DNA of 64,000 nt from assembly GCA_963974935.1 (NCBI GenBank), contig CAXBEV010000008.1:21322-85321 (forward strand), read 5' to 3'. Source of the DNA: an uncultured Rhodospirillales bacterium (lineage in GTDB: Bacteria > Pseudomonadota > Alphaproteobacteria > Rhodospirillales > Casp-alpha2). The notes under the pieces are model-generated. The model was not told the origin of the DNA and did not search any database. It worked only from the letters and a program-made list of their open reading frames with translations. The position numbers and the translations under genes are program-made. Below are positions 1-64,000 of the stretch, one piece after another (within the stretch, counting starts at the first letter, position 1; every line of letters starts with the position of its first letter).

Positions 1-870
1 GCCAGCAACCTCTGGCCCGTTCGGCAACTTTGCATCATCAACGAGCGGCGGCACGTCTTTTGTGTCCGCCGTCGGCGTCAAGTTGGCGTCTGCAGGCTGT
101 GGATTATCGCCCCCGGCATCGTCTGCTGAGAGCAGTGCCAGCAGAGCAATGTTTTCCGGCGCGATACCTTTTGCCGTTTGCCGCTGCAATTCGTCGGCCT
201 GTGCGGGATCGCTGCTGCGCACACGCTTGATGATATCCGCCACGTCAACGATGCCCTGATCGCCGGCGGTATTGATCGCATCGGAGGTGAAGCGATGCAT
301 ATCGCCGATGCCTTTGCGGTTGTTCAGGCCATCTGCCGTGCGCTGATTGGACGCAGCATTATCGGCGGTCAATGCCTTTGCTTTTTCGAACAAGGCGTTG
401 ACGCGAGCTTGCCCTGGCTTGGCCGCAGGTGCGCTGACGTCACCCGCTTTCGGATCGGTTGCGGTCGGCTTTACCTGTGCCGTTTGGCGAGGTGTATTTC
501 CAGACAGACCGGTGACCTCGGTCAGTTTGCGGATGGTTTCGCCGCCTGGATTCATCTGACCGTCGACTTTGAGGCCCTGCTGCTTTTGAAACCGCTTGGT
601 GGCATCCTCGGTACGCATGCCCCAGTACCCGGTGGGACCGTCGGTCTTTTTTAAATCAAGCGCGCCGGCTTTCCCCAGCATGGTTTCCGCCTTGGCGACA
701 TCGGGGCGTTGGTTTTTGCCCTGCACACCGACCGACTGGCCAAGCGCGCCGAGATCACCAAGGTTGCTGATTTCGGTGTCCGCCGACGGCTTCGGCATAA
801 GGCGACCGAACGGGTCCCGGTCTTCAATTTCATATTTTTTACGCTCACGCGTCATGTTTCGATGAAACAT
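1..870 (-). CDS. PG_binding_1-like domain protein, 5' part only (290 codons). The ORF runs off the left edge of the window. Long paralog of the 1643-2143 gene.
   Basis: Absent from the supplied ORF track because it has no stop codon in the window. I read all 290 minus-strand triplets (phase ending at nt 1) and found no stop. ATG at 868-870 has AGGAGA (877-882) 6 nt upstream. The translation MFHRNMTRERKKYEIEDRDPFGRLMP...DVAKAETMLGKAGALDLKKTDGPTGYWGMRTEDATKRFQKQQGLKVDGQMNPGGETIRKL aligns with the 166-aa neighbour and fits the PG-binding pattern (DG..G..T..A..FQ...GL..DG...PGG.T). Confidence 0.7.
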   Translation of the reverse strand, partial: MFHRNMTRERKKYEIEDRDPFGRLMPKPSADTEISNLGDLGALGQSVGVQGKNQRPDVAKAETMLGKAGALDLKKTDGPTGYWGMRTEDATKRFQKQQGLKVDGQMNPGGETIRKLTEVTGLSGNTPRQTAQVKPTATDPKAGDVSAPAAKPGQARVNALFEKAKALTADNAASNQRTADGLNNRKGIGDMHRFTSDAINTAGDQGIVDVADIIKRVRSSDPAQADELQRQTAKGIAPENIALLALLSADDAGGDNPQPADANLTPTADTKDVPPLVDDAKLPNGPEVAG

Positions 871-900
871 TCCCGATCTCCTGATGTTGAGTATGAACAC

Positions 901-925
901 AAAAAGGGCCGCCGATTGGCAGCCC
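901..925 (-). terminator. Rho-independent terminator after the CPBP gene
   Basis: Minus-strand RNA reads GGGCUGCC-AAUC-GGCGGCCC followed by UUUUU. This is an 8-bp stem. Its single non-Watson-Crick pair is G.U on the minus strand but C.A on the plus strand, which favours minus-strand function. Confidence 0.6.
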
Positions 926-964
926 TGAGATGCAAAGATAAAAAAAGTTGGAAAAGAATGCGGG

Positions 965-1642
965 TTACCCGCAGGCGCGCACGTTCATCCAGCAACCGAT
1001 ATCTGAGAACAGCACCAGGTCGACCAAATAATGGGCCATGATCGGCGGCCAAAGGCTTTGGTGATGGCGATATAGGGCCATCGCCATCGCACCGAAGATC
1101 ACGGTCACGAAAATTGGAGCAATCCCCTGTGGCGCGTGGATCAATGCGAATGTGGCGATGGACACAACGTATATGTGCCGCGTGGACCATCCCCGCGCAG
1201 CACCAATTTTCGCTGGCAAATAGCGGAAGACCATTTCTTCACTGACGGCAACGAGCGCGATACCCATCACCGCATCCCCCCAGCGGAGCGTTGGATTGAG
1301 GATCATTGGATATAGCCAATTTACAAAAAACGGAACGGACGGAAAGACGAACCGCGCCAGCTGATCCACAAACAGCGTGGCATACCAAACAATCAACACC
1401 AGGAAGACGGCACGCACCGGTGATATGATGCGTCCCCGCAAAACGGCGCCACCCGTCATCCAAAGCACCAGCAAAATGATGACGGCACGAAGGGCATAAT
1501 CTGCAACATAGAGGCCGAGCGGCGGTAAAAGGAATTTGAGCCAGCCGACCATGAAGATCGCGATGCAACCGAGAAAAATGATAATCCACCGGCGATCATC
1601 GAGTTTACTTAACTGTAAAATATCAAATCTTCGCGACGACAT
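965..1642 (-). CDS. CPBP (CAAX/Abi) family intramembrane metalloprotease
   Basis: 225-aa polytopic membrane protein with all three CPBP motifs: EEMVFR (EExxxR), FALIH (FxxxH) and HYLVD (HxxxD). Its ATG directly abuts the stop of the upstream gene (TAAATG). Confidence 0.8.
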   Translation of the reverse strand: MSSRRFDILQLSKLDDRRWIIIFLGCIAIFMVGWLKFLLPPLGLYVADYALRAVIILLVLWMTGGAVLRGRIISPVRAVFLVLIVWYATLFVDQLARFVFPSVPFFVNWLYPMILNPTLRWGDAVMGIALVAVSEEMVFRYLPAKIGAARGWSTRHIYVVSIATFALIHAPQGIAPIFVTVIFGAMAMALYRHHQSLWPPIMAHYLVDLVLFSDIGCWMNVRACG

Positions 1643-2143
1643 TTACCCTCGAATTCCCCCACCACTGGGATAAGGCTCGCATATCCAATTATCTATGCAT
1701 AGTCCGGTCTCCGGAATGCATATTCTATGCTTTGTCGGATACGTGCCTCTCGGGCAATTTTTTTCGTCCTTGTCTTCCGTTTGCTCTTCCCGCCGCTCCT
1801 TGCGCCGCTTCGCTGCATCACGCGTCTCAGCCAAACGCGTGACGGTCTCGCCGCCTGGATTAATCTGAGCGTCAACCTTTAAGCCATTTGCTTTTTGGAA
1901 TTTACGCGTCGCGTCATCGGTCCGCATGCCCCAATACCCGGTTGGGCCATCGGTTTTGTCAATATCAAGGCCCCCGGCATCAGCGAGCAAGGTTTCAACT
2001 TTTGCGACGTCGCGCCGATTGTTTTTGCCAAATGCGCCGACGGGCGCAGATAAGGTTGTCGGGTCTTTAATATCGGCGATCTCCATATCCGATTTTACCG
2101 GTGGTGGGATACGGCCAAACGAATCCTTCGTATTGAATGGCAT
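1643..2143 (-). CDS. Short PG_binding_1-like domain protein with a Lys/Glu-rich linker and a 4-Cys C-terminal tail
   Basis: 166 aa, with GAGGAG 7 nt upstream of the ATG. The core DVAKVETLLADAGGLDIDKTDGPTGYWGMRTDDATRKFQKANGLKVDAQINPGGETVTRL is paralogous to the 1-870 protein. The C-terminus is CPRGTYPTKHRICIPETGLCIDNWICEP. Confidence 0.7.
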   Translation of the reverse strand: MPFNTKDSFGRIPPPVKSDMEIADIKDPTTLSAPVGAFGKNNRRDVAKVETLLADAGGLDIDKTDGPTGYWGMRTDDATRKFQKANGLKVDAQINPGGETVTRLAETRDAAKRRKERREEQTEDKDEKNCPRGTYPTKHRICIPETGLCIDNWICEPYPSGGGIRG

Positions 2144-2180
2144 TTTCTAGCTCCTCATTTTTCACGTTAGGACGAATGGA

Positions 2181-2209
2181 CTGCCCCTGAAGATAATCTT
2201 CAAGGGCAG
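2181..2209 (-). terminator. Strong stem-loop downstream of the capsid/89-aa gene pair. It is terminator-like but lacks a U tract.
   Basis: 13-bp stem with a 3-nt loop (CUGCCCUUGAAGA-UUA-UCUUCAGGGGCAG on the minus strand). The one irregular pair is G.U on the minus strand and C.A on the plus strand. It sits 35 nt after the stop at 2244. Confidence 0.4.
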
Positions 2210-2243
2210 CCCTGCTCATCATCACAACGCAATCATCAACAGG

Positions 2244-2513
2244 TCAGTCGGTATCCGTCCCGCCGATCTGCGTCATGTCATCGGCGTCTACGGTGCCGGA
2301 TGCATTGGCATTGATGATGAAGATGCCGCCCGCCGGCGCACCCTCGGTATCGGTGTTGGCAAAGACCATATCGCCGGTGCGCAGCATATCGCTGGCATCA
2401 TTAAAATAGCCCGCCGTATCGACGCTGGCGGCCGTATCGATGGTGGTGTAATGCCAGAGCGTAAAGCCGTTTGCATAGGCGAGCACGCTCAGGTCCTTCG
2501 ATTGAAAGGCCAT
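2244..2513 (-). CDS. Small acidic phage-associated protein of unknown function (possibly a head accessory or decoration protein)
   Basis: 89-aa ORF starting 34 nt after the capsid stop, with a strong SD (AAGGAG). The position directly downstream of the capsid gene is the only functional clue. Confidence 0.6.
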   Translation of the reverse strand: MAFQSKDLSVLAYANGFTLWHYTTIDTAASVDTAGYFNDASDMLRTGDMVFANTDTEGAPAGGIFIINANASGTVDADDMTQIGGTDTD

Positions 2514-2547
2514 GTTAGATCTCCTTTAACGATCAATGGGTGATGGC

Positions 2548-3366
2548 TTACGATTCGAGGCAGCGCATCGACACGACACCCGCCGGATCGATCAAGCCCG
2601 AGCCTTGGCTCATCATGTTGTTGATGAAGTTGGCCGCACGATCACCGTGCCAGGTGATGTCGGTTTTGACGTCAGCGCCGACGGCATGACCGATCGCGGT
2701 CTTGTGATACCAATAGCAGTACCGAACGCTCGACGTCAGCGTCAGACCCGAATGCGGCATCCACAACGTCCCCAGCCAACGCTTGGCCTGGGTCCCTTTC
2801 CACGGCAGGTCATCGTCACCGATGTAATCGGCGTGAGCGAACTCTTGAATATCCAAAAGATCAGACCACTGCTTCCAGCCGACAATGGCATAGCGCTCAC
2901 CATCATCCGGCACATCGGCGCCGCCCAACATTTCGAATGCCGAGAGCACCTTGGCCTTGGTCAGGCCGTCGGTGCCGGTACCGGCATAGTTGGTCGACGT
3001 ATCGAACTGCTCGATGATCAATTCGTCGGTTTTACGGCCGAGGGCATACGCGCCCGCATTGGCAATCACCTGGCGCTCGTCGTGCGCGTTTTTAAGCTCA
3101 TCAAGACTGTCGACCCAATCGCCGGCGTAGTAGTCATACAAGGTGACTTCGATCGGTTCGTGATCGACGTTCATCACCGGCACTTTGCCATGCCGCGCTT
3201 TGGTGGACGCGGTGCCCTTGCCAATTTTCTGGAAAGTGGTCGACGAGCCTTTGATGTCGTTTTTCGTGCGCACGGTATTTCGAAGCTTCGAGCCCATGCG
3301 CTGATACGACATGTGGACGTACGTCTGGAAATGTTTGACGAACGACTGGTCTACGGAAGTGGACAT
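2548..3366 (-). CDS. Putative phage major capsid protein (podovirus-type; HK97 fold expected)
   Basis: The start is trimmed to the ATG at 3366 (MSTSVDQSF...), which has GGAGAAGG upstream. The gene is 272 aa and sits in the position after portal and scaffold. The sequence resembles podoviral capsid families from my recollection (FQKIGKG...KARHGKVPVMN...DWVD.LDELK). This was not verified by a search. Confidence 0.6.
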   Translation of the reverse strand: MSTSVDQSFVKHFQTYVHMSYQRMGSKLRNTVRTKNDIKGSSTTFQKIGKGTASTKARHGKVPVMNVDHEPIEVTLYDYYAGDWVDSLDELKNAHDERQVIANAGAYALGRKTDELIIEQFDTSTNYAGTGTDGLTKAKVLSAFEMLGGADVPDDGERYAIVGWKQWSDLLDIQEFAHADYIGDDDLPWKGTQAKRWLGTLWMPHSGLTLTSSVRYCYWYHKTAIGHAVGADVKTDITWHGDRAANFINNMMSQGSGLIDPAGVVSMRCLES

Positions 3367-3568
3367 CTGTCCTTCTCCAATACTGTTGGTTTCATGGTTG
3401 GGTGAAGCCGGCCGGCACAGGTTATGGACATGCATTTGCACGCCGCCCAACGCCGCCGGACGCGCGGACGGGCGCGCTGTGCGTTATCCGTCTGCGAAGA
3501 AAAAGTAATGTGTAAAAAAACGGTGCCAAAAAGGCGAAGTTGATTGGGATGGTATCGCAAGAAACGAT

Positions 3569-3620
3569 GGGGGTGCCGTGCGAAAGACTCACACTTGATG
3601 GCACCCCCACCGAACGGGGG
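3569..3620 (-). promoter_or_regulatory. Structured RNA element in the 312-nt scaffold-capsid intergenic leader
   Basis: A 9-bp stem forms between GGGGGTGCC (3569-3577) and GGCACCCCC (3600-3608). Its C5/G5 arm can alternatively pair with GGGGG (3616-3620). The two hairpins are therefore mutually exclusive. Confidence 0.4.
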
Positions 3621-3678
3621 AGCTGCGAAAACCCCTAAACGCGCTCAACCCCGAACCGATCAAACATCAGCGGGCGCC

Positions 3679-4410
3679 TTAACTTGGATACAGCCGCTGG
3701 AAGCCGTTGCGAACTTTGGCGATCAAAGCCGGGTCCTGATCGCGCCAGTAGCGCGGGTCCTGCATGAGCTTTTTAAGCTTCTGCTCGTCCGGGCCATCGC
3801 CGCCACCGATACCGCTGGTGCCGACGCCGGGCTCATCCGACGCCATCATGCGATGCAATGCGAGCACGCCTTCAAACGACCCGCTGAGCGCATCCATGAC
3901 GTCTTCGGGCAAGTGCGCCTTACCCCAATCGCCAAGTTGTTGGGCGATCCGGCTCCAACGTTCTTTGCCGCCAAAGTATTCCTCCAAACGGCCGCGCACA
4001 TTTTCAGCCGCCAAGTTGCTGCGTGCGGCCGCCAGTTCAGGTGCAACATAGTGACGGGCCAAGTCATAGACCACTTGCGCTTGGTCGTTTGAAAAGCGCG
4101 CTTTGTGAAGCACAGCATTCACCTGTGGGTCAGGTTCGAACTCGCCGCATTCGACGCAATAGCCTTCGGGCGAATCCGGAATGTCGCGCTCGCCCCGGCT
4201 GAAGCGTTGCTCTAGCGCTTGGTAAGAGCGCAAAAGCGCATCAAGTCGGACTTCACCTTTTTCGGCATCCCAGAATTTTTCCGGCAAGCCGGCGGGGCGG
4301 ACCGCCGTTTGATTTAATTGCGCCGGTTGCTCAGGTAAAAGCGGCGGCGCGGCCATGGCATTGGGTGCGGAGTCGTGCGGATGCGTGGTCTCTTCAAGAA
4401 TATTGGTCAT
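3679..4410 (-). CDS. Putative capsid assembly scaffolding protein
   Basis: 243-aa acidic protein that looks helical, located between the portal and capsid genes (the gp9 position in T7-like order). The assignment is by position and composition only. Confidence 0.5.
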   Translation of the reverse strand: MTNILEETTHPHDSAPNAMAAPPLLPEQPAQLNQTAVRPAGLPEKFWDAEKGEVRLDALLRSYQALEQRFSRGERDIPDSPEGYCVECGEFEPDPQVNAVLHKARFSNDQAQVVYDLARHYVAPELAAARSNLAAENVRGRLEEYFGGKERWSRIAQQLGDWGKAHLPEDVMDALSGSFEGVLALHRMMASDEPGVGTSGIGGGDGPDEQKLKKLMQDPRYWRDQDPALIAKVRNGFQRLYPS

Positions 4411-4419
4411 GGTTTTGTC

Positions 4420-4695
4420 CTAATCCGAAATGTCAGAAAAATTGGTGTCGGTCGTCATCGGCCCTTTGCGGCCTCGCTCAATCAGCGCTTGGAGGTGCTG
4501 AACCAATTGCCGCTGCCCTTCGAGATGACGCAGGTGCGCATCGTCTGTGCCGGGCCCTAAAGTACGCTCAATGGTGATCGCACGGATGTAAGTCAGAAGT
4601 AGCCGCCCATCAGCGCCGGCGAAACAACGCGTAGCAATCTGCGCGAGTTCCGTGGGCGAGGGACGCGGATCGGCTGTCGGTTCAAGTCGTGGCAT
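4420..4695 (-). CDS. Small phage protein, Bbp19-like
   Basis: 91 aa. Its ATG overlaps the end of the portal gene by 14 nt, with GGAG 6 nt upstream. The pattern CFAGADGRLLLTYIRAITIERTLGPG...LRHLEGQRQLVQHLQALIERG matches my recollection of the Bbp19 family found in podovirus head modules. Confidence 0.5.
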   Translation of the reverse strand: MPRLEPTADPRPSPTELAQIATRCFAGADGRLLLTYIRAITIERTLGPGTDDAHLRHLEGQRQLVQHLQALIERGRKGPMTTDTNFSDISD

Positions 4696-6379
4696 CGCTT
4701 GCTCCTATCGATACATTTGCTGTGGATGCAGAAGATGGTGCGGGTGCCTGCGGTGACGCTTGATCAGGAGCAGCGCCAGGCATCATGTTTGCGCTACCCA
4801 TCGTGTCGCCCAATTTTTCTAGAAGCTCACTGAGAAAATCACCTTCTTCGGGTAGCGCCATGCCGCCGGGCAATGTAGGCGGGCTTGGCATTGCGGATGC
4901 CGTCGTCAGTTCCTCGTCCGTTTTAAGAATGTCTTCCGGGACACCGAACGCACGCGCGGTGTAACGGGCTGCCTTAAGCGGATCGACCAATGCCATCGCT
5001 TCGGGCCCAAGTGCGGTGAGCCCGCGAATCCATTCCGACACCATACCGGCCTCACGACGTGTCCGCTCGCGTGCCAAAGGCGATGTGTATTCGAGTTCGA
5101 CGACGCGACCATCGATCTCAAAGCTCGGTGTTTCGCCGCGCCGCTGTAAGATCGAGACCGCACGCATGGCAATCGGCGTCAGCAATTCTGCCTGCAGCCG
5201 ACCGTATGTCGCCCCCAGCAGGCGGGCCATCTCTAGCGAGCGTTGAATAACCTCGGTCGCCGTCATATCCGGTCGATCGGGCTGACCGATGATGTCGGAC
5301 AACAGCGCATGCCGAATTCGGGTACGCATTTGTTCGAGCACAATCGAAGATAGATCCATATCGTTCGCCGGCTTTAACGGCGTAAGCCCCGCCGAGCCGA
5401 CCGCTTTCGGAATAATCGTACCCGGCTCGAGCTTGATCGTCGCCGGGTTCAAAACACCATCGTCATCGGCTTGCCAAATCCCGGTCACAGCAATCGAAGC
5501 ATTTTTGAGAACGAGCTCAACAACCTTATTTGCGGTTTTGATATCGGGCAGCGCCTTCATCACCGGCGAGCGTCCATAAATTTCGCCGGGCGCTTTGACC
5601 CAGCGGAAATTGATGAACGGCGACGAGCGAAAGGCACCCGTTGCAAGTACGTCCGCATCCGAGCCACCGTTGTCAGCGGCTTCGCGAACAGCAACATATT
5701 CATATCCACGTGAACCAGGCTGCACGGCCTCAATGACGCTGATTTTTTCGTCGGCGGCATTGCCATCGTCGATATCCGGCAACACGGCATCGGGAAAACG
5801 TTCTTGAAACTGCGTACGGGTCAATTCGGCACGGCGATACGTGACGTCGAGACGACCAGACAAACTTTCTTCGAAAACCACTTCCGACAGTGGCACGGCG
5901 GTAAAACGAAATGCCGATTGATCACCGGCAGGCGCCTCTTCAAACATTAAACACGCGGTGCCCGCAGTCACCAGGTCGAGATAGCACTGATGCATCTCAA
6001 CAGCGAAGTTGGAGCGATCAAAATTTCCCTGCAAGACGGATGCAGCGCGCTCTAAAATTTTTGCCATCTCCGCGTGTTGATCTTCAGGCGCATCCTTACC
6101 CGGTTTGAAATCGAACCAGCGCCCCCAAGGTGGCGTCAATTCGGAGAGCAAGCTTGCCGCCAATTGATCCACCGCATCGGTCGCCGTTGCATCGTACAAC
6201 CGATTGCCTTTCTTAACGCCCGGGTTTGCCGGATCAATCACACTTTCGCGCTGCGGCAAGGCATATTCGTAGCATTCACGCCAATGCCCTTCCCATTGGC
6301 TGCGGCGTGCCTTGGCGCGACGATATCGTTCGATGAGTTTGTCCGGCGCGATATCGGTTTTTGTTTGGTCATGTTTCAT
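4682..6379 (-). CDS. Phage portal (head-to-tail connector) protein, T7 gp8-like
   Basis: 565 aa. The N-terminal region ...ERYRRAKARRSQWEGHWRECYEYALPQRE...LYDATATDAVDQLAASL... is typical of the podoviral Head-tail_con family. GGAGA lies 6 nt upstream of the ATG. Confidence 0.85.
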   Translation of the reverse strand: MKHDQTKTDIAPDKLIERYRRAKARRSQWEGHWRECYEYALPQRESVIDPANPGVKKGNRLYDATATDAVDQLAASLLSELTPPWGRWFDFKPGKDAPEDQHAEMAKILERAASVLQGNFDRSNFAVEMHQCYLDLVTAGTACLMFEEAPAGDQSAFRFTAVPLSEVVFEESLSGRLDVTYRRAELTRTQFQERFPDAVLPDIDDGNAADEKISVIEAVQPGSRGYEYVAVREAADNGGSDADVLATGAFRSSPFINFRWVKAPGEIYGRSPVMKALPDIKTANKVVELVLKNASIAVTGIWQADDDGVLNPATIKLEPGTIIPKAVGSAGLTPLKPANDMDLSSIVLEQMRTRIRHALLSDIIGQPDRPDMTATEVIQRSLEMARLLGATYGRLQAELLTPIAMRAVSILQRRGETPSFEIDGRVVELEYTSPLARERTRREAGMVSEWIRGLTALGPEAMALVDPLKAARYTARAFGVPEDILKTDEELTTASAMPSPPTLPGGMALPEEGDFLSELLEKLGDTMGSANMMPGAAPDQASPQAPAPSSASTANVSIGASDATT

Positions 6380-6381
6380 GA

Positions 6382-6597
6382 CTAATCTCCGAGCTTTTCT
6401 TTGAGGGAATCGTCGGGCGCTCGCGTTTGCTGTGGCTCTAGGACGCCGCGGGCCGAGGTTTCAATGGTGCCAACACGACCGCGACGCCGACGCTCGATAT
6501 TTTCGAGGCGCCGCTTGCGTTCTTCTTCGGCGGGATCAACTTTCTTTGGCGGCTCAGGTGCCGGTGGCGTGGACGGAGATGAGAATAATCCACCCAT
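6382..6597 (-). CDS. Small Pro-rich/basic phage protein preceding the portal gene
   Basis: 71 aa, with a strong SD (AAGGAG) 7 nt upstream. Its stop codon is 2 nt from the portal ATG. It contains the motif RRRRGRVGTIETSARGVL. Confidence 0.6.
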   Translation of the reverse strand: MGGLFSSPSTPPAPEPPKKVDPAEEERKRRLENIERRRRGRVGTIETSARGVLEPQQTRAPDDSLKEKLGD

Positions 6598-6641
6598 GAC
6601 GAGTCTCCTTTCGCTGGGACGTGCCGCAGAAATATCGGCAC

Positions 6642-6673
6642 AAAAAAAGCCGCCGGCTCAAAGAGCGGGCGGC
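6642..6673 (-). terminator. Rho-independent terminator between tldD and the phage-like module
   Basis: Minus-strand RNA reads GCCGCC-C-GCUC-UUU-GAGC-C-GGCGGC followed by U7. Confidence 0.65.
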
Positions 6674-6763
6674 GCGGAAATTATAAATTGGGGACGTTCG
6701 AAACGTGGTCCAGAACGCAAAGGTCTCGGAAAGAAGACGCACTTCTCCCCGAGACTTGAGATA

Positions 6764-6792
6764 ACCTTAATCGAATCTCATGCGAACGTCAA
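6764..6792 (-). promoter_or_regulatory. Sigma70-like promoter candidate (TTGACG-N17-TAAGGT)
   Basis: The -35 element is at 6787-6792 and the -10 element at 6764-6769, with 17-nt spacing. An A-rich tract lies upstream. The candidate sits about 50 nt downstream of the tldD stop. Confidence 0.35.
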
Positions 6793-6843
6793 GTGTTTTT
6801 TAGCGGTCAAGTAGAATGGGCTACAGGACCGATTCCAGGCCGA

Positions 6844-8301
6844 TTACCCGACCGCGGTGCCACCGACAGTAAGACCATCGATCCGCAGCGTCGGTTGGCC
6901 GACGCCAACCGGCACGCCTTGGCCGTTTTTGCCGCATGTGCCGATACCCGGATCAAGCTGCAAATCGTTGCCGATCATTGAGACTTTGGTTAGCACATCC
7001 GGCCCTGAGCCGATCAACGTCGCCCCTTTGACGGGCGTCGTCGCTTTGCCGTTTTCAATTTTATACGCTTCGGTGCAGGTGAACACGAACTTCCCGTTGG
7101 TGATATCGACCTGGCCGCCGCCGAACGACGTCGCGTACAGACCTTTGTCGACGGATGCGATGATCTCACCCGGGTCTTTGTCGCCTGCCAACATGTAAGT
7201 GTTGGTCATGCGCGGCATCGGCATGTGCGCATAGGATTGACGACGACCGTTACCGGTAGACTTTTCACCCATCAGGCGCGCGTTCATGCGGTCTTGCATA
7301 TAGCCGGTTAGTTTACCGTCTTCGATCAAGGTTGTGTATTCGCTTGGCGTGCCCTCGTCGTCAATGGTCAACGAGCCGCGTCGATCATCAAGGGTGCCGT
7401 CATCCACCACGGTCACACCGGGCGCGGCCACGGCCTCACCACGCAAACCTGCAAACGCAGATGTTTTCTTACGATTAAAATCACCTTCGAGACCATGACC
7501 AATGGCTTCGTGCAGCAAAATACCAGGCCAGCCAGGACCAAGAACGACGACCATTTCACCAGCAGGGGCGGGGTCGGCCTGAAGGTTGACGCGGGCTTGG
7601 CGCAACGCTTCGTCGACCGCAGGTTTCCAGGTTTCCGGCTGCAAATACGTTTCAAATGTAATGCGCCCGCCGATCCCGTGCGAGCCCATTTCCATCCGAC
7701 CGTCTTTTTCCAGAACGACTTGCACGTTCAAGCGCACCAAAGGTCGGATATCGGCCACCCGTTCACCCCCAGCGCGCACGATCTGCACCGCCTGCCAGGA
7801 CCCCAACACCGATGCGGTCACTTGCTTAACGTCAGAATCAAGGCTGCGTGCATAAGTATCCATTTCCGCCAGCAAACCGACTTTATCTTCGAACGGCACC
7901 AATGAGAGCGGATTGTGATCGCCGTAAAACGAGCGGTTGGTCGGCTTCAGCGGCACCGCTTCGGCCCCGCCATTGCCCCGAATCACGGCGCGTACGGTCT
8001 TTGATGCTCGGGCCAAGGCGTCTTCGGACATTTCGGACGCATGCGCATAGCCCGTGGCCTCGCCCGACACGGCGCGCAAACCAAAGCCCTGCGCGGTATC
8101 AAAGCTGGCACTTTTAACGCGGCCATCATCGAACATAATGCTTTCGGCTTGGCGGTATTCTAAGAACAACTCACCATCGTCGCTACCATGCAACGCTTCA
8201 TCAACCATCGACTGCGCTTTGTCGAGAGACAGTGCGGTATTGGTGAAAAATAGATCGTCGGTGGCAGCAAGATCGGTCATGGCGCGCCTGAGCCTTTGCA
8301 T
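6844..8301 (-). CDS. tldD: Metalloprotease TldD
   Basis: 485 aa. It carries the HEAIGHGLEGDFNRKKTSAF zinc-protease motif and TldD-like sequence throughout. An alternative start at 8280 (MTDLAAT) is possible. Confidence 0.9.
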   Translation of the reverse strand: MQRLRRAMTDLAATDDLFFTNTALSLDKAQSMVDEALHGSDDGELFLEYRQAESIMFDDGRVKSASFDTAQGFGLRAVSGEATGYAHASEMSEDALARASKTVRAVIRGNGGAEAVPLKPTNRSFYGDHNPLSLVPFEDKVGLLAEMDTYARSLDSDVKQVTASVLGSWQAVQIVRAGGERVADIRPLVRLNVQVVLEKDGRMEMGSHGIGGRITFETYLQPETWKPAVDEALRQARVNLQADPAPAGEMVVVLGPGWPGILLHEAIGHGLEGDFNRKKTSAFAGLRGEAVAAPGVTVVDDGTLDDRRGSLTIDDEGTPSEYTTLIEDGKLTGYMQDRMNARLMGEKSTGNGRRQSYAHMPMPRMTNTYMLAGDKDPGEIIASVDKGLYATSFGGGQVDITNGKFVFTCTEAYKIENGKATTPVKGATLIGSGPDVLTKVSMIGNDLQLDPGIGTCGKNGQGVPVGVGQPTLRIDGLTVGGTAVG

Positions 8302-8395
8302 AAAGTCGATAAAAACAATAATAAAACGTGTCTCATGCGTATATAGGTATGAGATGCGCCCGTGACGAGGTCATGACCAGGAGAAACCCGCGAAA

Positions 8396-9691
8396 ATGTC
8401 TTTCACCGAACATCCGCTCCGCGCCGTCTTAACCGCCGAGATGAATGCCCGCCCGCATGCCGAGGTGATGAGCCCGGCGCAAGTGTCGCACATCGCCGTC
8501 GTGACCGGTGAAGAAAACGCAGACGCGGACCGTGCGCATCTGGAAAAACTGTGTCAGGCGTTCAAGGTTTCGGCACCTTCGGAGTCGTCTTCTCAATTCG
8601 ACGCGGATTTCGGGCCGTTTCGCTTGAAATGGGAACGGCATACGGAATTTTCCGCCTATACCCTGATCAAAGAAGGTCCGTTCGAGCAGCCGTTTAAAAA
8701 TACACCGATCAACGAAGTGCCTTCAGACTGGCTCGATGACCTGCCAGGCCAAGTTTTGACCGCGCTGCATATTGCCATTGAATCCGATGACGCGCCGGCC
8801 CGGGAAGGTGTGGCGCTCAGCGGGTTGTTTGATAACAATTCGATCGTCGGCGGCGAGGTGGTGGACGAACGCGCCGTGATGTATTCGGATTTTCAAACCC
8901 ACAGTGATGGACACCTCAGGTTTTTGGTGCGCGACTGCAAACTGAGCAAAGGCTCGCTCGGGCGCTTGGTGAAGCGGATTTGCGAGATGGAAACCTATCG
9001 CATGATGGCAATGCTGGCGTTGCCGCCGGCCCGCAAGGCGCGTCCCGAGATTGCCAACCTTGAGCAGCAACTCAGCGACATTCTACAAACCCTCGCATTC
9101 AGCGACGGCACGGATGATGAACAGCAGCTTTTGCAGCAGCTGTCTCGGGTTGCTGCGGAAACCGAGCGGATATCCGCGTCGCTGAACTATCGGTTCAGCG
9201 CATCCCGAGCATATCAGGAGTTGGTCTATCAACGTGCCGAGGCATTGCGCCTATCGCGAATTTTAGGGATGCAGCCACTCACCGATTATATGATGACCCG
9301 GTTCGCACCAGCGATGGAAACCCGCGATAACTTGACGCTCCGAATCGAAACGTTGAGCCGCCGGGTCGCGCGGGCCAGCGATTTGCTGCGCACCCGCGTC
9401 GACGTCGCCTTGGAAGCACAAAACCGCGACTTGCTGGAATCCATGGACCGGCGCGCCAAATTGCAACTTCGCCTGCAACAAACCGTCGAAGGCCTCTCCG
9501 TCGTCGCCGTGAGCTATTACCTGCTTGGGCTGATCGCCTATATCGTTAAAGGTTTATCCGGCTTGGGTGTTACAAAGCTCGGCGCGGATGCGATCTTGAT
9601 GGCGATGTTATTGCCGGTGATTGCAGTGGTCTGGTGGGGCGTACGCAAGGCTAGAGAGTCGGTAATGAAGAAACCAACGCACGGCGACTAG
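8396..9691 (+). CDS. DUF3422-family membrane-anchored protein
   Basis: 431 aa, starting HPLRAVLTAEMNARPH, with a C-terminal pair of TM helices. AGGAGA lies upstream. The family name is from memory. Confidence 0.6.
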   Translation: MSFTEHPLRAVLTAEMNARPHAEVMSPAQVSHIAVVTGEENADADRAHLEKLCQAFKVSAPSESSSQFDADFGPFRLKWERHTEFSAYTLIKEGPFEQPFKNTPINEVPSDWLDDLPGQVLTALHIAIESDDAPAREGVALSGLFDNNSIVGGEVVDERAVMYSDFQTHSDGHLRFLVRDCKLSKGSLGRLVKRICEMETYRMMAMLALPPARKARPEIANLEQQLSDILQTLAFSDGTDDEQQLLQQLSRVAAETERISASLNYRFSASRAYQELVYQRAEALRLSRILGMQPLTDYMMTRFAPAMETRDNLTLRIETLSRRVARASDLLRTRVDVALEAQNRDLLESMDRRAKLQLRLQQTVEGLSVVAVSYYLLGLIAYIVKGLSGLGVTKLGADAILMAMLLPVIAVVWWGVRKARESVMKKPTHGD

Positions 9692-9751
9692 CCTTCATCG
9701 CTTATTCTGTTCCGTCTTGCCATCCTAATATTGGCCTCTTATAACGGCGTT

Positions 9752-9810
9752 ACTACGTGGTGATTTGTCCGACCGGATTGCGGCCACGTTAAATAAACCC
9801 GCTAAAAGGT
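9752..9810 (+). promoter_or_regulatory. SAM-II-type (alphaproteobacterial metA-motif) riboswitch aptamer upstream of metZ
   Basis: The sequence is CGTGG-TGATTTG-TCCGACCGGATTGCGG-CCACG-TTAAATAAACC-CGCTAAAAGG. The P1 stem is CGTGG/CCACG, and the loop GCGG can pair with the downstream CCGC to form a pseudoknot. A sister element lies upstream of metK. Confidence 0.7.
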
Positions 9811-9827
9811 CTCGGCTTGTCTGAGGA

Positions 9828-9854
9828 CCCTGGTGCGGATACCAGGGTTTTTTT
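9828..9854 (+). terminator. Intrinsic terminator between the SAM-II aptamer and the metZ RBS
   Basis: CCCTGGT-GCGGAT-ACCAGGG followed by T7. It ends 31 nt before the metZ ATG. Confidence 0.75.
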
Positions 9855-9885
9855 ATACGCCGGGCCCCGAGTTTAGGAGGCTCGA

Positions 9886-11091
9886 ATGACCAAAGAAACA
9901 TCCCCAGCATCGACCTGGCGAACAGCGACGCGCCTTGTACGCGGTGGCACACAACGCTCCAGCTTTGACGAGACGTCAGAAGCGATCTTTATGACGTCAG
10001 GCTACGTTTACCATAACGCGGAAGAGGCCGAGCAGGCCTTTAAAGGCGACAAGTCGCGTTACATTTATTCCCGCTACGCGAACCCAACACTTTCCATGTT
10101 CGAAGAGCGCTTGGCGCTTTTGGAAGGCAGCACGTATTGCATGGCAACCGCGAGCGGCATGTCGGCAGTATTCGCTGCCTTGGCGTCTCAGCTAAAAGCC
10201 GGTGACCGTGTCGTCGCCTCGCGTGCCTTGTTCGGATCGTGCCTATACATCATCGCCGATCAATTACCCAAATTTGGCATAAAGACAGAACTGGTGGACG
10301 GCACCGACTTGGCCGCATGGGAAGCGGCATTGTCGACACCGGCGAACGTCGTGTTCATGGAAACGCCGTCGAACCCGACCTTGGATGTGATCGATATCGC
10401 AAAGGTATCGGCGCTGGCCCACGCCGCTGGCGCAAAAGTGGTCGTCGACAACGTGTTCGCGACCCCGTGTCTGCAGCGTCCGCTCGAACTTGGTGCGGAC
10501 ATCGTAATCTATTCAGCAACGAAGCACATTGATGGGCAGGGCCGTTCCCTCGGCGGTGCGATTTTGACCAATGACCAAGCCTTCGTCGAAGACCACCTGA
10601 CACCGTGGATGCGTCATACCGGGCCGGCACTTTCCCCATTCAACGCATGGCTTTTGTTGAAGGGGCTGGAGACGCTATCGATTCGCGTCAAACAGCACTG
10701 CGAAAACGCCCTCAAGATTGCGACGTTTTTGGACTCTCACCCAAAGGTCGAGCGCACACTGTATCCGGGCTTAAAAAATCACCCGCAACATGAATTGGCG
10801 CTCAGCCAAATGAGCGGCGAAGGCTCGACGTTGGTTGCGTTCCAGGTCGCGGGCGAAAAAGCCGGCGCATTCGCGATGCTGAACGGCCTATCGTTGATCG
10901 ATATTTCCAATAACTTGGGCGACACGAAAAGCCTGATTACGCACCCGTCAACAACCACGCACCAACGTCTCAGCGACGAAGAACGCGCCGCACTTGGCAT
11001 CACCAACGGTATGGTCCGGTTGTCGGTCGGCCTAGAAGACGCGGATGATTTGATCGAAGACCTAGACCGTGCACTCGCCGGCATAAGCTGA
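9886..11091 (+). CDS. metZ: O-succinylhomoserine sulfhydrylase (Cys/Met-metabolism PLP enzyme)
   Basis: 401 aa with RLVRGGTQRSSFDETSEAIFMTSGYVY...YIYSRYANPT and the PLP-lysine motif SATKHIDGQG. AGGAGG lies 6 nt upstream. Confidence 0.85.
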   Translation: MTKETSPASTWRTATRLVRGGTQRSSFDETSEAIFMTSGYVYHNAEEAEQAFKGDKSRYIYSRYANPTLSMFEERLALLEGSTYCMATASGMSAVFAALASQLKAGDRVVASRALFGSCLYIIADQLPKFGIKTELVDGTDLAAWEAALSTPANVVFMETPSNPTLDVIDIAKVSALAHAAGAKVVVDNVFATPCLQRPLELGADIVIYSATKHIDGQGRSLGGAILTNDQAFVEDHLTPWMRHTGPALSPFNAWLLLKGLETLSIRVKQHCENALKIATFLDSHPKVERTLYPGLKNHPQHELALSQMSGEGSTLVAFQVAGEKAGAFAMLNGLSLIDISNNLGDTKSLITHPSTTTHQRLSDEERAALGITNGMVRLSVGLEDADDLIEDLDRALAGIS

Positions 11092-11093
11092 GT

Positions 11094-11906
11094 TTATGTG
11101 GCCCGGCGCGGCATATCTGCCAGACGCGTCGCGACCGGGCCCGCCCTTTTCGCACCCACCGCACGACCATCGATCTCGATCACTGGGCGCACACTGAGAC
11201 TGGACGTGAGAAAGATTTCTTCAGCCCGGTAGAGATCATCAACGCCAAGTGTGCGCTCAACAACCGCTTCCGGTACCATAATGCGGGCTCGTGTGATTCC
11301 CGGCAACGCGCCATCGCTAAGCGGGGGCGTGACGATCTCACCACCGATGACACAAAAAATATTCGCGCCCGTTGCCTCGGCAACGGCGTCGGATGTATTG
11401 AGCATCACCGCATCATCGCAGCCCGCGCTATCCGCTTCTTGGCGTGCCAAAATCGCGTCCAAGTAATTTGTATTTTTGATCTGGCTGAGCGGCGAACGTG
11501 CGTTGCGCCGCGTCGATTGAGCCACGATCACGCGGATAGGCTCAGCATTGCCGACCACGCCTACATACACAGCGACCATCAATGTTGGCGTGCTTTGTCG
11601 CGGGGGCAGGATGCCGCGCGGTCCGGGGCCACGCAGCAACGTCACGCGGGCCGACCCTTCGGCCACGCCTTGCGCCGCCGCAAGATCACAGATTGCGGCC
11701 TCTAGGTTTTCGAGGATGTCAGGTAACGGTATGCTGAGGATTTTCGCCCCATGCCGTAAACGGGCGAGGTGGCGTGCCCAACGCAACGGTGTGCCATCTA
11801 TGATCGGCAGCGTTTCAAAAATGCCGTCACCGAGTAAAACGCCTCGATCATCAGCGTCAAGCGCGCGTGCCGCATTAATAATCTTGCCGTTCAGCCAAAC
11901 TTTCAT
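11094..11906 (-). CDS. pabC: Aminodeoxychorismate lyase (class IV aminotransferase fold)
   Basis: 270 aa. The class IV fold pattern is present, and its ATG overlaps the pabB stop (ATGA). Confidence 0.7.
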   Translation of the reverse strand: MKVWLNGKIINAARALDADDRGVLLGDGIFETLPIIDGTPLRWARHLARLRHGAKILSIPLPDILENLEAAICDLAAAQGVAEGSARVTLLRGPGPRGILPPRQSTPTLMVAVYVGVVGNAEPIRVIVAQSTRRNARSPLSQIKNTNYLDAILARQEADSAGCDDAVMLNTSDAVAEATGANIFCVIGGEIVTPPLSDGALPGITRARIMVPEAVVERTLGVDDLYRAEEIFLTSSLSVRPVIEIDGRAVGAKRAGPVATRLADMPRRAT

Positions 11907-13282
11907 GACGTCTTTTGGTCCCGAGCATCACCGCTGAGACTTGCCAGCAACGGCTGCGCCTTGGTGCGCATTTCATCGTATTCTTCCGCCGGGTCACTGT
12001 CGGCAACAATGCCGCCGCCCGCGTGCGCCGATACCGTATCACCATCTACCACCAAAGATCGAATGACGATATTGGAATCCATGGTCCCATCCAGGCCCGC
12101 CCAAAACACACTGCCGCAGTACACACCACGCCGAGAGCGTTCAAGTTCATGGATGATTTCCATCGCACGAATTTTTGGTGCGCCGGTAATTGAGCCGCCG
12201 GGGAACGTGGCGCGAAACAAATCAATGGCATCGTAGCCTGGGCGCAAACGCCCATGCACCTGCGAGACCAAGTGATGTACCCGCGCAAAAGTTTCCAATT
12301 CATGTAACGAGTCGACACCGACGCTACCGATCAACGCGACCCGCGAGATATCGTTCCGCAACAAATCGACGATCATCAAATTTTCGGCACGGTCCTTAGC
12401 ACTTTCGGTGAGTTCGACCGCATAGGCCGCATCTTGTTCCGGCGTATCGGCACGCGGCCGTGTGCCTTTAATGGGGCGGGTCGTTATCCGACCGGACGGC
12501 TCCAATTTTAAAAACCGCTCGGGCGACGCGCTGACCAAGGTGGTCCCGACACCACAGCCCAGATACGCCGCAAACGGCGCCGGACTTGCCCACCGCAAAC
12601 GGCGATATATCGTGAACGCATCCACCCCCACCGGCAGCTTGGTCATGGCACGCGTGGTGATGTTGGCTTGGAAGATGTCACCCGCATAAATGTAATCGAC
12701 GGCGCGTTGCACGGCGGCCATATAAGCATCTCGATCCATTTCCCAAACCCAATCATCGGCTTGAAATGCCAACGGCGGGGCTAGGTTGGGGGCCGCTGCG
12801 ATGTGTGCAGCCATCAATTGGCGACGCTGCGGCGCCGAGGGACGCGCAGGGTCGATGTCACTTGAGATAATCCAAGCCCGGTGTTCGAAGGTGTCGAACG
12901 CCGCAATGGTGTCATACAAGCCGACACAAAGTGCCGGAAACGCTGGGCCCGGTTTTGCGGGCGGCAGACGCTCCAACACCCCCCCGAGTTCGTATCCTAG
13001 GACGCCGCAGAGACCGGTTTGAAACGGCGGCAGCACAGGATCGTGATCAAGGCGCACGCGCGACAACATATCTTTGAGGCGGCGAAACGGGTCCGTGTCC
13101 GAAATCCCGCCCGCCGGCACATTGATGGTTTCAATAGGGTCTGCGGCAATGAAAGCGTACCGACCGCGGCCACCGGCTTCATCGGCGCTGTCGAGAAACG
13201 CAGATACTGGATCGTCGGCGAATGGCGCGAACGCGGTCAGCGGGTCTTTATAAGGTATTTCCAGAGCGTCGGGCTTGACCAT
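11903..13282 (-). CDS. pabB: Aminodeoxychorismate synthase component I
   Basis: 459 aa with a chorismate-binding C-terminal domain carrying the FPGGSITGAPK signature. Confidence 0.85.
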   Translation of the reverse strand: MVKPDALEIPYKDPLTAFAPFADDPVSAFLDSADEAGGRGRYAFIAADPIETINVPAGGISDTDPFRRLKDMLSRVRLDHDPVLPPFQTGLCGVLGYELGGVLERLPPAKPGPAFPALCVGLYDTIAAFDTFEHRAWIISSDIDPARPSAPQRRQLMAAHIAAAPNLAPPLAFQADDWVWEMDRDAYMAAVQRAVDYIYAGDIFQANITTRAMTKLPVGVDAFTIYRRLRWASPAPFAAYLGCGVGTTLVSASPERFLKLEPSGRITTRPIKGTRPRADTPEQDAAYAVELTESAKDRAENLMIVDLLRNDISRVALIGSVGVDSLHELETFARVHHLVSQVHGRLRPGYDAIDLFRATFPGGSITGAPKIRAMEIIHELERSRRGVYCGSVFWAGLDGTMDSNIVIRSLVVDGDTVSAHAGGGIVADSDPAEEYDEMRTKAQPLLASLSGDARDQKTS

Positions 13283-13308
13283 GATCTGGCGGTCGCCGAT
13301 GCCGGACG

Positions 13309-14295
13309 TTAGAACGTGTCGCCGAGGACACGATCCGGCGGCGCATGACCGTCAACAAACGTCTTAATGTTGATCAACACTTTTTCGCCCATATCGATAC
13401 GACCTTCATGCGTCGCAGAGCCCATATGCGGCAGCAGCACGACGTTATCGAGCGCCAGCAATTTCGGGTTTACGGCAGGTTCATGTTCAAAGACGTCGAG
13501 GCCTGCACCTGCAATATCACCTGCCACCAACAAACGCGTAAGTGCATTTTCGTCGATGATCTCACCGCGCGCAGTGTTAATGATCACCGCGTTTTCCCGG
13601 AGCAGTTTCAACCGCCGCGCGGACAGAAGATGATAGGTTGCCGGCGTGTGCGGGCAATTCACGGAAATGAAGTCCATCCGCGCCAGCATTTGATCCAGGC
13701 TTTCCCAATAGGTCGCCTCTAGTTCGTTTTCGACCGCTTCGGGGACGCGGCGGCGGTTATGGTAATGGATCGAAAGACCGAATCCCTTTGCGCGCCGAGC
13801 AACGGCTTGGCCAATCCGGCCCATACCGATGATACCGAGGCGCTTGCCATAAATGCGATGCCCCAGCATCCACGTCGGCGACCAACCGTCCCAATCGCCG
13901 TTCCTGAGACCGCGTTCACCTTCGGTCAATCGGCGTGGCACCGCCAAAAGCAGTGCCATCGTCATGTCGGCGGTATCTTCGGTGAGAACATCCGGCGTGT
14001 TGGTCACGGTGATGCCGCGCTGGCGCGACGACGCGAGGTCGATATGGTCAACACCGGCGCCATAGTTGGCAATAAGCCGGAGGTTTTCACCGGCTTGCGC
14101 CAAAATTTTGCCGTCAATATGGTCGGTAACCGTAGGGACCAGGACGTCTGCAATCTTGACGGCATCGGCCAAAGCCGTGGCAGACATAGGTTTGTCGTCC
14201 AGATTGAGGCGGACGTCGAACAATTCCATCATCCGGGTTTCAATCGCATCGGGCAGTTTTCGGGTAACGACGACAATAGGCTTTTTACGCTGCAT
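13309..14295 (-). CDS. D-isomer-specific 2-hydroxyacid dehydrogenase (glyoxylate/hydroxypyruvate reductase type)
   Basis: 328 aa with the NAD motif GIIGMGRIGQAV and catalytic-region sequence typical of the family. Confidence 0.85.
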   Translation of the reverse strand: MQRKKPIVVVTRKLPDAIETRMMELFDVRLNLDDKPMSATALADAVKIADVLVPTVTDHIDGKILAQAGENLRLIANYGAGVDHIDLASSRQRGITVTNTPDVLTEDTADMTMALLLAVPRRLTEGERGLRNGDWDGWSPTWMLGHRIYGKRLGIIGMGRIGQAVARRAKGFGLSIHYHNRRRVPEAVENELEATYWESLDQMLARMDFISVNCPHTPATYHLLSARRLKLLRENAVIINTARGEIIDENALTRLLVAGDIAGAGLDVFEHEPAVNPKLLALDNVVLLPHMGSATHEGRIDMGEKVLINIKTFVDGHAPPDRVLGDTF

Positions 14296-14397
14296 TTCCG
14301 GGCCCTCCTGGACGCTTTGTTACGCGTGGCCATAGCAATCCGACGCGGTGTTGTCCAGCAACTTGACCAGACGCCCTGGGATAGCGATAAACACTCC

Positions 14398-14928
14398 ATG
14401 AAACATTGTTTCGCAATTATATTCTTGATCGTGCTGGTCGGGCTCACGCCTGGCGGCGTCTGGCCTTTAACAGGTACTCCGGCATGGGCGCAGGGGGCTA
14501 GCCAAGGCACCGGCCTACCGTTACCCCGCTATGTCAGTTTGCGGGCACCGGAGGCTAATATGCGCACCGGCCCTGGCGTGCAATATCCCGTTGAATGGAT
14601 TTTTCAGCGTGAAGGGCTGCCGGTCGAGATCATCAAGGAATATCGCACCTGGCGGCTTGTCCGCGACTGGCAAGGTACGCAGGGCTGGATGCACCAAAGC
14701 ATGCTGTCAGGAAAACGGACTTTCTTGACCACCGGCAAGACCCGCACCATGCGCGCCCGCGATGATGCCGGCAGTAAAGCGGTTGCCCTCATCGAAGAAA
14801 ATGCCGTTGGCGAACTGATGGCGTGTCCACGCGCCGCAGGATGGTGCCAAGTCCGCGTCCGAGGCGTTGAGGGCTGGTTGCGCCGGGTCGAATTCTGGGG
14901 CGTTTATCGCAACGAAGTTTTTGAATAG
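14398..14928 (+). CDS. Secreted SH3-like domain protein (DUF1058 type)
   Basis: The start is trimmed to the ATG at 14398 (MKHCFAIIFLIVLVGL...), which begins a signal peptide. The rest of the 389-aa ORF is antisense to the dehydrogenase gene. The sequence includes YVSLRAPEANMRTGPG...W..V....G..GW. Confidence 0.75.
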   Translation: MKHCFAIIFLIVLVGLTPGGVWPLTGTPAWAQGASQGTGLPLPRYVSLRAPEANMRTGPGVQYPVEWIFQREGLPVEIIKEYRTWRLVRDWQGTQGWMHQSMLSGKRTFLTTGKTRTMRARDDAGSKAVALIEENAVGELMACPRAAGWCQVRVRGVEGWLRRVEFWGVYRNEVFE

Positions 14929-14932
14929 TCAC

Positions 14933-14962
14933 AAAAAAGCCCCGGTTTTGCCGGAGCTTTTT
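14933..14962. terminator. Bidirectional intrinsic terminator between convergent genes
   Basis: A6-GCCCCGG-TTTTG-CCGGAGC-T5. The stem is 7 bp with one mismatch. Confidence 0.55.
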
Positions 14963-14983
14963 AATTGAGATTAAACGGCTGAC

Positions 14984-15574
14984 TTAGGCAAGATCAGCAG
15001 CGAGCGCAACACGTGTGGCTTCAGGCAAGATCGCCATATGACCGTATTTCGGGTGCGCGATACCGATCATCACCCGCTGGCCTTCGGTTTTAAACTTTGC
15101 CACCTGTTCATCGGTGAATGGGAAATGTATGAACTGCACCGACGATGCTTTGCCGTCCGCCGTGGTGCGGTCGACGTCTTCTTCGGGGACACCCTTAATA
15201 ACTTCGCCGTCGAATTCAATGGTGATGGTTTCTTCGACGCCGCCGAGACCAGCCAGGAACATGCTGCGGCGTCCTGCGTCTTCGATCTCAAACATCAGCG
15301 TCGACACCAACTCGCGCCCATTCGGGATCAGCGGGTTGTAAGCGCTAAGCTCATCAGCGATTTGCGCGTCACCGCCTTTTTCGATAAACAACATCTCGTG
15401 CACTTGATGCCACATGGTGTCGAAGTTTTCGAAATAGAACATCGCATCCGGACCGCATGCAATGCGGCGATCGCGTTTTTTCAAACTGATGGCGGCGCGC
15501 CGTTCTTTACGGTTCTTCGCGTACTCATCCATCGATATAATGTCATCACGCGTAATTTCTGTCTTGGCCATCAT
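14984..15574 (-). CDS. DUF3501 family protein
   Basis: The start is trimmed to the ATG at 15574 (MMAKTEITRDD), with AGGAGA 6 nt upstream. The gene is 196 aa. The family name is from memory, based on the conserved rubrerythrin/Fe-S/DUF3501 trio. Confidence 0.65.
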   Translation of the reverse strand: MMAKTEITRDDIISMDEYAKNRKERRAAISLKKRDRRIACGPDAMFYFENFDTMWHQVHEMLFIEKGGDAQIADELSAYNPLIPNGRELVSTLMFEIEDAGRRSMFLAGLGGVEETITIEFDGEVIKGVPEEDVDRTTADGKASSVQFIHFPFTDEQVAKFKTEGQRVMIGIAHPKYGHMAILPEATRVALAADLA

Positions 15575-15599
15575 GGCGTCTCCTGAAACTTGCATAGCG

Positions 15600-16931
15600 T
15601 TAAACACCGAAAGCGCGGGCGAAAAGTTCGACCGGGTGCTGCATGGTGTCGATGTTGTCGACGGGCTTGTCGAGTTTTTCGATGCCCTGCACGATGTGAT
15701 CACGCGCCAACGGGCATTCCGACAAAACGTATTTTGAGTTGGCGTCACCGGCCTTGCGGGCAACCGGCTTACCGACCTTAAGGGCGACCTCGAAGTTGTC
15801 CTTCATAATCCCCCAAGATCCACCGTGGCCCGAGCAACGTTCAATCACATTCAGATCAAGATCCGGGATCAAACGCAGCATTTCCGCCGCTTTCTGCCCC
15901 ATATTCTGGGCACGAGAGTGACAGGAAATGTGCACGGTCACGCCACCATCAAGGGCTTTGATGCCGTCCGCCAAACCTTCGTTCTTGGCGATGCCGACGA
16001 TGTATTCGGTGATATCCGACGTTGCTGTGCTGAGTTTTGTGACGTTTTCATCGTCGGTCACCAACAGCGGCCATTCAAATTTCAACATCAATGCGCAGGA
16101 TGGCACCAAGGCGATGACATCGTAGCCTTTTTCGATCCAGGGCATCAAATCGGCAGACGTCTGTTTGGCGCTTTCGGCAACCGCAGCAATATCGCCTTGC
16201 TCCAGTTGCGGCATACCACAGCAACGTGGATAAACGACTTCGGTCTCGACGCCGTTTTTCGCAAGAACAGCGCGGGCCGCATCACCGATGTGCGGATTGT
16301 TGTAGTTGGCAAAACACGTCGCATATAAAACCGCTTTGCGGCCATACGCCGGGGCGTCTTTGTTGACCACGGGCGCAGTGGTTTTATCCGCAAACGGCTG
16401 TGAGGAATATTCCGGCAGTTTGGCATCGCGATGGATATCCGCGACGCTTTCCATGATCGGACGCGTCACGTTGTTCCCGCATTTCCCAGCCCAGTTGACG
16501 AGGCCGGAAACTTTACTGGCAAGTTTGCCGTTGCGGTCCGTCTTGGTGAGTTGTTTAGCGGCGAACGGCACCTTGCCTTTTTTCTGCTCGACGGCGCGAT
16601 AGCGCAGCATCAAATGTGGAAAATCCAGATTAAATTCGTGTGGTGGCACGTAAGGACATTTCGTCATAAAGCACATATCGCAAAGCGTGCAGGCATCGAC
16701 GACCGGCTTGAAGTCCTTGCTGTCGACGGTATCCAGTTCACCGGATTCCGACTCGTCGATCAGGTCGAACAGTTTCGGAAAACTATCACACAAGTTAAAG
16801 CAGCGGCGGCAGCCATGGCAGATGTCAAAAACGCGGCGCAACTCGTCGTCGAGCTTCGCTTCATCGTAAAATTCCGGATCCTGCCATGGCACCGGGTGGC
16901 GCATGGGGGCCTCAAGACTGCCTTCACTCAT
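15600..16931 (-). CDS. (Fe-S)-binding oxidoreductase, HdrD/GlpC-like (2x[4Fe-4S] plus CCG domains)
   Basis: The start is trimmed to the ATG at 16931 (MSEGSLEAP), with AGGAGA upstream. The gene is 443 aa. It carries CHGCRRCFNLC and CTLCDMCFMTKCP ferredoxin-type motifs and a CCG motif (YPRCCGMP). Confidence 0.8.
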   Translation of the reverse strand: MSEGSLEAPMRHPVPWQDPEFYDEAKLDDELRRVFDICHGCRRCFNLCDSFPKLFDLIDESESGELDTVDSKDFKPVVDACTLCDMCFMTKCPYVPPHEFNLDFPHLMLRYRAVEQKKGKVPFAAKQLTKTDRNGKLASKVSGLVNWAGKCGNNVTRPIMESVADIHRDAKLPEYSSQPFADKTTAPVVNKDAPAYGRKAVLYATCFANYNNPHIGDAARAVLAKNGVETEVVYPRCCGMPQLEQGDIAAVAESAKQTSADLMPWIEKGYDVIALVPSCALMLKFEWPLLVTDDENVTKLSTATSDITEYIVGIAKNEGLADGIKALDGGVTVHISCHSRAQNMGQKAAEMLRLIPDLDLNVIERCSGHGGSWGIMKDNFEVALKVGKPVARKAGDANSKYVLSECPLARDHIVQGIEKLDKPVDNIDTMQHPVELFARAFGV

Positions 16932-17022
16932 CGGGTGTCTCCTGCAACGACGGGCTGAATTGTCTCTCGAATGGGAAGGGGGGCCAATGCCCCCCTTCAT
17001 AATCGCGTCACATAGACAGCGA

Positions 17023-17439
17023 TCAGTCCATGCTGTCGAGTGCTTTTTGGAAGCGACCAGCATGGGACTTTTCAGCCTTCGCCAAGGTCTCAAACCAATC
17101 AGCGATCTCGTCAAAGCCTTCGTCGCGGGCGGTTTTCGCCATGCCTGGGTACATATCGGTGTACTCGTGGGTTTCACCAGCGATAGCGGCTTTCAGATTG
17201 TCGGAGGTTTCGCCGATCGGCTCACCGGTTGCCGGGTCGCCGACTTCCTCGAGGAACTCGAGGTGGCCGTGTGCGTGGCCGGTTTCACCTTCGGCGGTCG
17301 AGCGGAACACGGAAGCAACGTCGTTGTAGCCTTCTACGTCAGCCTTTTGCGCGAAATACAGATAGCGGCGGTTCGCTTGCGACTCGCCGGAAAATGCTTC
17401 TTTCAGGTTTTCTTCGGTTTTGCTGCCCTTGAGGGACAT
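17023..17439 (-). CDS. Rubrerythrin-family diiron protein (erythrin type, no rubredoxin domain)
   Basis: 138 aa with [23 protein letters not shown] and two ExxH pairs ([10 protein letters not shown] and [12 protein letters not shown]). Confidence 0.85.
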
Positions 17440-17513
17440 GAGATCCTCCTTGCGTGTATCGTTCGATACGGATTTTAATTAAACACATGGCTATATAGCC
17501 TGTTCACCATAGC

Positions 17514-17542
17514 AATATGGTGTCAGCGCAAGGCAGAGTCAA
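17514..17542 (-). promoter_or_regulatory. Sigma70-like promoter candidate for the rubrerythrin operon (TTGACT-N17-CATATT)
   Basis: The -35 element is at 17537-17542 and the -10 element at 17514-17519. It lies about 70 nt upstream of the ATG at 17439. Confidence 0.4.
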
Positions 17543-17545
17543 TAA

Positions 17546-17562
17546 TTTAGAACAATTCTAAG
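17546..17562. promoter_or_regulatory. Iron control element (ICE), a putative Irr binding site
   Basis: TTTAGAACAATTCTAAG matches the ICE consensus TTTAGAA-N3-TTCTAAA at 16 of 17 positions. It sits immediately upstream of the -35 element and 14 nt from the irr stop codon. Confidence 0.7.
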
Positions 17563-17575
17563 GAAGATTTTTGAG

Positions 17576-17992
17576 TTAGTCTTCGCAGACCCGGACCACT
17601 ACGTCGACGCGGCTGATCTTTTGACCCTTCGGCGGGATTGGCAACTGCGCAACGACAACCTCGTCAGCGTTGATATCTTCGAGCCCACCATCTTTTTCAA
17701 AATAGAAATGGTGATGATCGCTGACGTTGGTATCGAAGTACGAACGCCCAGCGGAAATCACGATTTCCCGCAACAGCCCGACTTCGGTGAATTGGTGCAA
17801 CGTATTGTAAACGGTGGCCAGCGACACTGGCGAGGCGGCATTGATCACGTCACGATGCAAGTCTTCGGCGCAGACATGTTTGTCCGTGCCGTCGAACAGC
17901 AGGCCAGCCAAAGCAATCCGTTGGCGTGTCGGACGAAGGCCGACGGCACGCAGCTTTTCAATCACTTGAGCATATCGTTTTTCGTTGTTCAT
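17576..17992 (-). CDS. irr: Fur-family iron response regulator Irr
   Basis: 138 aa with a Fur-family winged helix (GLRPTRQR...SLATVYNTLHQF) and a DHHHFYF motif. It also shows the classic alphaproteobacterial linkage to fabA-fabB-fabI. Confidence 0.8.
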   Translation of the reverse strand: MNNEKRYAQVIEKLRAVGLRPTRQRIALAGLLFDGTDKHVCAEDLHRDVINAASPVSLATVYNTLHQFTEVGLLREIVISAGRSYFDTNVSDHHHFYFEKDGGLEDINADEVVVAQLPIPPKGQKISRVDVVVRVCED

Positions 17993-18059
17993 CAGTCGTA
18001 TTTAAGGACTTTCACGTGAAAATTCAATCCCACCAAGGTTTCCATAGAGGAGGGAGTGC

Positions 18060-18902
18060 CTAAGCGGGTTCGTCCGGCAGTGGGAACGGCACACCGACGA
18101 TATGATAGCCACTGTCCACGTGATGTATTTCACCGGTCACACTCAGCGATAAATCGGATAGCAAATACAAGGCCGAGCCGCCGATGTCATCAAGCTGCAC
18201 ATTGCGACGCAACGGTGCGTGCTTTTCGTTCCAGCGCAAGATATGGCGCGCACCGGCAATCGCACTGCCGGCCAACGTCCGCATAGGCCCAGCCGAGATC
18301 GCGTTGACACGAATGTTCTGCGGGCCAAGGTCGGACGCCAAATAACGGACGCTTGCCTCAAGGGCGGCCTTAGCCACACCCATCACATTGTAATTCGGCA
18401 CAACCCGCGTGGAGCCGAAGAACGACAACGCAATCATGCTGCCGCCATTGCTCATAAATGGCGCCGCATGCCGAGCCAATGCGGTAAACGAATAGCAAGA
18501 CACTTCCATTGTGCGGTGGAAGTTATCACGAGACGTATCTAAAAACCGACCCTTAAGTTCGTTCTTGTCGGAATATGCAACCGCATGCACGACAAAATCG
18601 ATACTGCCCCATGCGTCAGCACAGGCATCAACGGCGGCCTTGATCGACTCTTCGTCTTCAACGTCACACGGCACGATGATCTTGGAATCGATGCTTTCGG
18701 CAAGCGGGCGCACACGACGTTCCATCGCTTCGTTCTGATAGGTGAACGCAAGCTCGGCACCATGTGCGGTGAGCGTGTTCGCAATGCCCCAAGCGATCGA
18801 GCGATCATTGGCAACGCCCATGATCAAACCACGCTTGCCGGTCATTAAGTTGCTTTTAAGGGCGGCGCGCGATGCGCTGTCGGCTGGCTTATATTCGTCC
18901 AT
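18060..18902 (-). CDS. fabI: Enoyl-ACP reductase (NADH)
   Basis: 280 aa with GKRGLIMGVANDRSIAWGIA and an SDR-type Y/K region. The start could instead be the internal M at 18845. Confidence 0.9.
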   Translation of the reverse strand: MDEYKPADSASRAALKSNLMTGKRGLIMGVANDRSIAWGIANTLTAHGAELAFTYQNEAMERRVRPLAESIDSKIIVPCDVEDEESIKAAVDACADAWGSIDFVVHAVAYSDKNELKGRFLDTSRDNFHRTMEVSCYSFTALARHAAPFMSNGGSMIALSFFGSTRVVPNYNVMGVAKAALEASVRYLASDLGPQNIRVNAISAGPMRTLAGSAIAGARHILRWNEKHAPLRRNVQLDDIGGSALYLLSDLSLSVTGEIHHVDSGYHIVGVPFPLPDEPA

Positions 18903-18907
18903 ACTCT

Positions 18908-20128
18908 TTATGCCTCAAACCGCTTGAATGCCAACGTCGCGTTGGTGCCGCCAAAACCAAAGCTGTTCGACAACACACAATTCAACTCGGCATCATCAAT
19001 GCGCGTCGAGACGATATCCGCATCGCCGGCTTCCGGGTCCAAATTGTCGACATTGGCCGACGCGGCGATGAAATTATTGTTCATCATAATCAACGAATAA
19101 ATTGCTTCATGCGCGCCCGTCGCCCCTTGCGAATGACCGGTCAGCGATTTCGTTGAGGAGATTTTCGGACTGTGCGCACCAAAGACTTCTTGGATCGCCT
19201 TCACCTCGGTCATGTCGCCGGCGGGCGTCGACGTGCCGTGTGCGTTGATATAATCGACCTTGGTGTTGCCGAGGCCTGCGGTCGCCATCTGCATGCAGCG
19301 CCGGGCCCCTTCACCCGAAGGCGCGACCATGTCGACACCGTCAGACGTCGCGCCATAGCCAACGATCTCGCCGTAAATTTTCGCGCCGCGCGCTTTCGCG
19401 TGTTCAAGCTCTTCCAACACCACAACGCCGGCACCGCCTGCGATCACAAAACCATCGCGATCCACGTCAAACGGTCGCGACGCGCGCTCCGGTTGATCGT
19501 TAAATTTTGATGACAGCGCCCCCATAGCATCGAACAGAACCGTCAACGTCCAATGCAGTTCTTCAGCACCACCGGCAAAGACGACGTCTTGCTTGCCCCA
19601 CTGGATCAACTCAGCACCATTCCCAATGCAATGCGCACTGGTCGAGCAGGCTGACGAGATTGAATAGCTAAGACCGCGCATATGAAATGCAGTTGAAATA
19701 TTAGCCGACACGGTCGAACACATGGTTTTCGGCACCGCATAGGGGCCGATGCGCTTTGCGCCTTTTTCGCGTGCGGTATCTGCCGCCAAAACCTGCGCCG
19801 AAGTCGAAGGACCACCTGAACCCATGACCAAACCGGTGCGATCACTGGTAATGACAGAATCATCAAAACCGGAATCCGCAATCGCTTCTTTCATCGCAAC
19901 GTAGGCATAGGCGGCCCCGTCGCCCATGAAACGCCGCAATTTGCGGTCGATCATATCATCCATATCGATTTGCGGCGCGCCGTGCACGTGGGATCTAAAC
20001 CCCCGCTCGGCGTACTCTTCGCAATGCACGATACCTGATCGACCTGCACGCAGGCTTTCCGTGACCTGTGCGATGTCATTGCCGATGGGCGATACAATAC
20101 CCATCCCTGTTACTACGACACGTCTCAT
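18908..20128 (-). CDS. fabB: 3-oxoacyl-ACP synthase I
   Basis: 406 aa starting [17 protein letters not shown], with the active-site Cys in [12 protein letters not shown]. Confidence 0.9.
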
Positions 20129-20157
20129 ATCAACCTCACTGCCGTCATTTGTCGCCG

Positions 20158-20685
20158 TTAACCATCTGAGGTGAACAATGTCACCTTAAGATCGGATGCT
20201 TCGTACGCGACCTTGCCGTCGACCAGCATCACGCCGTCGGCGATACCGAGCGTGATCTTGCGACTCATTACGCGCTTAATATCAACGCGATATTCAACGA
20301 GCGAGCGGTCCGGCGTAACTTGGTCGGTAAATTTCACCTGGCCCACCCCAAGCGCACGCCCGCGACCCGGCGCACCGGTCCAACCAAGATAAAATCCGAC
20401 CATCTGCCACAAGGCATCAAGCCCGAGGCAGCCCGGCATCACCGGGTCGCCCTGAAAGTGGCAGCCGAAAAACCAAAGATCCGGCTTCACTTTAAGAGTC
20501 GCTTCAACCACGCCCTTACCGTGCGCCCCGCCATCTGCGCTGATATTCGTAATTTCATCGAACATCAGCATCGGCGGCAATGGTAATTGTGCGTTGCCGG
20601 GGCCGAATAACTCGCCACGCCCGCAACACAAAAGATCATCGTAAGAGTAACTGTTTTGCTGTGACAAAGAGATACGGTCCCTCAC
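20158..20685 (-). CDS. fabA: 3-hydroxydecanoyl-ACP dehydratase/isomerase
   Basis: 175 aa with the near-invariant FabA block [26 protein letters not shown]. The start is GTG at 20685, or possibly TTG at 20667. Confidence 0.9.
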
Positions 20686-20901
20686 CTGTCGACCCGAAGC
20701 AGGGAAATTCGATACAAAGCTAATCGCCCCCTGCCGATTTATTATACCGCATCAATAAGCGAAAACGGCGTTCCGTGCACGAAAAAATACCACATTCGGA
20801 TGAACGTTGCTCATTAAAGAAATGGCGAGGCGGCGACCATAAAAGCCGCCGCCCCTAACCTATCTTCTCAGACACGTGATAAGTATCCGCGTATTCAGCG
20901 A

Positions 20902-23055
20902 TTAATCGCGCTTCTTCTTCTCGGCAACTTGGTCGCTGATGTCTTCGCCGGTCTCTTGATTGACGACACGCATCGACAGCTTAACTTTGCCGCGATCATC
21001 AATGCCGATCAATTTGACCTTGATCTCGTCACCTTCGTTGATGACGTCGGTGACCTTTTCAACGCGACTGTCGGTCAATTCCGAGATGTGAACCAGGCCG
21101 TCACGTGGGCCGAGGAAGTTCACAAACGCGCCAAAATCAACGACTTTCACGACTTTGCCGTCATAGATCGTCCCGACTTCGGGCTCAGCAACGATGTTAC
21201 GGATCATGTCGGCCGCTTTGCTTGCAGCCGTCTCATCAACCGCAGCGATCCGCACGGTGCCATCATCTTCAACGTCGATCTTGGCGCCGGTGGTTTCGCA
21301 GATTTCACGGATCATCTTGCCGCCCGGGCCGATGATGTCGCGAATCTTTTCTGGATTGATCTTCATCTGCGTGATGCGCGGCGCGTTCTGGCTAACCGAA
21401 TCCCGCGAGTTGGTAAGCGCTTTGGCCATTTCATCCAGAATGTGCATGCGGCCTTCTTGAGCTTGGCCCAACGCAATTTGCATGATTTCTTCGGTGATGG
21501 ACGTGATCTTAATGTCCATCTGCAACGACGTAATGCCGTCTGCCGTGCCCGCAACCTTAAAGTCCATATCGCCCAGGTGGTCTTCGTCACCCAAGATGTC
21601 GGAAAGCACTGCGTAACGCTCGCCTTCCTTGATCAGGCCCATGGCGATGCCGGCAACCGGGCGCGGCAACGGCACACCGGCATCCATCATCGACAATGAC
21701 GTACCGCAAACCGTCGCCATCGACGACGAACCGTTGGATTCGGTGACGTCAGACACGACACGCATGGTGTAGGGGAATTCGTCTTTCGACGGCATCACCG
21801 GATGAATAGCGCGCCATGCCAGCTTACCGTGACCGACTTCACGACGACCGGTAAAGCCGAAACGGCCAGCTTCGCCAACCGAGAACGGTGGGAAGTTATA
21901 GTGCAGCATGAAGTGCTCACGATAGTTGTCGGCAAGGCCGTCAACGATCTGCTCGTCCTGACCGGTGCCGAGCGTGGTCGTCACCAAGGCCTGGGTTTCA
22001 CCCCGGGTGAACAGGGCCGAGCCATGCGCACGCGGCAAGATGCCGACTTCGGATGCAATCGAGCGAACGGTCTTGGTGTCACGACCATCAATGCGCAAAC
22101 CCGTGTCCAAGATATCGTTACGGACGATATCTTTTTCGAGATTCTTCATTGTATCGCTCATAATGTCTTTGAGCAGGCCTTGATCAATGCTGTCGTCACC
22201 GGCGAGCTTTTCAGCAACCGCTTTTTTGACTTCAGAAAGTTTTGCTTGGCGATCCGACTTCACTTTGATGCCATAAGCGGCACGCAGGTCGTCAGCAGCA
22301 GCAGCAGCGATCTTTTGCTTGATCTCGTCGATACCGGCTGGTGCTTGCGGCACATCAATCGGGTCTTTCGCACATGCTTCGGCAAGATCAATGATCGCAT
22401 CAATCACCGGCTGGAAGCCACGATGACCAAACATCACGGCGTCGAGCATCTGTTGCTCGGAAAGCTCGCTGGCTTCCGATTCAACCATCAAAACGCCTTC
22501 TTGCGTACCGGCGACGATCAAGTCGAGATCGCTTTCAGCCATCTGTGCCAGTGTCGGGTTGAGCACAAGCTCACCGCCGACGCGACCAACACGTGTACCA
22601 CCAATTGGGCCCATGAACGGCAGACCGGAAATCGTCAGTGCCGCAGACGTGCCGATCATCGCCAAGATGTCGGTTTCGTTTTCGAGATCGTGCGAGACGA
22701 CGGTACAGATTACCTGGGTTTCGTTTTTAAAGCCCTTGGCAAACAACGGACGAATTGGACGGTCGATCAAGCGGGACGTCAGGGTCTCGCGCTCGCTCGG
22801 ACGGCCTTCACGCTTGAAAAAGCCACCCGGAATTTTACCGGCAGCAAATGCTTTTTCCACGTAATGGACCGAAAGCGGGAAGAAATCGAGGCCGGGCTTC
22901 GGCGACTTTTCACCAACAACCGTGCACAGCACTTTGCTCTCGCCGAGCGTCGCCATGACCGCACCATCTGCTTGACGTGCTATCTTGCCGGTTTCCAGCA
23001 CCAACGTCTGGCCTGCCCATTCGATCTCTTTACGGAATTCTTTAAACATACTCAT
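20902..23055 (-). CDS. pnp: Polyribonucleotide nucleotidyltransferase (PNPase)
   Basis: The start is trimmed to the ATG at 23055 ([16 protein letters not shown]), with GAGGAAG upstream. The gene is 717 aa, with two RNase PH domains plus KH and S1 domains. Confidence 0.95.
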
Positions 23056-23189
23056 TTGTACTTCCTCATCATCGTACGTACGGCGCCGGTGCCTCCATGG
23101 CACGGCGCGGCCCTACAGCCACCTTGGCCGCAGGTGGACGTGAAGCCGAAAACATTCTTCCAGGTGACTGAAAACCATGCAGCGGCTTA

Positions 23190-23227
23190 CGCCGAAAGGG
23201 CAGCAACCGCTCATTCGGTGCTGCCCC
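23190..23227 (-). terminator. rpsO terminator/attenuator hairpin at the start of the pnp leader
   Basis: Minus-strand RNA reads GGGCAGCA...UGCUGCCC (8-bp stem) followed by UUUCGG, a short U tract. Confidence 0.45.
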
Positions 23228-23238
23228 AATTTGCCGCC

Positions 23239-23508
23239 TTAGCGGCGCAGACCCAGGCGTTTCACCAGGGCTTCGTAACGCTTGCTGTCTTTCTTGCGCA
23301 AATAGTCAAGAAGACGACGGCGTTGACCGACCATCATCAACAGACCACGGCGGGAATGGAAATCCTTGCCATGAATCTTGAGATGTTCGGTAAGGTTCGT
23401 GATCCGCTCGGTAAGAACGGCAACTTGCACATCTGCAGAACCGGTATCGCCATCTTTGACGGCGAATTCTTTAATCAGTTCCTGCTTACGTTCAGCAGTA
23501 ATCGACAT
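23239..23508 (-). CDS. rpsO: 30S ribosomal protein S15
   Basis: 89 aa with [15 protein letters not shown]...[20 protein letters not shown]. Confidence 0.97.
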
Positions 23509-23522
23509 CGCAATCTCCTAAA

Positions 23523-24458
23523 TCAAAGGTTCATTAAACGCAGAGGACGAATTTCGCCACCTGCGATACGCGCCAACCCCAGCAAAGTGCCCGCGGCCGT
23601 CACTTGGACGACATCCCCTTGGCTAATTAGACCTTGGGGGGACCTTTGCGCCACAGGCAGAACCGGTATGGCCTGACCATGTTTGAGCCGGTGCGCTTCT
23701 TGCTCCGTCAAAGCCAGTGCCGGGATGTCGTCCAGCACGGTTTCAACAGGGAGCAAATGCTCAGCGAGAAGCGTCGCCACGTTACCACCTTCGTTCTCTT
23801 CAAAGACTTGTAACGGCACGGCCATTTCTTCAGAGAAAGGGCCGACAGCGGTGCGTCTGAGGCGCCTTATATGCCCCTCGCACCCCAAGTGCAAGGCCAG
23901 ATCACGCGCTAGCGCGCGCACATACGTGCCCTTGCCACAGTCCATTTCAAAGGCCGCGTGATCTGGGTCCGGCACATCCATCAACCGAATATCATCAATT
24001 TGGACAATCCGGGACGCGATTTCGACCGTTTCGTCCCGCCGCGCCTTTTTATAAGCGCGCTCACCATCGATCTTCACGGCTGAATATGCCGGGGGAATCT
24101 GCGAGATTTCACCGATAAACGTCGGCAATGCTTCAAGAATTGCCGCCTTACTGGGTCGCACGTCAGAAGAAGCCGTCACCTCTCCTTCCGCATCCTGAGT
24201 TGCCGTGCTGTCACCCCAGCGAATAGTGAATTCGTATGTCTTATGGCCGTCCATGGCCCATTGCTGGGTTTTTGTCGCTTCGCCCAGCGCAATCGGCAAG
24301 ATACCACTGGCCAATGGATCCAGTGTACCGCCATGACCAACCTTCGCCGCGTTGGTGAGCCGCTTAATGCGTCCGACACAGGTGTTCGAGGACGGCCCTA
24401 CAGGCTTATCGAGCACGAGCCAGCCGTGAATCGGGTCGCCCTTGCGCCGACGACCCAT
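23523..24458 (-). CDS. truB: tRNA pseudouridine(55) synthase
   Basis: 311 aa with the catalytic motif GHGGTLDPLASGILPI. Confidence 0.95.
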   Translation of the reverse strand: MGRRRKGDPIHGWLVLDKPVGPSSNTCVGRIKRLTNAAKVGHGGTLDPLASGILPIALGEATKTQQWAMDGHKTYEFTIRWGDSTATQDAEGEVTASSDVRPSKAAILEALPTFIGEISQIPPAYSAVKIDGERAYKKARRDETVEIASRIVQIDDIRLMDVPDPDHAAFEMDCGKGTYVRALARDLALHLGCEGHIRRLRRTAVGPFSEEMAVPLQVFEENEGGNVATLLAEHLLPVETVLDDIPALALTEQEAHRLKHGQAIPVLPVAQRSPQGLISQGDVVQVTAAGTLLGLARIAGGEIRPLRLMNL

Positions 24459-24872
24459 TCAGGCGTCGTCCTCTTCATCTGCATGGTCACGATTAATATC
24501 TTGGGCGACCTGCGGATTGCGCATCACCCGGTCAATCCGATCCGCTTCATCGAATGAGGTATCGGCCTGAAACGACAACCGGGGCACATGGCGCAGACGC
24601 ACGTTGCGGCCGACATAGGTCCGCAGAAATCCAGCCGCACGGTTCAAAACATCGACCGTGTCACCAAGATCGCCACCACCCAGCGGCACCACGAACGCCG
24701 TTGCGTTCTTAAGGTCAGGACTGATGCGAACTTCGGTCACGGTCAGAGAGCGCCCGGCCAGGGCCGGGTCGTGCACTTCGCCGCGCTCAAACGCGAGCGC
24801 CAACGTGTGGCGAATTTCTTCGCCAACCCGGAGTTGGCGTTGTGTCGGCGCGCGATCTGATTGGCGAGACAT
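24459..24872 (-). CDS. rbfA: Ribosome-binding factor A
   Basis: 137 aa with QRQLRVGEEIRH...VTEVRISPDLKNA. It directly abuts truB. Confidence 0.9.
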   Translation of the reverse strand: MSRQSDRAPTQRQLRVGEEIRHTLALAFERGEVHDPALAGRSLTVTEVRISPDLKNATAFVVPLGGGDLGDTVDVLNRAAGFLRTYVGRNVRLRHVPRLSFQADTSFDEADRIDRVMRNPQVAQDINRDHADEEDDA

Positions 24873-24922
24873 ACGATACCTTAAGAACGGCCGCGTCCGA
24901 GGCCCTTAAGCGGGCTCACGGA

Positions 24923-27568
24923 TCACAAATGGCGGCTGGTTTCCTTGACCTCGAAACACTCGATAAGGTCGCCAACCTGAATATCGTTGTAGTTGGCGAA
25001 CGCCATACCGCATTCGTAGCCTTCTTTAACTTCGCGCACGTCATCCTTGAAGCGCTTGAGCTGGCTGAGATCACCCTCGTGCACAACCACGTCGTCACGC
25101 AACAAGCGAACCTTGGCGCCCCGTTTGACCGTGCCTTCGGTGATCATACAACCGGCGACTTTGCCGACCTTGGTGATCGAGAACACTTCGCGGATTTGCG
25201 CGTAGCCCAAAAGTTCTTCGGAAACATCCGGCGCCAACATGCCAGACAGCATCTGCTTCACGTCATCGGTCAGGTTATATATGATCGAATAGTAACGCAT
25301 ATCGACGCCGTCGCGTTTCGCAGCTTCGCGTGCCTGCGGGTTAGCGCGAACGTTAAAACCGATCACCAGCGCATTCGAAGCGCGCGCCAAAGTCACATCG
25401 GATTCGTTGATGCCACCGACGCCAGAGTGCAGGATTTGCACCTCGACCTCGCTGGTGCCCATATTCTTGAGCGCACCAAGAATGGCTTCCAACGACCCGT
25501 GTACGTCGGCTTTGACGACCACCGGCAGAAGTTGCGCTTCGCCTTCTTTGATCTTTTCAAACATCTGCTCAAGCGTCCCGCGACCGCTGGCAGCAGCCCG
25601 AGTATCACGTTCGCGGCGCTGACGGAATTCCGTCACCTCGCGGGCTTTGTTTTCGCTCTCAACGACAATCACATCATCGCCGGCCATTGGCGTGCCGTTC
25701 AGGCCGAGCACTTCAGCAGGCATCGACGGGCCGACTTTATCGAGCTTATTGCCGCTGGCATCCGTCAGTGCACGGACACGACCCCACTCGGCGCCGGCGA
25801 CGAAAATATCGCCGACATTCAGGGTGCCGCGTTGCACCAAGACCGTGGCCACAGAACCGCGGCCTTGTTCCATCTTGGATTCAACGACCACACCTTCTGC
25901 CGCGCGGTTCGGGTTTGCTTTCAGATCCAGCAGTTCCGCCTGCAGCGTGATCACTTCCAACAGTCGATCAAGGTTGGTGCGCTTAAGCGCCGAAACAGGC
26001 ACGCACAACACGTCACCGCCCATATCCTCTACTTGGATGTCGTGGCTCAGCAGGTCAGTCTTGATTTTATCCGGATTTGCGTCCGGCTTATCGATCTTGT
26101 TGACCGCAACGATAATCGGCACCCCTGCCGCTTTGGCATGGTGAATGGCTTCAATCGTCTGCGGCATAATACCGTCGTCTGCGGCGACACAAAGCACCAC
26201 GATATCGGTCACCTTAGCGCCACGCGCACGCATTTCAGAGAACGCGGCGTGGCCAGGTGTATCAATAAACGTGATCGCGTTGCCGGTCGGTGTCACGACT
26301 TGATAGGCACCGATGTGCTGCGTAATGCCGCCGGCTTCGTGATTGGCAACATTGCTTTCACGGAGTGCGTCCAACAACGATGTCTTGCCATGGTCGACGT
26401 GACCCATAACGGTGACGACCGGTGCGCGTGACACCATATCACCTTCAATGTCCGACGTGCCCAGGCTCAGACTGTCTTCGACGTCGGCTTCACTGACCCG
26501 CTTTACGCGGTGGCCGAATTCCTGCACCACCAGTTCACCGGTGTCGCCATCGATACTTTGAGTGATCGTCGCCATGACGCCCATTTCCATGAGCTTCTTA
26601 ACCACTTCACCGCCACGCTCGGCCATACGGTTGGCAAGTTCTTGGACGGTAATTGTTTCCGGCACGACGACATCACGAATGACTTTTGTCCCCTCAGAAC
26701 GGAGTTCACGTTGTTTCTCTTTATCGCGCTCGCGTTGGCGCTTCACCGAAGCCAGCGAACGACGATGTTCTTCCATTTCCTCGAAAGATTCCGCTTCAGC
26801 GATGGTGAGCTTGCCTTTGCGGCGACGCTCATCACCACGGCCTTTGCCGGGTGATGGCTTTTTTGCATCGACTTTTGTCAGTTTTGCGCCTTTGCGCGCA
26901 TCCGACTCATCATCGCCGTATTTATCGTCCGGCACACGCGCATCGGCGCGGCTGCTGTCTTTAGCGGCGTCCTTAGCGACTTCTTTGTCTCGCTGCTTGC
27001 GCTCTTCTTCAAGACGCTTGGTTTCTTCTTCCTGCGCCAAGCGGATCGCAGCTTCTTCGGCGGTCTCTTCGACCTCAGCAGCGACCTCAGCGGCGGCGGC
27101 CTTCGCGGCAGCAGCGGCCTCAGCAGCTTCGGCACGGCCAAAATCAGATACCTGCGGACGACCACGCCCACTCGGGGCCGGTCCCGACTCATCGTCACTA
27201 TGACGTGCGGTTTCCAGCGCACGCATGCGTGCCTCACGCTCACCTTCAGTCAAGTTCGACAGATTCGCGCGCTCAGGCTCGTCAACAACGACCGGCGGCA
27301 GCGACGGTGCCTGAACCTCTTCTTCAACCGGCGCGCTCTCGGTGAGTGTCGCACCAAGCAGATCTGCCTTCACCTCGGACATTTCGCCCTTCGGGTCGGT
27401 CACAAAGGTCCGTTTGCGTTTTTTCTCGACCGCCACCATCTTCGAGCGACCATGCGAGAAGTTTTGCTTCACCTGACCGGCTTCGATGGTTTTATTCAAC
27501 TCCAAACGGCCCGGACTCGAGAGTCCCAAGCGTTTTTTGCCGTTGTCGGTTTCTTTCGCGTCACTCAT
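24923..27568 (-). CDS. infB: Translation initiation factor IF-2
   Basis: 881 aa with a GTPase domain ([24 protein letters not shown]) and a low-complexity Ala/Glu/Lys-rich N-terminal half. Confidence 0.97.
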
Positions 27569-28179
27569 TGCTTTTCGTCCATTTCCGCCGGTCTAAGACC
27601 AGTCAATCGTTCGTTCTCTCTTTGCAACGAGGTGGCAAGGCCACCCCTGAGTATCGTCAAAAACGACACCGCGCCTTTACCCACACCGGCACTAAGCTCG
27701 GCATTGGTCAGGCTGCCGGCAACCGGCAATTTTCCGGCCGCCATCGCGATGTCACGGCGACCGCCGCCCGCATCGGATGCGATGGCAACAATGCCTGCGC
27801 CGCCCTGCGCCAGGATTTCCAACACGCGATCAAAGCCAACCACCAACAAATCCGAACGCTTCGCGAGCCCGATGATGTCCTGACAACGTTTTGCCAACAT
27901 CGTTTCCAACGTCGACAACAGATCCGCTGGCACATTGACCTGCGCTTTTGCAGCGCGCGCAAACAGTTTTCGCTCGACCGCCTGCATAATAGCAGAACGA
28001 TCAGCAGAAACCCAAATCCCGCGACCCGGCAAACGCTCGCCCAAGTCCGGCACGATCACGCCGTCAGGACTAACGACAAAGCGAATCAAGCCATGCGTTG
28101 GCATACTGTCGCCGGTCGCAATACAGCGCCGAGCCGGTTCGCTTTTGTGCGCCTTCGTCATGTGTGCGTGCGTTGCCAT
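27565..28179 (-). CDS. YlxR (DUF448)-L7Ae-like fusion RNA-binding protein
   Basis: 204 aa. The N-terminal part [24 protein letters not shown]...PGRGIWV is YlxR-like. The C-terminal half is ribosomal L7Ae-like. Its stop overlaps the infB ATG (ATGA). Confidence 0.75.
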
Positions 28180-28197
28180 TCCGTCCTATGGATCCTG

Positions 28198-29793
28198 TTA
28201 ACCAGCGTCCTCAGGTGCGTCGGTCGGCTTTTCATCGCCGCCCTCGGCATCTTCGCTCACCGGATCATCGGCGAACCAATGCGCACGTGCAGCCATGATC
28301 ACGGCATTGGCTTCATCCAACAACATGGTCCCAGCAGGCAGCATCTCGAGCAATTCGTCACCGGCCAAATCCGCCAGATCATCGAGAGTTTTAACGCCTT
28401 TTTCACCGATCGCCACCATGATGGCCGCGTTGATGCCGTCAAGCGCGGCAATGTCGTCTTCAACACCGAGCTCTTTACGCTTCGTGTTCATTTCTTCTTC
28501 GCGAGTCGACAAGAAGGCGCGCGCTCGGTCTTGCAATTCAGCGGCCACGTCTTCGTCAAAGCCTTCGATATCCACCAAGTCGTCCACCGGTACGAAGCCA
28601 ACTTCTTCGACCGAGCTGAAACCTTCGGTGACCAGCAGATGCGCAATCACGTCGTCCACATCCAAAGCTTCCACGAACATCTTCGAGCGGTCCTGGAATT
28701 CCTTTTGACGACGCTCAGACTCTTCAGCTTCGGTCAGGATATCGATATCCCAGCCCGACAACTGCGAGGCGAGGCGCACATTTTGACCACGGCGGCCGAT
28801 GGCGAGGCTAAGCTGCTCGTCTGGGACGACCACCTCGATCTTGTTGTTGTCTTCATCCAACACGACCTTGGCGACCTCAGCCGGTGCCAACGCGTTGACG
28901 ATGAAAGATGCGGCGTCTGGCGACCACTGGATGATATCGATCTTTTCACCCTGCAACTCGCCAACCACGGCCTGCACGCGCGAGCCCCGCATACCGATAC
29001 ATGGGCCCACTGGATCAATGCTGCTGTCATGCGAGACAACGGCGATTTTGGCACGCGATCCCGGGTCACGGGCAACGGCTTTGATTTCAATCACACCGTC
29101 ATAAATTTCCGGCACTTCCTGGGCAAACAATTTAGCCATGAAATCGGGGTGCGTACGCGATAAGAAAATCTGCGGGCCGCGGGGTTCACGACGGACATCG
29201 GCGATGTATGCACGGATACGGTCGCCGTTGTTGAAGTGCTCACGCGGAATCGACTCGTCACGGCGCAGAATAGCTTCAGCGCGGCCCAAATCGACGACGG
29301 CATTACCGTATTCCATCCGCTTGACCAGACCGTTGACGATTTCGCCAGTGCGGTCTTTGTATTCTTCGAATTGGCGCTCGCGCTCAGCTTCGCGCACCTT
29401 TTGGACGATCACCTGTTTCGCCGTTTGTGCAGCGATCCGGCCAAAGTCAATCGGAGGCAAGATGTCGACGATGAACTCACCCGCCGTCGCATCCGACTTT
29501 TTCCGCAGGGCATCGGTCAGGGGAAGCTGCGTGCACTCGTTTTCAATCTCGGCGCCGTCTTCGAGCACTTCAATATAACGTGCCAACATGATCTCGCCGG
29601 TTTTGCGGTCAATATGGGCGCGGATATCGTGCTCGTGGCCATACTTGGAGCGACCGGCTTTTTGGATGGCCATTTCCATGGCTTCCAATACCTCTTCACG
29701 CTCAATACCTTTATCGCGCGCGACGGTGTCGGCGACGGTCAGCAATTCCGGCCGGGCGTGAACGTCGCCGGCTTCCATCAAGGTTTCACTCAT
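28198..29793 (-). CDS. nusA: Transcription termination/antitermination factor NusA
   Basis: 531 aa with N-terminal, S1 and 2xKH domains and a C-terminal acidic repeat region. Its ATG overlaps the rimP stop. Confidence 0.95.
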   Translation of the reverse strand: MSETLMEAGDVHARPELLTVADTVARDKGIEREEVLEAMEMAIQKAGRSKYGHEHDIRAHIDRKTGEIMLARYIEVLEDGAEIENECTQLPLTDALRKKSDATAGEFIVDILPPIDFGRIAAQTAKQVIVQKVREAERERQFEEYKDRTGEIVNGLVKRMEYGNAVVDLGRAEAILRRDESIPREHFNNGDRIRAYIADVRREPRGPQIFLSRTHPDFMAKLFAQEVPEIYDGVIEIKAVARDPGSRAKIAVVSHDSSIDPVGPCIGMRGSRVQAVVGELQGEKIDIIQWSPDAASFIVNALAPAEVAKVVLDEDNNKIEVVVPDEQLSLAIGRRGQNVRLASQLSGWDIDILTEAEESERRQKEFQDRSKMFVEALDVDDVIAHLLVTEGFSSVEEVGFVPVDDLVDIEGFDEDVAAELQDRARAFLSTREEEMNTKRKELGVEDDIAALDGINAAIMVAIGEKGVKTLDDLADLAGDELLEMLPAGTMLLDEANAVIMAARAHWFADDPVSEDAEGGDEKPTDAPEDAG

Positions 29794-30290
29794 GATGCTT
29801 TTTCTTTCCCTAACTGGGCGATCATCTCGTCTGTGACGATCAGTTTTGCCTTAGCAATGTCGTCGATATGAAGCTGAACAGGCTCTCCATCAACGTCGAT
29901 TACCACATCTTTGCCATCCGTGCCGCTGACCCTGCCGCGAAAACGGCGACGACCATCAATCACGGTCTTTGTTTCAAGCTTTGCCTCAAATCCGGCAAAA
30001 CGGTCGAAATCTTTCAAACGCACCAGCGGCCGATCAAGACCCGGCGAGCTGACCTCAAGAGTATACGCATCGCTGATCGGGTCTTCGACGTCGAGCACAG
30101 CCGACACGGCACGCGAAATATCTGCACAATCATCAACATTCATCTCGCGGCCATCAAAGGGCTCGGCCATGATCTGCAAACGCGGATCACCGCCACCCAA
30201 CAACAGCACACGCACAACATCATACCCCAACGCTTCGATGGTCGGCGTGATGATATCTTGAACGCGCTGAGCAAGATCGGTGCCTGTCAC
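29790..30290 (-). CDS. rimP: Ribosome maturation factor RimP
   Basis: The sequence contains ...IITPTIEALGYDVVRVLLLGG...YTLEVSSPGLDRPL. I prefer the GTG at 30290, which has GAGAGGA 4 nt upstream. The maximal ORF would start at a TTG at 30341. Confidence 0.8.
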   Translation of the reverse strand: MTGTDLAQRVQDIITPTIEALGYDVVRVLLLGGGDPRLQIMAEPFDGREMNVDDCADISRAVSAVLDVEDPISDAYTLEVSSPGLDRPLVRLKDFDRFAGFEAKLETKTVIDGRRRFRGRVSGTDGKDVVIDVDGEPVQLHIDDIAKAKLIVTDEMIAQLGKEKAS

Positions 30291-30409
30291 AATGTCCTCT
30301 CGGTATTTTGTCTTCTCGGTATTTTTAGCCGTCTTCGTCAATCGGTGCCGTCCGACGCCCTACAAAAATTAGAGGCTTAGCATCGATCACCGCACCTCGT
30401 TCACCCAAC

Positions 30410-30435
30410 AAAAAAGGCGGGCCGCCGGCCCACCC
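30410..30435 (-). terminator. Rho-independent terminator after trmB
   Basis: Minus-strand RNA reads GGUGGGCC-GGC-GGCCCGCC followed by U6. Confidence 0.6.
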
Positions 30436-30551
30436 ATCAACCCCAGTCAATACGCTAGATCAACGAGCGCTCCCTTAGGAGCACGGGTGATATATCCAGA
30501 AACCCGCGTAAAAGCAAGGGATAACTCGTCAAATACGACCTTTCCGCAAGC

Positions 30552-31268
30552 TCAACGACGCGGCACGCGATGCATCACAAGATATGCCGGTAAGTCACCT
30601 TTCTTGCGGCCCTTGGCCTCGTAACGGGTCTCGACCCAGCCTGGCGGCGGAAGCCGCCAATCATCGGGGCGCAAGGCCGTCCATACCCATTCCGGGTGGC
30701 GCTGCACCTCGGCCAACGTCCAGGCGACGTAATCCGTATGATCGGAGGCAAAAATAAACGTGGCGTCATCGCACGCGATCCGCGCGAGGTCGCTCAAGGC
30801 GTCTTGCTGGACAAAACGCCGTCGATTGTGACGTGCCTTCGGCCAAGGATCCGGAAACAACAAATAAATTTTCGATATCGAGGCATCCGGCAACCTGGGC
30901 AACAGCCGTCGGGCATCCTCGTCAAACAGCCTAATATTGGTGAGGCCATCACGCTCAATATCGGCCAGCAAGGACGCGACACCGTTGATAAACGGCTCGC
31001 ATCCGATGAAGTCGACGTCCGGCTCGGCGGCAGCGACACCGCTTAAGTGCTCACCTGCCCCGAAACCGATTTCTAAATGAACTTGAGCGGCGTTTCGACC
31101 AAATGCTTCGGCGAAATCCACCAGCGTGTTTTCGTCTGCATCGGCAAGCCGCAACGCAGGCAAAAGCGTTTCAATAAGTTCGGCGCGACGGGGTCTAAGT
31201 TTATGGGTCCGCCGGCGGCCATACCATAATGGCTGGCCGTCCGGCGATTTTGGTGTCTCATCAATCAT
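30552..31268 (-). CDS. trmB: tRNA (guanine46-N7)-methyltransferase
   Basis: 238 aa with LEIGFGAGEHL (SAM-binding motif) and LLFPDPWPKARH. Confidence 0.9.
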   Translation of the reverse strand: MIDETPKSPDGQPLWYGRRRTHKLRPRRAELIETLLPALRLADADENTLVDFAEAFGRNAAQVHLEIGFGAGEHLSGVAAAEPDVDFIGCEPFINGVASLLADIERDGLTNIRLFDEDARRLLPRLPDASISKIYLLFPDPWPKARHNRRRFVQQDALSDLARIACDDATFIFASDHTDYVAWTLAEVQRHPEWVWTALRPDDWRLPPPGWVETRYEAKGRKKGDLPAYLVMHRVPRR

Positions 31269-31358
31269 AATATTCCCTCCCCTTCATATTTTTGGCAGAA
31301 CATAAAATCAGCCAAAAATGGGTCGGGTCGGCCAAAGGCCTAGCAAGAGACCGGCGCG

Positions 31359-32534
31359 TCAAGAAGCGCCGAGCGCTGCCTTGAGGCTATCGACCAGGTC
31401 TGTTTTCTCCCAAGAGAAACCGCCATCCGCATCCGGCGTGCGACCGAAGTGACCGTACGCAGCGGTACGAGCATAAATCGGACGGCTCAAAGCAAGATGT
31501 TCGCGGATACCCCGTGGCGAAAGATCAACCAGATCCAACAACGCGGCTGCAATGGCATCTTCGTCAACGCGCCCGGTAGCGTGGGTGTCGATGTAAACCG
31601 ACAACGGCTTGGAAACGCCGATGGCGTAAGACAACTGGATCGTGCATTTATCGGCGAGGCCCGCGGCCACCACGTTTTTCGCAAGGTAGCGACCTGCATA
31701 AGCGGCCGAGCGATCCACCTTGGTCGGGTCTTTACCCGAGAACGCGCCGCCACCATGCGGGGCCGCGCCACCGTAGGTATCGACAATAATTTTACGACCC
31801 GTCAAACCGGCGTCCCCGTCCGGGCCACCAATGACAAAACGACCCGTCGGGTTCACATATAATTCTTCGTCCGGACACATCCAACCATCAGGCAGCACGT
31901 TCTCAACGATGGGGCGCACCAATTCGCGCACATCGTCTTGGCTGAGGTCTTCGTCATGCTGGGTCGAGACCACGACCGACGCCGCACGGATCGGCTGGCC
32001 ATTTTGATATTCCAACGTCACCTGGCTTTTCGAATCCGGGCCGAAGCCTTTGAACTCGCCGCTTTTGCGTTTTTTCGCCATGTCTTCGAGGATGCGGTGC
32101 GAGAACACAATCGGCGCCGGCATCAACACATCGGTTTCGTTACAGGCATAGCCGAACATAATGCCTTGGTCGCCGGCACCTTCGTCTTTATTGCCGGCCG
32201 CATCCACACCCTGAGCGATATCGACGGACTGCGGATGAACGTAAATTTTGACGTCCGACTTTTCCCAATGGAAGTTGTCTTGGTCGTAGCCGATATCTTT
32301 AATCGCGGCGCGGGCCAATTCTTCCAACCTCGAAGGTGGTATTTCCTGCGCGCAACGAGTCTCCCCGGCGAGAACAACCAAATTGGTTGTCACCAACGTC
32401 TCAACGGCAACGCGTGCACCTGGGTCCAGCGCCAAATACGCATCTACAATTTCATCAGAAACGCGGTCGCAAATCTTATCCGGATGTCCTTCGGATACGG
32501 ACTCACTGGTAAAGAGGTAATTTTGTCTGCTCAC
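31359..32534 (-). CDS. metK: S-adenosylmethionine synthetase
   Basis: 391 aa with [16 protein letters not shown] and [12 protein letters not shown]. The start codon is GTG, with GGGAAGGGA upstream. Confidence 0.97.
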
Positions 32535-32604
32535 GTCGGTCCCTTCCCTGCCTGGGCATTACACTCACTGGACCGGGGGCTGGAAGCCGGGAAATCCCGA
32601 CCGC

Positions 32605-32655
32605 CCACTTAGCGCTATATTTTTCGTGGCGGCAAGCGGTCCAAATCCATCCACG
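32605..32655 (-). promoter_or_regulatory. SAM-II-type riboswitch aptamer upstream of metK
   Basis: The minus strand reads CGTGG-ATGGATTTGG-ACCGCTTGCCG-CCACG-AAAAATATAG-CGCTAAGTGG. It has the same architecture and shared blocks (CGTGG, GATTTG, TTGC, GCCACG, CGCTAA) as the metZ element. It lies 70 nt upstream of the metK start. Confidence 0.65.
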
Positions 32656-32801
32656 ACAACAGTTCGTTGCGGGTCGGTTTGTGACAACTTCAACACCAAG
32701 CGTCAAGCGAATCTGTGGCGCAGTAAGGATAAACGGGACCTGCTCGACAAGCCTGTACCAATCTAGGCCACTTGTTTGGCTTTGAAATGCGGCAGATTTA
32801 G

Positions 32802-33329
32802 TTACTCTTCGTCTGGCAGATTCGCCATGGAACGTAACAATTCATACAGTCGGCGACGGACTTTTGGATCGTTGATACGATAGTATGAACGAACCAACTC
32901 CAACGTTTCTTGACGCGAAAGAGGGTCTTCATCCATTTTCGCTTGCTCGCGATCAGATAATCCGCCTTTGTCGCCGCGCTTCAATTTGCTTTGCGGGACA
33001 AATGCGCCAACATCACCGATCGCACCATCAGGCATATCTTCGAAAAAGAACGCGACCGGGACAGCCAAGATATGACTAAACTGATACAAGCGGCTTGAGC
33101 CGATCCGGTTTGCGCCACGTTCGTACTTTTGAATTTGCTGAAATGTAAGGCCGACAGCATCGCCGAGCTTTTCTTGGGACATGCCAAGCATCGTTCGACG
33201 CAGCCTGACGCGGCTCCCGACGTGCACATCAACCGGATGCGATTTCCCCGTTGACGCTTTTTTAGGCCCACTGGATCCACCTCCGGAGGTGGATGGGCTC
33301 ATGTTCATGGGTGACGATGAATTGATCAC
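32802..33329 (-). CDS. XRE-family helix-turn-helix transcriptional regulator
   Basis: 175 aa with the HTH motif RLRRTMLGMSQEKLGDAVGLTFQQIQKYERGANRI. The start codon is GTG, with GGAGG 5 nt upstream. Confidence 0.8.
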   Translation of the reverse strand: MINSSSPMNMSPSTSGGGSSGPKKASTGKSHPVDVHVGSRVRLRRTMLGMSQEKLGDAVGLTFQQIQKYERGANRIGSSRLYQFSHILAVPVAFFFEDMPDGAIGDVGAFVPQSKLKRGDKGGLSDREQAKMDEDPLSRQETLELVRSYYRINDPKVRRRLYELLRSMANLPDEE

Positions 33330-33429
33330 TTAATCCTCCGAGGCTTATTCGGCGAAGGGCATGGAACTTTCTTGTACACCAATTATACGGGGAAAACTAG
33401 GCGCACGTAAAAGACGAAAGTTTAAAGCC

Positions 33430-35013
33430 CTAATCCCGTTTATGTATACGAGCGCTAATCTTTTTAATATAAGACGATAAAACCGCGAAAACTGCTAACA
33501 AAAAACCACCCCAATGAGCAAGCTTTGACGATACTGTCTGCCCGATGGCCTCAGGCAACGGCGCGTCAACAACGCCTTGTTTTTCCAAAGCTAATTGGTT
33601 TCTGACACGACCGAATGGATCGATCACTGCGGATATCCCCGTATTTGCTGCGCGCACCACGGGCAAGCCTTCTTCGATGGCGCGAAACTGCGCTTGCACC
33701 AAATGCTGATAGGGGCCGGACGATGGTCCAAACCATGCGTCATTGGTTATATTAAGTATCCATTCCGGTCGATTGCTCGGATCGACAACATTGCCGGAGA
33801 AAATAATCTCATAACAAATGACTGGGGAAAACGCTGGGAGACCGTCCACCTTGATCGTCTGTGGCCCCGGTCCAGGCGTAAAATCGCCCCGCCCTTCAAC
33901 AAATTTTTCCAACGGCAGCCAATCACGCAGCGGCACATATTCCCCGAACGGCACCAGATGAAATTTATCGAATGATGCCACGATGTCACCGTCATCATCG
34001 ATCACGAACAAACTGTTGAAAAACTGTCCCGCAGCATTCCGCCTAGGTGCGCCGAAAAAAAGGTGCCCACCTTTCGGCACCGCAGCGGCCAGAGATGCCG
34101 GGACCTCTGAGCCTGGCTCAATCAAAACCGGCACGTTTGTCTCGGCCCAGATAACATCGGTCGGCGCACCGGCGGGACCCGCCGTCCGTTTACTCATCGC
34201 CATCTGTCTGAGCACATGTTGCTGGCGTAAATCACGCCGCCATTTCAGCTTTTGATCAATCGCCGGCTGAACAAGACGCAACACAACGTCATCTCGGGTC
34301 AATAAACCTGCGTCCGACAATCGATATGCGCCGATGCCCCACATCAACGGCAACAGCAAACTAACCGCCAGTGCCATCATTTTTTGTTGCGCAGAAATTT
34401 GACCGGAGGTCGGCTGCGAACTGGCAAACAAAACCGCAGGGGCTGCGAAGGCGCATGCGGTCAAGAAACTGAGGCCGAGCGCACCGATATACGCGGCGGG
34501 CTGCATCATCTCGGGCGACAGCCCCCAAACGGTCGCAAGCGGATTCCACGGAAACCCAGTCAGCAATATCCCCCGCAGCCATTCACCCAAGGTCCAACAT
34601 CCAGCAAACACCGGCACCAAAACCATTGGCCCACCTGCGCCACGCCGCATCAAAATATTCACAGCCGCAGACGCCATCGCAATGTAGAGCGCCATGCAGA
34701 CACTAATACCGATCACGGCCACCGGCATCAAAGCTGCAAACTGTTCAGCGTCAACGAGGAACGCATACCCGATCCAGTAAAGGCCGACGCCAAACCAACC
34801 CAGCCCGAAAAGCCACCCCTCAACTGCGGCATAGCGCATATCGCGGGCAGTGAAATTCAATAGAGCAAGACCGGCGAGGCCGGGCCATAGCAGCGGCAGT
34901 GCGTAGAGGGGCGGCAGTGCGAGGGCGCTTAAGATGCCAAGAGACAACGCCAAAGCATAACGACGCCAGCCGGGGATCAGCAGTCTTGAGCCTTGATCTT
35001 GCTCAGGAGTCAT
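33430..35013 (-). CDS. lnt: Apolipoprotein N-acyltransferase
   Basis: 527 aa with N-terminal TM helices and a CN-hydrolase domain (active-site region PVICYEIIF). Its start overlaps the corC stop. Confidence 0.9.
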   Translation of the reverse strand: MTPEQDQGSRLLIPGWRRYALALSLGILSALALPPLYALPLLWPGLAGLALLNFTARDMRYAAVEGWLFGLGWFGVGLYWIGYAFLVDAEQFAALMPVAVIGISVCMALYIAMASAAVNILMRRGAGGPMVLVPVFAGCWTLGEWLRGILLTGFPWNPLATVWGLSPEMMQPAAYIGALGLSFLTACAFAAPAVLFASSQPTSGQISAQQKMMALAVSLLLPLMWGIGAYRLSDAGLLTRDDVVLRLVQPAIDQKLKWRRDLRQQHVLRQMAMSKRTAGPAGAPTDVIWAETNVPVLIEPGSEVPASLAAAVPKGGHLFFGAPRRNAAGQFFNSLFVIDDDGDIVASFDKFHLVPFGEYVPLRDWLPLEKFVEGRGDFTPGPGPQTIKVDGLPAFSPVICYEIIFSGNVVDPSNRPEWILNITNDAWFGPSSGPYQHLVQAQFRAIEEGLPVVRAANTGISAVIDPFGRVRNQLALEKQGVVDAPLPEAIGQTVSSKLAHWGGFLLAVFAVLSSYIKKISARIHKRD

Positions 35014-35957
35014 CCGGCAGTGGTCGCCGATGCAGTTTCCGCATCAACGCGACGGCGCACCCGAACACGATGCACACGTCTTGGGTCCGCGTCTAAAATT
35101 TCAAACTCAATGCCGCCACGATGCGCGATGATCTCACCTCGGATCGGCACGCGACCCGCGACCGTGAACACGAGGCCGCCAAGCGTATCGATATCCTCAC
35201 GTTCGTCTTCATCGACGATCGGGCCAATGCGGCTTTCCAATTTTTCGATTTCGATCCGCGCATCGGCGACCCATGAGCCGTCGCGTCGTCGTTCAATCTT
35301 CGGCTCATCGTCGCGGTCATGTTCATCTTCGATTTCGCCGACGATTTCTTCGACCAAATCTTCGATGGTCACAAGCCCGTCTACGCCACCAAATTCATCA
35401 ACCACCAACGCCATATGCGAGCGCTTCACCCGCATTTCCAACAACAGCTCCAACACCCGCATGGAGGGCGCAACAAACAACATTTTGCGTTGCACGTCGG
35501 CGACCTTGAAATCTTTGTCCTTACCGCGCCAGCCCAGCACATCTTTAATATGCACGACACCTTGGGCATCATCCAAAGTATCGCGGTACACAGGTAGGCG
35601 CGAGTGGCCGCCACGCGTCGCAACATCAATGATATCGGGCAACGTCGCGGAAACGGGTATCGCACTGATATCCGCGCGCGGCACCATCACGTCGTAAATT
35701 GTCAGATTGCGCAGCTCGAGGATGTTCGCGACCAACAATCGCTCGTCAGGGTCCAGCGGTTGCTCGGAGTCTTCGCGCTCTTCAATCAGTTCATCTAGGG
35801 TATCGCGAGGCGAATCACTGCCGGACGACATTCGTTTGATGCCACGCATCCAACCACGTACGACGTCTGAGAAATTTCCGTTCTTTTGCTCGTTGCTCGG
35901 AGCACCTTCGCCGTGCCCGCTACTAGAGGGTTCCCCATTCGGGGTCGTGTCGTTCAT
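35010..35957 (-). CDS. corC: CBS-pair/CorC_HlyC domain protein (CorC/TlyC family)
   Basis: 315 aa with a CBS pair followed by a transporter-associated C-terminal domain. It sits in the conserved miaB-phoH-ybeY-corC-lnt order. Confidence 0.8.
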   Translation of the reverse strand: MNDTTPNGEPSSSGHGEGAPSNEQKNGNFSDVVRGWMRGIKRMSSGSDSPRDTLDELIEEREDSEQPLDPDERLLVANILELRNLTIYDVMVPRADISAIPVSATLPDIIDVATRGGHSRLPVYRDTLDDAQGVVHIKDVLGWRGKDKDFKVADVQRKMLFVAPSMRVLELLLEMRVKRSHMALVVDEFGGVDGLVTIEDLVEEIVGEIEDEHDRDDEPKIERRRDGSWVADARIEIEKLESRIGPIVDEDEREDIDTLGGLVFTVAGRVPIRGEIIAHRGGIEFEILDADPRRVHRVRVRRRVDAETASATTAG

Positions 35958-35968
35958 TTTTTTATCCG

Positions 35969-36505
35969 TCAGCCTATGCCCGGCGCATCATCATCCAGAT
36001 ATGGATTACCGACGCCGAGCTTTCCCAGAATAGTTATCTCAAGATGCTCCATTTTCTCTGCATCTTCCGTATTTTCGTGATCATACCCGCAAAGGTGCAA
36101 CATACCATGCACCAAAAGATGCGAAAAATGATCGTGCCACGATATACCTTGGGTCGATCTTTCCCGATCAACCGTCTCAAAAGCAATAACGATGTCTCCC
36201 AACGTTTCGGGCACGTCTTTAGGTGCCGCCGGTCCAGTGCCGTCCCAAGCCGGAAACGATAACACATTGGTAGATGTGTCTTTGCCGCGATATGTTTTGT
36301 TTAAGGCTCGCTGCTCAGCGTCATCGGTCAGCACCACCGACACTTCAAATAACCCATTGTTGGGCGCGGCAAAGTCCCAAGCTGTGCTCATCGTGGTCGC
36401 ACAGAGGGCATCAATATCACCCAAGACGTCTTTCCAAGCCTCGGCCCGCACATTGATATCGATCTGCAGGCGCGTATTCCCCTGAAGGACAGGTTTAAGA
36501 TTCAT
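35969..36505 (-). CDS. ybeY: rRNA maturation endoribonuclease YbeY
   Basis: The start is trimmed to the ATG at 36505 (MNLKPVLQ), which overlaps the end of phoH. It carries the H3xH5xH motif HLLVHGMLHLCGYDH. Confidence 0.9.
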   Translation of the reverse strand: MNLKPVLQGNTRLQIDINVRAEAWKDVLGDIDALCATTMSTAWDFAAPNNGLFEVSVVLTDDAEQRALNKTYRGKDTSTNVLSFPAWDGTGPAAPKDVPETLGDIVIAFETVDRERSTQGISWHDHFSHLLVHGMLHLCGYDHENTEDAEKMEHLEITILGKLGVGNPYLDDDAPGIG

Positions 36506-37541
36506 GATCTCCGGCACTATCGTCCTCGTTATGGTACTCAGCCCCGGCGCCACGCTGGTTTTCGAGGCGCCGATACGCGTGCACGATCTTGCCCACTAAC
36601 GGGTGGCGGACGACATCCGCGTCTTGAAACTTCAAAAAGCGGATGTCGTCAACATGGCTAAGCGCTTCGCACGCATCACGAAGGCCCGAACGCGTACCGC
36701 GCGGCAGGTCAACCTGACTAAGGTCGCCGGTGATCACCATGCGCGAGTTCTCGCCCAAGCGGGTCAGAAACATTTTCATCTGCACAGCTGTGGTGTTTTG
36801 CGCTTCATCCAAAATCACAAACGCGTTCGCCAGGGTGCGGCCACGCATGAACGCCAACGGGGCAACTTCAATTTCGCCGGATTCTAACCGCTTCTGCACT
36901 TGTTGAGCCGGCATCATATCGTGCAACGCGTCGTACAAGGGCCGCAAATAGGGATCGACTTTTTCGCGCATATCGCCCGGCAAAAAGCCCAACTGCTCGC
37001 CCGCTTCTACGGCAGGTCTGGACAAGATAATGCGTTCAACATCGCCGCGCACCAGACGCTCGACCGCTTTGGCGACAGCCAAATAGGTCTTACCGGTACC
37101 GGCAGGACCTTCCGCAAAAACCAGTTCGGACTCGTCGATCGCGCGCAGATAGTCAGCTTGCGTGGGCGTCCGTGCGGTCACAACCCGATTGCGAATACTG
37201 ACCCCGGCATCGTGACTGGACGGCATTTTACGCTCAGGCTCAGCGGAAAATCTCAACATCGCATCGACCTCGGGTTGATCGATGTCCTGTCCTTTTTCGA
37301 GTCGCTCATAAAGCGTATCCAATACGCTGACCGCGCGGGCCGCGGCTTCGGGGTCACCGGCGATCGTAACCTCATTGCCACGCGCATGAATGACCACCGA
37401 CAAGCCGGATTCAATCTGCGCCAAATGACAATGATGCGGCCCGAATAACGCGAGCGCCAAGCCATTGTTAGGGAATTGTTTTTTGCGGGTAATGGCGGCA
37501 CCGTCTTTGCGACGGGCCGTAGGTTTCGCGGCGCGGCTCAA
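36495..37541 (-). CDS. phoH: PhoH-like ATPase (YbeZ)
   Basis: 348 aa with Walker A motif [12 protein letters not shown] and ILDEAQNT. Confidence 0.9.
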
Positions 37542-38965
37542 GCAACCACCTCCCGTTTAGCGTTAGATGACATGTCGGCGCCCAAAGGGCGGATAGTGCC
37601 GGAAAGACTGTTTGGTTTAGCGCGGTCAATTCTCACGGTGATGATCTCTCCCATCCGGTCTGCGGGCGCGTCCGCATGAACCGCTTGCATGTAGGGGCTA
37701 CGCCCCACCAATTGACCGGGGCGCGCGCCCGGACGATCAAACAACACCGGCAAATCTCGGCCGACACAAGATTCATTAAATGCAATTTGCTGACGGTTCA
37801 GCAGATCCTGCAAAAAGTGCAAGCGCGCCGACTTAACAGGTTCGGGCACTTGGCCATCCATATCCGCCGCCGGAGTCCCGGGGCGTGGGCTGTATTTAAA
37901 TGAATACGCCTGCACAAACCCAACCGATTCAACCATATCCATGGTTGCCTGGAAGTCCGCTTCGGTTTCGCCCGGGAACCCGACGATAAAGTCGGACGAA
38001 AGTGCTAGGTCAGGCTGTGCATCGCGAAGTCGCTGAACAATATCCTTATAGTCACCGGACGAATGACGCCGGTTCATCGCCTTCAAGATTTTGTCCGAAC
38101 CCGATTGCACCGGCAAATGCAGATACGGCATTAATGCCGGTACATCGCGGTGCGCCGAAATAAGATCATCATCCACTTCAGCCGGGTATGACGTGGTGTA
38201 ACGAATACGATCAATGCCTTCGACATCGGCCAGCTTGCGGATCAGGCGCCCCAACGTTAGCTCACCACCGTTACCGTTATCGCCGTGATACGCATTCACG
38301 TTTTGCCCAAGCAGGGTGATTTCACGGACGCCTTTACCGGCCAGCAAACGGGCCTCGCGCAACACCGGGTCAACCGGTCTTGAGAATTCAGCGCCCCGTG
38401 TATACGGCACGACACAAAATGTGCAGAACTTGTCACAGCCTTCTTGCACCGTCAGAAACGCCGCCGCCCCGTCCGGCGCTTGCGCATCGGGCAGCGCGTC
38501 GAACTTATCGTCCGCCGGAAAATCTGTGTCGACCACGGCTTCACCGCGTTGCGCCAGTGTGCGCAGCATGAGCGGCAAGCGGTGATAGGTTTGCGGGCCG
38601 AACACCATGTCGACAAACGGCGCCCGGCGAAGAATTTCTTCACCTTCAGCCTGCGCGACACAGCCGCCGACCGCGATCACCATGGGGCGATCAGAGCCCG
38701 CGCGCGCCTCTTTTTCAACGCGGAGACGCCCCAGTTCCGAATACACTTTTTCAGCCGCTTTTTCGCGAATATGACAGGTGTTGAGAATAACCAAGTCCGC
38801 CGCAAACATATCGGGATCGTTGGCATAGCCGAGCGGCGCCAATACGTCGCCCATCCTGGACGCATCATAGACGTTCATTTGGCAACCGTATGACTTCACG
38901 TGCACGGTTTTTTGTGCCGAATTCCGATCTAAATTTTGTTCGGTGTTCTGCAATGGTGCTCTCAT
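37538..38965 (-). CDS. miaB: tRNA-2-methylthio-N6-dimethylallyladenosine synthase
   Basis: 475 aa with [12 protein letters not shown] (UPF0004 domain), the radical-SAM motif [11 protein letters not shown] and a TRAM domain. Confidence 0.95.
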
Positions 38966-39091
38966 CGTCCCGACGGGTCCCTTAGCAGCACTCTTTGACG
39001 CTCAGAAAAAATCTGCCGTCTTTGCCGCTGGCGGCGGAACATGATCAGCATCGGGTCCCGTGTCAAGCGGCGCTCCCGAGCACAATAATCG

Positions 39092-39514
39092 TCATTTTTC
39101 GTCTTCTTTAAGGGGGACGCCATAAAGCTCCAGACGGTGCCCGACCAAACGCAGGCCATGATCTCTGGCGACACGTTCCTGCAACCGTTCAATCTCTTCA
39201 TTTTGAAATTCGATCACCCGACCGGATTTCACGTCAATAATGTGGTCGTGATGTTCGTCCGTCGCTTCTTCGTAACGCGCGCGCCCGTCGCCGAAATCAT
39301 GGCGCTCGACAATGCCGGCGTCTTCAAACAAACGCATGGTCCGATATACGGTGGCGATGGATATTTTCGAATCTTGCACAGACGCCCGACGATAGACTTC
39401 TTCAACATCAGGATGGTCTTCGGATGCCGATAGCACACGGGCGATGATCCGGCGCTGCTCGGTCATCTTCATGCCCTTATCGATGCATAGTCTTTCGAGG
39501 CGGGTTTCGTCCAT
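39092..39514 (-). CDS. fur: Fur-family metalloregulator (Fur/Mur type)
   Basis: The sequence contains MDETRLERLCIDKGMKMTEQRR...HHDHIID. I prefer the ATG at 39514. The maximal ORF would start at a GTG at 39541. Confidence 0.8.
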   Translation of the reverse strand: MDETRLERLCIDKGMKMTEQRRIIARVLSASEDHPDVEEVYRRASVQDSKISIATVYRTMRLFEDAGIVERHDFGDGRARYEEATDEHHDHIIDVKSGRVIEFQNEEIERLQERVARDHGLRLVGHRLELYGVPLKEDEK

Positions 39515-39660
39515 ATCGCCCTTAATTCCGGAAAGACTCACATACTAGCCGCAAGGGACTGATCTGTGAAGGGTTTGTAAAGTTTCGGCGGGATCACACA
39601 AAAAACAACGCGGCCACGCTTTGCCCTACATAGAGAGCCCAGCGCGACACGCCGATGTCT

Positions 39661-40086
39661 TTACTTCGCTTTCCGCTTGTTCGTCGAACCGGGCTTGCGA
39701 CCGAGGCCGATTTTCTTTGCAAGCGCGCTCCGCTTTTTGGCGTAGCTGGGTGCGACCATGGGGTAGTCAATCGGCAGACTCCAGCGTTCCCGATATTCTT
39801 CGGGCGACATATTGTATGCGGTCTTCAAGTGACGTTTCAGCATTTTCAATTTTTTGCCGTCTTCGAGGCAAATAATAAAGTCAGGTGTCACCGATTTTTT
39901 GATCGGCACGGCAGGGGTTGGCAGTTCTACCGGTGGCGCCACGGTTCCTAATGTAGAGAACGTCGCATACACATCTTTGATAACTTGCGGGAGTTCTGCC
40001 GCTGCAACCGTGTTGTTGGATGCGTGTGCCGAAACAACTTCGGCGGTCAATTCAAGAAGTTCAGTTTGACTAGGCGTGTCAGGCAT
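39661..40086 (-). CDS. mucR: MucR/Ros-family zinc-finger transcriptional regulator
   Basis: 141 aa with the hallmark block PDFIICLEDGKKLKMLKRHLKTAYNMSPEEYRERWSLP.DYPMVAP.Y. Confidence 0.9.
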   Translation of the reverse strand: MPDTPSQTELLELTAEVVSAHASNNTVAAAELPQVIKDVYATFSTLGTVAPPVELPTPAVPIKKSVTPDFIICLEDGKKLKMLKRHLKTAYNMSPEEYRERWSLPIDYPMVAPSYAKKRSALAKKIGLGRKPGSTNKRKAK

Positions 40087-40263
40087 CGACTCTCAATGCT
40101 CCAATAATTGTAATGTTAAGAAAGCGACGGTTATGAATTTGCAACTTTGGTTGCTTATAATTACTTTCATATTACCACGCAAGGTTTTGGCACTTATACC
40201 TTCAGCCTTAATCTCGCCTGAAAGGCGCACGTAACAAAACCGTCATAACAAAACCGAATACAC

Positions 40264-40536
40264 ATGGATAGAAACGCGCATGCGATGACCGAGTCCGCGA
40301 ACACCAAAAAACAATCATTGGATATCACCGGGTTGATTTGCCCGATGACGTTCGTGCGCACAAAACTCGCCTTAGAAAAATTATCACCAGGCGACATTTT
40401 AGAGGTCACATTAAAAGGGTCTGAGCCGTTGAATAATGTGCCGAGATCAGCCCGCCAACATGGTCATTCGGTACTCTCGATCACCGAACGCGATGATGGC
40501 GCATATCTTGTTGTTATCCGCCGCGAGGCCGTTTAG
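40264..40536 (+). CDS. TusA/SirA-like sulfur-carrier family protein
   Basis: 90 aa with LDITGLICPMTFVRTKLALEKLSPGDILEV, where the Cys is in the conserved position. Confidence 0.7.
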   Translation: MDRNAHAMTESANTKKQSLDITGLICPMTFVRTKLALEKLSPGDILEVTLKGSEPLNNVPRSARQHGHSVLSITERDDGAYLVVIRREAV

Positions 40537-40542
40537 CCGTAC

Positions 40543-41217
40543 TTATGTACCCGGCATCGTAACATCAGGTGTGCGCAAATAAATCGGATCAGGCAACGCT
40601 GTTTCGGGCGCGTCTAAAACATCAAAACCCAACGCAGCGACACTCTCTGCATTCGGCAGAATCGTGGCGGCGAGTAATGGCGCATCGACACGCATCCTCA
40701 TTACCGCCGCCAGCCTAGGCGCGGCATCACCCGCCAAACACACGTGATCAAGCGCGCCCAGCCACGCCGGCACCGCGTCCGGCAACATCGCCGCCGCGTC
40801 TCGCAGTGCCTCACCATTTTGATCGAACACCTGCACATAGACATCATCACGTTTGGTCTCAATCGCGATCAGTGTCGCAGCGCCGTTCGGCACAAACGGT
40901 TTTGCCTGGCGCATCAACACATCAAAGGTCGTGATGCCGAGGCACGGAATACCTGCCGCAAGCGCATATGCCCGTGCCGCCGCAAGCCCAATCCGGATAC
41001 CCGTGAAGGCGCCCGGACCAAGGGTCACCGCAACAGCAGCAATCGCGGAAAAATCAACCCCAGCCTCATCAAGAACGGCTTGCATCATCGGTGCCAGCGC
41101 TTCCGATTGACCGCGCGCCATTTCTGCAGCGCGCACACCGAGACAACGACCATTGCCATCAACCAAAGCCACTGAACAACCGTGCGTCGCCGTATCAATG
41201 CCGAGAATAACCGTCAT
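40543..41217 (-). CDS. tsaB: tRNA t6A biosynthesis protein TsaB (YeaZ)
   Basis: The sequence starts MTVILGIDTATHGCSVALV... and contains VTLGPGAFTGIRIG. The start is trimmed from 41247 to 41217. Confidence 0.85.
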   Translation of the reverse strand: MTVILGIDTATHGCSVALVDGNGRCLGVRAAEMARGQSEALAPMMQAVLDEAGVDFSAIAAVAVTLGPGAFTGIRIGLAAARAYALAAGIPCLGITTFDVLMRQAKPFVPNGAATLIAIETKRDDVYVQVFDQNGEALRDAAAMLPDAVPAWLGALDHVCLAGDAAPRLAAVMRMRVDAPLLAATILPNAESVAALGFDVLDAPETALPDPIYLRTPDVTMPGT

Positions 41218-41251
41218 GTGCACCGTCCGATCCGAGAATACATGCATTACT

Positions 41252-42616
41252 TTAAGTATAGAACAGGTGGCGCACCGCGACTACGTAGGCGGCGACCACA
41301 GTACATGCTAAAAACACCACAGGCGGGCTCCAACGCCAAGCAATGATGTGACTCGGCTGGTTGACGACACGTGCCATGAACAACGTGGTCGCTGAAAACG
41401 GCGAGACCATGGTCGACGTGCCCCACACCCCAAGCATCGCCATCGCCAACACTGCAGGCGGCATACCGATCACTTCCGGCGGCATCACCTCGCCCACCAA
41501 GATCGCCAAGATTACCGGGTGTAGGCCCGCCGCGCCCGCCAGCGTCATGCCGAAAATCAAACAAACAACGACAACGTCACCGGTAATCCCGAACGACTGG
41601 AGTTGTGCTGAGATTATTTCAGGCGGCAATATTTTCGAAACGCCGACGCCGAGCACGGACGCTGCGACAAAGGCCACCGCTTCGTTGCGTAATTCCGGTA
41701 GATTAATAAAGATCCGCTTCGCCAGCGGCAACGCACCACCATGCCAACGTTGGCCCTTTTTCGCTTGAACCGCAGCCCATGCCAACGCGAAAGGTGGCCC
41801 GATCACCCCCAGTGCAACCGGGATCGACAACCCGATGATCTCGTGCGTGCCCATCACGAGGATAATCAGCTGGATCAAGACAATGGCGGCGCGCCCGATG
41901 GTCGAAAGCGTCAACGGCGCATCGTCTCGATGATCACTGGGATTAGGTTTTTCACGCAAGAAAAGGCGGTCATACCCCCAGCCGACAAGCAGCAGTATCA
42001 TCGATAACACAAACCCGAGTGGCGCGATATCGATCCAGCTGACGCCTGGCACCGCGGTTAAGATCACGGCAACGCTAACGTAAAACGGCCCCCAGGTGGA
42101 TGCCACCGTAAAACCCATCATCAAGGCTAAGGATAATCGCTTCTTAAGGCGCTCGTCGGTTTGCTCGCCGGCCATGGTCGAGAGCAAGCTCATCGCCGCC
42201 AAGTTCAGCACCGAGCCCATGAAGTGGGCGCTCAACCACAAAATCGGGTAGCGTCGCCCTGCGGGTTGGCGCACCACGGCGTCACGAAGGGCCCGCAACG
42301 ACGGACTGGTCACCGCCGGCTCACGCAGCCACGTGACCGCGAAGAACATCACCAAGAATATCTGCGCGCGTATCAAACCATCGATCATTGCGCCGATAAG
42401 ATCGCCGGCCAACCATGCCGCAAGCACGCCGATACCGGCGAGCAATAACCCCATGTTTCGCTGCAATGCCGGTGCGCGGCTGATTTCCAGACTAAGAAAA
42501 ATAAGCGTGAGGAAGACGCCGATTTCATCGAGATACGGCACCACCCAAATGCGCGAGACAATCGCGACAACCGCAAGGACCAGATATACGCTCGCAGAGA
42601 CGAAATTGCGGTCCAA
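41252..42616 (-). CDS. Polytopic inner-membrane protein, putative transporter of unknown family
   Basis: 454 aa with about 12 hydrophobic segments. The start codon appears to be TTG. I recognise no diagnostic motif. Confidence 0.5.
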   Translation of the reverse strand: MDRNFVSASVYLVLAVVAIVSRIWVVPYLDEIGVFLTLIFLSLEISRAPALQRNMGLLLAGIGVLAAWLAGDLIGAMIDGLIRAQIFLVMFFAVTWLREPAVTSPSLRALRDAVVRQPAGRRYPILWLSAHFMGSVLNLAAMSLLSTMAGEQTDERLKKRLSLALMMGFTVASTWGPFYVSVAVILTAVPGVSWIDIAPLGFVLSMILLLVGWGYDRLFLREKPNPSDHRDDAPLTLSTIGRAAIVLIQLIILVMGTHEIIGLSIPVALGVIGPPFALAWAAVQAKKGQRWHGGALPLAKRIFINLPELRNEAVAFVAASVLGVGVSKILPPEIISAQLQSFGITGDVVVVCLIFGMTLAGAAGLHPVILAILVGEVMPPEVIGMPPAVLAMAMLGVWGTSTMVSPFSATTLFMARVVNQPSHIIAWRWSPPVVFLACTVVAAYVVAVRHLFYT

Positions 42617-42697
42617 GTCGATCCCCTATGGCAGATCCCCTATGCAGGTCGCCAAAAATGCCGACGACGAACGCCGCAGCTTACGCTTATGTCCGTC

Positions 42698-43288
42698 TTA
42701 TGCCACGCTGCAGGCCTCTGCAAATGCCAAGCGGGGGCTTCGTGGGAACAAGCCTTCTTCCGTCCCGTAACCAATGTTGCAGAGAAAATTCGATTTTACG
42801 TCGGTATTGGCAAAAAATTCAGCATCGACTTTGGCTTTGTCAAAACCCGACATCGGTCCGCAATCCAGGCCTTGGGCCCGTGTCGCCAGCATCAGATACG
42901 CCGCCTGCAAGGTGCCGTTCCGAAACGCGGTTTCTTCGATCAAAGCCTCATTGCCGACAAACCACGCGCGGGCATCCGTATGTGGAAAAAGGTCCGGCAA
43001 TTTTTCATAGAATGCCATGTCGTGACCGATAATCGCCGTCACCGGCGCTTGCATGGTTTTGTCGACATTACCGTCCATCAACGCGGGCTTCAGACGCTCT
43101 TTCCCCGCTGTTGACGTGACAAAAACGATCCGTGCCGGGCTGCAGTTGGCACTGGTCGGCCCCATCCGCGCGATGTCCCAAATTTTGGTCAGCAGCGCAG
43201 TATCGACCGACTGATCCGTCCAGCCGTTGACGGTACGCGCGTCCATAAACAACGTATCTAGGGCGTCCTGACTAAGCGGTTTTTTCAT
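42698..43288 (-). CDS. Nitroreductase-family protein, RutE-like (malonic semialdehyde reductase type)
   Basis: The start is trimmed to the ATG at 43288 ([14 protein letters not shown]). The gene is 196 aa, with ...[15 protein letters not shown]... Confidence 0.75.
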
Positions 43289-43436
43289 CAAAGGGCTCCT
43301 ATTATATCGAGGTAAGGCATTGAAAGAGGCTAAGATATCGTGCGATGCATCACAGCCTATGCAATACATCTTGTGCATACTTGTGGACTCGAGGCGGTCG
43401 CGACAAGTTTTCTTGCGATTTCGCCGAAAAACCATC

Positions 43437-44540
43437 ATGTTTGCGCACTTTTTGCGCTACATGTGCCCTGGGGAGTGCGTTTTGACTATTCGAAATTTCT
43501 TTTTGAAGTCGTGCCTAGGCCTGCTCACGTTATTCGGCAGTTATATCTCGCTTGGCACCCTGCCGCACGCAGATGCAGCGCGTGCCGATGAGCCCGCAAC
43601 TAAAGCCGTGGTGATTATGTATCATCGTTTCGGCGAGAATGACTTCCCATCGACCAACGTCACCATGGCGCAATTCGAAGCGCACGTGGCCGAGCTCAAA
43701 AGCGGCGGCTATAACGTGATTTCATTGCCGAAGATCGTCGCCGCGCTACGCAGCGGCGAGACATTGCCGCCGAAAACGGTGGGGCTGAGTGTCGATGATG
43801 CCTATACCTCGGTATTCACCAAAGCATGGCCGATTTTAAAGGAAGCAGGCTTTCCACTGACCGTTTTCGTCGCCACCGACCCGGTCGATAAAGCGCTTTC
43901 GCGCTATATGAGCTGGGATCAGCTGCGCATGCTCGCTGACGAAGGTGTCACCATCGGTAGCCAGACCCAAAACCATCCGCATATGGCGGATTTGGATGTA
44001 GCCGCGATTCGAGACGAATTGATAAGCTCCAACAAACGTTTCGAAGAAGAACTCAACATAGTGCCGGATCTATTCGCCTATCCATACGGGGAAGCCAGCA
44101 ATGAAGTGATGGAATTGGTGCGCTCAGCTGGTTTTGTGGCCAGCTTCGGCCAGCATTCTGGGGGCATCGGCACGGGGACCGAGATGTTCTACCTACCGCG
44201 CTTTGCCATGAACGAGGCGTTCGGCTCCATCGACCGGTTCAAGTTGGCCGCCAATGCGTTGCCGCTTCGGGTCGCAGACATCACGCCCAGTGACCCGACC
44301 ATTGCGGGTGAAAATCCACCGATCATCGGCTTCACGGTGACGTGGCCGGCATCCGGCCTAGATCGCCTGAACTGCTTCGCGTCGCACGTTGAAAGCGTCG
44401 ACCTGCAGCGCTTAGGCTCCAGAATCGAAGTGCGAACGGCAAAGCCGATGCCCGAAGGGCGAACACGTTTGAACTGCACCATGCCCGCCGGCAACGGCCG
44501 CTGGCACTGGTTTGGGCAGCAATACTACGTCCCGAAATAA
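43437..44540 (+). CDS. Secreted polysaccharide deacetylase (NodB-homology) family protein
   Basis: The sequence contains VIMYHRF...LSVDDAY...HPHM. The start is uncertain (ATG at 43437 or 43461, or TTG at 43482 with GGGGAG upstream). A signal peptide [17 protein letters not shown] follows the start. Confidence 0.75.
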
Positions 44541-44546
44541 AACGGT

Positions 44547-45584
44547 TTATGCAGACTCGTCGTCGTTGGTGAGCCGTGCATCGTCGAGCGGGCGAAGATC
44601 GTTCGCCTCGATAATCAGGCGAATACTGTCGACGTATTTCTCGCCCCGCTCGGAATACTTGGTCAACGCGCCGGCAAGGACATGACCGTCCAAAGGTGCT
44701 GCTGTGGCACGCAGTTGTGTACGCACTTTGCGCAGGCTGCGATATGCTGCATGAGTGTTTAAGTTGCGCATATACGCAGATACCGACTGGCCTAATGTTC
44801 CGAAGGCTTTCACTTTATGCGCCATCCCGGCTTCGCGGTCTTGAGGCACTAGCCCATGATCGTTGGCACTGGTCCACTGACCGAACAAAGCGTTACCCCT
44901 TTGCGCAAACCGCGACGTGCCCCAGCCGCTTTCTTCGGCGGCCTGCGACATAGCAAGTGACGGCGGTATAACATCAACCCGCGCCAACAACGTCTGCAGC
45001 TTATCATCACTGGTCTTGTAACGATCTGCCAACACGGCAAGCCACAAGCGATCACCGGGCGACACTTTCTGACCCAAAGCCTTTTCCGTTTTGATGTGCA
45101 TCAAGCGGCGGCGGTCAGCCAGGATACGCTCATTCTCCTGCAAGATTAGCGGCAACATGGTGTGGAAAAATACGGTTTTTTTAAGCGAGACTTCAGGCAC
45201 CGCATGCAGATCGCCCGGCAGTTTAACCAAATAGACGCGCGGGACCGCAGCCCCGGTGCGTTTCACATTTTCAAGGTCATAGCCCATATCGGCAAACGCT
45301 TCGGCCAACAACGTGGTGTCATCCATGACCTGCAAACCAAGGCCACCAGCGATCAACGCGGTCTCAGCGCCATTGGGCGCAACATTGCGGACGGCTTCGT
45401 TCAAGTGCGCGGCTTCGGCGTGCATTTTATCAAATGCAACGCGCGGCGCGGCGGTGACGCCTTTGCTTGGATTGACCATTGTGGCAGCACCGGTCGCGAG
45501 CACAGCGACGGCGGCAACACTCAGAATCATTTTATCGAATCGGCGAGTCGTCATAATTGCTTTCAACGCATCCTTAACAGGCAT
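44547..45584 (-). CDS. Glucosaminidase-domain protein (Bax/FlgJ-like muramidase family)
   Basis: 345 aa with an N-terminal anchor and the C-terminal block SQAAEESGWGTSRFAQRGNALFGQW. Confidence 0.75.
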   Translation of the reverse strand: MPVKDALKAIMTTRRFDKMILSVAAVAVLATGAATMVNPSKGVTAAPRVAFDKMHAEAAHLNEAVRNVAPNGAETALIAGGLGLQVMDDTTLLAEAFADMGYDLENVKRTGAAVPRVYLVKLPGDLHAVPEVSLKKTVFFHTMLPLILQENERILADRRRLMHIKTEKALGQKVSPGDRLWLAVLADRYKTSDDKLQTLLARVDVIPPSLAMSQAAEESGWGTSRFAQRGNALFGQWTSANDHGLVPQDREAGMAHKVKAFGTLGQSVSAYMRNLNTHAAYRSLRKVRTQLRATAAPLDGHVLAGALTKYSERGEKYVDSIRLIIEANDLRPLDDARLTNDDESA

Positions 45585-45780
45585 ACGCCGTCCCTCGTCG
45601 TCCTAAACTGTCGCCCTGGGTATTCCGGTTACTAATTCTTACGAAACGGTATTTTTACCTGTCTCGCAATCGACCGGCTCGGCCACTTCGATGCACCACC
45701 CAATTAGGTTCACCGTGCGACCTATTACGACGGTTTACGGGGATGCGTTTACGAAGTCAAGATAGAGATAATTTGGCCGA

Positions 45781-46335
45781 TTATTCGACCGCGCGAACTT
45801 CCTGAACTTCAGGCACGTAATAGCGCAGCATATTTTCAATGCCATGCTTCAAAGTGGCCGTAGAACTCGGACAACCGGCACAGGCGCCTTGCATGTGCAA
45901 CGACACGATACCGTCTTCAAAGCCTTTAAAGACAATGTCGCCACCGTCTTGTGCGACCGCCGGTCGGACCCGCGTGTCGATCAACTCGCGAATCTGTTTT
46001 ACGATTGGATCGTCATCCTCACTGCCCGCGTCGGCGCCATCTGCCGCATCTTCTTCGATGCTCGGGCGGCCGGACTGGTAATGCTCCATAATGCCGCCCA
46101 AAACCTGCGGGCGTAGGACATCCCACTCTTTATCGTCGGTCTTGGTGACGGTGACGAAGTCAGAGCCCAAAAACACACCCGCAACACCTTCGATGGCAAA
46201 CAAACGAGTCGCCAGCGGTGAGCGAGCGGATTCCGAAGCCTCGGCAAAGTTGGCGGTGCCGTTGCTCATCACGGCTTTGCCCGGTAAAAACTTAAGCGTG
46301 GCTGGATTCGGCGTGCTTTCGGTCTGAATAAACAT
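45781..46335 (-). CDS. NifU-family Fe-S cluster assembly/delivery protein (Nfu_N plus NifU C-terminal domain)
   Basis: The sequence starts MFIQTESTPNPATLKF and contains the CxxC motif GACAGCPSS. The start is trimmed to 46335. Confidence 0.85.
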   Translation of the reverse strand: MFIQTESTPNPATLKFLPGKAVMSNGTANFAEASESARSPLATRLFAIEGVAGVFLGSDFVTVTKTDDKEWDVLRPQVLGGIMEHYQSGRPSIEEDAADGADAGSEDDDPIVKQIRELIDTRVRPAVAQDGGDIVFKGFEDGIVSLHMQGACAGCPSSTATLKHGIENMLRYYVPEVQEVRAVE

Positions 46336-46436
46336 CATTGCCTCCAATTTGGGCGCGTCGGAAATCGTTAAGCTTAATGTGGTCTGTAGTCGCTCTATAT
46401 ACAAGCCGTGCCGCTAAATCGGCGGCGCAACAATGG

Positions 46437-47450
46437 TTAGCGACTTGGTTTCGCATGCAGAAAGCCCATCACGTCTTGGACTTCGCGCAAAACCGGCGCG
46501 GCTAAAGAACGGGCGCGTTCAGCACCTTTCGACAGCACGGCATCGACGTGGCCTTTGTCGGCTAAAAGACGACGGTATTCGTCCTGCATCGGCGCAAGAT
46601 GCGCAACCGCAACGTCAGAGAGCTGATCCTTGAGGACCGAAAACTGCTGGCCGGCAAAGGTGACCACAGCGTCTTCCATGGAAACGTCCGCCAAAGCGGC
46701 GTAAATACCCAACAAGTTCCGGGCTTCAGGTCGGCCTTCTAAGCCTTTGATGCTGTCCGGCAACAAATCGGGATCGGTTTTGGCCTTTTTAATTTTACGC
46801 GCGATGGTGTCGGCGTCATCGGTCATGTTGATACGCGACAGATCCGACGGCTCAGACTTTGACATCTTGCGGGTACCGTCTTTAAGCGACATCACACGGG
46901 TCGCAGTACCTAGGATCAACGGCTCGGGTAGCGGAAACGTATCGGTACCGTAATCGTTGTTGAACTTGGCCGCGATGTCGCGCGCCAGTTCCAAATGTTG
47001 TTTTTGGTCTTCACCGACCGGCACGTGGGTGCCTTTATACAGCAAAATGTCGGCGGCCATCAGGTTCGGATAGGCGAACAGGCCGACGGACGCGGCTTCG
47101 CGATCCTTGCCTGCCTTTTCCTTGAACTGCGTCATACGCCCAAGCCATCCCAGGCGGGCGACACAATTCAGCAGCCAAGCCAGCTCGGCATGGCCGGACA
47201 CCTGGGACTGGTTGAAGATGATATGCTTTTCGGAGTCGATGCCCGCGGCGATCATCGCGGCGGCCACTTCGCGTGTCGACGCGCGGAGCTTCGCGGGGTC
47301 CTGCCAAACGGTGACGGCATGCAGATCGACAACGCAAAACAGGCATTCATAGGTGTTTTGCAACGTCACCCAATTGCGGATCGCGCCGAGGTAATTCCCC
47401 AGGTGCAGATTGCCGGTCGGCTGGACGCCGGAAAAAACACGCTCACTCAT
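46437..47450 (-). CDS. trpS: Tryptophan--tRNA ligase
   Basis: 337 aa with [19 protein letters not shown] and the KMSKS motif. Confidence 0.95.
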
Positions 47451-47535
47451 GAACTTCGTCCGTGGTTGTTTCGTTGGTTATTAGTAGGATGCAACGCCCC
47501 ATCGGCGGCGGTTATCGCCCGAGACCCTTGAGCGG

Positions 47536-49104
47536 TCAAGCGCTGGGCGTCTTAGGTGGACGCCTGAGCGTACGCTTGATCTCGGCCATCACAAACACAC
47601 CGAACACACGTGCCAAGATGAAATACAATGCGAGGCCCCCCCCGACCAGTGCGGCCAAAGCAGCCCATCTAATCAACCCATGCGCCTGAAGCCACGGCGC
47701 CAAGACGTCGGCACCGCCCCATAAGGCGGCACCCATTAAAGCGCTCGCGACAAGGATGCCGGCACCCCGGCGCAACAGGCGGGTGTCTGGGCTGTAATGA
47801 CGGCGCCGAATCAACACGCCGACCAACAGCACGACGTTCAACCACGCCGACACACTGGATGCCAACGCAATCCCAGCGTGGCCAAGGGGCTGCATCAATA
47901 AAAGGTTGAGCCCGATGTTCACCGCTATCGCCAAGGCCGCAATCTTGACCGGCGTTGCGGTGTCTTCGCGCGCAAAAAAGCCCGGCGTAAACACCCGAAT
48001 GCCGACATAGGCCGGGAGCCCGATGGCATAGGCCACCAACGCTTGTGCCGTCGCGGCACTGGCATCCGCGCCGAAAGCCCCCCGCTCAAACAAGGTGACG
48101 ATGATCGGCTGAGCGATCACCATCAATGCGAAAGCCGCGGGTACTGTGAGCAACATCGCGTATTCGGCGCCCCGGTTTTGCGCATTGTTTGCATCTTCGG
48201 CACTGCCGGCTTCAAGTTGGCGCGAGATCATCGGCAGCAACGCGGTGCCGACCGCAATGCCGACCACGCCCAACGGCAATTGCGTCACGCGGTCCGCATA
48301 ATAAAGATACGACACCGCACCATCGGAAATCGTTGTCGCCAAGATCGTGCCGATCAACAGGTTGATCTGATACAAACTCGCGCCAAACACCACCGGCAGC
48401 GTGCGCCGACCGAGCGTGCGGACTTTTTCGCTAAGGCGCGGGCGGCGCAAGCGGACCGGAAACCCGGCCTGACGGCAATGCCACGTAAGCCAGATAAACT
48501 GCACGATTCCGGCCGCAAAAACGCCCCACGTCAGTGCGCGGCCGGATTGTTCATCATTACCGCCGAACGCCAACAAGGCGGTGATCAACGTGATGTTCAA
48601 AAGCACCGGCGCCGCCGCCGCCGCGCTAAATTTGCCAAGCGCGTTCAACACACCGGATTGCAGCGCCACCAAAGATATAAAAAATAGGTAAGGGAAAGCG
48701 ATCCGAGAAAACTCCGTCGCAACGTCCATTTTGCCCGGCACCGTCTCAAACCCCGGCGCCAAGAACGGCATCAAAACCGGCATCGCGATCTCGATAACGG
48801 CGACAAAAATACCCAGAATAATCGCCAGCACGGCGAACGCCTGTTCGGCAAACTTCATCGCCGCGTCGCGACCTTCGGATTCCAAACTGCGTGAGAACAA
48901 AGGCACGAAAGCGGCAGCGAAGGCGCCCTCTGCAAACAGACGACGAAACAGGTTTGGGAACCTGAATGCGACGACGAACGCATCGGCCATGGCCCCGGCG
49001 CCTAAAAAATTCGCCACCAAAATATCACGGACAAAGCCGAAGACTCGGCTCAGCAACGTCATCGAGCCGATGGCAGATATGGCACGCACGAGGTTCATGC
49101 GCAC
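47536..49104 (-). CDS. murJ: Lipid II flippase MurJ (MviN)
   Basis: 522 aa with about 14 TM segments. The N-terminus is SMTLLSRVFGFVRDILVANFLGAG. Confidence 0.9.
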   Translation of the reverse strand: MRMNLVRAISAIGSMTLLSRVFGFVRDILVANFLGAGAMADAFVVAFRFPNLFRRLFAEGAFAAAFVPLFSRSLESEGRDAAMKFAEQAFAVLAIILGIFVAVIEIAMPVLMPFLAPGFETVPGKMDVATEFSRIAFPYLFFISLVALQSGVLNALGKFSAAAAAPVLLNITLITALLAFGGNDEQSGRALTWGVFAAGIVQFIWLTWHCRQAGFPVRLRRPRLSEKVRTLGRRTLPVVFGASLYQINLLIGTILATTISDGAVSYLYYADRVTQLPLGVVGIAVGTALLPMISRQLEAGSAEDANNAQNRGAEYAMLLTVPAAFALMVIAQPIIVTLFERGAFGADASAATAQALVAYAIGLPAYVGIRVFTPGFFAREDTATPVKIAALAIAVNIGLNLLLMQPLGHAGIALASSVSAWLNVVLLVGVLIRRRHYSPDTRLLRRGAGILVASALMGAALWGGADVLAPWLQAHGLIRWAALAALVGGGLALYFILARVFGVFVMAEIKRTLRRPPKTPSA

Positions 49105-49180
49105 ACCGTGAGCTGCGAATATGGTGCGGACATGGCATGAAGTGCGTCCGGAAGATCAGCGCCGGACCATGCAGCGGCGA

Positions 49181-51961
49181 TCACTCAGCCGCCTCGGATG
49201 TCTTGTCGGCAGTGGGTTTGGCGATAGCCGCCAACAGCATGGTGCGGACGGTTTCAATTTTGCCTTGCTGTTCCATCTTCAAACCGAAAATGTCTTTCAC
49301 ATAAAAGACGTCGACGACCCGGACGCCATAGGTCGAAATGTGTGCGGACGCGATTTGCAATCCGGCCTCGGTCAAAGCGTTGGTAACGTCGTGCAAAAGG
49401 CCTAAACGGTCACGGCCATTGACCTCTATCACCGTATAGGTGCTCGACGCTTTGTTGTCGATCAGCACCCTGGGCGGAACTTTGAACACGCTGGTGCGTG
49501 ACGGCATCGCATTGGCGCGCGCCTCCTTCAATTCGCGCGACGGCGGGGCAACGCCTGACAATGCGCGCTCGAGACGGTTTTTAATGCGCGCCACGCGGGC
49601 TTCGCCGGCAATCGCTTCGGCGTGCGAGTCCTGAACCCAAAAGGTATCCAAGGCCATGCCGTTATTCAGCGTCACAATCTTCGCATCAACGATGTTCACA
49701 CCGCCAAGCGACAGCGCGCCGGCCACTTTTGCGAACAGGCCCGGATGGTCGGGGGTCAACAGCGTGACGCCGGTGGCATCATGCTCTTCGTCGGCTTCAA
49801 GCTCGATGATCAGATTTTCACCGTCCCGTTCGGCACGTCGGATCATTTCGGCGTGTCGAACCAGCGTTGCCGTCGGGAAGGACAACCAGTACAAATCGCG
49901 GCCTAACTCCATATGAGTGTCGATTTCGGCCTTTTTCCACTTCGGTTTCGCCGCCGCCAAAGCATCGGCCAGGGCGTGCTTGGCCGTATCGGCGCGCTTT
50001 GCAATACGATCGCGCGGCATATCGCCGGCCATCGCTTCGAGAGCCCGCCAATACAGATCGCGCAACAAGCCCGCCTTCCATGCATTCCATACCGTAGGCC
50101 CAACAGCGCGTATATCAGCGACAGTCAGCACCAACAACAGGCGCAGACGTTCCGGCGACTGCACAACACTGACGAAATCGATCACGGTTTTCGGATCGTC
50201 GATATCACGCTTGAAAGCAGTGTTGCTCATCAACAGATGATGTCGCACCAGCCACGAAATCGTTTCGGTCTCCCAATCACTCATATTCATCCGCGGGCCG
50301 AGCTTCATGGCGATATCGGCGCCCAGTTCTGAGTGATCGCCGCCCCGACCTTTGGCGATGTCATGAAGAAGCACAGCCAAATACAACGCACGCTTCGATT
50401 GCACCTCGCCGATGACCGAACATGCAACCGGATGGTCATCACAAAGCCGACCGGTATCGATGCCGTGCAGCACGCCGATCGCGCGAATCGTATGCTCATC
50501 AACGGTGTAGACATGATACATGTCGTACTGCATCTGCGCGACGACACGACCGAAATCAGGCACAAATTTGCCGAACACGCCGGCTTCATTCATCCGCATT
50601 AAAGTTTTGTCCGGGTCCCGACCCGTTAGAATATCGACAAAGATATCGTTCGCTGCCGGATCCTTTTGCAACTTCCGGTCAATTTTTTTGAGGCTCTTTG
50701 TTACCTGACGCAGCGCGTTCGGGTGAATGTCCAAATCATGCTTTTGAGCTTGGCGGAACAAGTCCAATAATTTGATCGGCGCGTCGTTAAAATCGGTGCC
50801 GTCTTGCAGCATGATGCGGTCACCATCGATGGCAAAACCATCAATCTTCGGACCCCCTTTACCAAACCTGGGCAGGCGGAAGCGCTGGCGTTTCTTTTTA
50901 TGCTGCTCTTCAAGGGCGGCACAAATAATCCGTGTCAGATCGCCGACATCTTTGGCGATCAAGAAATAGTGCTTCATGAAACGCTCGACACCACTCAGGC
51001 CGGCGCGGTCGGTGTAGCCCATGCGCTCACCGATTTCGGTTTGCACATTAAACGTAAGCCGCTCTTCGGGGCGATCGGCGAGATAATGCAAGTGGCAGCG
51101 CACCGTCCACAAGAACGCCTGCGCTTTATCAAAACGGCGCGCATCGTCGCTGGTCAGAATGCCCTTAGACTTCAAATCACTGATGCTTTCAATATCGTAC
51201 AGATATTTCGCGATCCACATCAGCGTCTGCAGATCGCGAAGCCCACCCTTGCCGTCTTTGATGTTGGGCTCGAGCACATAGCGGGTGTCACCCATGCGGG
51301 CATGACGAGCGTCGCGCTCAGCCAACTTGGCCTCAACAAACGCATGTCCCGTCGGCGCAACAATCTGTTCACGGAATTCTTTGCGGAAGGCATCAAACTG
51401 TTGGCCGTCACCCTCAAGCAGACGGGCTTCCAACAAGCTGGTGCGAATCGTGATATCCTCTTTCGACAAGCGGATCGCTTCGTCGATAGACCGGGTCGCA
51501 TGGCCGACCTTCAACCCTAAATCCCAAAGTGTATACAGCACATATTCGACGACTTGTTCGGCGCGGGGCGTCAGCTTATAGGGCAGCAGAAACATCAAAT
51601 CGATATCGGAATGAGGCGCTAATTCGGCGCGGCCATAGCCGCCCGTAGCCAACATCGACATTTTATCGCCCTTGGTTTCGACGCCCATCGGATAAGCGTG
51701 CTCGGTGGCCACGTAATAAACCAAGCGCACCACCTGATCGATCAAATAGGCCCCGGCATGCACGGTCCGAGACCCGGATTGCTCCTCGGCTTCAAAGCGA
51801 CGCTTAATCTCCAAACGACCGGCTTCCAGGGCATCACGATAGATCGCGAAAATATCGCGTTGGGTATCAGGCGAGAAACCGGACCATCCGAGGATATCGT
51901 CCAATTTACCCAATACGGCTTTGCGGTCGATGATACCGCGCGGGGTGGTGATGCGCTCCAT
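49181..51961 (-). CDS. glnD: Bifunctional [protein-PII] uridylyltransferase/uridylyl-removing enzyme
   Basis: 926 aa with nucleotidyltransferase (GGYGRAELAPHSDIDL), HD (LLHDIAKG) and two ACT domains. Confidence 0.95.
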   Translation of the reverse strand: MERITTPRGIIDRKAVLGKLDDILGWSGFSPDTQRDIFAIYRDALEAGRLEIKRRFEAEEQSGSRTVHAGAYLIDQVVRLVYYVATEHAYPMGVETKGDKMSMLATGGYGRAELAPHSDIDLMFLLPYKLTPRAEQVVEYVLYTLWDLGLKVGHATRSIDEAIRLSKEDITIRTSLLEARLLEGDGQQFDAFRKEFREQIVAPTGHAFVEAKLAERDARHARMGDTRYVLEPNIKDGKGGLRDLQTLMWIAKYLYDIESISDLKSKGILTSDDARRFDKAQAFLWTVRCHLHYLADRPEERLTFNVQTEIGERMGYTDRAGLSGVERFMKHYFLIAKDVGDLTRIICAALEEQHKKKRQRFRLPRFGKGGPKIDGFAIDGDRIMLQDGTDFNDAPIKLLDLFRQAQKHDLDIHPNALRQVTKSLKKIDRKLQKDPAANDIFVDILTGRDPDKTLMRMNEAGVFGKFVPDFGRVVAQMQYDMYHVYTVDEHTIRAIGVLHGIDTGRLCDDHPVACSVIGEVQSKRALYLAVLLHDIAKGRGGDHSELGADIAMKLGPRMNMSDWETETISWLVRHHLLMSNTAFKRDIDDPKTVIDFVSVVQSPERLRLLLVLTVADIRAVGPTVWNAWKAGLLRDLYWRALEAMAGDMPRDRIAKRADTAKHALADALAAAKPKWKKAEIDTHMELGRDLYWLSFPTATLVRHAEMIRRAERDGENLIIELEADEEHDATGVTLLTPDHPGLFAKVAGALSLGGVNIVDAKIVTLNNGMALDTFWVQDSHAEAIAGEARVARIKNRLERALSGVAPPSRELKEARANAMPSRTSVFKVPPRVLIDNKASSTYTVIEVNGRDRLGLLHDVTNALTEAGLQIASAHISTYGVRVVDVFYVKDIFGLKMEQQGKIETVRTMLLAAIAKPTADKTSEAAE

Positions 51962-52084
51962 AGTCGCCTTTATATAGGTTTTACAGTGGGATCACCAAAA
52001 GCAATCCCACATTGACATTTCAGCTGTATCTTCAGCATCGCATGCGAAGAATTTTCAATATCTATATGCATTTCTATGCCCATC

Positions 52085-54817
52085 TTATTCTTCATCTAGA
52101 GCTAACCCTTTAAGCTTATACAAAAATTCCAATGCCTGCAGTGGTGTTAAGGAGTCTGGGTTGATCTCATTCATTGCAACATCTATGGGTCCAGGCCCTT
52201 TCGGCGCGACGCGTTGCGTTTGCGTTACTGCGAACAAAGGCAAATCATCGGTCAACGCCGTCTTTGAACCGTTGTCAGCCTTTTCCAGTCGCGACAATAA
52301 CGCCTCAGCACGGGCAACAACGCTCGCGGGCAGACCCGCGAGTTGGCCGACGTGAATTCCGTAAGATCTGTCGGCAACACCCGGCGCAATCTCGTGCAGG
52401 AACACGACATCGTTCTGCCATTCTTTGACCCGCATGGTGTAGCAGGTCAGCGCCGAGAGACGCTCTGCCAGTTGCGTCAACTCGTGGTAATGGGTCGCAA
52501 ACAAACCCCGGCAGCCGTTGACCTCGTGCAAATGTTCAACCACAGCCCAAGCGATGGACAGGCCGTCATAAGTCGCCGTGCCGCGCCCGATTTCGTCCAA
52601 GATCACCAGCGCACGGGGCCCGGCCCGATGCAAAATGGCCGCCGTTTCGACCATTTCAACCATGAAGGTGGAACGCCCACGCGCCAAGTCATCCGCGGCA
52701 CCGACTCGCGAAAACAACCGATCCACAAAGCCAATGTGGGCGCGGGCTGCGGGCACATACAGCCCGGCCTGCGCCATCACAGCAATCAACGCGTTTTGAC
52801 GCAAGAACGTACTTTTACCGGCCATATTTGGCCCGGTCAGCAGCCATAGCCGTGCACCTTGTTCGGATGCATCCCCCGGCTCTAACCGGCAATTATTAGC
52901 GACGAAAGCACTGTCACCGGCACGGGCGAGCGCCATTTCCACAACAGGGTGTCGTCCAAGCTCAATCGAAAATGCTTCTGTGTCGTCCACAAGAGGCCGA
53001 ACATAATCACGATCGACCGCAAGTTCCGCCGATGCCGCCGCTACGTCCAATTGCGCAAGCGCCTTTGCTGTGGCATCAATCTGTTCGGCGGCGTCGGCAA
53101 TTTGTTGCGATAACGTATTGAAAATCTCGGTTTCCAGCGCCAACGCCCGATCCCCGGCGCGAGAGATTTCAGCCTCAAGATCGCTCAGTTCGACCGTTGA
53201 ATAGCGCACCGCATTGGCCATGGTTTGGCGATGAATGAACGGGCTATCGTCCCCGGTAGGGATCGCATCGGCCTGTTTTGCCGTCACCTCCACAAAAAAG
53301 CCCAGCACGTTATTGTGCCGCACCTTGAGCGCCTGAATCCCGGTTTGATTGGCGTATTTTTTCTGCAATGCGGCGATCAGGCGCCGACTTTCATCGCGGA
53401 GTGCGGTCAACTCATCTAAACGCACGAGATAGCCCTTAGCTATAAAGCCACCGTCTGAGACGGCGGGAGGCGGTTCTGCGACTAAAGCTCGGCTCAGCTC
53501 GTCGATCAAATCTTCATGGCCACTCAATCGCTCCATGATACCCGGCAAATCCATGGCCACAGCCAAGCCGGCAAGATTATGGAGCGCTCGTTTTATGTCG
53601 GCAGCGCCGATCAGGCCGGCTCGAATCGCCCCCATGTCCCGGGGCCCGCCACGACCGACGCTAAGACGGCTGAGCGCACGCGCGATTTCAGGGACCCCCT
53701 TAAGCTGGGCGCGCAGTGTTTCCCGCGCTCGACCATCCAGCAAAAAAGTCTCTGCCAGATCGAGCCGTTGATTTATCGCATTCGGGTCGGTCAGCGGCGC
53801 GGCCAAACGGGCCGCCAGCAATCGCGCACCACCGCCGGTCACCGTGCGGTCGACGGCGTCGAGCAGGCTACCCTGACGCTCGCCGGACATGGTGATCGAA
53901 AGCTCAAGATTGCGGCGCGTCGCGGAATCAATCTCCATCACCGCGCCCTCGAGCAACGGGGCCGGCGGCTGCAGACGCGGCAATTTTCCTTTTTGCGTGA
54001 GCTCTACATAATCCACCAACGCGCCGGCCGCCGCCAGTTCAGCCCGGGAAAACGCGCCGAACGCGTCCAAGGTTTTCACACCGAACAACGCTTCCAGGCG
54101 CCTGCGCCCGTTTTCGCTGTCAAAGCGCGCACTGGGCAGCGGCGTCAGGCGGTCTTCGACATCGAACCACACGCTCGCCATCTCCGGACTGGAAATCAGC
54201 GTATCCGGTGCCACCACTTCGCCCGGATCGATGCGCGCCAAAACTGCGCCCATGTCACCGTCGGTCACCGCCTGAGTGCGGAAATCGCCGGTTGAGATAT
54301 CCAGCCACGCAATTGCCAGTGCGCCCTGCGCGCGTGCCAGCGCAGCCAAATAATTGTGGCGGCGGGATTCCAGCAACGTGTCTTCGGTAATCGTGCCCGG
54401 GGTAACGATCCGCATGACTTCGCGGTGGACCACGGACTTCGCACCGCGCTTTTTGGCCTCAGCCGGGTCTTCTGTTTGTTCGCAGATGGCAACCCGAAAG
54501 CCTTTGCGGATCAGGCGATTCAAATACGCCTCATGACTGTGCACCGGGACCCCGCACATCGGAATGTCATCACCCTCATGCTTGCCGCGCTTGGTCAGCG
54601 CAATATCCAACGCTGCCGACGCTTTTACGGCATCATCAAAAAACAATTCGTAAAAATCGCCCATGCGATAAAACAGCATGTCATCGGGGTGCGCCTGCTT
54701 GATACCCAGATACTGCGCCATCATCGGCGTCATCACGCTGACGTCAGGGCTCGGCTCGCCACCTTGGGTGTCGGTTCGGTCGAGCGCGGCATCAGTTTTG
54801 GTGGTATGGTCGTCCAT
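52085..54817 (-). CDS. mutS: DNA mismatch repair protein MutS
   Basis: 910 aa with [12 protein letters not shown] and Walker A motif [13 protein letters not shown]. Confidence 0.97.
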
Positions 54818-55004
54818 GAAGGCCTAGGCAAAATCAAAATCACGTCGGCGAGACTTTATCACAATCGACCCCGCACGGGCACGCACGCCGTTGCACTTTT
54901 TGTGGCGACAGGCAAAATGGGTAAACGCGGTTATCATGCCGCCAACGAACTGCACGAAACGACAAGAACATAAGCGCGTACAGCGCACACCCTGGGAGGA
55001 CACT

Positions 55005-57293
55005 ATGGACGAGCGTGCCAAAGAAATGCTCTATCGCGAAGCCTTGCGTATGCACGCACAAGGCAAGCCGGGCAAAATTGAAATCCATGCCACAAAGCCG
55101 CTGACGACCCAGCGCGACCTGACGCTTGCCTATTCCCCTGGCGTCGCCGGGCCTTGCCTCGCGATCCATGAAGATCCATCGACGGTGTACGACTACACGG
55201 CACGCGGCAACATGGTTGCGGTGATTTCCAACGGCACCGCCGTACTTGGTCTCGGCAATATCGGCCCGCTCGCCAGTAAACCGGTGATGGAAGGCAAGTG
55301 CGTGCTGTTTAAGCGCTTTGCCGATGTCGATGCGATCAACGTCGAAGTCTTCACAGAAGACGTGGCCGAGTTCGTCGAAAGTGTGCGCCTGTTCGGGAAC
55401 ACGTTTGGCGGTATCAACTTAGAAGATATCAAAGCGCCCGAATGCTTCATGATCGAAGAACAATTGCGCGAGCTTTTGGACGTGCCGGTTTTCCATGACG
55501 ACCAACACGGCACCGCAATCATCACCGCAGCCGCCTTGATCAATGCCCTTCACCTAACCGACCGCGATTTAGCGACGGTGAATATCGTCATCAACGGTGC
55601 GGGCGCAGCATCGATTGCCTGTGCAGACCTCATGAAAGCCATGGGCGTCGGTGCCAACAACGTCAAAATGTGCGATTCCAAAGGCGTCATCTATCGCGGA
55701 CGCGAGGACGGCATGAACCAATGGAAATCGATCCATGCCGCAGAAACACCGGACCGCACGCTGGCCGACGCCATGAAAGGCGCCGACGTATTTGTCGGGC
55801 TTTCCGTAAAAGACGCGGTGACCCAGGACATGGTCGCCTCAATGGCGGATAAACCGATAATTTTCGCAATGGCCAACCCAGACCCTGAAATCACGCCTGA
55901 AGACGTCAAAGCCGTACGCGATGACGCCATCATGGCGACCGGGCGCTCGGACTATCCGAACCAAGTCAACAATGTGCTGGGCTTCCCATATATTTTCCGG
56001 GGCGCCTTGGACGTCCGCGCAACACGTATCAACGAAGAAATGAAGATCGCCGCCGCACATGCATTGGCCGCCCTCGCACGCGAAGACGTGCCGGACGAAG
56101 TCGATGCCGCTTATGCCGGCGACCACCTTCAATACGGCCCGGAATATTTAATTCCGACGCCGTTCGATCCACGCTTGATCACGAATATCCCGAAAGCCGT
56201 CGCACAAGCGGCGATGGATTCAGGCGTTGCACAAAAGCCGATCATCGATATGGATGCCTACGGCGCCGAGCTGTCGGCACGCCTCAACCCGATGACCGGT
56301 TATCTGCAGGCGATTTTGGATCAAGTGCGGGCGAAGCCGCGCCGTGTCGTGTTTGCCGAGGGCGAAGAGGAAAAATCAATCCGCGCCGCCCATGCGTTTT
56401 TCAACGCAGGTTACGGTACACCGGTGCTGATTGGCCGCGAAGAAAACGTCCGCGAGACCATGAAGGCACTCGGCCTCGCCGGGCACGAGGGTATGGAAAT
56501 CCAGAACGCACGGCTGAGCTCGCGCAATCAGGAGTACGCTGAACACGTCTACAACCGCCTACAACGCAAAGGTAGTTTGATGCGCGACTGCCAGCGCATG
56601 GTCAATTTGGACCGCAATATCTTCGGCGCCTGCATGGTGGCGATGGGGGATGCGGATGCGATGGTGACCGGACTCACCCGCAATTACCACGATGCGATGC
56701 GGAATATTTCAGCGGTCATCGACCCGGCGCCGGGCGCGCGCGTGATGGGTTTGTCGCTGATTATCGATGGCGGACGCTCAATCTTTGTCGCCGACACTGC
56801 CGTGCACGAATCCCCTAACGCCGAAGAACTTGCCGACATCGCGCAGCAAGCGGCAACGGAAGTGCGCCGCTTCGGGCATGAGCCCCGCGTCGCCTTGGTA
56901 TCGTTTGCAAACTTCGGTCATCCGTCGTTGCCGCGCGCCGATATCGTACGCGATGCCGTGGCGATCTTGGATAAGCGGGATGCTTCGTTTGAGTACGACG
57001 GCGAAATGTCCGTCGACGTCGCATTGAACAAGGATCTGATGAAGCTGTACCCGTTCTGTCGGTTGTCCGATACCGCCAACGTGCTGATCATGCCGGGCCT
57101 GCACAGTGCGCAGATCGCCATGAAGCTGTTGGCCGCCGTCGGCGGCTCAACGGTGTTGGGGCCGCTGATTAAGGGTCTCGTGAAGCCAGTTCAAGTCGTG
57201 CCGATGGGTGCGACGGTGTCAGATATGGTGACGCTGGCAGCACTTACTGCGCACGAAGCGGCCCTTCAAGGGCAAGGCCCCGCGCGCAGCTAA
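55005..57293 (+). CDS. maeB: NADP-dependent malic enzyme (malic enzyme plus PTA-like domain)
   Basis: The start is trimmed to the ATG at 55005 (MDERAKEMLYREALRMH), with GGGAGG upstream. The gene is 762 aa. Confidence 0.9.
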   Translation: MDERAKEMLYREALRMHAQGKPGKIEIHATKPLTTQRDLTLAYSPGVAGPCLAIHEDPSTVYDYTARGNMVAVISNGTAVLGLGNIGPLASKPVMEGKCVLFKRFADVDAINVEVFTEDVAEFVESVRLFGNTFGGINLEDIKAPECFMIEEQLRELLDVPVFHDDQHGTAIITAAALINALHLTDRDLATVNIVINGAGAASIACADLMKAMGVGANNVKMCDSKGVIYRGREDGMNQWKSIHAAETPDRTLADAMKGADVFVGLSVKDAVTQDMVASMADKPIIFAMANPDPEITPEDVKAVRDDAIMATGRSDYPNQVNNVLGFPYIFRGALDVRATRINEEMKIAAAHALAALAREDVPDEVDAAYAGDHLQYGPEYLIPTPFDPRLITNIPKAVAQAAMDSGVAQKPIIDMDAYGAELSARLNPMTGYLQAILDQVRAKPRRVVFAEGEEEKSIRAAHAFFNAGYGTPVLIGREENVRETMKALGLAGHEGMEIQNARLSSRNQEYAEHVYNRLQRKGSLMRDCQRMVNLDRNIFGACMVAMGDADAMVTGLTRNYHDAMRNISAVIDPAPGARVMGLSLIIDGGRSIFVADTAVHESPNAEELADIAQQAATEVRRFGHEPRVALVSFANFGHPSLPRADIVRDAVAILDKRDASFEYDGEMSVDVALNKDLMKLYPFCRLSDTANVLIMPGLHSAQIAMKLLAAVGGSTVLGPLIKGLVKPVQVVPMGATVSDMVTLAALTAHEAALQGQGPARS

Positions 57294-57314
57294 CGGTTAT
57301 CTTAGACTTCGGCG

Positions 57315-57860
57315 TTAAGCTTTGGCCGCGTCCGCTTCCACGGCGCGGTCAATGGCTTGGCGAATAAGCTCCATCGCCTCTTCGGCTTCGCCCCAACGCT
57401 GCACCTTGACCCATTTGTCATGCTCAAGGTCTTTGTAATGCTCAAAGAAGTGTTGGATCTGTTCGATCAGCACCGGGCGGATATCCCGATACGAGCTGAC
57501 ATCACCATAGTAGGGGTGTAACTCGTCAACCGGCACGCACAAAATCTTTTCGTCGATGCCGCTTTCGTCTTCCATGATCAACACGCCGATTGGACGGCAT
57601 TTAATGACACACCCCGGAATCACCGGCATTTGACCGAGCACGGCTGCGTCGATCGGGTCGCCGTCATCCGACAACGTGTGCGGCACGAAGCCATAGTTGG
57701 TCGGGTAGTACATTGCGGTATGCAAAAAACGATCGACAAAGATAGCACCGGACTTCTTGTCGAATTCATATTTGACCGGGTTACCGCCCAAAGGAATCTC
57801 GATAATCACGTTTACGTCGTAAGGCGGATTCTCGCCGATCGGCACCATGTCCATATTCAT
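57315..57860 (-). CDS. ppa: Inorganic pyrophosphatase
   Basis: 181 aa with VIIEIP.G...KYE.DK and the GDPIDA block. Confidence 0.95.
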   Translation of the reverse strand: MNMDMVPIGENPPYDVNVIIEIPLGGNPVKYEFDKKSGAIFVDRFLHTAMYYPTNYGFVPHTLSDDGDPIDAAVLGQMPVIPGCVIKCRPIGVLIMEDESGIDEKILCVPVDELHPYYGDVSSYRDIRPVLIEQIQHFFEHYKDLEHDKWVKVQRWGEAEEAMELIRQAIDRAVEADAAKA

Positions 57861-57985
57861 AAAAAAGCCCTCTCGGCCTCAGTTAGATAAATAACAGAAG
57901 ATTGCAGGCACCATACCCGTCAGGACGGTTTCGCTCCACAATTTTTCAAAGACGTGATAGGCGGAGAGGATTAAGGAGCTCTTAA

Positions 57986-59011
57986 ATGTCGATAAACCGT
58001 GAAAATATTCGCTCCGTCCTCGTCTACGTAGGGCTCGACCGGCTGGGTGATGGGCTTTTGAAGCTGCCGTTTGCGCGCGGCTTGCGCATCGCCTTTCCGA
58101 ACGCCCATCTGACATGGTTCGCCGGCAAGGAAACCAGTGTCTACGCCGGCGTCTTAGCGCCTTTGGTCGCCGACGCACTTGATGACGTAATCGAATACGG
58201 CGGGGTCGGCCTGCATCCATCTGAACTCATCAAGCCGCGCCCCCTGAAAGGTTGCCGCTTTGATCTGGTGATCGACACACAGCGGATATTTTGGACCAGC
58301 CTCTCGGCCTGGCGAATACGCCATGACCAGTTTATTTCACCAGCCGCCAAGTTCTTGCTGTCGTCGGTGAAGCCGAAGATCGGTTATAAATCGCCCAAAG
58401 CCATGCAGCGCCAGATGCTGGACTTATTGGAAATCGCAAGCGGCATGACGTTTGAAACGCCAACAAAGTTGAACCTAGATATCCCACAGCCCCATCACGA
58501 CATGGCCGCAGACCTTTTGCCCGCCGGCCCACGCTATATTGGGTTTGCACCCGGCTCGGGCGGGCGACCAAAATGTTGGCCACTAGACCGATACATCGCA
58601 CTTGCTGAAATGGCTGAAGCGAGCGGGGCTGTGCCCGTGTTCCTGATCGGGCCACAAGAAGAAGAATGGGCCACTCAGATAAAGACCGCCTTGCCCAATG
58701 CATTATTGCCGCTGCAGCACGGCAACAGAGCCCGGGCGCATGGCTACAATCCATTGTTTACAATAGCGCTGGGCACCCGGCTTTCCGGGGCCGTTTCAAA
58801 CGACAGCGGCATCGCGCACATGTTGGCGGTCGCCGGCACACCGCTGATCGCGCTTTATGGGCCGACGGTGTATGAAAAATTTCCACCAATGACCGATGCC
58901 ATCACCGTGATCCGCGCCGAAACCTACGGCAGCCGCGAGATGACGGCGATCCCGCTGGACGACGTCAATCAGGCGCTGCAGACGTTGTTGGCTTCGGCCC
59001 CCGCTTCATGA
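57986..59011 (+). CDS. Glycosyltransferase family 9 (heptosyltransferase-like)
   Basis: 341 aa with RLGDGLL and the C-terminal GT9 motif NDSGIAHMLAVAGTPLIALYGPT. Confidence 0.75.
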   Translation: MSINRENIRSVLVYVGLDRLGDGLLKLPFARGLRIAFPNAHLTWFAGKETSVYAGVLAPLVADALDDVIEYGGVGLHPSELIKPRPLKGCRFDLVIDTQRIFWTSLSAWRIRHDQFISPAAKFLLSSVKPKIGYKSPKAMQRQMLDLLEIASGMTFETPTKLNLDIPQPHHDMAADLLPAGPRYIGFAPGSGGRPKCWPLDRYIALAEMAEASGAVPVFLIGPQEEEWATQIKTALPNALLPLQHGNRARAHGYNPLFTIALGTRLSGAVSNDSGIAHMLAVAGTPLIALYGPTVYEKFPPMTDAITVIRAETYGSREMTAIPLDDVNQALQTLLASAPAS

Positions 59012-60304
59012 GCCAGAGCAACAGCATCAACCCTGGTACCGCTGCCAACCCGGTGACCAAAAAGTACGTCACCCAATCGACTTGATCGGCAAACCATCCG
59101 CCACCCGACGCCAACACGGTGCGCGTAAACGCCATCAACGACGACAGCAACGCAAACTGCGTTGCTGTATAGGCCACGTTGCACAACCCGGATAAATACG
59201 CGACGAATGCAATGGTGCCGACACCACCCGTCAAATTTTCGATCCCGATGGTGACAAACAGCATCGGCAGTTCGGGCCCGATCCATGCCTGCAAGGCAAA
59301 GACACCATTTGAGGCCGCTTGCAAAACACCCCCCACCAACAACGCCGGGAATGTGCCGAGCCGGGCCACCATTACACCCCCGATGATCCCGCCGACAAGC
59401 GTCATGGCGAGGCCAAAACCCTTGGTGACCAAGCCTATTTCAGTTTTTGAAAACCCGATATCCAAATAAAACGGGTTCGCCATTACGCCCAAAAGCGCAT
59501 CGCCGTATTTATAGAGCGCGATGAACAGTAAAATCATCGGCCAGTTGGTGCGCTTGGCAAAATCGATAAATGGCATCAACACCGCATCACGAAATCCGGC
59601 ACCAAAGCGTACCGCAAACGTTTGCAGACCCATCGCCGATGCGGCAATGGCCCGCGCCTCGGCCCCAGGGCGACGCGGTTCTGGGCCGATCAGCGTTGCG
59701 GTGATCCCGACGATGACAAAACACGCCATCAACGCATACGCCCAAAACCAGCCGGCTTGATCCGCAATCACAAGCGCGCCCGCGCCGGATACAAACGTTG
59801 CAATCCGATAGCCGACGACATAATTCGCGGCGCCGGCACCCATTTGCGCTTCGTCTAAGATTTCAATCCGATACGCGTCGACGACGATGTCTTGCGTTGC
59901 AGACGCAAAAGCCAACACAACGGCCCAAAACGCTGTCCATGCCAATGCGTCTTTGGGATCGGAGCCCCCAAGGCGAGAATAGCGACAACCACGCAGCCCT
60001 GCGACAACAAAAGCCAACTGCGCCGTTGGCCGATCCATCGGGTAAGACCAGGGAGCGGAAATCGATCCACCAACGGTGCCCACAAGAATTTGAGCGCATA
60101 GGCGCTGCTGGCAATCGAAAACCAACCGATGACCGTCAGCGAAACGCCCTCATCATGAAGCCAGGCCGACAGCGTGCCGTAAACAAGCAACAGCGGCAGC
60201 CCGCTGGAGAAGCCCAACAGCAAAATAAGAAAAACACGAAATTCAAAATAAACTTTGATGGCTACAGGCCAGGCACGCCAACCTGCGGACGCCTTTGTCG
60301 TCAA
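58965..60304 (-). pseudogene. ampG: AmpG-family muropeptide MFS permease, interrupted by a single-base frameshift in a G5 run (C5 on the plus strand, 59965-59969)
   Basis: The N-terminal 113 codons (ORF 59855-60304) carry GFSSGLPLLLVYGTLSAWL...KFLWAPLVDRF. The remainder (ORF 58965-60125) carries ...AFASATQDIVVDAYRIE...ATQFALLSS.... One extra G would give a continuous ...AILALGGSDPKDALAW... Confidence 0.8.
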
Positions 60305-61587
60305 AGCGACGCGGCGGGACGAGATGGCTCGGTGGCTTCAGGTTGAGCCACCGTGCTGTCTTTATCTGCCGATACATCAATCAAACGCGCGCAGGCATCC
60401 CAGACGGTGTCGATGGAAATCGCTTCGACGCACGGAAAAACATCAAATTTACTGTGACGTTTATGGCAGCGCCAAAAGCAGTGATAACAATCCATCTGCT
60501 CATAAACGAATTCGGCATGATCAGGCGTAATTTCAGCCGGATAAGGAACGAAGCTGGTAAAATGGCCACCACCGACATTCACCACGGTCGGCGTACCCAA
60601 CGCGATCGACAGGTGCGCCGGGCCGGTATCGTTGCTGACCATCAACCGGGCATGCCCAATCATATCCAAAAGTAACGGTAGCGACGTCTGCCCGGTCAGG
60701 TCAATGACGCCGTCCCTGCGTGCAATGGCCTGCAGCATACTGAGGTCCCACCGTTCTTCGCGCGTGCCCACAAAGACGACCTGCCATCCCAGCAACAGAA
60801 GTTTCTCTGCAATCGCCACATAAGCGCTGAACGGCCAGCGGCGACCGGGCTCGTTACTGCCTGGGTTGATCACTGCATACGGTGCCGCAGTGACCAACCC
60901 CGACGTTGGGCATTCCCAGTCAATTTGAGTCGGCTTCGGTGCGTAAATCTTGCCGGCAATCGCTGAGACAAAGCGAAAATGGCGGACGATCTCGTGAGTC
61001 GGGTAGGGGCCCGTATCTATGATCTCGTCAACTTGGCTAAGATAATAAGTAAATTCCGCCCGGGTCGGCTCGTTCACGTAGGGCATAGAAACCACAGTAC
61101 GCTCGGCACCGGATAACCAGACAAGACTGTCCGCCATCATGGCGCGCCGCAGGTAGGAATCACAGACAGCGATCTTCGGCGCTAGACATCGAATCCGCAG
61201 CGCGACAAAAAACCGGTACAAAAGATGACGCGCAAATTTATGCTCGTCGATGGTGATCACCCGATAGCCGCCAAACACACGATCCGTGATCGGCTGCCAG
61301 CTATCACATCCTAAAACCGTAATGTCGGCCTTATCGACACCGAAAGCTTCGGCATAATGGTCTAAACTGCTGCGAAACAGCACCATATCGCCGATGCCGT
61401 CCATCCGCACCGCCAATAGGCCCTTTTTCTTTTTGAAAATAGGCAGGTAGCGGGCAATCAAATCAAACGGACGAAACAGCCACCAACGTTTGCGCATACC
61501 CGCCGGCATCAGCCGCCAGAAAGGTGACGACGTAACTACCGGACGGGTCGCCGCCGAAAAAGGATCTGTGCGGTTCGAACTTTCCAT
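60301..61587 (-). CDS. Glycosyltransferase family 9-like protein with a C-terminal Cys4 motif
   Basis: 428 aa with the GT9 motif SNDTGPAHLSIALGTPTV. The Cys pattern C367-x2-C370-x3-C374-x11-C386 occurs in MDCYHCFWRCHKRHSKFDVFPC. Its stop overlaps the putative TTG start of ampG. Confidence 0.7.
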   Translation of the reverse strand: MESSNRTDPFSAATRPVVTSSPFWRLMPAGMRKRWWLFRPFDLIARYLPIFKKKKGLLAVRMDGIGDMVLFRSSLDHYAEAFGVDKADITVLGCDSWQPITDRVFGGYRVITIDEHKFARHLLYRFFVALRIRCLAPKIAVCDSYLRRAMMADSLVWLSGAERTVVSMPYVNEPTRAEFTYYLSQVDEIIDTGPYPTHEIVRHFRFVSAIAGKIYAPKPTQIDWECPTSGLVTAAPYAVINPGSNEPGRRWPFSAYVAIAEKLLLLGWQVVFVGTREERWDLSMLQAIARRDGVIDLTGQTSLPLLLDMIGHARLMVSNDTGPAHLSIALGTPTVVNVGGGHFTSFVPYPAEITPDHAEFVYEQMDCYHCFWRCHKRHSKFDVFPCVEAISIDTVWDACARLIDVSADKDSTVAQPEATEPSRPAASL

Positions 61588-61618
61588 AACGTTAGGGTAT
61601 CGCCGTCTTAAGCGTTGC

Positions 61619-63442
61619 TCAACCGGCGCTTTTACTGCGCTCAGCTTTTTTCCGCTCGTGCGGATTCAAAAGTTGTTTACGCAACCGCAAGATATTCGGC
61701 GTCACTTCGAGCAATTCATCATCGTTGATGTAAGCGATGGCGTCTTCCAAGCTGAGACGGCGCGGCGGCGATAAGCGGATCGCCTCGTCGGTGCCGGACG
61801 CCCGTACGTTCGTTAACTGCTTAGCTTTCAGCGGGTTCACCTCGAGATCATTCTCACGGCTATGCTCGCCGATAATCATACCTTCGTATACCGGCACACT
61901 TGCACCGATGAACAATTCGCCGCGACCTTCAAGGCCAGCCAGCCCATAAGCATTGGATTTACCGGTCGCATTGGAAATCAACACACCATTGCGGCGACCT
62001 GGGACCGGCCCAAGGTGCGGTGCAAAACTGTGGAACACCCGGTTCAAGACACCCGTGCCCCGGGTTTCCGTCATGAATTCACCGTGATAGCCGATCAGGC
62101 CCCGCGACGGCACCAAGAAGCTGAGGCGCACCTTATCGCCGCCGGCTTGGCGCATTTCAGTCATCCGGCCTTTACGGGTGTTCAGTGCTTCCACCACAAT
62201 CCCTGAGAAAGCTTCATCGACGTCAACAGTGACATCTTCCATCGGCTCCAGGGTTTCCCCGGTATCCGGGTCTTCACGGAACAGCACGCGCGGGCGTGAA
62301 ATCGACAGCTCAAATCCTTCGCGGCGCATCTGTTCGATCAGAACGCCAAGCTGTAATTCGCCACGACCCGCGACTTCGTAAGCATCGTTGTTGGCGGTCT
62401 CAGTGATCCGGATCGCGACGTTGCCTTCAGCTTCACGCATCAAGCGATCCCGGATCACGCGGGTCGTCACTTTGTCGCCGTCTTGCCCAGCGTAGGGCGA
62501 GGTATTGATGGAGAATGTGACCGCCAGGGTCGGTGGGTCGACCGGCTGCGATTGGATCGGCTCTGTCACCTCGATCGCACACAATGTGTCTGCGACGGTG
62601 GCTTTGGAAAGGCCTGCAATCGCGATGATGTCACCGGCTTCGGCACGATCTATCGGCACCCGCTTGACGTCACGGAACGCCAAAAGCTTTTGCACGCGGC
62701 CCTGCTCGGCCAGTTTGCCGTCCCGGTGCAACGCTTTGATGGTTTGGTTCGACGTCACGACACCGGACAAAACACGCCCGGTCAGAATGCGCCCCAAGAA
62801 CGGATCGGCTTCCAATGTCGTCACCAACATTTTGAACGGGCCGTCCGGGTCTGCGACTGGCGGCGGCACGTGTTTGACGATACATTCGAACAACGGGATC
62901 AGATCACCGCCGCCGGCATCGGGGTCTTCGGCCGCCCAGCCATTACGACCAGACGCGAACAAGGTCGGGAAATCCAACTGCTCGTCATTTGCTTCCAAAG
63001 CCGAGAACAGATCAAACACCTCGGTCTGCACATCAAATGGTCGTGCGTCCGGCTTGTCGACCTTGTTGACCACGACAATCGGCTTGAGGCCGAGTTTGAG
63101 CGCTTTTGCGGTCACGAACTTGGTTTGCGGCATCGGGCCTTCAGCGGCATCGACAAGCAGCACCACACCGTCAACCATCGACAAGATCCGCTCAACCTCA
63201 CCGCCGAAGTCGGCGTGACCAGGCGTATCAACGATGTTGAGACGAATATCGCGCCATTCAACGGACGTACACTTTGCAAGAATGGTGATACCACGCTCAC
63301 GCTCAAGTTCACCGGAGTCCATGACCCGCTCGGCGACTTTTTGGTTTGCATGGAATGCGCCACTTTGTGAGAGCATGGTATCCACCAATGTGGTTTTACC
63401 ATGGTCGACGTGCGCGATGATCGCGATGTTACGGAGGTCCAT
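61619..63442 (-). CDS. typA: Translational GTPase TypA/BipA
   Basis: The start is trimmed to the ATG at 63442 (MDLRNIAIIAHVDHGKTTLVD). The gene is 607 aa. Confidence 0.95.
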   Translation of the reverse strand: MDLRNIAIIAHVDHGKTTLVDTMLSQSGAFHANQKVAERVMDSGELERERGITILAKCTSVEWRDIRLNIVDTPGHADFGGEVERILSMVDGVVLLVDAAEGPMPQTKFVTAKALKLGLKPIVVVNKVDKPDARPFDVQTEVFDLFSALEANDEQLDFPTLFASGRNGWAAEDPDAGGGDLIPLFECIVKHVPPPVADPDGPFKMLVTTLEADPFLGRILTGRVLSGVVTSNQTIKALHRDGKLAEQGRVQKLLAFRDVKRVPIDRAEAGDIIAIAGLSKATVADTLCAIEVTEPIQSQPVDPPTLAVTFSINTSPYAGQDGDKVTTRVIRDRLMREAEGNVAIRITETANNDAYEVAGRGELQLGVLIEQMRREGFELSISRPRVLFREDPDTGETLEPMEDVTVDVDEAFSGIVVEALNTRKGRMTEMRQAGGDKVRLSFLVPSRGLIGYHGEFMTETRGTGVLNRVFHSFAPHLGPVPGRRNGVLISNATGKSNAYGLAGLEGRGELFIGASVPVYEGMIIGEHSRENDLEVNPLKAKQLTNVRASGTDEAIRLSPPRRLSLEDAIAYINDDELLEVTPNILRLRKQLLNPHERKKAERSKSAG

Positions 63443-63475
63443 TGGGGACTCCAACCTGGGGGTTTAGGAAAAAAC

Positions 63476-64000
63476 TTAGTTAGCGATGTCGCTTAATAGA
63501 TGCTGCACACTGGCTGTCGGACGCGCACCGATCTGTTGAATGATCAATGCCGCCATCAAACCGCCCAGAATCGCTGCGGCCTTTAGGTCGTGACCTTGAG
63601 TGTACGCCGCCAAGAACCCGGCTGCATAGGCATCACCCGCACCCGTACTATCAATCACGTGTTCAACAGTGGCAGCTGGGACCGAAATCATGTCATCCGC
63701 GGTAACGACAACCGAGCCTTTTTCGGATCGAGTCAGAGCTGCAACCTCAACCTTACCTTGAATCGCGGCAGCGGCGTCTTCGAAGCTGCCGCCTTGGTCT
63801 TGGTACAGCGACATGATTTCGTCTTCGTTAGCGAACAAGATATCGACGTGTTCGGCGATAAAATCACGAAAACCGGCACGGTGGCGATCGACGCAGAACG
63901 GATCGGATAAGGAAAGTGCAACTTTACGGCCTGCCGCGTGCGCCGCTTCGGCGGCTTTGAAGAACGCTTCACGGGCCGCGTCTGGATCCCACAAATAGCC
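63476..64000 (-). CDS. PfkB-family carbohydrate/adenosine kinase, 3' part only (the ORF continues beyond the right edge)
   Basis: The C-terminal PfkB signature DSTGAGDAYAAGFL is present. The reading frame is open to nt 64000. Confidence 0.8.
   Translation of the reverse strand, partial: GYLWDPDAAREAFFKAAEAAHAAGRKVALSLSDPFCVDRHRAGFRDFIAEHVDILFANEDEIMSLYQDQGGSFEDAAAAIQGKVEVAALTRSEKGSVVVTADDMISVPAATVEHVIDSTGAGDAYAAGFLAAYTQGHDLKAAAILGGLMAALIIQQIGARPTASVQHLLSDIAN

Follow-up and report, generated by a model that had tools for sequence, protein, structure and literature searches.

A candidate gene-transfer-agent-like gene cluster of podovirus type in Rhodospirillales

The podovirus-type head module at positions 1–6597 of the window (the whole 64,000-nucleotide stretch analysed, from an uncultured Rhodospirillales bacterium) is best read as the head-proximal part of a chromosomal cluster that descends from a temperate podovirus whose structural genes were of T7 type. 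According to this reading, to which we assign a probability of roughly 0.6 as a whole, the cluster has kept gene content for particle building and release only, and is a domesticated element resembling gene transfer agents (GTAs). Judged from sequence, it looks like a new podovirus-type GTA relative rather than an ordinary prophage. Large clusters of the RcGTA type have been reported absent from Rhodospirillales (PMC5721377). No published description of the present element was found in the literature. The domesticated, GTA-like option was already among those raised in the original prediction; it is favoured by a locus whose synteny is shared between genera, by divergence in step with host genes, by strong purifying selection and by a composition like that of the host.

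Gene content and extent of the cluster

Six tightly packed minus-strand genes form the head module, and their predicted positions, spacings and SD sites all hold, as do the portal, Bbp19, scaffold and capsid assignments, which profile searches confirm. The structural operon begins with p71 (6382–6597), a small basic protein of 71 aa starting MGG that matches phrog_831 (4e-5), and an ortholog immediately upstream of the portal gene is called in at least 29 loci. After a 2-nt gap follows the portal, or head-tail connector (4682–6379; 565 aa; PF12236, 4e-131; phrog_332, 5e-108), which is 52–75% identical to those of other Rhodospirillales loci. It overlaps by 14 nt the gene for a 91-aa Bbp19-like protein (4420–4695; PF25181, 2.8e-14), which is kept between portal and scaffold in 43 loci. 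The T7-type scaffolding protein (3679–4410; 243 aa; PF05396, 1.1e-9) is found in 57 loci. The major capsid protein (2548–3366; PF19821, 2.2e-84; phrog_3437 major head protein, 4e-68) would be read from 2548–3450 with a TTG start; the ATG at 3366, with a preceding SD, gives 272 aa, the capsid length also called in public contigs. The small acidic protein p89 (2244–2513; 89 aa; phrog_18004, 5e-22), called in 44 loci, always follows the capsid gene and, from gene position only, is possibly a head accessory or decoration protein. GGAG/AGGA-type SD sequences precede every start in the module. A conserved minus-strand stem-loop (3408–3458) lies some 45 nt before the ATG of the capsid gene, within the 312-nt scaffold-capsid spacer, and 7 of its 20 pairs have compensatory changes (RNAalifold, 7 clade genomes). 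In other genomes this spacer is a cargo insertion hotspot.

A 246-nt spacer (6598–6843) separates p71 from tldD (6844–8301) and holds a minus-strand leader. Its promoter-like site (6764–6792; TTGAC at 6792–6788, a 17-nt spacer and TAAGGT at 6769–6764) is called solely from its resemblance to the consensus; TTGAC is identical throughout an alignment of the five-genome clade (A1), and CCTTGAC(A/T) is kept in an alignment of 29 loci (A8). Downstream, a hairpin with a 14-bp stem found by a terminator-type scan (6723–6755) contains the box GGGGA(C/G)A..GTG(C/T)GTC(C/T), whose sequence is conserved in 29 loci spanning many genera; comparison of the window with L009–L013 shows a U-A to C-G change in the outer stem. 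An intrinsic terminator (6642–6673; stem 6673–6649, T-run 6648–6642) lies some 40 nt before the start codon of p71. A hairpin with a T-run occupies this position in 28 of 32 loci, with variable stem sequences and retained pairing, and the leader of promoter, box and terminator precedes p71 in the same proportion (28/32).

The genes that follow p89 had been judged not to be tail tubular proteins, and their matches bear this out: they are variable accessory cargo cassettes, all on the minus strand here. PG166 (1643–2143; 166 aa) has an N-terminal PG_binding_1 module (PF01471, 2.3e-7) and a short Cys-rich variable C-terminus; its 32 paralogues or orthologues sit at varying positions across 80 loci and have hypervariable C-termini. 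Its partner, a CPBP/Rce1-like membrane protease (965–1642; 225 aa; PF02517, 3e-14), abuts it with zero gap, and the pair recurs at differing element positions in L009, L029, L031, L035 and L040. The translation of 1–870 gives the N-terminal 290 aa of a second PG_binding_1 cargo protein, PG529, whose full 529 aa, with PG_binding_1, were read from scaffolds beyond the window.

These are TARA Oceans scaffold L001, identical to the window (100%) over 11,642 bp, and strain L088 (99.7% identical), which supplied the order of all genes and the host flanks on either side. The cluster measures 21.9 kb, of which the window's head module is the first 30% and the remaining 15.3 kb lie past the left window edge; tldD bounds it on one side and methylmalonyl-CoA mutase (MCM) on the other. 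In outline the order is p71, portal, Bbp19, scaffold, capsid, p89, cargo, endolysin, two T7-type fibres, holin, cargo, tail tubular A, tail tubular B, internal virion protein and large terminase (TerL). Left of PG529 lie p263, a Hydrolase_2 endolysin (PF07486, 5e-22), fibres of 556 and 541 aa (phrog_1640, 5e-24 and 1.5e-30), p69, p119 and the holin (PF11351, 2e-14); then come p106 (minus strand), p238, c11, tubular A (phrog_394, 2e-46), tubular B (phrog_376, 4e-140), c12, c15, TerL (phrog_38, 1e-76) and the MCM flank. Tubular A corresponds to the tail adaptor and tubular B to the nozzle. The single, small internal virion protein matches phrog_418 (2e-7). In TerL the Walker A (GKST) and Walker B (VVICDD) motifs are intact, and a probable small terminase candidate is recognized by position only. 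The endolysin, fibres, holin, tubular proteins and TerL contradict the earlier suggestion of a head-only element, and the satellite reading was rejected with it.

A conserved locus under purifying selection

The capsid is found in 248 species-representative genomes, and the best 80 of these carriers, with 72–91% identity, are nearly all Rhodospirillales. ORF clustering over 80 loci yielded a usual architecture of lysK, S24 repressor, c14, c8, structural and lysis genes, then MCM and GcrA. The left flank is lysK in 15 loci; MCM and/or GcrA form the right flank in L018, L022, L052, L069, L071, L072 and the window's genome, with 73% identity in the MCM flank. In L022 a complete element of about 16.7 kb is bounded by lysK and MCM. 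In the window's clade the left flank is altered and the MCM flank retained, which fits chromosomal rearrangement, not re-integration.

Distances from the concatenated portal, capsid and scaffold were compared with those of flanking host genes by Mantel tests, which gave r = 0.69 for lysK (p = 4e-4, n = 11), r = 0.98 for the adjacent aminotransferase (p = 2e-4, n = 10) and r = 0.97 for tldD (p = 0.035, n = 5). The co-divergence described is with these few host flanks. Capsid distances alone follow lysK weakly (r = 0.35), and the strong conservation of the capsid is partly intrinsic to this capsid family. Values of dN/dS are 0.045 for tubular A, 0.05 for capsid, 0.06 for tubular B, 0.08 for p89, 0.09 for holin, 0.11 for portal, 0.14 for scaffold and 0.23 for the fibres, compared with 0.057 and 0.07 for the host flanks tldD and DUF3422; dS is alike in element and host gene sets and near saturation in both. 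Strain-level changes cluster in one fibre gene. The guess that third-position G/C would resemble that of the host proved right, with mean GC3 of 0.61 in the element versus 0.64 ± 0.03 in the host (overall GC 0.559 versus 0.570). Codon adaptation is host-like, and capsid and p89 exceed the host mean, with the capsid highest in the cluster.

These data bear on whether the cluster is a non-functional remnant of an old podovirus integration that lost integrase and replication genes, with the rest decaying and the window copy silent. Such an outcome would be in keeping with the absence at the locus of S24 repressor, c14, c8 and c13 in the window's clade (the first three being absent from the window and L088), the decayed, head-only copies in L069, L071 and L072, and some TARA strain assemblies in which the portal is deleted or the capsid or c11 is split or frameshifted. 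However, the broken genes come from low-coverage assemblies and may be mere errors, and about 20 genes remain intact across genera with saturated synonymous sites, under constraint (dN/dS 0.05–0.23) on par with flanking housekeeping genes. The leader is kept also in the clade that lacks the early unit, codon adaptation of capsid and p89 is above average, and the fibres show the fastest evolution, which would fit particles that still attach to cells. A remnant is considered unlikely.

Mobility, packaging and cargo delivery

The head module had alternatively been proposed to be the right arm of a prophage. The tail, lysis and TerL genes that this implies do lie within 15.3 kb leftward, but the integrase and att repeats that would mark an ordinary prophage, as opposed to a domesticated element, are missing. 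No integrase, excisionase or replication module lies between the host flanks; unassigned ORFs of well-delimited elements gave no match to recombinase or replication genes; the window, L001 and L088 contain no tRNA; and the longest repeat common to both junctions is 10 nt, which is chance level.

Less probable than decay, in our estimate, is a still-mobile entity, either a minimal temperate phage or a satellite-like element using helper or host functions, that has inserted repeatedly beside lysK or MCM. In IMG/VR, 166 related contigs are entered as viral or proviral, most lineages have a CI-like S24 repressor, and the capsid shares about 72–83% identity with its counterpart in real phages, whose genomes are about 34 kb. 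Those genome sizes suggest that the head may hold more DNA than the 16–22 kb cluster, unlike RcGTA, so that the element may package itself whole. Against mobility stand the missing functions above, element distances that track adjacent host genes, clade-specific internal rearrangements common to related genomes, and the retained MCM flank beside a changed left flank; moreover, the IMG/VR entries are mostly 15–20 kb proviral predictions with the same architecture as the elements. Among phage-like gene orders, that of Yersinia phage YeP4 or Pelagibacter phage Hodr comes nearest. YeP4 and the IMG/VR phages L117, L138 and L153 have primase/helicase, DNA polymerase, integrase and internal proteins of 700–1300 aa, all of which the elements lack.

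T7-like phages need large internal core proteins for DNA ejection, and their absence, which counts against the GTA-like reading, is compatible with a domesticated particle whose role is not gene transfer, the least probable of the three alternatives. Such a particle could be a PBSX-like killer or a vehicle that carries PG-binding cargo to neighbouring cells, in which case CPBP, Sel1 or DUF2927 partners would be immunity proteins. PG_binding_1 proteins do combine a conserved N-terminal module with hypervariable C-termini, their genes are usually trailed by a partner gene at hotspots within the element, and L084 holds an array of such pairs. Yet the retrieved relatives consist of PF01471 and short low-complexity tails only, with no toxin domain, the PG-binding proteins have no evident signal peptide, and cargo packaging into particles is conjecture. 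The conservation of TerL, with its ATPase motifs intact, suggests selection for DNA packaging.

Proposed origin and operation

For a domesticated, GTA-like element, the ancestral podovirus would have lost its integrase, DNA replication genes and large internal core proteins. The remainder would then have passed down by vertical descent through much of Rhodospirillales, at a single chromosomal locus (ancestrally lysK ... MCM-GcrA) and under purifying selection, with rearrangements, cargo insertions and occasional decay along lineages. One promoter upstream of p71 is predicted to drive the whole structural operon, and the leader terminator would halt transcription unless an antitermination-type signal permits readthrough. 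In most lineages this signal may come from the adjacent early unit, in which the CI-like S24 repressor, probably SOS-cleavable, is divergent from c14-c8. As the early unit is absent at the locus in the window's clade, control there must come from elsewhere, or the window copy may be an orphan that can no longer be induced. Where the system operates, a subpopulation would assemble tailed particles, TerL would fill them with DNA, and holin and endolysin would lyse the cell. If true, this mechanism makes the cluster a gene-transfer-agent-like (or PBSX-like) element of podovirus type.

Gene content of the element

The six minus-strand genes at the head end of the element lie where the original prediction had placed them, and rechecked ORF coordinates reproduce the 14-nt overlap between the portal and Bbp19-like genes, the 2-nt gap between the p71 and portal genes, the SD sites, and the 246-nt spacer to tldD. 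Pfam and PHROG searches back every proposed identity. The 71-aa protein p71 (6382-6597, minus strand) matches phrog_831 (4e-5), and the 565-aa portal protein (4682-6379, minus) matches PF12236, the head-tail connector family of T7-like structural modules, over its full length (4e-131). Downstream of the portal gene are genes for a 91-aa Bbp19-like protein (4420-4695, minus; PF25181, 2.8e-14), a 243-aa T7-type scaffold protein (3679-4410, minus; PF05396, 1.1e-9), a 272-aa major capsid protein read from an SD-preceded ATG (2548-3366, minus; PF19821, 2.2e-84; phrog_3437) for which the profile match predicts an HK97 fold, and the 89-aa protein p89 (2244-2513, minus; phrog_18004, 5e-22). The 312-nt scaffold-capsid spacer, which is a site of cargo insertions in other genomes, contains a GC-rich stem-loop (3408-3458, minus) about 45 nt 5' of the capsid start. 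Seven of its 20 pairs have compensatory changes among seven related genomes, and it may be a processing or stabilizing element of the capsid mRNA. Elsewhere in the window, a SAM-alpha riboswitch (9747-9825, plus; RF00521, 70 bits, E = 1e-13) lies directly 5' of a metZ-like gene (9886-11091).

The window contains only the first 6.6 kb of an element that is 21.9 kb long. The CPBP protein of the window is also encoded on TARA Oceans scaffolds, one of which (L001, 285 kb) agrees with the window at 100% identity across 11,642 bp. The remainder of the locus comes from L088, a strain variant at 99.7% identity that was reached via homologue look-up. In the direction of transcription, tldD is followed by genes for p71, portal, Bbp19, scaffold, capsid, p89, PG166, CPBP, PG529, and p263 (the PG proteins, like the p series, are named by length), then by a Hydrolase_2 endolysin, two fibres of 556 and 541 aa, p69, p119, a holin (PF11351), p106 on the opposite strand, and p238, and finally by c11 (a PG_binding_3 protein), tail tubular proteins A and B, a 146-aa internal virion protein, c15, and the large terminase TerL. 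The right host flank consists of a methylmalonyl-CoA mutase gene (MCM, opposite strand), GcrA, and NUDIX. On L088/L001, outside the window, the fibres match phrog_1640 (5e-24 and 1.5e-30), tubular A, the adaptor, matches phrog_394 (2e-46), and tubular B, the nozzle, matches phrog_376 (4e-140). The tubular and fibre components of a T7-like module are thus recognized by PHROG, with the Pfam families PF03906 and PF25675 below their thresholds. TerL matches phrog_38 (1e-76) and has Walker A and B motifs; the 117-aa c15, whose gene overlaps that of TerL, is by its position probably the small terminase.

Between tldD and MCM, structural, lysis, and PG-binding functions could be assigned, and the remaining small ORFs have no family match. 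The sole internal virion protein is the 146-aa one (phrog_418): no protein of 700-1300 aa that could be a T7 gp15 or gp16 analogue lies between tubular B and TerL, unlike in Yersinia phage YeP4 and the IMG/VR phages L117 and L138. Neither a single-subunit RNA polymerase nor a DNA polymerase, as expected of Autographiviridae, was found between the two flanks. Minus-strand genes after the holin gene were considered as hidden repressors and ruled out since they encode membrane proteins, a small one in the case of p106; the p238 product is secreted and rich in Cys.

The original prediction allowed that the head genes were the right arm of a prophage extending to the left. That part of it which concerns gene content stands: tail, terminase, and lysis genes are all found left of the window. 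An ordinary integrated prophage is nevertheless a poor description of the locus, which lacks the hallmarks of one. No integrase or other recombinase match, replication gene, or tRNA gene occurs between the two host flanks, no tRNA gene occurs in the window, and the longest repeat common to both junctions is 10 nt, which is at chance level for att repeats.

Two further observations concern variation within the species. To the left of the window, the two fibre genes share a segment of about 380 bp in their C-terminal parts (L001:15322-15700 and L001:17108-17487; 83-84% identity). Together with the concentration of strain substitutions in fibre 556, this segment fits recombination and diversifying change in receptor-binding proteins. 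Strain variants in TARA/ENA assemblies (L002:5400-5650, L003:8278-9095, L005:2757-3585, L088:10001-11628) also differ: one has a 154-bp portal deletion, two have split capsid genes, and in four c11 is split into 172 and 344 aa, a split that recurs in independent samples. Defects in low-coverage assemblies may be assembly errors.

Distribution, inheritance, and selection

The capsid protein is encoded in 248 species-representative genomes. Among the best 80 of these loci, with 72-91% capsid identity, nearly all carriers are Rhodospirillales in the broad sense, including Terasakiella, Magnetovibrio, Marivibrio, Caenispirillum, Roseospirillum, Roseospira, Telmatospirillum, Magnetospirillum, Phaeospirillum, Ferrovibrio, and one Azospirillum. 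Clusters are complete in the cultured strains Terasakiella pusilla DSM 6293, Marivibrio halodurans, Caenispirillum salinarum AK4, Roseospirillum parvum 930I, and Magnetospirillum sulfuroxidans J10. Mapping window proteins onto these 80 loci and clustering all of their ORFs, which were picked by length, gives a consensus architecture. On the left, UbiD, class-I lysK, and sometimes an aminotransferase gene precede an S24 CI-like repressor gene (opposite strand), c14, c8, p71, portal, Bbp19, scaffold, and optional cargo; on the right are capsid, p89, tubular A, tubular B, a small internal protein, one or more fibres, c15, TerL, c13, endolysin, and holin. Cluster c22 proved to be an antisense ORF of the S24 repressor gene and is an ORF-picking artefact. 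At loci beyond that of the window, the other unassigned internal ORFs likewise have no recombinase or replication match.

The flanks of the element recur across lineages. The entire element spans about 16.7 kb between lysK and MCM at L022; lysK is on the left in 15 loci, and six further genomes have MCM and/or GcrA as the right flank. Within the clade of the window (L008-L015), the endolysin-fibres-holin block has been relocated directly 3' of p89, and tldD is the left flank in the closest members (L009-L013, L016). The MCM right flank is kept in the window's own genome, the sole clade genome in which it was read, and is 73% identical to that of L018. Three of the six further genomes with MCM and/or GcrA on the right (L069, L071, L072; capsid at 10001-10800 of each) have head-only remnants, in which a 3'-truncated capsid gene is joined to MCM-GcrA-NUDIX and S24, c14, c8, portal, and scaffold have been retained. 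In L012 (6166-6240) and L013 (6506-6560), short tandem GC-rich palindromic units (GGGCGGGACCGCCGTGGGATAATAG) reminiscent of REP-like elements lie 3' of tldD, between it and the element promoter; they are absent from the window.

Portal, capsid, and scaffold protein distances track those of adjacent host genes in Mantel tests, with r = 0.69 for lysK (p = 4e-4, n = 11), 0.98 for the aminotransferase (p = 2e-4, n = 10), and 0.97 for tldD (p = 0.035, n = 5). In the window's clade, where dS is near saturation for element and host genes alike, dN/dS is 0.05 for capsid, 0.045 for tubular A, 0.06 for tubular B, 0.09 for holin, 0.11 for portal, 0.14 for scaffold, and 0.23 for fibres; values for the host genes tldD and DUF3422 are 0.057 and 0.07. 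Composition of the element is host-like, as had earlier been judged by eye, and codon adaptation is highest for capsid and p89. Coding differences between two TARA strains are concentrated in one fibre gene (13 of 21). Flank synteny, Mantel correlations, dN/dS values, host-like composition, and fibre-focused changes together argue against neutral decay and also against repeated integration by a mobile phage. The vertical inheritance and purifying selection that characterize GTAs are therefore indicated by synteny, by Mantel r values of 0.69-0.98 that refer to flanking genes only, and by dN/dS of 0.05-0.23.

Operon leader, regulators, and cargo

The lysogeny/replication module is missing at the locus in the window's genome, and other lineages retain only the S24 CI-like repressor with c14 and c8. 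The window's locus has neither this three-gene unit nor c13, and none of these genes was seen in the clade loci. S24 is not host LexA (34.5 bits against a cutoff of 111). In the five closest genomes, the spacer 5' of p71 preserves five features in order despite saturated synonymous sites: a -35 box (TTGAC), a box resembling a -10 element, a hairpin with GGGGACA..GTGTGTCC, a spacer, and, ahead of the SD site, an intrinsic terminator with a T-run. Distant genera share this arrangement between c8 and p71. RNAalifold found no consensus structure among 29 leader sequences, for which the MAFFT alignment is too gappy; terminators were therefore scored sequence by sequence, and 28 of 32 loci have a terminator hairpin with a T-run no more than 170 nt from the p71 start, with variable stem sequences. 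By analogy, the arrangement resembles the late-operon promoter-leader-terminator of lambdoid phages, which needs an antiterminator. The adjacent protein c8 (L019:5983-6405 and orthologues) was considered as a Q-like antiterminator and finds no support as such, with no Pfam, NCBIfam, or PHROG family and E > 1 in a PDB profile search; only its gene position points to a regulatory role. It belongs to a family of about 3,000 uncharacterized proteins. Its AlphaFold model is confident (pLDDT 89.5), with the best Foldseek PDB match at E = 0.38. c8 has an invariant His-Cys pair and a Cys at the N-terminus of a helix, and may be an unrecognized peptidase-like fold or enzyme. No PDB match, family match, or recognizable relative was found for c14.

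Genes after p89 encode, as originally described, a 166-aa PG_binding_1 protein (PG166), a 225-aa CPBP/Rce1-like protein, and, in a run-off ORF, a second PG_binding_1 domain. PG166/CPBP and PG529/p263 are members of a set of accessory cassettes: 32 proteins in the 80 loci have in common an N-terminal PG_binding_1 module of about 100 aa with short hypervariable C-termini, several of which end in GG(I/T)RG. Cargo is located between scaffold and capsid, after p89, or after holin, and the cargo gene is usually followed by a CPBP, DUF2927, Sel1-repeat, or p263-like gene. Pairs occur in the window (965-2143, minus) and also at L084 (1500-8300), L014, L015, L035, and L040; at L084 they form a tandem array of four to five PG_binding_1 pairs 5' of the capsid gene. 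This layout looks like that of polymorphic effector/immunity cassettes. The retrieved homologues of PG166 have only PG_binding_1 and short variable tails, which speaks against reading it as a polymorphic toxin, and because none of them has a toxin domain a toxin/immunity reading stays speculative.

Relation to phages and gene transfer agents

Nearest cultured phages for the head proteins are Pelagibacter podophages of the HTVC010P/Hodr type (identity to Hodr is 47% for capsid and about 34% for portal), and Hodr has small proteins at matching positions that resemble p71 and p89 in size and position. Unlike the element, these phages are lytic or temperate, have genomes of about 34 kb with TerL 5' of portal, and have a full replication gene set and large internal proteins. 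Yersinia phage YeP4 (MK733262) is nearest for portal (32%), tubular B (35%), and TerL (30%). YeP4 and the IMG/VR phages L117, L138, and L153, as temperate podoviruses with a T7-type structural module, have the gene order of the element: small proteins, portal, a Bbp19-size protein, scaffold, capsid, tubular A, tubular B, a small internal protein and, further on, a small protein, TerL, and lysis genes. Where the element has c8, p71, and c15, YeP4 encodes small proteins with no detectable similarity to them. YeP4 differs in having an integrase, repressor, DNA polymerase, helicase, primase, and internal virion proteins of 708, 430, and 841 aa. IMG/VR holds 166 related contigs, most of which are 15-20 kb proviral predictions with the element architecture. 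A few (L117, L138, L153) are true phages, all with a primase or primase/helicase and large internal proteins; their genomes, like that of YeP4, are larger than the element at 34-37 kb. L117 and L153 have a different type of TerL, 5' of portal, and L138 has a 1275-aa internal protein that matches phrog_342. Capsids of these phages are 72-83% identical to those of the elements, yet portal and nozzle are only about 35% identical, so that the capsid family is either intrinsically slow-evolving or exchanged; the sequences suggest a capsid gene that was exchanged or is under extreme constraint. The elements still form their own lineage, defined by lack of integrase, replication genes, and ejection core.

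The original prediction also raised a head-only satellite-type element. A cf-PICI-type satellite does not fit a locus that has a tail adaptor, nozzle, and fibres and lacks integrase and replication genes. The element is also not a relative of RcGTA (Rhodogtaviriformidae), since holin PF11351 is the only family in common: Pfam/PHROG matches are all T7-type, and none is to the RcGTA HK97 protease, capsid g4/g5, tail tube, tape measure, or g12-g15. RcGTA large clusters have been reported to be absent from Rhodospirillales (PMC5721377). Likeness to RcGTA, which occurs in Rhodobacterales and related orders, is instead one of organization, with a chromosomal structural/terminase/lysis cluster without integrase or replication genes, vertical inheritance within an alphaproteobacterial lineage, purifying selection, host-like composition, and a capsid gene with raised codon adaptation. 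In structural ancestry the two are unrelated: a prohead protease, tail tube, tape measure, and baseplate make RcGTA siphovirus-like, whereas the element is podovirus-like, with T7-type portal, scaffold, tubular A/B, fibres, and TerL. RcGTA is controlled by CtrA, GafA, and quorum sensing, whereas control of the element looks phage-like from its CI-like repressor and leader terminator. The RcGTA head (about 4 kb) falls below its cluster size, whereas the element head, judging by phages of about 34 kb with related capsids, may hold the whole cluster, which would be atypical for a GTA.

Two systems outside the Alphaproteobacteria are also comparable. FpGTA is GTA-like with particles thought to be podovirus-like, and its genes cover structure, packaging, and lysis but no other prophage function. 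At the level of description, it differs in host phylum (Firmicutes), in occupying two separate loci, and in that its packaging of host DNA has been measured. PBSX, a Bacillus defective prophage, is a cluster of structural and lysis genes that is fixed in the chromosome under control of an SOS repressor, cannot self-propagate, and is conserved at one locus in related species. Unlike the element, it is myovirus-like and acts as a killer particle, with host fragments of 13 kb packaged; neither its proteins nor its host phylum is related to those of the element. Full-text literature searches turned up no T7-type element described from Alphaproteobacteria.

Confidence in the anatomy and comparative pattern is high. 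With structural and lysis genes only, in a chromosomally fixed, phage-derived cluster that has no integration or replication functions, is inherited vertically, and is under selection, the element matches, at the level of sequence, the genomic definition of a GTA or a PBSX-like domesticated prophage. We consider a functional domesticated element that produces particles to be the favoured reading, with a probability of roughly 0.6. That it is a genuine GTA is a more tentative proposition, which we place somewhat below even odds. Equally tentative is the broader proposal of an ancient podovirus-type GTA, widespread in Rhodospirillales, for which a tailed phage would have been domesticated independently a second time in Alphaproteobacteria, in a lineage without RcGTA. 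Its switch would consist of a repressor of the SOS type together with an antitermination leader on the late operon. DNA delivery would proceed in the absence of the internal core proteins usual in T7, and such a GTA might rely, like RcGTA, on the recipient's own DNA-uptake machinery.

To our knowledge, only a handful of independent domestications have given rise to the known GTAs, and the well-studied alphaproteobacterial GTAs are all siphovirus-like. Rhodospirillales were previously thought to have no RcGTA-type GTA, and in hundreds of their species the element occupies one fixed locus as a podovirus cluster of T7 type. The finding bears on the labelling of these loci, which are now scored as proviruses in viral databases. 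Carriers include the cultivable, genetically tractable Magnetospirillum, Terasakiella, Caenispirillum, and Roseospirillum, which makes the element a new system for direct tests of how phages become domesticated, with the regulatory switch and terminase kept and the ejection core lost. It would also allow particle-mediated gene exchange to be gauged in marine and freshwater bacteria.
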